Notes under the pieces: generated by a model
What the model was told of the DNA's origin: nothing
The model's input: only the letters and a program-made list of their open reading frames with translations
Database searches by the model: none
Made by a program: the position numbers and the translations under genes
Assembly (NCBI RefSeq): GCF_044324785.1
Contig: NZ_CP172127.1
Source of the DNA: Escherichia coli
Lineage (GTDB): Bacteria; Pseudomonadota; Gammaproteobacteria; Enterobacterales; Enterobacteriaceae
Length of the DNA: 64,000 nt
Strand: one strand, 5' to 3'
Shown: positions 1 through 64,000 of the stretch, piece after piece
How positions within the stretch are numbered: position 1 is the stretch's first letter
Layout: each line of letters begins with the position of its first letter

Positions 1-9486: not shown

Positions 9487-11832
9487 ATGTCATCAACTAA
9501 TTTCAGCCAGATTGCAGCCTTCCTGTGGTCTGTCGCCGACCTGTTACGCGGCGATTTTAAACAATCACAATATGGACGAATTATTCTTCCTTTTACCCTT
9601 TTGCGTCGTCTGGAATGCGTACTCGAAACAACGAAAGACGCGGTCATTACCGAGGCGCAAAAAGTAAAAGCCATGAAACTGCCGGAGGAAGCCCAGGAGA
9701 AAATGATCCTGCGGGCGACTAATGGCCTCACGTTCTTCAATGCCTCAGCGATGGATCTCAGCAAAATGGGGCAAAATGGCATACAGGACAACCTGGAAAA
9801 CTACATCCAGTCGTTCTCTTCGGATGCCCGCGAAATTTTCGAACACTTCAAGTTCAGCGAGTTTGTCGGACAGCTGGCGGATGCAAACTTACTGTTCAAA
9901 GTGGTGCAAATATTCGCTAAAGCAGATTTATACCCGGAGCACGTCACCAACCACGATATGGGGCTGGTATTTGAGGAGCTGATCCGACGTTTTGCCGAGA
10001 GTTCTAACGAAACCGCCGGGGAGCACTTTACCCCGCGTGATATCGTCAATCTGACCACCTCGCTGGTGTTTTTCGATGATGATGATGCACTCAATAAAGA
10101 CGGCATCATCCGCACCATTTACGACCCAACAGCAGGAACCGGCGGCTTTCTCTCTTCCGGCATGGAGTACGTCCACAAACAAAACCCCAATGCCGTGATG
10201 CGCGCGTTTGGTCAGGAGTTAAACCCGGAATCCTACGCCATCTGCAAAGCCGACATGCTGATTAAGGGCCAGGACGTCAGCCTTATCAAACTCGGCAACA
10301 CCCTTTCCAACGATCAACTCCCCGCAGAAAAATTCGATTACATGCTCTCTAACCCACCTTTCGGCGTGGACTGGAAAAAGATCGAATGCGACATCAACGA
10401 CGAGCACAAACTCCAAGGTGCTGATGGCCGCTTTGGCCCCGGCCTGCCCCGCGTCTCCGACGGTTCGTTGCTGTTTCTGCTGCACCTGATCAGCAAAATG
10501 CGCGATGCCAAAAGCGGTGGTGGGCGGATCGGCATCATTCTTAATGGCTCTCCGTTATTCACCGGCGGCGCGGGCAGCGGTGAAAGCGAGATCCGCCGCT
10601 ACATTCTGGAAGCGGATTTGCTGGAAGGCATTATCGCCCTGCCCACCGACATGTTTTACAACACCGGTATCGCTACCTATGTGTGGATTTTGTCGAATAA
10701 AAAAGCGCCTGAGCGCAAGGGCAAAGTCCAGCTTATCGACGCTAGCAACCTGTGCGGCAAGATGCGTAAATCGCTGGGGTCAAAACGCAATATTCTCGGG
10801 GAGGAGGATATTGGTTTAATCACCCGCACGTTTGGCGATTTCGAACCCGTTGCCACCACTACGCTTGCGGCGTTAGGCCTGGAGAAAGCACCCGAACAAA
10901 AATCCAGCCGGGGACGCCAGCCCGCAACAACCAAAACCGAGGCGGCAAAAACTTTTGCCAGCAAAGTCTTTCACAGCACCGAGTTTGGCTATCGTCGCAT
11001 CACCGTTGAGCGCCCGTTGCGCCTGTCGGCTCAGATAAGTGATGACGCCATTGCCACATTGCGCTTTGCGCCGAAGCCGTTTATCGCTCCGATGGCGCAA
11101 CTGTATGACGCCTTTGCTTTCCAGTGGCAGGACGGTCATTACGGCGACTTAACAGCGGTAGAAAGTGAAGCCCGCGCCATTCTTAAAGCCGATTTTAGCG
11201 AGCTGAAAGAGAAGCAAATTAAAGATCTGCTCAACAGCAAATTATGGCTGGCCCAGCGCGGGTTAATGGAAAAAGCGCGGCGTATTCAGGCGGCGATGGG
11301 TATGCAGGCGGGCGGCAAAGACACCGTTAGCAATGACTTTAATCAGTTCCAGTTGACGCTGAAAGAGGCGTTCAAAACCGCAGGCGTGAAGCTGGATGCG
11401 AAAGAGAACAAGCAGTTTATTGATGCCATTACCTGCAAAAACCCGGATGCCGAACCAGTTATCAGCAAGGTACTGAAAGAAGCAGCCCAACCGTTGTACG
11501 GCGCGTTTGAGTACCACGGAAAGGTTGTGGAGTTTGAGCCGGATGGCGACCTGCGTGATAACGAGAATGTGCCGTTAAATCCGGCGGTATCTACCAGCGA
11601 GTTGATCGAGGGTTACTTCAAAGCAGAAGTATTGCCGCACGTCGCGGATGCGTGGATTAACGCCGATAAGCGCGATGCGAAAGATGGGGATATCGGGATT
11701 GTGGGGTATGAAATTCCGTTTAATCGCCATTTTTATGTTTATCAACCGCCAAGGCCGCTGGAGGAGATTGATGCGGATCTGGATGCGGTAAGTGCTGAAA
11801 TTATGAAACTGTTGCAGGAGGTACATTCCTGA
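9487..11832 (+). CDS. hsdM: Type I restriction-modification DNA methyltransferase subunit HsdM (N6-adenine, NPPF motif) with long C-terminal extension
   Basis: 781 aa from ATG 9487 (AAGGA upstream); AdoMet motif [10 protein letters not shown] and catalytic [11 protein letters not shown]; about 230 extra C-terminal residues compared with HsdM sizes I recall; stop overlaps hsdS start (TGATG). Confidence 0.85.
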
Positions 11833-13115
11833 TGGCTACATACAAAAACTATCAACAAACCAATTTGTTAGGATTAGAAATACTTCCATCTCATTGGGAA
11901 GTAAAAAAAATTAAGCATCTATTTTCAATTGGTCGAGGTAGAGTCATATCTCAAGCGGAATTAGAAGATGAAGGTATGTATCCAGTATACTCATCGCAAA
12001 CACATAATGATGGATGCTTAGGTTATATTAATAGCTATGACTTCAATTGTGAGCAAATTACATGGACTACGGATGGTGCAAATGCTGGAACTGTTTTTCT
12101 TCGGAAAGGCAAATATAACTGCACAAATGTATGTGGAACATTACAACCAATAAATAAAGAAAACTTTTTACAATTTCATTTATATTGCTTGCAGTACATC
12201 AATCAATTTCATAAGCGCCCTGATACTAATGGGGCGAAGATAATGAATAATGAGATGGCCGAAGTATATATTCCACTACCTTCTAACCAAGAGCAATTAC
12301 GAATCACCACCTTCCTCGACCACGAAACCGCAAAAATCGATAACCTAATCGAGAAACAACAACAATTTATTGAACTATTGAAAGAAAAACGTCAGGCCGT
12401 GATTAGCCATGCGGTGACAAAAGGGCTAAATCCTGACGTGCCGATGAAAGATTCTGGAGTTGAGTGGTTGGGAGAAATGCCTGAACATTGGCATTTTACT
12501 CGAGCTAAATTTGTTTCAAACATATTTGTTCCGCAACGAAATAAGCCAGAGTTAAATGATGACATTGGTATTTTTTGGATAACAATGGAAAACATGAGTC
12601 AACCATATATAACATCTTCCTTTCAATATGTTTCTGACGTTGCAGCACTAAAATCAGGCTCAAAGATATTACCAAAAGGAGCCGTAATAGCCAGCTGCGT
12701 TGGTAATTTTGGAATTGCTGCAATCAATGAGGTCGATGTTATTATCAATCAACAATTGCAAGCATTTCAGACCTTAAGTATAAAGGCCGATTTTCTCATG
12801 GCTTTAGTTTCTATTTCTAAAAAGTATTTTGAAATCATTGGCACCGCTGCAACCCTTGCATATGTAAATAAAGAAGGTTTTGAAAATCTTCCTGTTGTTA
12901 TTCCATCGGAAAATGAACAAATTAATATTTGTAAATACATTAGAGATAAAAATAAAAAGTTTGAAATATTGATTGAGCGTTCCATGCACCAAATTGAGTT
13001 ACTCCAGGAACGCCGCACCGCCCTTATCTCCGCCGCCGTCACCGGCAAAATAGATCTCCGCAACTGGACCGCCCCCATCGCCAAAACGGAAGCACCCACG
13101 GAGGCCAGCGCATGA
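11832..13115 (+). CDS. hsdS: Type I restriction-modification specificity subunit HsdS
   Basis: 427 aa; two AT-rich variable regions (putative target-recognition domains) separated by a GC-richer central conserved block (LRITTFLDHETAKIDNLIEKQQQFIELLKEKRQAVISHAV) and a C-terminal conserved block (LLQERRTALISAAVTGKIDL); start/stop coupled to hsdM and hsdR. Confidence 0.8.
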   Translation: MATYKNYQQTNLLGLEILPSHWEVKKIKHLFSIGRGRVISQAELEDEGMYPVYSSQTHNDGCLGYINSYDFNCEQITWTTDGANAGTVFLRKGKYNCTNVCGTLQPINKENFLQFHLYCLQYINQFHKRPDTNGAKIMNNEMAEVYIPLPSNQEQLRITTFLDHETAKIDNLIEKQQQFIELLKEKRQAVISHAVTKGLNPDVPMKDSGVEWLGEMPEHWHFTRAKFVSNIFVPQRNKPELNDDIGIFWITMENMSQPYITSSFQYVSDVAALKSGSKILPKGAVIASCVGNFGIAAINEVDVIINQQLQAFQTLSIKADFLMALVSISKKYFEIIGTAATLAYVNKEGFENLPVVIPSENEQINICKYIRDKNKKFEILIERSMHQIELLQERRTALISAAVTGKIDLRNWTAPIAKTEAPTEASA

Positions 13116-16100
13116 ACAACGACATTACAAAAGAGCTCAACCTGCAAAACGACATCATCGCCCAGATGGTGGAAAAAGGCTGGATTGTCGGCAAAGGTGA
13201 CGGCTACGACCGGGAACGTGCGCTATACGCACAAGACGTTCTGCACTTTGTGCAAACCACCCAACCGCAAGAGTGGGAGAAATTCGCCCGCGTTTACCCC
13301 AACGACAACGAACGCCATTTCCTCGACGCGCTGGTTGCGCAGTTAAAAAAAGCCGACAGCAACGCCACCGACATCCAGTCGCGCACCTGGGGTACGCTCG
13401 GCGTACTTCGCCACGGACTGAAAATCCGCAATGCCCGTTTTTCGCTGTGTCAGTTTAAACCGGAACATAATCTCAACCCGGAAACGCTGGCGCGCTATCA
13501 GCAAAATATCTGCCGTATCGTGCCGGAACTGGTCTACAGCCCGTATGCCTCAAATAGCGTCTTTGCAGAAACGGGCGTGAAAGCCAAAAAATGGCGTATC
13601 GATCTGGTGCTGTTTATCAACGGCCTGCCGATTGCCACGCTGGAGCTGAAATCCGAATTTAAACAGGCGGTGCAGAACGCCATTGCCCAGTACAAAAAGA
13701 CCCGCCTGCCGAAGGATCCCGCGACCAATAAACCCGAACCGCTGCTGACCTTTAAGCGCGGCGCGCTGGTGCATTTTGCCGTCAGCCAGTATGACGTCTT
13801 TATGACCACCAAACTCGCGGGTGACAGCACCTTCTTCCTGCCGTTTAACAAAGGCACCAAAGACGGCGGCGCAGGCAACGAGATCCCCGAAGATACCCAC
13901 CGCTACGCCACAGATTATCTGTGGAATGAAGTGCTGCTGCCGGACAACTTATTAAAAATCCTCGCCAGTTTTGTCCATTTGCATATTGAAGAAAAAGAGG
14001 AGTGGAACGGGCTGAAAGCGAAGAAAGAGAGCCTGATTTTCCCGCGTTATCATCAGTGGGATGTGGTCAACAAACTGCTGGAGGCCGCGACGATTGAAGG
14101 AACCGGCCATAAATACCTGATCCAGCACAGCGCCGGTTCCGGTAAATCGAACTCCATTGCCTGGACCGCCCACCAGCTTTCTCGTCTGTACGACGTGAAC
14201 GGGGAAAAACAGTTCCACTCCATTATCGTGGTGACGGACCGCACGGTGCTGGACGACCAGCTTCAGGACACCATCTGGCAGTTCGAACATGCCGACGGCG
14301 TGGTCGGGCGCATCAATAACAGAGAGGGCGACGGCTCTAAATCGGAAAAGCTCGCCAACGCGCTGGAAAACTCGCAGCCGATAATCATCGTCACCATCCA
14401 GACATTCCCGTTCGTGCTGAAAGCCATCGAAAACAGCGTCAGCCTGAAGCAGCGTAAATACGCGGTGATTGCCGACGAAGCACACTCCTCGCAGAGCGGT
14501 TCTACCGCCCGTCAGCTTAAAGAAGTGCTGATGAGCGAAGAAATGGATGATGACTTGGTACTGTCGTCAGAAGATATCCTGGATGCGACCATTGCCGCCC
14601 GGAAAGGCAGCAGTAACCTGAACTACTACGCCTTTACCGCCACGCCAAAATCCAAAACCCTCGAACTTTTTGGTCGCCGTCCACGTCCCGATGAACCGGC
14701 GTCAAAAACCAATAAACCTGAGGCCTTCCACGTCTACTCCATGCGCCAGGCAATCGAAGAAGGCTTTATCCTCGATGTGCTGAAAAACTACACCAACTAC
14801 AAAGTGGCGTATCAGTTGCTGCAAAAGCTGGTAGACAAGGACCGCGAAGTCGACAGCAAGAAGGCAAAGATAAAGCTCAACCTGTGGGTGACACTGCACG
14901 ACCACAATATTTCGCAGAAGGTGAAGGTGATTGTGGAGCACTTCCGCAAACATGTGATGCATCTGCTTGGTGGCCAGGCCAAAGCGATGGTGGTCACCAG
15001 TTCGCGTAAAGCCGCCGTGCGCTATAAGCTGGCATTTGATAAATACATTAGCGAGAACAATTACCAGAAAATCAGCGCGATGGTGGCGTTTTCCGGGGAA
15101 GTTGAATTCCGGGAAGGCGACCATAACAGCCTGGCATTGTTAAACCAGAAATTTACTGAAATAAACATGAACCCCGGCCTAAAAGGGCGGGATATGCGCA
15201 AAGCCTTCGACAGCGATGATTATCAGGTCATGCTGGTTGCCAATAAATTCCAGACCGGTTTTGACCAGCCGAAGCTGTGCGCGATGTACGTGGATAAAGC
15301 CCTCGGCGGCGTCGAGTGCGTGCAGACGCTCTCCCGCCTGAACCGCACCTATCCGGGCAAAGCGGAATCAGGCACTTTTGTCCTCGATTTTTATAACGAT
15401 CCGGGCGAGATCCTCGGCGCATTCCAGCCCTATTTCCAGACGGCGGAACTGACCGATGTCAGCGATCCGCAGCAGGTATTCGATCTGTTTGAAAAACTGC
15501 GCGCCACGCAGATTTTTCAGTGGCATGAAGTCGAGCAGTTCTGCGAGGCGTACTTCATCAAAAATAAATCGAATGCGGCGATCAGTAATATCTGTAAACC
15601 GGCGGTCGAACGCTGGAAAAAGCGTTATCTGATGGCAATAGACGCCTATTTGACCGCCAAAGAGATGTTCGAGCGCACTAAAAAAACGGGCGATACGGTG
15701 TTAATAACCAATGCGGAAAACAGTTTTAAAGCCTGTAAGCAGGAGAAAGATCGTCTGGAGATTTTCAAGAAAGATCTCGGCAGCTTTGTTCGCTTTTATG
15801 AGTTTATGTCGCAAATCGTTGAGTACGATGACAAGGATCTGGAAAAGCTAAGCCTGTTTGCGCGCCATTTACGCCCACTGCTGCATGAGCAACGTCTGGA
15901 AGAGGATGAAATTGATCTCAGTAATGTGGAGATGAGTCACTATCGTTTATCGAAAATCCATGAGCAAGATTTACGCTTACAGGAAGAAACGTCTGACTAT
16001 ACGCTGGATGCAAGTAATGATATTGGTACGGCAAAAGCGAAAGATAAAAAAGAGGAGTTTTTATCGCAGGTGCTTTCTCGGATGAATGAATTATTCATTA

Positions 16101-16375
16101 GCGACCATTTGACCGACAAAGATATGATCAGCAATGCTTTTGCGGTGTATAACAAAATAACTGAAAATGAAAATGTTATGACACAAATTAAAAACAATCC
16201 GCCAGAACAAGCGATTCTTGGTGACTTCCTCCAGGCAGTTGATAATGCTGTAATGGACAGTAATGACGCTCGGCAAGAATTTATGTTGCAATATTTATCC
16301 GATCCAGCTCGGGCAAAGGGCTTTGCTTATCTGATGTTTGATATGCTAACGGGGAAAATTGCTTTGCCAACATAA
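13112..16375 (+). CDS. hsdR: Type I restriction endonuclease subunit HsdR (helicase-nuclease)
   Basis: 1087 aa; helicase motif I (HSAGSGKSNSIAW) and DEAH box (VIADEAHSSQSG); ATG overlaps hsdS stop (ATGA). Confidence 0.85.
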   Translation: MNNDITKELNLQNDIIAQMVEKGWIVGKGDGYDRERALYAQDVLHFVQTTQPQEWEKFARVYPNDNERHFLDALVAQLKKADSNATDIQSRTWGTLGVLRHGLKIRNARFSLCQFKPEHNLNPETLARYQQNICRIVPELVYSPYASNSVFAETGVKAKKWRIDLVLFINGLPIATLELKSEFKQAVQNAIAQYKKTRLPKDPATNKPEPLLTFKRGALVHFAVSQYDVFMTTKLAGDSTFFLPFNKGTKDGGAGNEIPEDTHRYATDYLWNEVLLPDNLLKILASFVHLHIEEKEEWNGLKAKKESLIFPRYHQWDVVNKLLEAATIEGTGHKYLIQHSAGSGKSNSIAWTAHQLSRLYDVNGEKQFHSIIVVTDRTVLDDQLQDTIWQFEHADGVVGRINNREGDGSKSEKLANALENSQPIIIVTIQTFPFVLKAIENSVSLKQRKYAVIADEAHSSQSGSTARQLKEVLMSEEMDDDLVLSSEDILDATIAARKGSSNLNYYAFTATPKSKTLELFGRRPRPDEPASKTNKPEAFHVYSMRQAIEEGFILDVLKNYTNYKVAYQLLQKLVDKDREVDSKKAKIKLNLWVTLHDHNISQKVKVIVEHFRKHVMHLLGGQAKAMVVTSSRKAAVRYKLAFDKYISENNYQKISAMVAFSGEVEFREGDHNSLALLNQKFTEINMNPGLKGRDMRKAFDSDDYQVMLVANKFQTGFDQPKLCAMYVDKALGGVECVQTLSRLNRTYPGKAESGTFVLDFYNDPGEILGAFQPYFQTAELTDVSDPQQVFDLFEKLRATQIFQWHEVEQFCEAYFIKNKSNAAISNICKPAVERWKKRYLMAIDAYLTAKEMFERTKKTGDTVLITNAENSFKACKQEKDRLEIFKKDLGSFVRFYEFMSQIVEYDDKDLEKLSLFARHLRPLLHEQRLEEDEIDLSNVEMSHYRLSKIHEQDLRLQEETSDYTLDASNDIGTAKAKDKKEEFLSQVLSRMNELFISDHLTDKDMISNAFAVYNKITENENVMTQIKNNPPEQAILGDFLQAVDNAVMDSNDARQEFMLQYLSDPARAKGFAYLMFDMLTGKIALPT

Positions 16376-16440
16376 AAATACGTTAATAGCCGGGGTCGTA
16401 CTTTCTACCCCGGCCATATTATTTACAATAAGGAATAGCT

Positions 16441-17154
16441 ATGCTGAAGATGATTAAAGATTTTAAATTCAAAAAATACATTAAAAAATTACGTGAAGAA
16501 GGTTTGTTATTTTATGTTTCTTTCGGGTTTATATTTACATTGTTAATGGAAGTTGATGATCGATTACCGTACTATCTTCAACAAGACTTCTTTTTTGATA
16601 CACTTATAGGATTTATGCCAATCAATATATTCTTTGTTTTGATTTGCACATATATATTTTTCAATGCCGTCCATGCGCTTATTTCACCCTATAAATTTCA
16701 AAGAATTGGTGAGAAATTCCTCTCTGAACTTGATAAAAGAACACAACAAATTGGCTTTATTATTTCATTCATATGTTTTGGCATGACTTTGTTTTGTGCA
16801 CTGGTGTGGTTGCTGTTTTTTGAGATGAATACTGAAAGTTACTACGCAAAATATACATTAATTTTTTTGGCTGTTTTTATCATTATGATTATGTTTTCTT
16901 CAGCAGTTAATCCAGTAATGAACAGAATATCACAAAAAATTAAGGAATCGGACTCACATGGAAATTCAAAAATAATTCTTATAATTATAATCATTACATT
17001 ATCGCTATTATTACCAATTGCGTGCATTATCAATAAAAATAAAACAATTGAAATCAATATCAAGAAAGAAACTTATCAGCAAATAAAAGAAAAAACAAAA
17101 ATGAAACCAGAGGATTATATCAAAAAATTGATTACTGATATTAAATTCAACTAA
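16441..17154 (+). CDS. Hypothetical AT-rich integral membrane protein (about 5 predicted TM segments) downstream of hsdR
   Basis: 237-aa ORF with AAGGA Shine-Dalgarno; very AT-rich by eye; hydrophobic stretches FYVSFGFIFTLLM, INIFFVLICTYIFF, IGFIISFICFGMTLFCALVWLLFF, LIFLAVFIIMIMF, IILIIIIITLSLLLPIACII; no recognisable family. Confidence 0.5.
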   Translation: MLKMIKDFKFKKYIKKLREEGLLFYVSFGFIFTLLMEVDDRLPYYLQQDFFFDTLIGFMPINIFFVLICTYIFFNAVHALISPYKFQRIGEKFLSELDKRTQQIGFIISFICFGMTLFCALVWLLFFEMNTESYYAKYTLIFLAVFIIMIMFSSAVNPVMNRISQKIKESDSHGNSKIILIIIIITLSLLLPIACIINKNKTIEINIKKETYQQIKEKTKMKPEDYIKKLITDIKFN

Positions 17155-17158
17155 TATC

Positions 17159-17192
17159 TATATGTACCCTGGTTTCTTCCAGGGTACATATA
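17159..17192. terminator. Perfect 14-bp-stem hairpin between convergent membrane-protein gene and yjiS (candidate bidirectional terminator)
   Basis: TATATGTACCCTGG tttctt CCAGGGTACATATA. Confidence 0.4.
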
Positions 17193-17229
17193 AAAAGTTA
17201 ATATCCTGATTTATTCTCAACATCCTCTA

Positions 17230-17394
17230 TCACTCCACATCCTCCCTGCGTAACCCAATATCCCTCAACCGCTCATCACTCATCTGCTGTAACACCCGCC
17301 GGGCCTGCATTTGCCGCCGCCAACGCCTCACTGCCTGCCAGAGTTGCACAAGTCCAATAAACGGTGCTTTAGCTTTGTTTTCGTGAAATTCCAT
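17230..17394 (-). CDS. yjiS: DUF1127 small protein YjiS
   Basis: Minus-strand 54-aa ORF MEFHENKAKAPFIGLVQLWQAVRRWRRQMQARRVLQQMSDERLRDIGLRREDVE; below the 60-aa ORF-track cut-off; matches YjiS as recalled. Confidence 0.75.
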   Translation of the reverse strand: MEFHENKAKAPFIGLVQLWQAVRRWRRQMQARRVLQQMSDERLRDIGLRREDVE

Positions 17395-17570
17395 CTGCTG
17401 CCTCCTCATCTTTCAGAGGCTTCATCATCCGCCTTCTGGCAGTTCACAATACAGATGCAAATATTAGTTTTATTTAACATACAGACAGGTTAAAACAGCA
17501 TCTGCATCCGGTTTTTTAGCCTCATCTGTACCGGTTTTTCTTTCTGTATGGTCCAAATAAGGAATACAGC

Positions 17571-18983
17571 ATGACGCGTTATCAACATCTGGCAACTCTG
17601 CTTGCCGAGCGGATTGAGCAAGGGCTGTATCGTCACGGGGAGAAATTGCCGTCGGTGCGCAGCTTAAGTCAGGAGCACGGCGTCAGCATCAGCACCGTGC
17701 AGCAGGCGTATCAGACGCTGGAGACGATGAAGCTCATCACCCCACAGCCGCGTTCGGGTTATTTTGTCGCACAACGTAAAGCCCAGCCGCCAGTACCGCC
17801 GATGACGCGTCCGGTGCAGCGCCCGGTGGAAATTACCCAGTGGGATCAGGTGCTGGATATGCTGGAGGCGCATAGCGACAGTTCCATTGTTCCGTTAAGC
17901 AAAAGCACGCCGGATGTCGAAACGCCCAGCCTGAAACCGCTCTGGCGGGAGCTAAGCCGGGTGGTACAGCATAATCTGCAAACCGTTCTCGGTTATGACT
18001 TGCTAGCCGGTCAGCGAGTGTTGCGAGAGCAGATTGCCCGCCTGATGCTCGACAGCGGCTCGGTGGTCACCGCCGATGACATCATCATTACCAGCGGCTG
18101 CCATAACTCGATGTCTCTGGCGTTAATGGCGGTGTGTAAACCGGGCGATATTGTCGCGGTCGAATCCCCCTGTTATTACGGTTCGATGCAGATGCTGCGC
18201 GGCATGGGCGTGAAAGTGATTGAAATCCCCACCGATCCAGAAACAGGCATCAGCGTTGAAGCGCTGGAACTGGCGCTGGAACAGTGGCCGATTAAAGGCA
18301 TCATTCTGGTGCCAAACTGTAATAATCCGCTGGGATTTATTATGCCGGACGCGCGCAAACGGGCCGTTCTCTCTCTCGCTCAGCGTCATGATATTGTGAT
18401 TTTTGAAGATGATGTCTACGGCGAACTGGCAACGGAGTATCCGCGCCCGCGGACCATTCATTCCTGGGATATCGACGGGCGAGTGCTGTTGTGCAGCTCG
18501 TTCAGTAAAAGTATTGCTCCAGGCCTGCGCGTGGGTTGGGTCGCACCGGGGCGTTATCACGATAAACTGATGCATATGAAATACGCCATCAGCAGCTTTA
18601 ATGTGCCGTCCACGCAAATGGCGGCGGCAACGTTTGTGCTGGAAGGTCACTATCATCGCCATATCCGGCGGATGCGGCAGATCTATCAGCGCAATTTGGC
18701 GCTTTATACCTGCTGGATACGGGAATATTTTCCCTGCGAAATCTGTATTACGCGCCCGAAAGGCGGATTTTTACTGTGGATCGAATTGCCTGAACAGGTC
18801 GATATGGTCTGCGTCGCGCGGCAGCTGTACCGCATGAAAATCCAGGTGGCGGCAGGCTCGATTTTCTCGGCTTCCGGTAAATACCGTAATTGTCTGCGCA
18901 TCAACTGCGCTTTGCCGCTCAGCGAAACCTATCGCGAAGCACTGAAGCAAATTGGCGAAGCCGTGTATCGGGCAATGGAATGA
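17571..18983 (+). CDS. yjiR: MocR/GabR-family regulator (GntR-type HTH fused to aminotransferase-like PLP domain)
   Basis: 470 aa; N-terminal HTH (LPSVRSLSQEHGVSISTVQQAYQTLE) followed by aminotransferase fold-type I region. Confidence 0.85.
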   Translation: MTRYQHLATLLAERIEQGLYRHGEKLPSVRSLSQEHGVSISTVQQAYQTLETMKLITPQPRSGYFVAQRKAQPPVPPMTRPVQRPVEITQWDQVLDMLEAHSDSSIVPLSKSTPDVETPSLKPLWRELSRVVQHNLQTVLGYDLLAGQRVLREQIARLMLDSGSVVTADDIIITSGCHNSMSLALMAVCKPGDIVAVESPCYYGSMQMLRGMGVKVIEIPTDPETGISVEALELALEQWPIKGIILVPNCNNPLGFIMPDARKRAVLSLAQRHDIVIFEDDVYGELATEYPRPRTIHSWDIDGRVLLCSSFSKSIAPGLRVGWVAPGRYHDKLMHMKYAISSFNVPSTQMAAATFVLEGHYHRHIRRMRQIYQRNLALYTCWIREYFPCEICITRPKGGFLLWIELPEQVDMVCVARQLYRMKIQVAAGSIFSASGKYRNCLRINCALPLSETYREALKQIGEAVYRAME

Positions 18984-19100
18984 ATTCAAAATAGTGGCGA
19001 GCCCCCTGATTTCCTCTCACGAATAGCGTGTGACTCGTTTTATCTTTGCAGGGTCATCTCCACGTTCCAGCATGGCTTAGGCAAAATGCGCTTTGTTCAT

Positions 19101-19198
19101 GCCGGATGCCATGTGAACGCCTTACCAGGTCTACAAAATTTTTAAAGTTCAATATATTGAATGGGTTATGTAGACCTGATAAGCGTAGCGCATCAGGC
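19101..19198. repeat. REP/BIME-type repetitive extragenic palindromes (two inverted copies)
   Basis: GCCGGATGCCATGTGAACGCCTTACCAGGTCTAC and GTAGACCTGATAAGCGTAGCGCATCAGGC match the enterobacterial REP consensus. Confidence 0.6.
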
Positions 19199-19225
19199 TG
19201 CTTTGCGTTTGTCATCAGTCTCTGA

Positions 19226-20182
19226 TTAGTACTCGATCCATGGATCGCGCTTGCTTTCAGGCAAGGGCTGCTCTAATGCCTGCATTTGCTCTGCCGAAAG
19301 TCCGGTATATCGTTGTATCCATTCAGGATCCGCCCCATTCTGCAACAACAATCGGAGGAGGCTCCGTTCCCCTTCTACTTTCCCTTCTTTCCTCCCCCTC
19401 TCCCTTCCCAACAGCCATCCATCATTATGAATTCGCTCTGCAATCGTCATTATTCGCTCCCTTTGTTGTGGCATTCGACTGGTTAGTTCGCTGATAAACT
19501 CTTTAAAACGCGCTTCATCGCCAGTCAGTAAAATGTAATTTAACAGCGCAGTTATCTGGCTGTCATTAGCACACTCTGTAACCAGTAATATTACCAGTTG
19601 ATCGATAAGCCCCATCAGATCGCGCTGGCGAATATGCTTTTGGATCAACTCCAACAGGGCGACTCTGCGGTGCTGCACAATCTCGTCGTCTGGCACGACA
19701 GTGACATCCACCAGCGGGAACGCTGCAGTATAAAGCTTCCGTGCAGTAGTCGGGTCGGCAAATTCGTCCAGCCAGCACAGGGACCAGGGATAAGGACTAC
19801 GGCTACCGTGATAAAACAGCATCGGGATGACCAGCGGTAGCGGCCGGCGTTTATCATGTTCGATATGGCGCTGCATCACCGCCATGGAATATCGCATCAG
19901 GCGAAAGGCCATATGGATATCCTCGCGGCTCTGATGTTCAATCACTACGTAAATATAACCATCACCTTCACGGGTCTTTACCGACCACAGAATATCGGAG
20001 TGTAGCGCCCGCAATTTTTCATCGACGAAGCTGGCGGATTCCAGTTTTAAGCTGTCGAGATCGCACAATTCACGTAAATCTATTGGTAAGTGGATCTCCA
20101 TAAAATCCCGCGCGGTGTCAGGGTGGGTGAGAAAGGATTTAAATAATGCGTCATGCGGCGTACTGGTCGTGAAGTTTGTCAT
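19226..20182 (-). CDS. rpnD: Rpn-family (YhgA-like) PD-(D/E)xK recombination-promoting nuclease, apparently intact
   Basis: 318-aa uninterrupted [36 protein letters not shown]... typical of the Rpn/YhgA family; position matches the K-12 yjiP/yjiQ locus. Confidence 0.75.
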
Positions 20183-42975: not shown

Positions 42976-44436
42976 TTACAGCGCAGCCACACACTCGCGC
43001 GCACCGCGTTCGCACAGCTGCTGATATGCCGCCGTCACTGCGCCAACAAAGTCAGCATTCTGCGGCAGATCATCGGCAAAGATACCACTCAGGCCCAGCA
43101 GCGCTTTCACGCGGTCTGCGCCCTGATACTGCGCGTTGATCTTCTGGAACTCCGCCAGCATCGGGTCAACCACGTCAATAGCATTACCCTGCTCATCCAC
43201 GCCCTGGGTGTAACGCATCCAGCCAGCCACGCCCAGCGCCAGATGACGCCAGCTACCGCCGTTTTGCAGGTGCAGACGCACCGGATCCAGCAGACGCTGC
43301 GGTAACTTCTGGCTGCCGTCCATCGCAATCTGCCAGGTACGGTGACGCAGAGACGGGTTGCTGAAACGCTCGATCAGCAGCGTCGCATAGGCGTTCAGGT
43401 CTGTACCTTCCGGCATCGACAACGTTGGCGCTTGTTCCTGCATCATCAGGGCAAAGGCCGCTTTGCGATAATCCGGATTAGTCATGGTGTCGGCAATAGT
43501 TTCATAGCCGCCGAGGTAACCGAGGTACGCCAGGAAAGAGTGGCTGCCGTTCAGCATACGCAGCTTCATCATTTCGAACGGCACAACGTCTGCAACAAAC
43601 TGTGCGCCCACTTTATCCCAGTCCGGGCGACCATTAACAAAGTTATCTTCAATCACCCACTGACGGAACGGTTCGCAGGCAATGGCGCACGGGTCGTAAA
43701 CACCCAGCTGGTCAGCAATTTCCTGTAAGGTTTCTGGCGTCGCCGCCGGAACGATGCGGTCAACCATGGTGCACGGGAAGGTGACGTTCTCTTCAATCCA
43801 TGCCGCCAGCTGTGGATCTCGCGCCTGAGCCAGCCCCAGAACCGCGACCTTCGCCACATGACCGTTTTCACGCACGTTGTCGCAGGACATCACCGTAAAC
43901 GCTTTCAACCCTTTTTCACGACGCAGACGCAAGGCTTCGACGATGTAACCAATCGCGGACTTCGGCGCAGTCGGATTTTCCAGATCGTGCTTGATCAGCG
44001 GGTTATTGAGATCCAGCTGACCGCTTGCCGCATCGGCGCAATAACCTTTCTCTGTGACCGTCAGGGAGACAATCGCCGTCTGCGGACGCGCCATCGCGTT
44101 GAGAATACCTTCACAACCGTCGATTTCCGGATGCAGGGCTTCTTTCATCGAACCGATAATTTTCAGCTCGGTGCTTTCTGCGCCTTTTTCCGCCACGGTG
44201 TACAGCAGTTGCTGTTTTTTCAGGTTTTCGATCAGCACGCGGTCGTTACCTGGCATCAGGTTAACTTCGCAGATACCCCAGTCGCTGTCGGTGCTTTCCA
44301 GCAGATGATGGGTATACAGCGCCTGGTGCGCGCGGTGAAACGCCCCGCAACCGAGATGCACAATGCGTGATTCCAGACGAGAATGATCCCATGACGGGCG
44401 GGCAACCGGCAGATTGCTGTCAACAATAGTAGTCAT
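42976..44436 (-). CDS. uxuB: D-mannonate oxidoreductase UxuB
   Basis: 486 aa; mannitol-dehydrogenase-family Rossmann N-terminus (IVHLGCGAFHRAHQA). Confidence 0.9.
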   Translation of the reverse strand: MTTIVDSNLPVARPSWDHSRLESRIVHLGCGAFHRAHQALYTHHLLESTDSDWGICEVNLMPGNDRVLIENLKKQQLLYTVAEKGAESTELKIIGSMKEALHPEIDGCEGILNAMARPQTAIVSLTVTEKGYCADAASGQLDLNNPLIKHDLENPTAPKSAIGYIVEALRLRREKGLKAFTVMSCDNVRENGHVAKVAVLGLAQARDPQLAAWIEENVTFPCTMVDRIVPAATPETLQEIADQLGVYDPCAIACEPFRQWVIEDNFVNGRPDWDKVGAQFVADVVPFEMMKLRMLNGSHSFLAYLGYLGGYETIADTMTNPDYRKAAFALMMQEQAPTLSMPEGTDLNAYATLLIERFSNPSLRHRTWQIAMDGSQKLPQRLLDPVRLHLQNGGSWRHLALGVAGWMRYTQGVDEQGNAIDVVDPMLAEFQKINAQYQGADRVKALLGLSGIFADDLPQNADFVGAVTAAYQQLCERGARECVAAL

Positions 44437-44516
44437 CGTAAACTCCAGAATCCGTCTTCAGAGAGTGACGGCAAGGAAGAAGGAACCGGCACGGCGCGCA
44501 GCCATGCCGGTGGATA

Positions 44517-45701
44517 TTAACGGCTAAAGAAAGCGCGCTGGATCGCCAGTTCGACACCGCGAACTTCGGCCAGGCCTTTCAGACGACCAATTGCGGAGTA
44601 ACCAGGATTGGTTTTCTTCTTCAGGTCGTCCAGCATCTGATGACCGTGGTCCGGACGCATCGGGATCAGGTCTTCTTTGCCTTCCGCTTTACGACGGTGT
44701 TCTTCTTCCACAATCGCTTTCACCACTTCGTACATATCAACGTCACCGTTCAGGTGCGCCGCTTCGTGGAAGGTTTTCGGGTTATCTTCACGCATGGTGG
44801 AGCGCAGATGGGTGAAGTAAATACGCGGACCGAACTGCTTGATCATATCAACCAGATCGTTGTCAGCACGCACGCCGTAGGAACCGGTGCACATGGTGAA
44901 ACCGTTCGCCATGCTGTTTACGGTATCAACCATCCACTGCATATCTTCAATGGTGGAAACAATGCGCGGCAGGCCGAGGATCGGGCGCGGCGGATCGTCC
45001 GGGTGAACAGCCATACGCACGCCAACTTCTTCGGCAACCGGAATAATGGCTTTCAGGAAGACAGCAAAGTTTTCGCGCAGTTTGGCTTTGTCGATATCTT
45101 TGTACAGCTCCAGGTGCTTACGGAACTGGTCGAGGGTGTAGCCTTCTTCCGCGCCCGGCAGACCGGCAATGATGTTACGGGTCAGACGCGCTTTGTCTTC
45201 GTCGCTCATTGTGGCGAAGCGAACAGCTGCCTGAGCAATTTCTTCTTCGGTGTAATCCGCTTCCGCGCCTGGACGCTTCAGGATATGCATTTCGAATGCA
45301 GCGAATTCGATCTGGTCGAAGCGCAGAGCTTTGGAGCCGTCTGGCAGCACGTATTCGAGGTCAGTACGGGTCCAGTCGAGCACCGGCATGAAGTTGTAGC
45401 ACACGGTGCGAATGCCACACTGCGCCAGGTTGCGCAGAGTCTGCTGATAGTTAGCGATCCACTGCTCGTAGTTGCCAGTGTGGGTTTTGATATCTTCGTG
45501 AATTGGCACGCTTTCTACGACAGACCACACCAGGCCTGCGTCTTCAACGATCGCCTTGCGTTTGAGGATCTCTTCTACGGACCATACTTCGCCGTTCGGG
45601 ATATGGTGCAGCGCGGTAACCACGCCAGTTGCGCCCGCCTGACGGACATCAGCTAAAGAAACCGGATCGTTTGGGCCGTACCAGCGCCAGGTCTGTTCCA
45701 T
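44517..45701 (-). CDS. uxuA: Mannonate dehydratase UxuA
   Basis: 394 aa from ATG 45701 ([35 protein letters not shown]...); the 12-codon upstream extension in the ORF track is discounted. Confidence 0.9.
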
Positions 45702-45863
45702 GATTTTTCCTCTTTCACATAGTGGGTTCCACAGCAAAGAGACGCGGAACCCCGGAGTTGTTTAGGTATCCGGATGAACAACCAGACCGCAGCCGTGGCG
45801 TTGCATCGGATGAGATGGCGTATAAGTTCTACCTTTTGGTAAGACATGTCAACCCGAAATCTA

Positions 45864-45880
45864 AAATTGGTTAACCACAT
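45864..45880. promoter_or_regulatory. Candidate UxuR/ExuR operator in the uxuA-gntP divergent control region
   Basis: Palindrome AAATTGGTTAACCACAT with perfect core TGGTTAACCA; fits the GGT...ACC palindromic architecture of FadR-subfamily GntR operators. Confidence 0.4.
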
Positions 45881-46040
45881 CACAAGAATTTCACTCTCAC
45901 GGTTGTTGCTGCAAATTGCAGCAAAGGGTAATCGATGGTTATTGATCAGAGGATGTGACATTCATCGCAACAATGGTTGACCAATTTACATAACATGTCG
46001 CCCAAAATAACAACGGTTCAACCAGGTAAGGTAAAACGTT

Positions 46041-47384
46041 ATGCATGTGCTTAACATTCTCTGGGTGGTATTCGGCATTGGTCTGATGCTGGTACTGAAT
46101 TTGAAGTTCAAAATCAATTCAATGGTGGCTTTGTTGGTGGCGGCGCTGTCCGTCGGGATGCTGGCGGGCATGGATTTGATGTCGCTGCTGCACACCATGA
46201 AAGCGGGCTTCGGCAACACGCTGGGGGAACTGGCTATCATCGTGGTGTTCGGTGCGGTCATCGGTAAATTGATGGTCGACTCCGGCGCGGCTCACCAGAT
46301 AGCGCATACGCTGCTGGCACGTCTCGGTCTGCGTTATGTACAGCTGTCGGTGATTATCATCGGCCTGATTTTCGGTCTGGCGATGTTCTATGAAGTGGCC
46401 TTTATCATGTTAGCGCCGCTGGTTATTGTCATTGCCGCCGAAGCTAAAATTCCGTTCCTGAAACTGGCGATCCCGGCAGTAGCAGCTGCCACTACCGCAC
46501 ATTCACTGTTCCCACCGCAGCCGGGTCCGGTGGCGCTGGTGAATGCTTATGGCGCGGATATGGGGATGGTTTATATCTATGGCGTCCTGGTGACGATCCC
46601 AAGTGTCATCTGCGCAGGTCTGATCCTGCCGAAGTTCCTCGGCAATCTTGAGCGCCCAACGCCATCTTTCCTGAAAGCAGATCAACCGGTAGACATGAAT
46701 AATCTGCCCTCTTTCGGCGTTTCGATTCTGGTGCCGCTGATCCCAGCGATCATTATGATCTCCACCACCATCGCCAATATCTGGCTGGTAAAAGATACCC
46801 CTGCGTGGGAAGTGGTTAACTTTATCGGTTCCTCGCCGATTGCAATGTTTATTGCGATGGTGGTTGCATTCGTACTCTTCGGCACCGCGCGCGGGCACGA
46901 TATGCAGTGGGTAATGAACGCTTTTGAAAGCGCGGTGAAAAGCATTGCAATGGTGATTCTGATCATCGGTGCGGGTGGCGTGCTGAAGCAGACCATCATC
47001 GACACCGGCATTGGTGACACCATCGGCATGTTGATGTCCCACGGCAATATCTCGCCCTACATTATGGCATGGCTGATCACTGTGCTAATTCGTCTGGCGA
47101 CGGGTCAGGGTGTCGTTTCGGCGATGACCGCCGCCGGGATTATCAGTGCTGCAATCCTTGATCCAGCAACTGGTCAGCTGATTGGCGTGAATCCGGCGCT
47201 GCTGGTGCTGGCGACGGCTGCGGGTTCCAACACCCTCACCCACATTAATGATGCCTCATTCTGGCTGTTCAAAGGTTACTTTGACCTGTCAGTAAAAGAC
47301 ACGTTGAAAACCTGGGGTCTGCTGGAGCTGGTCAACTCCGTGGTTGGGCTTATTATTGTGCTGATTATTAGCGTGGTAGCGTAA
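46041..47384 (+). CDS. gntP: GntP-family permease (fructuronate/gluconate transporter)
   Basis: 447-aa polytopic membrane protein [46 protein letters not shown]... Confidence 0.9.
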
Positions 47385-47448
47385 AAGAATACCAGAGCCT
47401 GCCATTGGCAGGCTCTGTTCGGATTGTCGGCAAAGTGCGCTTTGTTTA

Positions 47449-47485
47449 TGCCAGATGCGACGCTGACGCGTCTTATCTGGCCTAC
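47449..47485. repeat. REP element downstream of gntP
   Basis: TGCCAGATGCGACGCTGACGCGTCTTATCTGGCCTAC; a GC hairpin (47394-47416) sits just upstream. Confidence 0.55.
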
Positions 47486-47556
47486 AAAGGGCTAACGTGC
47501 AGGTTTTAGCTTCAGGCAATATTGCGTACCTGCATTAGCAATGTCCTGTGATTTCT

Positions 47557-48459
47557 TTATTGATAAACAAAAGTCACGCCAATAATCGATTGCACATTCC
47601 CTGCAGTCACCTGCCCTCCGGTACGTGCGTAATTTGCCGTTAATCCCAGACTTACCGCCGAAGTCCCTACTGCTCCTAACGATACCGTGTTATTCGCTGG
47701 AATAATCGTACCGTTGCGCGTCAACTGTACGCCGACGCCCTGTGCTGGTGAAAACGACGCGGTATTGGTGAAAATCGAGTTGCCCGCATCTGCGGTTGTG
47801 CCGGAGAGGTAATACCCCAGGTTTTGGCTTTTCGCACAATAAACGGTAAGAGGAATTGGCACTGAACCAGGGTAGTCCGGCAGAGTAACGGTGACATCAC
47901 GAGCAGAAACATCACAGCCGCCAGTAGGCACCACCACATCATTATTGGCGTAAATATTCCACACAAACTGGAAATCATCGCTGTTATAGTTGTTGGTCTG
48001 TCGCAAAATTAGCACGGCAATTAATGAGCCAGCTTTAATCGCCACCCCGCCCGCACTGCTCACAGGCGTCAAATAAAGCGCCACCGGCCACGGCTTATCC
48101 GTTCTCGAATTATAAACAACGCGCGGCGTTTCGCTGGTGGTAGGAAATGGATAGCTACTGCCACTATATTTTACGGTCCCGGAAAAATTAGATAACACGC
48201 CGCCATAAGCCGAGCCTCGTTGCAGTGTGACATAGTCTGTAATGGTTTCCGGATAATCGTTATGGCAAAAGATTTGCGTCGAAAGATCTACGACCAGGTT
48301 TTGCCCCACATTCACGGCGGGCGCAAGGTTTACATAAACATTGGCGCTGCCACCGCCAATAGGGATAGCGGTACCATTGGCGGTTTTACAGGCGAATGAC
48401 CAGGCATTTACCGACCAGCCCATCAGCAGTACAGCAAACAGGGTAATAACTCGTTTCAT
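47557..48459 (-). CDS. fimH: Type 1 fimbrial tip adhesin FimH (mannose-binding)
   Basis: 300 aa MKRVITLFAVLLMGWSVNAWSFACKTANGTAIPIGGG...; lectin and pilin domains; last gene of the fim operon. Confidence 0.9.
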   Translation of the reverse strand: MKRVITLFAVLLMGWSVNAWSFACKTANGTAIPIGGGSANVYVNLAPAVNVGQNLVVDLSTQIFCHNDYPETITDYVTLQRGSAYGGVLSNFSGTVKYSGSSYPFPTTSETPRVVYNSRTDKPWPVALYLTPVSSAGGVAIKAGSLIAVLILRQTNNYNSDDFQFVWNIYANNDVVVPTGGCDVSARDVTVTLPDYPGSVPIPLTVYCAKSQNLGYYLSGTTADAGNSIFTNTASFSPAQGVGVQLTRNGTIIPANNTVSLGAVGTSAVSLGLTANYARTGGQVTAGNVQSIIGVTFVYQ

Positions 48460-48478
48460 TACAATCATCTCTTCGGGT

Positions 48479-48982
48479 TCAGCTGTAGGTATAGGTGATG
48501 CTAATCACTGCCTGAATGGTTCCCTGAGTGGCTCCGCCATTTACCGTCAATGCTCTGACCTGTAACGGGAAGTGCGCTGATTGTGAGGAATCATCCACCT
48601 GAACTGTTTTGGTTGCGCCAGTATTCAATGTGTTGCCACTGTCATCCTGTAGCTCTAACTGGATGTTTTGCGCGGTCCCCTGGTTTTTATAATATCCGGT
48701 ACTGTCGGCTGCCCCGCTGAAGCTGGCAGTGACCCTCGACGTTCCCACCGGACAATTAGTCAACTCAAGCGCAACATCATGCCAGGCCGATGCCGCCCCG
48801 GCAGACATAAGACTGAAAGAATAAAGATCGCCGAGATCTACCGTGGCATTGGTGGTGGAAACCGTGCACGGTTTGGCGACGACCTTACCGTTCACCGTGA
48901 TGGTGACATCGGCTGCCTGTATCGTCGCACTTGCGAGCGCCAACATTGCCGCCAATAAATACCCACGTTTGCACCATTTCAT
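48479..48982 (-). CDS. fimG: Type 1 fimbrial minor subunit FimG
   Basis: 167 aa MKWCKRGYLLAAMLALASATIQA... Confidence 0.9.
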   Translation of the reverse strand: MKWCKRGYLLAAMLALASATIQAADVTITVNGKVVAKPCTVSTTNATVDLGDLYSFSLMSAGAASAWHDVALELTNCPVGTSRVTASFSGAADSTGYYKNQGTAQNIQLELQDDSGNTLNTGATKTVQVDDSSQSAHFPLQVRALTVNGGATQGTIQAVISITYTYS

Positions 48983-48994
48983 GAGCATCTCCAG

Positions 48995-49525
48995 TTACTG
49001 ATATTCAAGAGTGAAGGTAGCCGTGGCATTGATATGCCCCGCAGTGACAGGCACCTGTGTCGCCATTAGCCGGGCGTAAAAATTCAGCGTATTTGGTTTA
49101 CCCGGCGTCAGGGTCGTCCACGAAATCGCGGACGATGGAGCATTAAGGGGTATTTGATTTTGCTGCTCATTCAGAAGCTGTATTCCCAGTCCCGCAGCCG
49201 CTGACACCGTATTTTCAAGTGCAAGCAGGTTGGCATTGTGGCTATCTGCAACGCCAGTAAACCCAACCTTTACGGCAGAAACGGCGTTACCACAGGGTGA
49301 CAGCAAAATACGAAATGGAACGACAGGAGTCGTCGCGCCAATGTTGTTAAATTGCTTCGCCGCGTTTTCCATCAGATCAACAGTAAAATTGGTTGATTCA
49401 GCGGCCACACTACAGCCGTTATCTCTGACATAGCCGCGGATAGTAATCGTGCTATCCGCAGCCAAAGCGCGACTCACCGCCAGCCACAAAAAAGCGCACA
49501 GAAGATAAAAAGGTTTGTTTCTCAT
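48995..49525 (-). CDS. fimF: Type 1 fimbrial minor subunit FimF
   Basis: 176 aa [18 protein letters not shown]... Confidence 0.9.
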
Positions 49526-49534
49526 CACGCCCCC

Positions 49535-52171
49535 TTAACGACATTCAGCTGATAGCTGGGTTAATAACTGCTGCTGACTCTCTGGTGGCAGTTGATAATT
49601 GGCGACACAGTGAGCATTTTCCTCTTCTCCCCATTTCACCTGAACTTTTCCCGCTAAAGGCATTCCGCTGAGGTAAACCTGACCATTATCCGCAACAATG
49701 CCGCTACTCTGGCTACTCTCTGATGTCACCATCGCCCCAAACGGCAGCGGCTTATTATTGTGGGTTAGCGTCATGAGCAGTTTTATCCCAACGCGCGCTT
49801 TAAACTCTGCTCGCACTATCGCCCCACGAGTGGGAACAACGTTAGCGACCGCGTTATCTAAATCGACGTTATCAGCCAGGGTATTGGTATCCAGCGCCAC
49901 TCTGTTTTCCCGATATTCAGTGGCATAAGGCAGCACGGCATAACCGCGCCAGTCGGTACGCACCCCCGTCTGGTTTTCGACTTTTGCATCTTTTGCGCCA
50001 GGCGCTTTAACAAGCACCACCGTATCGTTTAACGGCTGCCCCAGCGTTACGCCATTGGCATGAGCCAGTACCCCACCGCTGACTCCGTAATAGAGCTGCT
50101 TAATATCATCACTATGGCTGTAACCGATATTGGCATTGCCGTAACCACCGCGATAATTCAGCGTGGCGTAGCCTGTGCTTCCGCTATTACCATCGCCTCC
50201 CCCGGCATAACCGGTTTGCACGCTATAGCTGAGGTTGTTGTCTTCCAGCAACGTACCGTATACGCCAGCCAGATTGGTCATCCGACCGTTGAGATCGTGT
50301 GACATGCTGTAGCTGGCACTGGCATGTCGCCACTGAGATTTACTGTCAGAACGCAGCCAGTGGCTGAAAGGAATATTGACGTTAAGCGCTAACATCTGAT
50401 CCCGTCCTTTTTGCCAGGCGTTTTTCGTCAGGCTATAGCTGAGCGTCCAGTTGATATCTTCGAACGCAGTATTTAATCCAGCCTGGAATTGCTCATCGAC
50501 ATTACTCGTTCCCCAATAAGTTTGATGGCTACCACTCAAATACAGTGTTGATGAGCGCCCGAGTTGCTGAGTAACGGTGAGCTGTAATTTCCCGCGTTTG
50601 TTATAAGCGAGATTGTAATAGTCGGTGAATTTCGGCTTAACCTGAATAACTCCGTCCTGTGTTTCGATGTTGTAGCCATTCATTCGACTGTATGTTGTAT
50701 CAGCGAAATTAAAATATCCGCTGGTCGAATAACGGTAACCCACTAACTGAATATTCGTGCCTGATTCATTGAGCGATTTGTTATAGAGAAAACGCACCGA
50801 TTGTCCGTCATGCTGACTGTCATCGGGAAGTGTGGAATTAGCCTGCGTCATATCCACAGACAGAGCGCCCAGTGCCCCCATGTTTTTCCCGATGCCGAAA
50901 TTAAAAGCACGATAACGATCCGCCAGTTGCGTTCCACCATATATTGTCCAGCCAGCCGGAAGGCCGTGGAGTAATGTACTCTGGAAAAAGCGGGGTTTTT
51001 CCTGTTGCGCATTTCCACTACGGTATTCTCCTGCCGTAATGGAATAACGAGTATGCCCTTCACGTTGCAAAAGCGGGACTGACGAATAGGGTACGGTAAA
51101 AATCTGCGTGCTGCCGTCAGCCTCTTTGATCGTTACCTGCAAGTCACCACTATTACCTGCGGCATAGATATCGTGGATGGTAAAAGGCCCCGGTGGCACC
51201 GTACTATTATAAATGTCATACCCATTTTGTTTAATAGTGACCTGTGCAGTACCACGAGCAATACCGTGGATCACCGGGGCAAATCCTCTTTGGCTATCGG
51301 GTAACATATTGTCATCTGAGGCCAATTGTGCGCCGCGAAAGTTAATACCATCGAAAATATCGCCCTGAGTATAACCATCACCCAGCGTCAGCCGGGAACG
51401 TAACGGAATTATGTCTCGCTCAAGCCAGGTATTGATATGCTGCCATTTATTTTTGCTACCTGATGAACTGTCGCTACTGTTATAACTCCAGGTGGTATTG
51501 TCGCGTAAACGCCACGCACCAATATTTAGCCCACTCTGTAGGTTTAAATATGCATAATGGCTGTTACTACCAATCCGATTCTGTACACTATTTCCGCTGA
51601 AATTATAATTGAGCAAGCCGGCATTAATACCGGGATCCCACAACTCAGGAGGAATATATCCACGCGCGCGATTACTCATAAATGCCTGAGGGATCGTCAG
51701 GTTGAGTCGCTGCTGACCAACATCTAAATGCGCAGTAGCGTCATGGATCATTGAGGTTAATGGCACGCAGGCATCATCCGCCAGCAGATTCATACCGGAG
51801 ACAGAAGCCGTATTCAGCCCCATACTGGCAAGTTGCGCGCGTGTCAGGCAGGGAACAATCCCTTGTTCACTGTCGCCCGTGTTAAATGTGACATCACGCG
51901 TTGCCATATAACCATTATTCAAATAGATATCGACACGATACGTCCCTGGCGGTAATTCTTGCCCATTTTCAAAACGCGATAAATCGGCCACAGCCTGGGG
52001 ATCATCCGCTAAAAAACGCGGGTTAAAATAGAGTTCGGCAGATGACAAAGGTGCCTGTGCGGCAAAAGCACAGGCGACAACGAGCCGGACAAAAAAACCA
52101 GCCAAACGATGCTTACGAATATGCAAGCATTGTGTGTTTCGCTGGTAAAGTCTTAAATTCAGATATGACAT
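49535..52171 (-). CDS. fimD: Type 1 fimbrial outer-membrane usher FimD
   Basis: 878-aa usher MSYLNLRLYQRNTQCLHIRKHRLAGFFVRLVVACAFAAQA... Confidence 0.9.
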   Translation of the reverse strand: MSYLNLRLYQRNTQCLHIRKHRLAGFFVRLVVACAFAAQAPLSSAELYFNPRFLADDPQAVADLSRFENGQELPPGTYRVDIYLNNGYMATRDVTFNTGDSEQGIVPCLTRAQLASMGLNTASVSGMNLLADDACVPLTSMIHDATAHLDVGQQRLNLTIPQAFMSNRARGYIPPELWDPGINAGLLNYNFSGNSVQNRIGSNSHYAYLNLQSGLNIGAWRLRDNTTWSYNSSDSSSGSKNKWQHINTWLERDIIPLRSRLTLGDGYTQGDIFDGINFRGAQLASDDNMLPDSQRGFAPVIHGIARGTAQVTIKQNGYDIYNSTVPPGPFTIHDIYAAGNSGDLQVTIKEADGSTQIFTVPYSSVPLLQREGHTRYSITAGEYRSGNAQQEKPRFFQSTLLHGLPAGWTIYGGTQLADRYRAFNFGIGKNMGALGALSVDMTQANSTLPDDSQHDGQSVRFLYNKSLNESGTNIQLVGYRYSTSGYFNFADTTYSRMNGYNIETQDGVIQVKPKFTDYYNLAYNKRGKLQLTVTQQLGRSSTLYLSGSHQTYWGTSNVDEQFQAGLNTAFEDINWTLSYSLTKNAWQKGRDQMLALNVNIPFSHWLRSDSKSQWRHASASYSMSHDLNGRMTNLAGVYGTLLEDNNLSYSVQTGYAGGGDGNSGSTGYATLNYRGGYGNANIGYSHSDDIKQLYYGVSGGVLAHANGVTLGQPLNDTVVLVKAPGAKDAKVENQTGVRTDWRGYAVLPYATEYRENRVALDTNTLADNVDLDNAVANVVPTRGAIVRAEFKARVGIKLLMTLTHNNKPLPFGAMVTSESSQSSGIVADNGQVYLSGMPLAGKVQVKWGEEENAHCVANYQLPPESQQQLLTQLSAECR

Positions 52172-52237
52172 TATTCCTCCGGTTTAAAATCACCCGGCAG
52201 TCAATTCTTTTTATTCAGGCGAAAAATTCCCCCTGCG

Positions 52238-52963
52238 TTATTCCATTACGCCCGTCATTTTGGGGGTAAGTGCGCCATAATCATTTATTGTTCGGTAAGT
52301 AATATTGCTTCCTGCATCAGAAGGCAATTTAACCGTGCTTTCGCCCATTGGAGGCACCAATGCATTTTCAAGAACCCGGGTTCCGGCATTCAACTCTGTT
52401 ACCGTCAGGTAATAGGGTGTCGGGTTAATCAGCGTCAGAGAATTCGCGCTACGACGAAATCTTAATTTTTCTGCGGCCTGATCGGGTGGCAACGCTAATT
52501 TAGCCGGGCGATAGTACAGTTTAATGCGGCTGATAATTGCGAGCTGTAGCGTATTCTCAGTCAATTTTGATTTATCCATTGACGGAATCGCTTTAACGTT
52601 CATCCAGAATAAACTTTCCCGATCCTGTGGCAATTGGTTATTTGTTGCATCAAGAATACGTAAGGTATTCTCTTTTTTTCCCTTCATCGCAAACAGAGGT
52701 GGCGTCACGATAAAACGACCATCCTTTACACCATCGGCATTTTCCACCCATGATTGAATTAAATAGGTGCTATTTTCATCATTATTTGTCACGGCAAGTT
52801 GCACTTGTTTTTGCCCTGCCGGATAAATTACGCGGGTCGCACCTAAGGCCACTCCCGCTTCAGCGCGTCCGGCAACCATCATTGCCATGAACATCAGGAT
52901 ACCTGCCAGCAAGCAGAATGTTATTTCCTGCGATTTCCTTACATTGACGTTTTTATTACTCAC
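52238..52963 (-). CDS. fimC: Type 1 fimbrial periplasmic chaperone FimC
   Basis: 241 aa PapD-like chaperone. Confidence 0.9.
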   Translation of the reverse strand: MSNKNVNVRKSQEITFCLLAGILMFMAMMVAGRAEAGVALGATRVIYPAGQKQVQLAVTNNDENSTYLIQSWVENADGVKDGRFIVTPPLFAMKGKKENTLRILDATNNQLPQDRESLFWMNVKAIPSMDKSKLTENTLQLAIISRIKLYYRPAKLALPPDQAAEKLRFRRSANSLTLINPTPYYLTVTELNAGTRVLENALVPPMGESTVKLPSDAGSNITYRTINDYGALTPKMTGVME

Positions 52964-52999
52964 TGTCCTGTTCCTGTTATCACATTATCTGCTGAACAA

Positions 53000-53539
53000 T
53001 TACTGATAGGTTAAAGAGAACCAAGCCTGGGCATTGGCGATGCCGCCAGTAACCCGACGCCCGGTAGCACGATATTTGGCGATGAAATGTAGCGAAGTAG
53101 AGCCTGAGTAAAGCCGTTTCCAGTTTGCTGGAGTACGATTAATCGGTACGAGGTTTCCTTCATCATCAAATAACGCTACGCCAATGTTTGTGGCTATCCC
53201 TGGCCCCTCTCCCACGGAAAGCACATCCGGATTTTTACCATCCGCGACACCGTGAAACGCCACACCCACACGTTCACTCACCACCGTGCTACATTCCCGT
53301 AAATGAATAACAAAAGGCACCGGTGCGCTATCTTCCCCTACCGCATGAAACCGGTTACTGCTGATTTGCCCCATATTGACCGTCATTTGTTTATCACCAG
53401 CTTCAACTCGGCAAGTTTCCGCAATAATGACGCCCTGAAATTGCATATTTCCGCCGGGCAGCGTGGTATTCCATTTATTTCCGGCCAGAGCAAACATTGG
53501 CAGCAACGACGCTAATAGAAATAATCTCTTCCTTTTCAT
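53000..53539 (-). CDS. fimI: Type 1 fimbrial protein FimI
   Basis: 179 aa from ATG 53539 ([20 protein letters not shown]...); the longer ORF-track start is discounted. Confidence 0.85.
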
Positions 53540-53603
53540 CGTTATTTTTATCGCACAAGGGTGGGCATCCCTGCCCGTAATGACGTCCCTGAACCTGGGT
53601 AGG

Positions 53604-54152
53604 TTATTGATACTGAACCTTGAAGGTCGCATCCGCATTAGCAGCACCTGGGGTTGCGGCACCGGTTGCAAAATAACGCGCCTGGAACGGAATGGTGTTG
53701 GTTCCGTTATTCAGGGTTGTTTCTGAACTAAATGTCGCACCGTCCAGCGCCAGCGCAGCACCCGTTCTGTCCAGGATCTGCACACCAACGTTTGTTGCGC
53801 TACCAGCAGCTGAACTCTGCAGAGCCAGAACGTTGGTATGAGCCGCATCAATCGCCGTACCTAAAAAGGCAACAGCGGCTTTAGATGCAACATTGGTATC
53901 GCAATCATTCAGCTGAATGTTAAAACCGACAGCAGAACTGGTCGCTCCTTCCTGTGCCAGCGATGCGGTACGAACCTGTCCTAACTGAACGGTTTGATCA
54001 ACAGAGCCTGCATCAACCGCGCAAGCGGCGTTAACAACTTCCCCTTTAAAGTGAACGGTCCCACCATTAACCGTCGTGGCAGCGGCCAGAGCCGCTGTAG
54101 AACTGAGGGACAGAGCCGACAGAACAACGATTGCCAGAGTTTTAATTTTCAT
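53604..54152 (-). CDS. fimA: Type 1 fimbrial major subunit FimA
   Basis: 182 aa from ATG 54152 ([31 protein letters not shown]...). Confidence 0.9.
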
Positions 54153-54271
54153 GCTGCTTTCCTTTAAAAAAACTATTTCTAAATCGACATGGGCAGTCGT
54201 TCTGTACACTTTGTTTTGTCAACGAGTTTGACTGCCAACACTGCACAGTTTTCCCCCAAAAGATGAAACAT

Positions 54272-54585
54272 TTGGGGCCATTTTGACTCATAGAGGAAAG
54301 CATCGCGCACAAACTTTTTCAGTTTATTTGTTGGCTTAATATTCTATTGTTATCTTTATTTATAGATTTTTATATTGCATGAGGTGGTTTTTGGAGAGAA
54401 GAATGAGGAAGATGCGTCGAGCCACAGAAACGTTAGCTTTACATTTGGCGGAGGTGATGTGAAATTAATTTACAAGAGAAATAATTTACATATCAAACAG
54501 TTAGATGCTTTTTATCGTTTTTTAATATTTTTATGCTTGAGAAAAAATACGTAACTTATTTATGATATGGACAGTTTGGCCCCAA
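54272..54585. promoter_or_regulatory. fimS: fimS invertible switch (314 bp) carrying the fimA promoter; appears to be in the phase-OFF orientation in this sequence
   Basis: 9-bp inverted repeats TTGGGGCCA (54272-54280) and TGGCCCCAA (54577-54585), exactly 314 bp apart, between fimA and fimE. Best sigma-70-like element inside (TTGAGA 54537-54542, N18, TATGAT 54561-54566) is on the plus strand pointing toward fimE, away from fimA; single HinfI site GACTC at 54285 sits at the fimA-proximal end. Confidence 0.8.
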
Positions 54586-54632
54586 TTGTCTTGTATTTAT
54601 TTGTTTTTTAACTTTATTATCAATAAGTTAAA

Positions 54633-64000: not shown

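Follow-up and report, generated by a model that had tools for sequence, protein, structure and literature searches.

Escherichia coli chromosomes carry different restriction-modification (R-M) genes in their immigration control region, and the question raised by the present allele is whether its hsdM, hsdS and hsdR genes represent an unusual type I system or a member of a described family, and what the very long C-terminal part of its modification subunit might be. The analysis covered a window of 64,000 nucleotides from E. coli contig NZ_CP172127.1 (assembly GCF_044324785.1). We conclude, with a probability of about 0.88, that the locus is a functional chromosomal type I R-M system, that it fills the variable slot in the immigration control region, and that it belongs to a very large, already annotated family.

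An intact M-S-R operon in the immigration control region

The cassette is located in the segment from yjiA to yjiS/yjiR and comprises, on the + strand, hsdM (9487–11832; modification subunit, 781 aa), hsdS (11832–13115; specificity subunit, 427 aa) and hsdR (13112–16375; restriction/translocase subunit, 1087 aa). All three genes are intact and together contain the full set of catalytic motifs; Pfam, NCBIfam and the PADLOC models MTase_I, Specificity_I and REase_I identify them as the adjacent M, S and R genes of a type I system. The genes are coupled by overlapping stop and start codons, with an overlap of 1 nt between hsdM and hsdS (...TCC TGATG GCT) and of 4 nt between hsdS and hsdR (...GC ATGA AC), so that ORFs, Pfam matches and junctions agree with the initial annotation of a type I system coupled in M-S-R order. 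The hsdM reading frame is open from 9478 or 9487 and ends at 11832; we used the ATG at 9487, which yields 781 aa, lies 8 nt downstream of a Shine-Dalgarno sequence, AAGGAA, and is also the start in the RefSeq annotation of strain N3. The GC content of hsdS is 35%, versus ca. 54% in hsdM and hsdR.

Upstream of hsdM, an AT-rich intergenic region (9203–9486), which includes the Shine-Dalgarno sequence at 9471–9476, separates the operon from a divergent GmrSD gene. The operon promoter is presumably located in this region, in which a consensus scan of the + strand retrieved no strong sigma-70 match.

The first half of HsdM is that of a typical gamma-class N6-adenine methyltransferase. Pfam assigns residues 9–143 to the N-terminal helical domain HsdM_N (9511–9915; PF12161, E 8e-27) and residues 155–455 to the methyltransferase domain N6_Mtase (9949–10851; PF02384, E 4e-58), the two matches spanning residues 9–455, and motifs I (DPTAGTGG) and IV (NPPF) occur at residues 213 and 289, respectively. 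An AlphaFold2 model of the full-length protein (pLDDT 93, pTM 0.89) showed the corresponding fold, and its Foldseek matches included PacII, 3LKD and the HsdM of EcoR124I, with coverage limited to the N-terminal half.

HsdS matches Pfam Methylase_S in two stretches and PADLOC Specificity_I (E 5e-104). Compared with the HsdS of another E. coli carrier, the centre of the protein (residues ca. 159–218) is near-identical and the C-terminal tail (397–427) identical, while both target recognition domains (TRDs) diverge. This alignment shows the classic pattern, in which the helical regions are conserved and the TRDs are swapped between E. coli carriers. In our comparison of complete E. coli genomes, a near-identical copy of the present hsdS allele was found only in strain N3. 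HsdR contains the Pfam domains HSDR_N, SWI2_SNF2, ResIII, DEAD and T1R_D3-like, matches TIGR00348 (hsdR; E 2.5e-52), and carries the motifs of a PD-(D/E)xK nuclease (D164...ELK) and of an SF2 helicase (Walker A GSGKS at 342, DEAH at 455, TAT at 508 and QTLSRLNR at 738).

The system lies outside families IA to ID

By sequence, the system falls outside types IA, IB, IC and ID, with 22–27% identity. The K-12 allele at this locus, the type IA system EcoKI, with the order R-M-S, a separate hsdR promoter and an HsdM of 529 aa, has in common with the present system the defence island, the three-subunit architecture and the chemistry. Type IA was nevertheless ruled out, because gene order differs and the EcoKI M subunit (2ar0/2y7c) aligns only with HsdM residues 154–403 (E 1e-11); the in silico criterion for type IA is more than ca. 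90% identity of HsdM and HsdR to EcoKI (PMC5399793), and members of the type also complement EcoKI. Comparison with the genes of strain CFT073 ruled out type IB, the EcoAI family, in which HsdM is short and HsdS long (HsdM, 25% identity over 306 aa; HsdR, 22% over 252 aa); the CFT073 system is located at the same locus, and its HsdM and HsdS are of 489 and 589 aa versus 781 and 427 aa here.

Type IC systems have the order hsdM-hsdS-hsdR, in common with the present operon, although their HsdM is shorter (520 aa). Of the classical prototypes for which structures have been solved, EcoR124I comes closest in its HsdM core; yet the HsdM match involves the core only (residues 151–457, E 8e-26) and that of HsdR is restricted to a 65-residue stretch (E 3e-10), which rules out type IC. 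Moreover, type IC systems are borne on plasmids or in hotspot 37 and are absent from the immigration control region (PMC12707154). Type ID, which is defined by high similarity of HsdM and HsdR to StySBLI and EcoR9I, was suspected because the EcoSal Plus review names types IA, IB and ID, along with GmrSD and brnAT, among the contents of this island (PMC12707154). EcoMII from E. coli EC958, a type ID system that shares 92% identity with StySBLI in the R subunit, is in M-S-R order at the same locus (PMC4659465); it shares with the present system the location between yjiA and yjiS, the orientation and an HsdR of 1087 aa, but its HsdM, of 539 aa, does not have the C-terminal module described below. 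The two systems show 27% identity in HsdM, 24% in HsdR and 24%, over part of the protein, in HsdS; identities of 24–27% correspond to the level found between families, and type ID was thus ruled out as well. The present HsdM is therefore ca. 240–290 aa longer than the type ID and type IB subunits encoded at the same locus.

A widely distributed family with a long HsdM

HsdM had been described as about 230 residues longer than usual, and it is indeed much longer than its counterparts in EcoKI, EcoAI and EcoR124I; its length and the M-S-R order had been considered unusual. Database comparison showed the contrary, since both length and order are standard for a described family. HsdM aligns over its whole length with MTase_I model PDLC03029, which PADLOC derived from REBASE (residues 2–780 against positions 2–660 of 661, E 9.7e-281), while other long MTase_I models, of 810–932 positions, share with it just the first ca. 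455 residues. The search with HsdM retrieved at least 8,000 proteins at E ≤ 1e-10 (8,000 of the 8,000 candidates scored). Among the best 120 matches, all with 81–98% identity and distributed among E. coli, Salmonella, Citrobacter, Klebsiella, Serratia, Yersinia, Pantoea and Xenorhabdus, 115 are of 780–789 aa. Subunits of 780–787 aa with 81–85% identity thus occur across the Enterobacterales, and a 786-aa HsdM, 82% identical to ours, is common on Klebsiella chromosomes.

Gene order is equally conserved, and is in any case also that of EcoMII (PMC4659465) and type IC. M-S-R order was found in all five loci of relatives examined, each with an HsdR containing HSDR_N, SWI2_SNF2 and T1R_D3-like domains, and it is maintained in distant relatives of 40–46% identity as well as in plasmid relatives from Klebsiella (M, 675 aa; R, 1085 aa) and Vibrio; matches to at least 80% of HsdM were found in 692 plasmid records. 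Within E. coli, RefSeq annotates the same cassette as type I M, S and R subunits in 114 of 5,426 complete genomes (95–99.5% identity), and in other carriers the flanking order (brnA, Fic, GmrSD, M-S-R, membrane ORF, yjiS) is kept. In Citrobacter the cassette occupies the same slot, adjoining yjiA and brnTA. The hallmarks of the family are the order hsdM-hsdS-hsdR, stop codons that overlap the start of the next gene, an HsdM of ca. 660–800 aa and an HsdR of ca. 1,000–1,090 aa. The present system shares HsdM length and operon with the family of PDLC03029 and of the RefSeq 780–787-aa subunit M, and differs from it only in the TRDs of HsdS and hence, presumably, in specificity. In all, the cassette is already known: it is a further allele of the immigration control region, correctly called by standard pipelines.

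The C-terminal module of HsdM

Beyond the methyltransferase domain, HsdM continues with ca. 320 extra residues, which are a flexible linker followed by a family-specific folded module rather than an appended foreign domain. The linker (residues ca. 460–488; 10864–10950, + strand) is mildly basic (net charge +3), is predicted with low confidence in models of both the full-length protein (pLDDT 58–78) and the C-terminal part (51–55), and is confined to the closest relatives in an alignment of the family. The module (residues 489–781; 10951–11829, + strand) is predicted with a pLDDT of 91–98 and, given the pTM of 0.89 of the full-length model, probably packs in a fixed position against the core. 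It contains a beta element (residues 500–513), a variable helical sub-domain (ca. 517–648), the conserved elements E.D..LRD.ENVPL (684–697) and EV.PHV.DAWI (714–724), a further conserved element (739–758) and a terminal helix (758–780). F500, G501, R509, P510, D691, E693, W723, G740, Y741, E742 and R756 are invariant, and the conserved C-terminal motifs are common to relatives with 40–68% identity. With conservation values of 0.83 for the module and 0.89 for the catalytic core, the two are about equally conserved.

Residues ca. 460–781 yielded no match in Pfam (E ≤ 10), NCBIfam or PDB sequences, a structural search retrieved no solved PDB structure resembling the module, and its sole match in PHROGs was the unannotated family phrog_34860. 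Likewise, our literature search retrieved nothing relevant on long HsdM proteins or HsdM C-terminal extensions. The initial annotation had presented the extension as charged and of unknown function. Its composition is like that of the rest of HsdM (net charge −8; charged residues make up 28% of the extension and 25% of the catalytic domain), and domain prediction, while assigning no Pfam family, revealed the confidently folded, conserved module; as to function, it is true that there is no published description, but the family as such is already annotated as type I.

Several observations bear on the role of the module. [quoted passage not shown] The terminal helix showed no detectable sequence similarity to type ID HsdM tails, nor did we find between the HsdM tail and type IB HsdS the similarity expected from the model of Roberts et al. 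2012. Position, conservation and analogy suggest that helix 758–780 is most likely the functional counterpart of the C-terminal tail in canonical HsdM, packing on the HsdS coiled coil. For the rest of the module, the conserved beta core and the variable helical sub-domain, they point most likely to an M2S1 scaffold, a docking surface for the HsdR of the family, or both.

A membrane ORF downstream of hsdR

An ORF for a 237-aa multi-pass membrane protein (16441–17154, + strand; GC ca. 33%) starts 65 nt 3' of hsdR. Neither Pfam nor PADLOC nor PHROGs assigns it to a family, a homologue search found it restricted to Escherichia, and the number of complete E. coli genomes that contain it, 114, equals that for the cassette. 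A terminator scan detected no terminator-like site between hsdR and this ORF, which is probably co-transcribed with hsdR and is possibly an accessory gene of the cassette. An inverted repeat with a 16-bp stem (17157–17194), directly 3' of the ORF and also behind the convergent yjiS, likely marks where the transcription unit ends; the scan placed it on the − strand, and it would act on the + strand as well.

Discussion

In type I systems, assembly of M2S1 and R2M2S1 complexes, ATP-driven translocation and distant cleavage are established biology. By analogy, two HsdM and one HsdS would here form an M2S1 methyltransferase; the two TRDs of HsdS would recognise a bipartite target, in which one adenine per strand is then methylated. 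Binding of HsdR would then yield R2M2S1 which, on an unmethylated target, would translocate DNA with ATP and cut at a distance. What the data show directly are the genes present and their motifs, their conservation and distribution, and the predicted fold; enzymatic activity, like the roles proposed for the terminal helix and the rest of the module, is inferred.

Since types IA, IB, IC and ID are excluded by sequence, the only named enterobacterial family left is type IE, whose prototype is KpnBI from Klebsiella pneumoniae. KpnBI resembles the present system in being enterobacterial, chromosomal and unrelated to types IA to ID, and is possibly of the same family. According to Chin et al. 2004, the KpnBI hsdM is reportedly far longer than usual ('2631 bp'), overlaps hsdS by one base and shares with it one promoter upstream of hsdM. 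Long HsdM, 1-nt overlap and layout would in that case be published features of a named family, and the 786-aa HsdM so common on Klebsiella chromosomes is encoded by a gene of 2361 bp. Against this, the reported 2631 bp, if right, corresponds to 876 aa and not to 781–786, the PADLOC models of 810–932 positions that share only the first ca. 455 residues with HsdM do exist, and a name look-up found no KpnBI among the members of the HsdM cluster. Besides, types IA, IC, ID and IE have subunits of roughly equivalent length according to Roberts et al. 2012 (PMC3510504), which opposes a long HsdM in type IE. We consider the identity with type IE a real possibility, at slightly less than even odds.

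Whatever its family name, the system might differ from our reading in two other respects, both improbable. The C-terminal ca. 320 residues of HsdM could be an independent accessory domain, such as a sensor, a restriction-alleviation regulator or an anti-anti-restriction device, instead of a scaffold. The low-confidence linker dividing the module from the catalytic domain would suit this idea, as would the variability of the middle helical sub-domain (missing from members of 644–684 aa), the lack of matches to known folds or families, and the variable accessory genes gathered in the slot 3' of hsdR, which indicate that such cassettes do recruit extra functions. But the module is part of HsdM, and never a separate gene, in every locus examined, its stand-alone matches being short metagenomic fragments; it has no catalytic or ligand-binding signature; its conservation peaks at the extreme C-terminus, the part through which canonical HsdM binds HsdS; and the pTM of 0.89 suggests rigid packing with the core. 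We thus regard an accessory domain as unlikely. Less probable still is that the locus no longer restricts, being a remnant that is in decay or only methylates. Decay does affect defence genes nearby, since in strain N3 the GmrSD gene is split by IS4 and BrnT is truncated, and the sigma-70 scan detected no consensus promoter upstream of hsdM; yet none of the three ORFs is truncated, the motifs of nuclease, helicase and methyltransferase are all intact, and 114 genomes maintain the genes at 95–99% identity even as the TRDs of HsdS diversify, a pattern that marks an active system under selection.

The functional type I system favoured here has an HsdS specificity of its own, which is usual among type I systems, and the family of its HsdM is carried by enterobacterial chromosomes, Klebsiella IncF plasmids, Vibrio plasmids and some phages. 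This common family contains ca. 300 folded, conserved residues with no Pfam model, solved structure or published function. There is a small chance that residues ca. 489–757 are a structurally new domain; thousands of type I systems would then be assembled or controlled in another way than EcoKI and EcoR124I. If so, it might be, for instance, a dedicated docking platform for the HsdR of the family, or a switch for restriction alleviation or for resistance to DNA-mimic anti-restriction proteins. Mechanistic models of type I systems all derive from prototypes with a short HsdM, and the study of a long-HsdM system would show whether they can be transferred to this family.

An intact type I system with the gene order and HsdM length of its family

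ORF calling identified three tandem genes on the + strand, hsdM (9487-11832, 781 aa), hsdS (11832-13115, 427 aa) and hsdR (13112-16375, 1087 aa), just where the initial annotation had placed them. Reading of the sequence likewise bore out the two junctions it described, TGATG with a 1-nt overlap between hsdM and hsdS, and ATGA with a 4-nt overlap between hsdS and hsdR. An alternative in-frame ATG at 9478 would lengthen HsdM by three residues; the start at 9487, which has an AAGGAA Shine-Dalgarno sequence 8 nt ahead, is also the one chosen by RefSeq. The Pfam domains found in HsdM (HsdM_N, residues 9-143, and N6_Mtase, 155-455), HsdS (Methylase_S, in two stretches) and HsdR (HSDR_N, SWI2_SNF2/ResIII/DEAD and a T1R_D3-like domain) are consistent with the NCBIfam assignments of the three subunits. 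Catalytic motifs are unbroken in both HsdM (DPTAGTGG and NPPF) and HsdR (D164...ELK, GSGKS, DEAH, TAT and QTLSRLNR). The cassette is real and intact, an ordinary member of a widespread type I restriction-modification family that is annotated already.

[quoted passage not shown] It is also the order of the type IC system EcoR124I. The type ID system EcoMII, from E. coli EC958, occupies the same slot with the same orientation and M-S-R order as the cassette (PMC4659465); its subunits are of 539 (M), 434 (S) and 1087 aa (R), and its R subunit shows 92% identity with that of StySBLI (PMC4659465). The R-M-S order is seen only in the IA (K-12) and IB (CFT073) alleles.

HsdM is indeed longer than the textbook prototypes, although its length is not unusual. 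A search of 5.8 billion proteins retrieved at least 8,000 matches at E ≤ 1e-10; the best 120 of these are all 81-98% identical to the query. Of these 120, 115 have lengths of 780-789 aa, and the alignment spans the whole query in all except seven; their hosts include E. coli, Salmonella, Citrobacter, Klebsiella, Serratia, Yersinia, Pantoea, Xenorhabdus and Enterobacter. In PLSDB, proteins covering at least 80% of HsdM and of HsdR are found in 692 and 742 plasmids, respectively. PDLC03029, a PADLOC model for type I methyltransferases, covers HsdM from end to end (residues 2-780, E 1e-280). PADLOC also has several MTase_I models of 810-932 positions whose similarity to HsdM is confined to its first ~455 residues; there is therefore more than one family of long HsdM proteins, and they are already catalogued. 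In this family, both the length of HsdM and the gene order are the norm, and neither sets this system apart as had been proposed.

Relationship to described type I families

Type I families are set by complementation or, in silico, by HsdM and HsdR identities higher than ~90% (PMC5399793), and subunits from different families show 17-33% identity (PMC2481252). In our comparisons, HsdM and HsdR were 27% and 24% identical, respectively, to those of type ID from EC958, and 25% and 22% identical to those of type IB; with types IA and IC, HsdM aligned over the methyltransferase core only, and HsdR only over a helicase stretch of 65 residues. These low identities place the cassette outside types IA, IB, IC and ID.

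Membership of type IE, whose prototype is KpnBI from Klebsiella pneumoniae, is a lead and not a result, to which we give slightly less than an even chance. KpnBI reportedly has an unusually long hsdM with a 1-base overlap with hsdS and a single promoter ahead. The long-HsdM family is also frequent among Klebsiella chromosomes, where its protein has 786 aa, equivalent to a 2361-bp gene; however, the subunit lengths of type IE are described as "roughly equivalent" to those of types IA, IC and ID (Roberts et al. 2012, PMC3510504).

Chromosomal setting and accessory genes

The long-HsdM cassette is flanked by btsT, yjiX and yjiA and, at its opposite end, by yjiS, yjiR, an rpn-family gene and mdtM, a context that identifies the locus as the E. 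coli immigration control region. The nearest genome is that of E. coli N3 (99.5% identity), and the order yjiA, brnA(T), Fic-like gene, GmrSD, hsdM-hsdS-hsdR, membrane ORF, yjiS is a haplotype common to other carriers of the cassette. In N3, the BrnT toxin gene is truncated (L001, the N3 locus, 4436-4498; in the window, the region upstream of 6325) and the adjoining BrnA antitoxin gene is intact; the type ID allele of EC958 and the allele of Citrobacter retain both brnT and brnA, and the brnTA pair apparently forms a fixed border in several haplotypes of the immigration control region. Between brnA and GmrSD, and kept in other cassette carriers, lies the Fic-like gene (6325-7059, - strand, 244 aa), with a weak Pfam Fic match below the cut-off and a match to phrog_11900 (E 4e-42); a Fic gene is also directly upstream in L012, a distant long-HsdM relative. 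The gene divergent from hsdM (7103-9202, - strand) is intact and encodes a GmrSD-family type IV restriction enzyme of 699 aa, containing GmrSD_N, GmrSD_C and an extra C-terminal DUF5655; in N3 it is interrupted by IS4.

A multi-pass membrane ORF of 237 aa (16441-17154, + strand, ~33% GC) starts 65 nt downstream of hsdR, with no terminator-like site in between and a strong hairpin after it. The ORF matches no family in Pfam, PADLOC or PHROG, its homologues are essentially limited to E. coli and E. fergusonii, and the number of complete E. coli genomes with the ORF, 114, equals the number with the cassette. By analogy with PrrC and EcoPrrI, its product could assist the type I system, as an accessory protein or as a partner in abortive infection. 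Each related cassette has a different gene beside hsdR: a stand-alone DUF5655 gene downstream of hsdR in Citrobacter (L006 14977-15900), a gene for a 422-aa hypothetical protein on the Klebsiella plasmid (L002 11259-12527), a DarT/DarG-like DUF4433 and macro pair on the Vibrio plasmid (L003 13143-14307) and, between S and R, an SLFN/AlbA_2-HATPase gene in a distant relative (L010 10766-12409). This diversity suggests that the long-HsdM family has a variable accessory slot beside hsdR.

Divergence of HsdS

The GC content of hsdS is 35%, versus ~54% in neighbouring genes. In comparison with HsdS from another E. coli carrier, both target recognition domains are divergent, with a near-identical central region (~159-218) and an identical C-terminal tail (397-427); such divergence between conserved regions is the usual route of specificity change in type I systems. 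Two sharp GC troughs, at 12001-13000 (35%) and 16001-17000 (33%) versus ~50-55% around, coincide with the hsdS target recognition domains and the membrane ORF, consistent with a recent import of both segments.

A conserved C-terminal module in HsdM

For residues ~460-781 of HsdM, searches of Pfam, NCBIfam and PDB sequences gave no match. This extension was initially considered charged, which is not a distinguishing trait, with 28% charged residues versus 25% in the rest of HsdM and a net charge of -8. Using only the extension (residues 455-781) as query, an exhaustive HMMER search retrieved 2,402 clusters at 50% identity (E ≤ 1e-3), and full-length matches were 644-799 aa long, except for two HsdM-HsdS fusions of 1130-1148 aa. 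Conservation of the extension among close relatives (0.83) is on a par with that of the catalytic core (0.89).

The AlphaFold2 model of full-length HsdM, from a 150-sequence alignment, was confident (pLDDT of 93 and pTM of 0.89), and the model of the module only had a pLDDT of 91. After the catalytic domain, the full-length model shows a low-confidence, mildly basic linker (460-488), followed by the beta strands that open the module and carry [14 protein letters not shown] (500-513). A variable helical sub-domain (~517-648) is mostly absent from the members of 644-684 aa; the conserved alpha/beta part contains E.D..LRD.ENVPL (684-697), EV.PHV.DAWI (714-724) and [18 protein letters not shown] (739-758), and a long terminal helix (758-780) closes the module.

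The natural HsdM-HsdS fusions that occur in the long-HsdM family, together with the functionality of an engineered EcoKI HsdM-HsdS fusion (PMC3510504), argue that the HsdM C-terminus lies beside the HsdS N-terminus, from which we infer that helix 758-780 is probably an HsdS-binding tail. The remaining module probably serves as a scaffold in assembly or as the surface on which the family's own HsdR docks. We found no description of the module of the long-HsdM family in the literature, and no counterpart among solved structures. The interest that remains is modest, and resides in an undescribed module of a common HsdM family that is open to direct study.

Follow-up and report, generated by a model that had tools for sequence, protein, structure and literature searches.

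A predicted inner-membrane protein gene behind hsdR that is independent of its type I restriction cassette and may carry a ribbon-helix-helix tail

Examination of a 64,000-nucleotide stretch of Escherichia coli DNA (hereafter the window) reveals that an AT-rich open reading frame (ORF), placed behind a type I restriction-modification (R-M) operon, is a genuine gene under purifying selection. Its product is a fast-evolving inner-membrane protein from a small and uncharacterised gammaproteobacterial family, and the gene is part of neither the type I restriction enzyme nor its mobile cassette. We propose that this family, independent of the cassette, consists of membrane-tethered ribbon-helix-helix (RHH) proteins, a reading to which we assign a probability of about 0.45, somewhat short of even odds. 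The finding is a modest one, and the RHH assignment rests on structural models and sub-threshold profile matches.

A genuine gene in AT-rich DNA

The ORF opens with an ATG after a gap of 65 bp from the hsdR stop codon and runs on the same strand for 237 codons (Table 1). A multi-pass membrane protein of this length, at this distance past hsdR, had been claimed in a preliminary description made from the sequence alone, and both the coordinates and the five hydrophobic segments recovered here agree with it. Its remark on very AT-rich DNA is likewise borne out by a G+C content of 26.8% in the ORF (27.7% at third codon positions) versus 47.8% in the window.

Table 1. Coordinates of the features discussed, numbered from the first nucleotide of the window
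Feature	Position	Strand	Basis
hsdM	9487-11832		
hsdS	11832-13115		
hsdR, final gene of the hsdM-hsdS-hsdR type I R-M operon	13112-16375	+	Pfam HSDR_N, ResIII, SWI2_SNF2, T1R_D3-like; RefSeq annotation, strain N3
G+C-rich hairpin in the hsdR-ORF gap, core GCCGGGGT/ACCCCGGC (16389-16396/16407-16414), then an A/T-rich run	16386-16417	+	
Shine-Dalgarno sequence AAGGAA, 5 nt 5' of the ATG	16430-16435	+	read from the sequence; invariant in seven alleles
ORF, predicted inner-membrane protein of 237 aa, STM4522 family	16441-17154	+	ORF call, dN/dS, homologues
Hydrophobic segment 1, aa 20-38; weakest of the five, acidic flanks	16498-16554	+	Kyte-Doolittle 1.61; family profile
Conserved motif LPYYLQQxxFFxT, aa 42-54, between segments 1 and 2	16564-16602	+	13-sequence alignment
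Hydrophobic segment 2, aa 63-81	16627-16683	+	hydropathy; family profile
Hydrophobic segment 3, aa 104-122	16750-16806	+	hydropathy; alignment; family profile
Hydrophobic segment 4, aa 138-156	16852-16908	+	hydropathy; alignment; family profile
Hydrophobic segment 5, aa 178-196	16972-17028	+	Kyte-Doolittle 3.19; family profile
C-terminal tail, aa 198-237, NKNKTIEINIKKETYQQIKEKTKMKPEDYIKKLITDIKFN, RHH-like	17032-17151	+	
Perfect 14-bp hairpin in the convergent ORF/yjiS interval	17159-17192	.	inverted repeat, folding energy, homology break
yjiS (DUF1127)	17230-17394	-	Pfam DUF1127

At the base composition of the ORF, the probability of meeting no stop over 237 codons is 6.7e-10. Across seven alleles the start codon and the Shine-Dalgarno sequence show no variation, and dN/dS is about 0.2-0.49, remaining below 1 in every one of the 21 pairs, with dS values (0.04-0.24) comparable to those of hsdR (0.13-0.27). 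The frame has stayed open between haplotypes whose dS reaches 0.24 and also between genera, at 31-43% identity, where synonymous sites are saturated. Furthermore, full-length copies dominate the databases, the 237-residue clusters having 624 and 172 members.

These observations bear on the notion that the ORF has no function, being a silenced remnant of AT-rich DNA that was acquired horizontally and merely hitch-hikes with its haplotype. Such a relic would be expected to show the low G+C content seen here, the presence in only 2% of E. coli genomes, the lack of a curated family, a dN/dS 3-5 times that of the hsd genes, and the shortened or frameshifted copies found in some lineages (163 residues in S. 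diarizonae; frameshift forms of 199 and 226 residues). It is hard to reconcile, however, with a dN/dS clearly below 1 in all pairs, a frame that stays open over these distances, an invariant translation start and the strong constraint on the C-terminal tail described below, and we regard it as quite unlikely.

Hairpins and probable expression

The gap between hsdR and the ORF contains a G+C-rich hairpin that was absent from the preliminary description. It was recognised as an inverted repeat with arms at 16386-16396 and 16407-16417; 70 nt of this region fold with an energy of -20.3 kcal/mol (z = -2.7), and the structure is kept in six of the seven alleles and weakened in that of E. fergusonii. 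It looks like a terminator or attenuator. The hairpin ahead of yjiS, which had been described as having a perfect 14-bp stem, does indeed have arms (17159-17172 and 17179-17192) that are 100% complementary over 14 nt around a 6-nt loop, with an energy of -23.4 kcal/mol and z = -7.3 relative to shuffled sequences. It lies within haplotype-specific DNA and probably serves as a bidirectional terminator. Covariation was sought in both hairpins and none was found, the variants breaking or weakening pairs without compensation. No sigma-70-like promoter was detected on the plus strand between 16000 and 17700. Transcripts most likely reach the ORF by passing the weak hairpin that follows hsdR, and we infer that its AT-rich DNA is probably kept at low expression by H-NS.

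An uncurated family of homologues

A phmmer search over 1.8 billion representatives recovered 13 matches at E<=1e-3, which extend over residues about 8-237 of the protein. Homologues include STM4522 of Salmonella (37% identity, tblastn E 3e-28, profile E about 1e-95 to 1e-103, over the full length) and a protein of Pseudocitrobacter (31% identity), with more distant members in Enterobacter, Pantoea and Vibrio, and the full-length similarity of the window's protein to all of these is significant. It also has the architecture of the family: the N-terminus is basic, the first of five hydrophobic segments is followed by an L-P-aromatic motif, and a charged tail of ~40 residues, strand-helix-helix in form, closes the chain. 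This STM4522-like family is uncurated and is defined by homology in the present analysis.

The earlier statement that the protein belongs to no recognisable family thus holds for the curated collections: Pfam, NCBIfam and PHROGs gave sub-threshold matches only, and 0 families of PADLOC-DB v2 matched at E<=10. It gives way where uncharacterised homologues are concerned. When all 12 family members were compared with the curated libraries, the matches were sub-threshold, mutually inconsistent and located on hydrophobic regions. No match to the ORF was found in plasmids by tblastn, and a scan of viral contigs found no relatives. The sole tblastn match in the phage collection was a misfiled Salmonella chromosomal contig, which proved to be the key lead to the homologue in that genus. 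A scan of genome contigs with the closer alignment, for which the search patterns were narrow, yielded two loci only, and a literature search with STM4522 and the neighbouring locus tags returned nothing on this gene.

Some RefSeq copies are labelled 'MFS transporter' by PGAP, and weak matches to MFS_1, MscS_TM and Cation_ATPase_C might be taken to indicate a small transporter or channel. These matches are inconsistent among members and lie far below the gathering scores; that to MFS_1 reaches 14.5 bits (E 0.017) where 33.4 would be needed, and the protein has five hydrophobic segments as against the 12 transmembrane (TM) helices of an MFS protein. Moreover, the conserved part is the soluble tail and not the membrane core. 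A transport function is accordingly extremely improbable.

Independence from the type I cassette

In E. coli, 114 of 5426 genomes have the ORF and 114 have this hsd allele, so that ~2% of complete genomes carry the ORF, strains N3 and SA186 being examples of carriers, and 98% are without it, as is K-12; a distant-mode blastn search of the other E. coli haplotypes for decayed copies gave none beyond the 114. This perfect co-occurrence arises because the two belong to a single haplotype block, which ends at the yjiS stop codon (17230). Every other E. coli haplotype becomes homologous again at exactly this codon, the non-carrier genomes aligning from query position 331, which is position 17230 of the window.

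A different picture emerges when the cassette and the ORF are followed separately. Close relatives of the hsdM-hsdS-hsdR cassette occur on three plasmids, from Vibrio, Acinetobacter and Shewanella (HsdR 70-77% identical), where hsdR is followed by DUF4433 and macro genes, by a McrBC-like gene or by a dioxygenase gene, and in none of the three by the ORF. Homologues of the ORF in Salmonella and Pseudocitrobacter faecalis lie at the same edge of the locus, preceded by symE and by another type I system, of the order hsdR-hsdM-hsdS. No R-M genes lie within 8 kb of the more distant homologues, which come from Enterobacter, Pantoea and Vibrio; those of Enterobacter and Pantoea sit among housekeeping genes (for an AI-2E transporter, mmuP and mmuM), and that of Vibrio parahaemolyticus sits in an island with VspR-like, ImmA/IrrE+HTH and Multi_ubiq/ThiF/BubE genes. 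Hence the ORF does not appear wherever such a cassette occurs, nor do its homologues in these five genera always adjoin one. Co-occurrence with the hsd allele, which the preliminary description had put forward as a check, is complete within E. coli and is lost, both for the cassette and for the homologues, outside this haplotype; the functional coupling to the type I system that the description implied is not supported.

It could still be argued that the ORF encodes an accessory effector of the adjacent system, co-expressed with HsdR and providing an abortive-infection or exclusion backup to restriction. The closeness to hsdR on the same strand, with no promoter-like site of its own, and the perfect co-occurrence in E. 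coli are what such an effector would show; the slot after hsdR in related cassettes holds defence genes (DarTG-like, McrBC-like), and the Salmonella and Pseudocitrobacter homologues are also downstream of a type I system. Against this, the co-occurrence reflects one haplotype block, all three related cassettes lack the ORF, the homologues pair with an unrelated type I family and symE or with no R-M system at all, a G+C-rich hairpin separates the ORF from hsdR, and PADLOC offers no match. This makes an accessory role very unlikely.

Instead, we regard the ORF as a single-gene unit placed where the enterobacterial immigration control region (ICR) borders on yjiS; in this haplotype it happens to stand behind hsdR. 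The ICR is described, in a passage of PMC2481252 that cites Sibley and Raleigh, as bounded by yjiS and yjiA, and is a known hotspot of restriction and defence genes (PMC2481252). The position of the ORF is kept in Escherichia, Salmonella, Pseudocitrobacter and probably the source of locus L006. The ORF may be a framework gene of this region, though it falls in the variable DNA bounded by the break in homology and is missing from 98% of E. coli genomes.

The neighbouring YjiS is a membrane-associated small protein (PMC11707872). A functional link between the two was considered and set aside, as yjiS is present in E. coli lacking the ORF, and the homologue in Pseudocitrobacter has no adjacent yjiS. 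In Salmonella, STM4522 adjoins yjiS, a small protein that has been implicated in virulence there.

The location of the ORF in a restriction and defence hotspot (PMC2481252) raises the alternative that it is stand-alone defence cargo, an exclusion or abortive-infection protein independent of R-M, acting through a periplasm-facing basic tail on incoming DNA or by membrane depolarisation. The island context of the V. parahaemolyticus homologue is in line with this, as are the AT-rich, patchy and fast-evolving nature of the gene, the plain five-TM topology, which puts the tail outside, and a weak match of one homologue to SieB (E 0.001). However, the ICR supplies a single observation, since its locus is orthologous in all three enterobacterial cases; housekeeping genes surround the homologues of Enterobacter and Pantoea; the phage, viral-contig and plasmid collections contain no homologue; and PADLOC gives nothing. 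The SieB match (PF14163) is that of homologue P0031, one of the 12 members, at 19.1 bits where more than 26 is required, and the window's protein does not match this profile. We consider this alternative unlikely.

A general caution for the mining of defence islands follows: perfect co-occurrence of a gene with a defence system within a species can be haplotype linkage alone. Here the apparent association vanished when the cassette and the candidate gene were compared separately across genera.

Membrane topology

All five hydrophobic segments are kept across the family, as its hydropathy profile shows. The motif between segments 1 and 2 contains eight residues invariant in the 13-sequence alignment (L42, Y44, L46, Q47, Q48, F51, F52 and T54), a conserved L-x-E-L-x-K-R motif (aa 94-100) precedes segment 3, and an invariant tyrosine, Y135, precedes segment 4. 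The Lys/Arg-rich N-terminus is probably cytoplasmic. A plain five-span, N-in topology formally places the tail in the periplasm, in which case ordinary DNA binding makes no sense. The K+R counts from the family charge profile appear to favour a topology with both termini inside (19:8) over the plain five-TM model (16:11); models with the C-terminus inside require either that segment 1 does not span the membrane or that segment 2 forms a hairpin. A full-length AlphaFold model built from a 7-sequence alignment was unreliable (pLDDT 47.8) and too poor for fold searches.

A ribbon-helix-helix-like tail

The C-terminal 40 residues are the most conserved and constrained part of the protein and the sole region above pLDDT 65 in the full-length model. 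When two tails were modelled in tandem, the prediction showed a strand-helix-helix unit twice (pLDDT 75, pTM 0.65), and its best structural matches were TraY, AvtR and single-chain Arc. Top matches of this model in BFVD include annotated RHH proteins (probability 0.95-0.99); the best match in the PDB by Foldseek, with E 0.59, is not significant. PDB sequence searches with the profiles of the full family and of the tail likewise gave nothing significant (HP0222, E 0.16).

Sequence profiles place some members slightly below the thresholds of RHH families. The tail of homologue P0035 matches NikA-like, RHH_1, RHH_7 and FitA-like profiles in this way (RHH_1 18.4 bits with a cut-off of 20.5; NikA-like 21 with 27), and that of homologue P0033 matches RHH_7 and NikA-like profiles. 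The window protein's own tail has no match to RHH profiles, and thus none above a gathering score, and the same holds for those of the members from Escherichia, Salmonella and Pseudocitrobacter; among nine further tails there was a single match, to RHH_3, with E 0.11. On the strength of the models, and alongside these sub-threshold matches, the tail looks like an RHH domain, and the tandem tail models as an RHH dimer.

We therefore return to a membrane-tethered RHH protein as the preferred reading. In such a protein the tails of two molecules would pair into an RHH dimer, presumably at the cytoplasmic face of the membrane, where the tail could bind either DNA or a partner of the RHH type. The protein would then more likely serve as a membrane-bound regulator, sensor or DNA tether than as a pore-forming suicide effector. 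If correct, this would be an undescribed architecture, with an RHH module fused to a polytopic membrane anchor (a literature search on membrane-anchored RHH proteins found nothing pertinent), and it would provide a first functional handle on STM4522, which is found in most Salmonella enterica genomes.

A bolder version, which we consider a long shot, would make the protein a single-gene guard of the envelope, whose RHH tail binds nucleic acid at the membrane and either blocks entry or triggers membrane failure. With a periplasmic tail, the target might be phage or plasmid DNA on its way in; with a cytoplasmic one, it might be DNA that has just entered. Were this true, it would explain the persistence of the gene in restriction and defence hotspots of Escherichia, Salmonella, Pseudocitrobacter and Vibrio.

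Comparison with known systems

The nearest counterpart is STM4522 of S. enterica LT2, annotated as 'putative inner membrane protein' or 'hypothetical protein'. It shares with the ORF protein the five hydrophobic segments, the LPYYLQQxIFFET motif and the tail pattern I-x-I-x-K-x-x-Y-x-x-I-x-x-K-T-K-x-K-P-E-x-Y-I, and its gene, similarly low in G+C (28.6%), occupies the same place at the ICR edge and likewise points towards yjiS, with which it is convergent. It differs in its length of 233 residues, in the unrelated intergenic DNA, and in the genes upstream, which are symE, then hsdR-hsdM-hsdS and mrr, in place of hsdM-hsdS-hsdR and GmrSD. By cluster sizes (1398 and 772 members) STM4522 is near-universal in S. 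enterica, whereas the ORF is limited to the minority of E. coli genomes given above.

Other small polytopic inner-membrane proteins found among defence genes are RexB of lambda, SieB of P22 and lambda, and Imm of T4. Unlike these, to which it has no homology, the ORF protein is neither phage- nor prophage-borne and has no conserved partner gene. Accessory genes can also be embedded in type I R-M loci, as is the anticodon nuclease PrrC in the EcoprrI locus. The ORF resembles PrrC-type, DarTG-like and McrBC-like genes in filling the slot immediately after hsd genes, in the orientation of the latter; those genes travel with the R-M cassette or are regulated by it, whereas the ORF does not accompany the cassette outside its E. 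coli haplotype.

Within the RHH (Arc/MetJ/CopG) superfamily, the closest proteins are those with a double RHH in a single chain, TraY, AvtR and the engineered single-chain Arc. The superfamily has a G-x-S/T/N turn, at which the ORF tail has K-x-K-P. Classical RHH proteins are small and soluble, whereas the domain proposed here is the C-terminus of a polytopic membrane protein.

ToxR and CadC are membrane-bound one-component regulators in which one TM helix lies between a winged-helix domain at the N-terminus and a sensor domain in the periplasm. The ORF protein, with its five hydrophobic segments, its C-terminal RHH-like module and no sizeable periplasmic domain, has no sequence relationship to them; the likeness is one of concept, in that the chain carrying the DNA-binding module would in each case also anchor it in the inner membrane.

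A membrane protein gene following hsdR

The ORF (table below) begins 65 bp past the hsdR stop codon (16375) on the same strand and encodes a protein with five hydrophobic segments (aa 20-38, 63-81, 104-122, 138-156 and 178-196 by Kyte-Doolittle analysis), a lysine-rich N-terminus and a highly charged C-terminal tail (aa 198-237). Its GC content is 26.8% (GC3 27.7%) versus 47.8% for the window, and a run of 237 stop-free codons at this composition has a probability of about 7e-10. The preliminary description of a very AT-rich gene for a 237-aa multi-pass membrane protein, placed 65 bp after hsdR and followed by a perfect 14-bp-stem hairpin before yjiS, is borne out in all these particulars. The locus reads GmrSD (minus strand), hsdM, hsdS and hsdR (plus strand), the ORF, and yjiS/DUF1127 (minus strand). 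A promoter scan of the plus strand between 16000 and 17700 recovered no sigma-70-like site. A further small stem, predicted in the region of the hsdR-ORF gap, takes in the ORF start codon, and the larger hairpin in this gap, which the preliminary description leaves out, may be an attenuator setting the share of hsdR transcription that gets to the ORF. In Salmonella, an unrelated hairpin lies at the equivalent site after symE. The region of the ORF is 100% identical between the window and E. coli N3. As GmrSD is whole in the window but interrupted by IS4 in N3, the window derives from a relative or version of N3 that is free of this IS4 copy. Near the edge of the immigration control region (ICR) lies an Rpn-family (recombination-promoting nuclease/Transposase_31) gene, which some haplotypes (L002, L003) have in truncated or split form.

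Features of the ORF locus and of comparison loci (L-numbers) and records
Feature	Position or record	Strand	Remarks
ORF	16441-17154	+	ATG start, 237 codons
Shine-Dalgarno AAGGAA	5 nt upstream of ORF ATG	+	
Hairpin in hsdR-ORF gap	16386-16417		G+C-rich stem GCCGGGGT/ACCCCGGC, then A/T-rich sequence
Hairpin 3' of ORF	17159-17172 / 17179-17192		14/14 bases paired, 6-nt loop, -23.4 kcal/mol, z = -7.3
GmrSD gene	7103-9202	-	Intact, 699 aa
GmrSD gene, E. coli N3	L001 1290-4827		Split by IS4 insertion
hsdM	9487-11832	+	781 aa
Rpn-family gene	19226-20182	-	
Post-hsdR slot, plasmid cassettes	L027 9247-10936; L028 9345-13210; L029 9335-10210		
Hairpin after symE, Salmonella	L009 about 11905-11931		
Truncated/frameshifted Salmonella copy	L026 8200-8691		
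Pseudocitrobacter faecalis homologue	L014 10001-12096		
Vibrio island	L017-L020 about 1400-6000 and 8001-8684		Then 5'-nucleotidase and HD-domain genes
Enterobacter homologues and GFA-family genes	L015 1385-2484; L021 7645-8744		Overlap of 4-28 nt
'MFS transporter' records (RefSeq)	NZ_CP133923.1, NZ_AP046545.1, NZ_AP046539.1		Hits H53, H59, H125

Searches of Pfam, NCBIfam and PHROGs with the ORF protein returned only sub-threshold matches on hydrophobic stretches, inconsistent among family members, and PADLOC none, in keeping with the earlier statement that it has no recognizable family. PGAP names it 'hypothetical protein' in most genomes and 'MFS transporter' in some; the latter name is unsupported, its basis being a match of 14.5 bits, and has the look of an erroneous annotation. 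We consider it very improbable that the protein is a transporter. Its nearest relative, STM4522 of Salmonella enterica LT2, is itself unstudied, and a literature search found no mention of it.

The comparison took in seven alleles, namely that of the window, those of four E. coli genomes, and one each from an E. fergusonii contig and a metagenome contig. The frame is kept in all seven, and their Shine-Dalgarno sequence and start region are invariant. Pairwise dN/dS is 0.20-0.49 for the ORF versus 0.04-0.13 for hsdR and hsdM, which points to purifying but relaxed selection; dS is similar in size to that of hsdR, and the ORF was therefore inherited together with the hsd genes. Database clusters consist mostly of full-length 237-aa proteins. 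Many 'partial' entries in E. coli and Salmonella stem from contig breaks inside the AT-rich gene. Salmonella copies are often truncated or frameshifted (also P0017 and P0019-P0027); examples include frameshifts in A/T homopolymer runs and the subsp. diarizonae form (163 aa), which is without the N-terminal third. The ORF is a real gene with an unusual architecture; that it is a silenced leftover we regard as doubtful.

Association with and separation from the type I system

Of 5426 complete E. coli genomes, 114 carry the ORF and 114 carry the 3' half of this hsdR allele; the order is GmrSD, hsdM-hsdS-hsdR-ORF, yjiS at every sampled E. coli locus. PMC2481252 portrays the ICR as a cassette open to replacement, with yjiS and yjiA as its boundaries. 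In the 3625 other E. coli genomes matching the yjiS side, homology starts at 17230, exactly the yjiS stop codon; this is a base-precise boundary of the variable ICR and places the ORF and its hairpin within the variable part. Thus, the co-occurrence proposed earlier as a check is found (114 versus 114 genomes), but it reflects a single ICR haplotype and is uninformative on function.

Two comparisons across genera are informative on function: one looks at the cassette where it lacks the ORF, the other at the ORF where it lacks the cassette. Relatives of the cassette (HsdM of ~770 aa, HsdR 70-77% identical) are found on plasmids of Vibrio campbellii, Acinetobacter baumannii and Shewanella xiamenensis. 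In these three, hsdR is followed by DUF4433 plus a macro-domain gene (DarTG-like), by genes of McrBC-like type or by one for a phytanoyl-CoA dioxygenase, and never by the membrane ORF; the slot seems to accept variable cargo. In the window HsdM, Pfam HsdM_N and N6_Mtase span residues 9-455 only, leaving a C-terminal extension of ~325 residues without a family, and the plasmid M genes are likewise long (2277-2322 bp).

Conversely, STM4522 (233 aa, 37% identity, found via a tblastn match in a Salmonella Infantis contig) has symE on one side and yjiS on the other, with mrr-hsdR-hsdM-hsdS lying upstream. The Pseudocitrobacter faecalis homologue (31% identical) follows hsdR-hsdM-hsdS-symE and converges, across a 54-bp gap, with the aldehyde dehydrogenase gene found after yjiS in Salmonella; no yjiS is called between them, so the family is independent of an adjacent yjiS. 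On a 999-bp contig, a homologue with 43% identity is flanked by the same aldehyde dehydrogenase C-terminus. More distant homologues (21-27% identity, same architecture) lie between an AI-2E transporter gene and mmuP/mmuM in Enterobacter wuhouensis, E. bugandensis and Pantoea agglomerans, and also occur in Alishewanella and Rheinheimera. Those of Enterobacter overlap a GFA-family (glutathione-dependent formaldehyde-activating-like) gene at its end, an arrangement suggestive of translational coupling; no such gene accompanies the Pantoea homologue. The Vibrio parahaemolyticus homologue (P0035), also one of the distant members, shares its variable island with VspR-like, HTH plus ImmA/IrrE peptidase and Multi_ubiq/ThiF/BubE genes, the last a ubiquitin-like defence module. 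No partner gene is conserved across these contexts, and searches of plasmids, phage genomes and viral contigs yielded no homologue.

As cassette and ORF are each found without the other, the ORF is best seen as a single-gene unit, apparently attached to the ICR-edge position in three enterobacterial genera, and not as a cassette accessory. The functional coupling to the type I operon that the earlier description implies is not supported, and its being an accessory effector of that system is improbable. That it is a stand-alone exclusion or abortive-infection protein is unlikely, if less so: the ICR and the Vibrio island are both defence hotspots, but they give the defence readings two independent contexts, versus one housekeeping context. 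The defence-effector idea is thus weakened.

Conserved anatomy, topology and the C-terminal tail

Family alignments show that the five hydrophobic segments are kept, together with the motifs LPYYLQQxxFFxT after segment 1 and L-x-E-L-x-K-R before segment 3, the best-conserved part being the tail. In comparisons across genera, where synonymous sites are saturated, the tail shows a nonsynonymous divergence of 0.20-0.30 and the body one of 0.40-0.49. The window and E. fergusonii tails differ by five synonymous and no nonsynonymous changes, and YQQIKEKTKMKPEDYIK (17 residues) is identical in the 43%-identical homologue, with different codons.

The tail appears to consist of an alternating hydrophobic strand (TIEINI) followed by two helices with a short turn between them, a predicted ribbon-helix-helix (RHH) pattern. 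The full-length AlphaFold model is poor (pLDDT 47.8), with the tail alone reaching 66-78. A tail-GS linker-tail construct, an uncontrolled design modelled with a 13-sequence alignment, gave strand-helix-helix twice (pTM 0.65; pLDDT 81-90 outside the linker), and its best BFVD matches include annotated RHH proteins. The Vibrio tail matches the profiles NikA-like, RHH_1, RHH_7 and FitA-like at scores slightly under threshold; neither PDB sequence searches nor Foldseek gave anything significant. The closest fold is RHH, a tentative, model-based assignment; by sequence no enterobacterial tail matches an RHH profile.

The N-terminus has 8 K/R and the tail 10. The basic N-terminus places that end inside, so that the tail would be periplasmic if all five segments span. 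Alternatively, if the weak, acid-flanked segment 1 did not span, or the long second stretch formed a hairpin, both termini would be cytoplasmic, and the positive-inside K/R balance would improve from 16:11 to 19:8. We favour a cytoplasmic tail, topology being the main uncertainty.

Functional implications

In light of the above, we propose, with a probability of about 0.45, that the ORF encodes a membrane-tethered RHH protein. Its tail would pair into a dimer, and at the membrane's inner face this dimer would bind either DNA or a partner of RHH type; the gene is a resident of the ICR edge. Expression is probably low and supplied via read-through from the upstream gene, and, judging by AT-richness only, the gene is probably silenced by H-NS. 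If the RHH reading is true, the architecture is that of a polytopic membrane anchor bearing an RHH module, and in function the protein resembles the membrane-bound one-component regulators in concept only.

Follow-up and report, generated by a model that had tools for sequence, protein, structure and literature searches.

The segment at positions 54272 to 54585 of the window (the whole 64,000-nucleotide stretch of Escherichia coli DNA that was analysed) is almost certainly fimS, the canonical phase switch of E. coli type 1 fimbriae, and it stands here in the OFF orientation. Since 1985 the fim switch has served as a textbook case of phase variation through site-specific inversion, and what we describe here belongs to established biology, in the state that is recorded most often. 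The literature defines fimS as a 314-bp segment with 9-bp inverted repeats, TTGGGGCCA (PMC9820224). The corresponding features of the window are listed below.

54272 to 54585, unstranded: fimS invertible element, 314 bp, phase OFF orientation (from the repeat boundaries, a 308/314 match to MG1655, three in silico assays, and collinearity with UTI89 and MG1655)
54272 to 54280, unstranded: fimA-proximal 9-bp inverted repeat IRR, TTGGGGCCA (repeat sequence as in PMC9820224)
54577 to 54585, unstranded: fimE-proximal 9-bp inverted repeat IRL, TGGCCCCAA on the plus strand (the reverse complement of TTGGGGCCA)

Each of the two 9-bp repeats occurs only once within the 64-kb window, and their outer span is exactly 314 bp; both this length and the repeat sequence are those of E. 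coli fimS. A repeat search places the 9-bp repeats at the center of a longer, imperfect inverted repeat of 22 nt. However, a pair of 9-bp repeats by itself proves little, because the same 701 bp around fimS contain 13 inverted pairs of at least 8 nt. The GC content of the segment is 32%. We identify the segment as fimS because of its homology to characterized switches (308 of 314 bases identical to MG1655 and 302 of 314 to UTI89) and because of its position between fimE and fimA. The preliminary description of this DNA had reported an intact 314-bp element with both of its 9-bp repeats, and the unique repeats, the exact span, and the match to MG1655 bear this out.

The genes on either side of the switch are as follows.

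53604 to 54152, minus strand: fimA, major subunit, 182 aa, intact (90% identity to UTI89 FimA, full length; the ATG is 119 bp from IRR)
54633 to 55229, minus strand: fimE, tyrosine recombinase for ON-to-OFF switching, 198 aa, intact (R41/H136/R139/Y171; the stop codon is 47 bp from IRL)
55706 to 56308, minus strand: fimB, bidirectional tyrosine recombinase, 200 aa, intact (R47/H141/R144/Y176)
47557 to 53539, minus strand: fimI, fimC, fimD, fimF, fimG, and fimH, the remainder of the switch-controlled operon, full length (tblastn against UTI89 proteins, 97.8 to 100%)

The window thus contains a complete type 1 fimbrial locus, with nine fim genes in canonical order on the minus strand, all nine products full length relative to the UTI89 proteins, and fimS in the gap that separates fimE from fimA, upstream of fimAICDFGH. 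The tblastn matches of FimI through FimH to the UTI89 proteins have full coverage and no gaps. FimB and FimE are each 99.5% identical to their UTI89 counterparts, and when their sequences are read, both have the R-H-R-Y tetrad, the residues of which are listed in PMC9820224.

FimA is the divergent member of this set: it has 90% identity and 2 gaps relative to UTI89 FimA, and no other Fim protein falls below 97.8%. Such divergence is in keeping with the known diversifying selection and antigenic variation of the major subunit. The 35-nt small RNA FimR2 (MG1655 annotation b4838), which lies just 3′ of fimA at 53559 to 53593 on the minus strand, is conserved at 35 of 35 bases. An Rfam scan of positions 52500 to 57800 at an E value of ≤1 matched no family.

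The orientation of the element is supported as phase OFF in the sense in which the literature defines it. Three PCR/restriction phase assays from the literature were run in silico: we placed the published primer sequences on the window and digested the amplicons with the element both as recorded and inverted. The primer sequences themselves had to be placed because the arithmetic of fragment sizes is symmetric, and other hypothetical primer positions would flip the reading; for the same reason, fragment sizes alone were rejected as a determinant of phase. The restriction sites and the assay results are as follows.

54285 to 54289, unstranded: HinfI site GACTC, used in the 559-bp assay (the only one within 54000 to 54800; 13 bp from the outer edge of the fimA-proximal repeat)
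54304 to 54307, unstranded: BstUI site CGCG inside fimS, used in the OL4/OL20 assay (site search and in silico digest)
54548 to 54553, unstranded: SnaBI site TACGTA, used in the 601-bp assay (site search and in silico digest)
HinfI assay, primers Phase_L and Phase_R (PMC4349694): amplicon 54088 to 54646, 559 bp, one site at 54285; 198 + 361 bp as recorded and 481 + 78 bp when flipped; published sizes are 200/359 (PMC4349694) and 202/357 (PMC9910484) for OFF, and a 489-bp band, ~489 + 70 (PMC4349694), and 74/485 (PMC9910484) for ON
SnaBI assay (PMC11724981): amplicon 54111 to 54711, 601 bp; 440 + 161 bp as recorded and 196 + 405 bp when flipped; published sizes are 440/161 for OFF and 403/198 for ON (PMC11724981)
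BstUI assay, primers OL4 and OL20 (PMC9993118): amplicon 54118 to 54844, 727 bp; 188 + 539 bp as recorded and 434 + 293 bp when flipped; published sizes are 187/539 for OFF and 433/293 for ON (PMC9993118)

All three assays give the OFF pattern with the element as recorded, and they give the ON pattern only after in silico inversion. Differences of 1 to 8 bp between the computed and published fragment sizes vary with the strain and with the way of counting the cut. The BstUI site has been placed between LRP-2 and IRR (PMC9993118). The preliminary description had located a single HinfI site at 54285, 13 bp in from the fimA-proximal repeat, and had referred to a standard 559-bp assay in which this site yields 359 + 200 bp in the OFF phase. 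The site search of 54000 to 54800 agrees with the first statement, and the 559-bp amplicon obtained with the published primers, cut to 198 + 361 bp, agrees with the second. That description had also proposed a HinfI or SnaBI phase assay as a check, and in silico both enzymes return OFF. Another primer pair, COL69/COL-DFP, spans 423 bp in the window versus the 385 bp quoted in PMC9993118; this pair carries no phase information because it brackets the whole switch.

Comparison with reference switches leads to the same conclusion. The preliminary description had suggested comparing the element with a switch of known phase, and UPEC strain UTI89 (NC_007946.1) provides one: its reference is stated to be OFF, and overexpression of fimB or fimX inverts fimS relative to that reference (bioRxiv 10.1101/494401). 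The alignment of the window with UTI89 is collinear across the switch, and therefore both are in the same phase. The two elements differ by twelve substitutions. The fimS of K-12 strain MG1655 (NC_000913.3, positions 4542682 to 4542995) resembles the window element in its 314-bp length, its 9-bp repeats, its position between fimE and fimA, its HinfI, BstUI, and SnaBI sites, and its orientation in the reference record, and a single collinear BLAST alignment runs across the switch. It differs from the window by six substitutions, and the surrounding 5 kb are 97.8% identical.

A protein-binding site within the element can also be compared with published work, as follows.

54314 to 54350, minus strand: Fis-binding site with nested LRP-2 site, wild-type CAATAGAATATTAAGCCAACAAATAAACTGAAAAAG conserved (located by the flanks of the mutagenic oligonucleotides FBSFOR2 and FBSREV2, PMC9993118)

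The unmutated flanking segments of FBSFOR2 and FBSREV2 match the window, with the 5′ 13 nt of FBSREV2 at 54314 to 54326. The Dorman laboratory describes the Fis/LRP-2 site as lying at the right (fimA-proximal) end of phase OFF fimS (PMC9993118), and in the window the site does adjoin the fimA-proximal repeat. When the primers for the 135-bp Fis/Lrp probe (PMC9993118) are placed on the recorded sequence of the window, they face each other over exactly 135 bp. The Fis/LRP-2 site is the one accessory-protein site that we matched to a published sequence.

The orientation of the candidate promoter inside fimS is also that of an OFF switch. The relevant features are listed below.

54537 to 54566, plus strand: sigma-70-like promoter TTGAGA-N18-TATGAT, taken as PfimA (10/12 consensus match, the best of 3 sites)
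54573, plus strand: predicted PfimA transcription start, an A, 7 nt after the −10 hexamer (from sequence context)

The site at 54537 to 54566 points toward fimE and away from fimA, and 10 bp separate the end of its −10 hexamer from IRL. We take it to be the fimA promoter PfimA, reportedly mapped by Olsen and Klemm in 1994 with its start just inside the repeat. This assignment is probable, and the consensus scoring behind it is at chance level: a promoter scan of fimS gave 3 hits, compared with 2.2 ± 1.4 expected by chance, which is not significant on its own in AT-rich DNA. According to PMC9096935, the fimA transcription start is an A inside fimS. A full-text literature search that combined the promoter hexamers with fimA gave no relevant paper. 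The preliminary description had called the 54537 to 54566 site the "only convincing" promoter and had it directed toward fimE. The site is present, it is the best match, and it faces fimE, but "only" slightly overstates the case, since there are two other 9/12 matches. These weaker sigma-70-like matches inside fimS, one on the plus strand at 54347 to 54376 and one on the minus strand at 54496 to 54467, are at chance level, and the minus-strand site faces fimA only in the OFF orientation. The OFF call does not depend on the identity of the promoter; it stands on the assays and the reference switches.

In order to see how common this orientation is, we surveyed 5,426 complete E. coli genomes, of which 4,721 carry the region, and counted orientation at ≥80% coverage. 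The orientation of fimS is the same as that of the window in 4,458 genomes and is opposite, being matched by the flipped query, in 248; by subtraction, 15 genomes have neither. The OFF orientation therefore accounts for ~94.7% (about 95%) of classifiable assemblies. An OFF record is the expected, ordinary outcome, and it fits the established OFF bias that FimE imposes in ordinary culture.

An assembly is a consensus of a population and cannot give the ON:OFF ratio, and for this reason "non-piliated" would apply to most of the sequenced culture and is not a fixed trait of the strain or a measure of its capacity. The preliminary description had read the assembly as representing a non-piliated state. 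The OFF orientation on which that reading was based is supported by the three assays and by the references, but the statement applies only to the majority of a mixed culture. Taken further, the same consideration raises the possibility that the recorded orientation is simply a choice made during assembly of reads from a mixed or mostly ON culture, and that it is uninformative about the cells. It is true that assemblers output one path and that fimS is heterogeneous in cultures, so that reads of both orientations are expected (bioRxiv 10.1101/494401). However, assemblers normally take the majority path, and the 94:5 split over 4,721 genomes agrees with the OFF bias known from cultures grown under standard conditions. 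We consider this explanation quite unlikely, and the record probably reflects a culture that was mostly OFF.

We also considered whether the switch is locked OFF, which would mean that the element is degenerate or disabled and that OFF is a fixed genotype rather than a phase. Locked-OFF lineages do exist: a locked-OFF O157 derivative has been used as a control (PMC9910484), locking in EHEC and inactivation of fimB in ST131 have been mentioned (bioRxiv 10.1101/494401), and the window fimS does differ from that of MG1655 at 6 positions. Against this, both fimB and fimE are full length, with their catalytic tetrads intact. The element itself has the full 314 bp and perfect repeats and is not a shortened switch of the O157 type; O157:H7 carries a 16-bp fimS deletion. 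A further argument comes from E. coli VCSW7 (NZ_CP082357.1), in which the same fimS allele and its 200-bp flanks occur in the opposite (ON) orientation: our in silico-inverted query matches VCSW7 with 100% identity over all 714 bp. Since the identical allele is present in inverted form in VCSW7, this allele does invert, and the split of 4,458 to 248 genomes shows both orientations across the species. From these comparisons, the switch does not look locked, and a cis-locked state appears very unlikely. The comparisons cover the locus itself; the trans-acting factors IHF and Lrp are encoded elsewhere in the genome.

The least probable alternative, that the element is actually ON and that the phase convention has been read backwards, is extremely unlikely, for although the symmetry of the fragment arithmetic means that other primer positions would make the same sites read ON, the published primers placed on the window give OFF in all three assays, the window is collinear with a UTI89 reference described as OFF, and the promoter-like site is not directed toward fimA but away from it.

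With the element read as an intact, invertible fimS in the OFF phase, the mechanism would be that worked out in the literature for this switch. FimB and FimE would bind half-sites flanking each repeat, exchange strands within the 9-bp repeats, and invert the 314-bp segment (PMC9820224, PMC9993118). According to the literature, FimB would act in both directions and FimE would drive switching strongly from ON to OFF. Because of this strong drive by FimE, cultures in broth or on plates, and hence the assemblies made from them, would be mostly OFF. IHF, Lrp, and Fis, the accessory roles of which we likewise take from the literature, would shape the DNA. In the ON phase, the promoter would adjoin the fimA-proximal repeat, read through IRR and the 119-bp leader into fimA, and transcribe fimAICDFGH. 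In the OFF phase, as recorded here, it would adjoin the fimE-proximal repeat and fire toward the 3′ end of fimE, leaving the operon with no promoter and the cells bald. Inversion would also connect or disconnect fimE and a Rho-dependent terminator inside fimS and in this way affect the production of FimE (PMC9993118). A further, improbable idea is that in the OFF phase the 54537 to 54566 promoter might produce antisense RNA that crosses IRL, reaches the 3′ end of fimE at a distance of 47 bp, and feeds back on FimE levels, or that the weak minus-strand site at 54496 to 54467 might give basal fim transcription; the support for this consists of consensus matches that occur at chance frequency.

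For annotators and for programs that predict expression, the consequence of the OFF orientation is that fimAICDFGH, although an intact operon, appears in this record with no promoter. Because every part needed for the ON phase is present, it would be wrong to score the strain as fimbria negative. Beyond correct annotation, the significance of the finding is small.

The same logic of an invertible promoter and a tyrosine recombinase is found in hyxS/FimX of UPEC, in Klebsiella fimS, and in the Proteus mrp switch. In the ipuS switch of UPEC, with IpuA and IpuB, the promoter likewise sits on an invertible segment with short inverted repeats, and a recombinase is encoded next to it (bioRxiv 10.1101/494401). 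All four differ from the window element in their loci, in their repeat sequences, and in the genes that they control, while the window element is fimS itself.

The neighborhood of the locus shows several additional features. VCSW7 is a soil isolate, and positions 20001 to 20714 of the VCSW7 stretch that we compared match window positions 54072 to 54785 in inverted orientation. Outside the 314-bp element and the 200 bp on each side, which are 100% identical after inversion, the rest of the locus is ~98.4% identical, and the neighboring 26 kb of VCSW7 are 98.1 to 98.6% identical to the window. This level is too low for the window to come from VCSW7 itself, and the complete genome closest to the window is that of strain N3, at 99.4%. 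The perfect match at fimS amid this lower identity could be due either to recombination at this spot or to strong conservation of the switch region.

Positions 1 to 25000 of the window contain a type I restriction-modification (hsd) region, with DUF262 and restriction genes, beside btsT and tsr. This segment is present at ≥80% coverage in 113 of the 5,426 complete genomes, and its sole close match is strain N3 (NZ_CP031609.1), at 99.4%. At the other end of the window, downstream of nanS, positions 60764 to 61336 and 62321 to 64000 depart from VCSW7, in which the nanS and HNH genes are truncated. The window, like strain Br_167_kylling, has a full nanS, an HNH endonuclease, a phosphorothioate-sensing restriction endonuclease, and McrBC. 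The region downstream of nanS is a variable neighborhood of defense genes.
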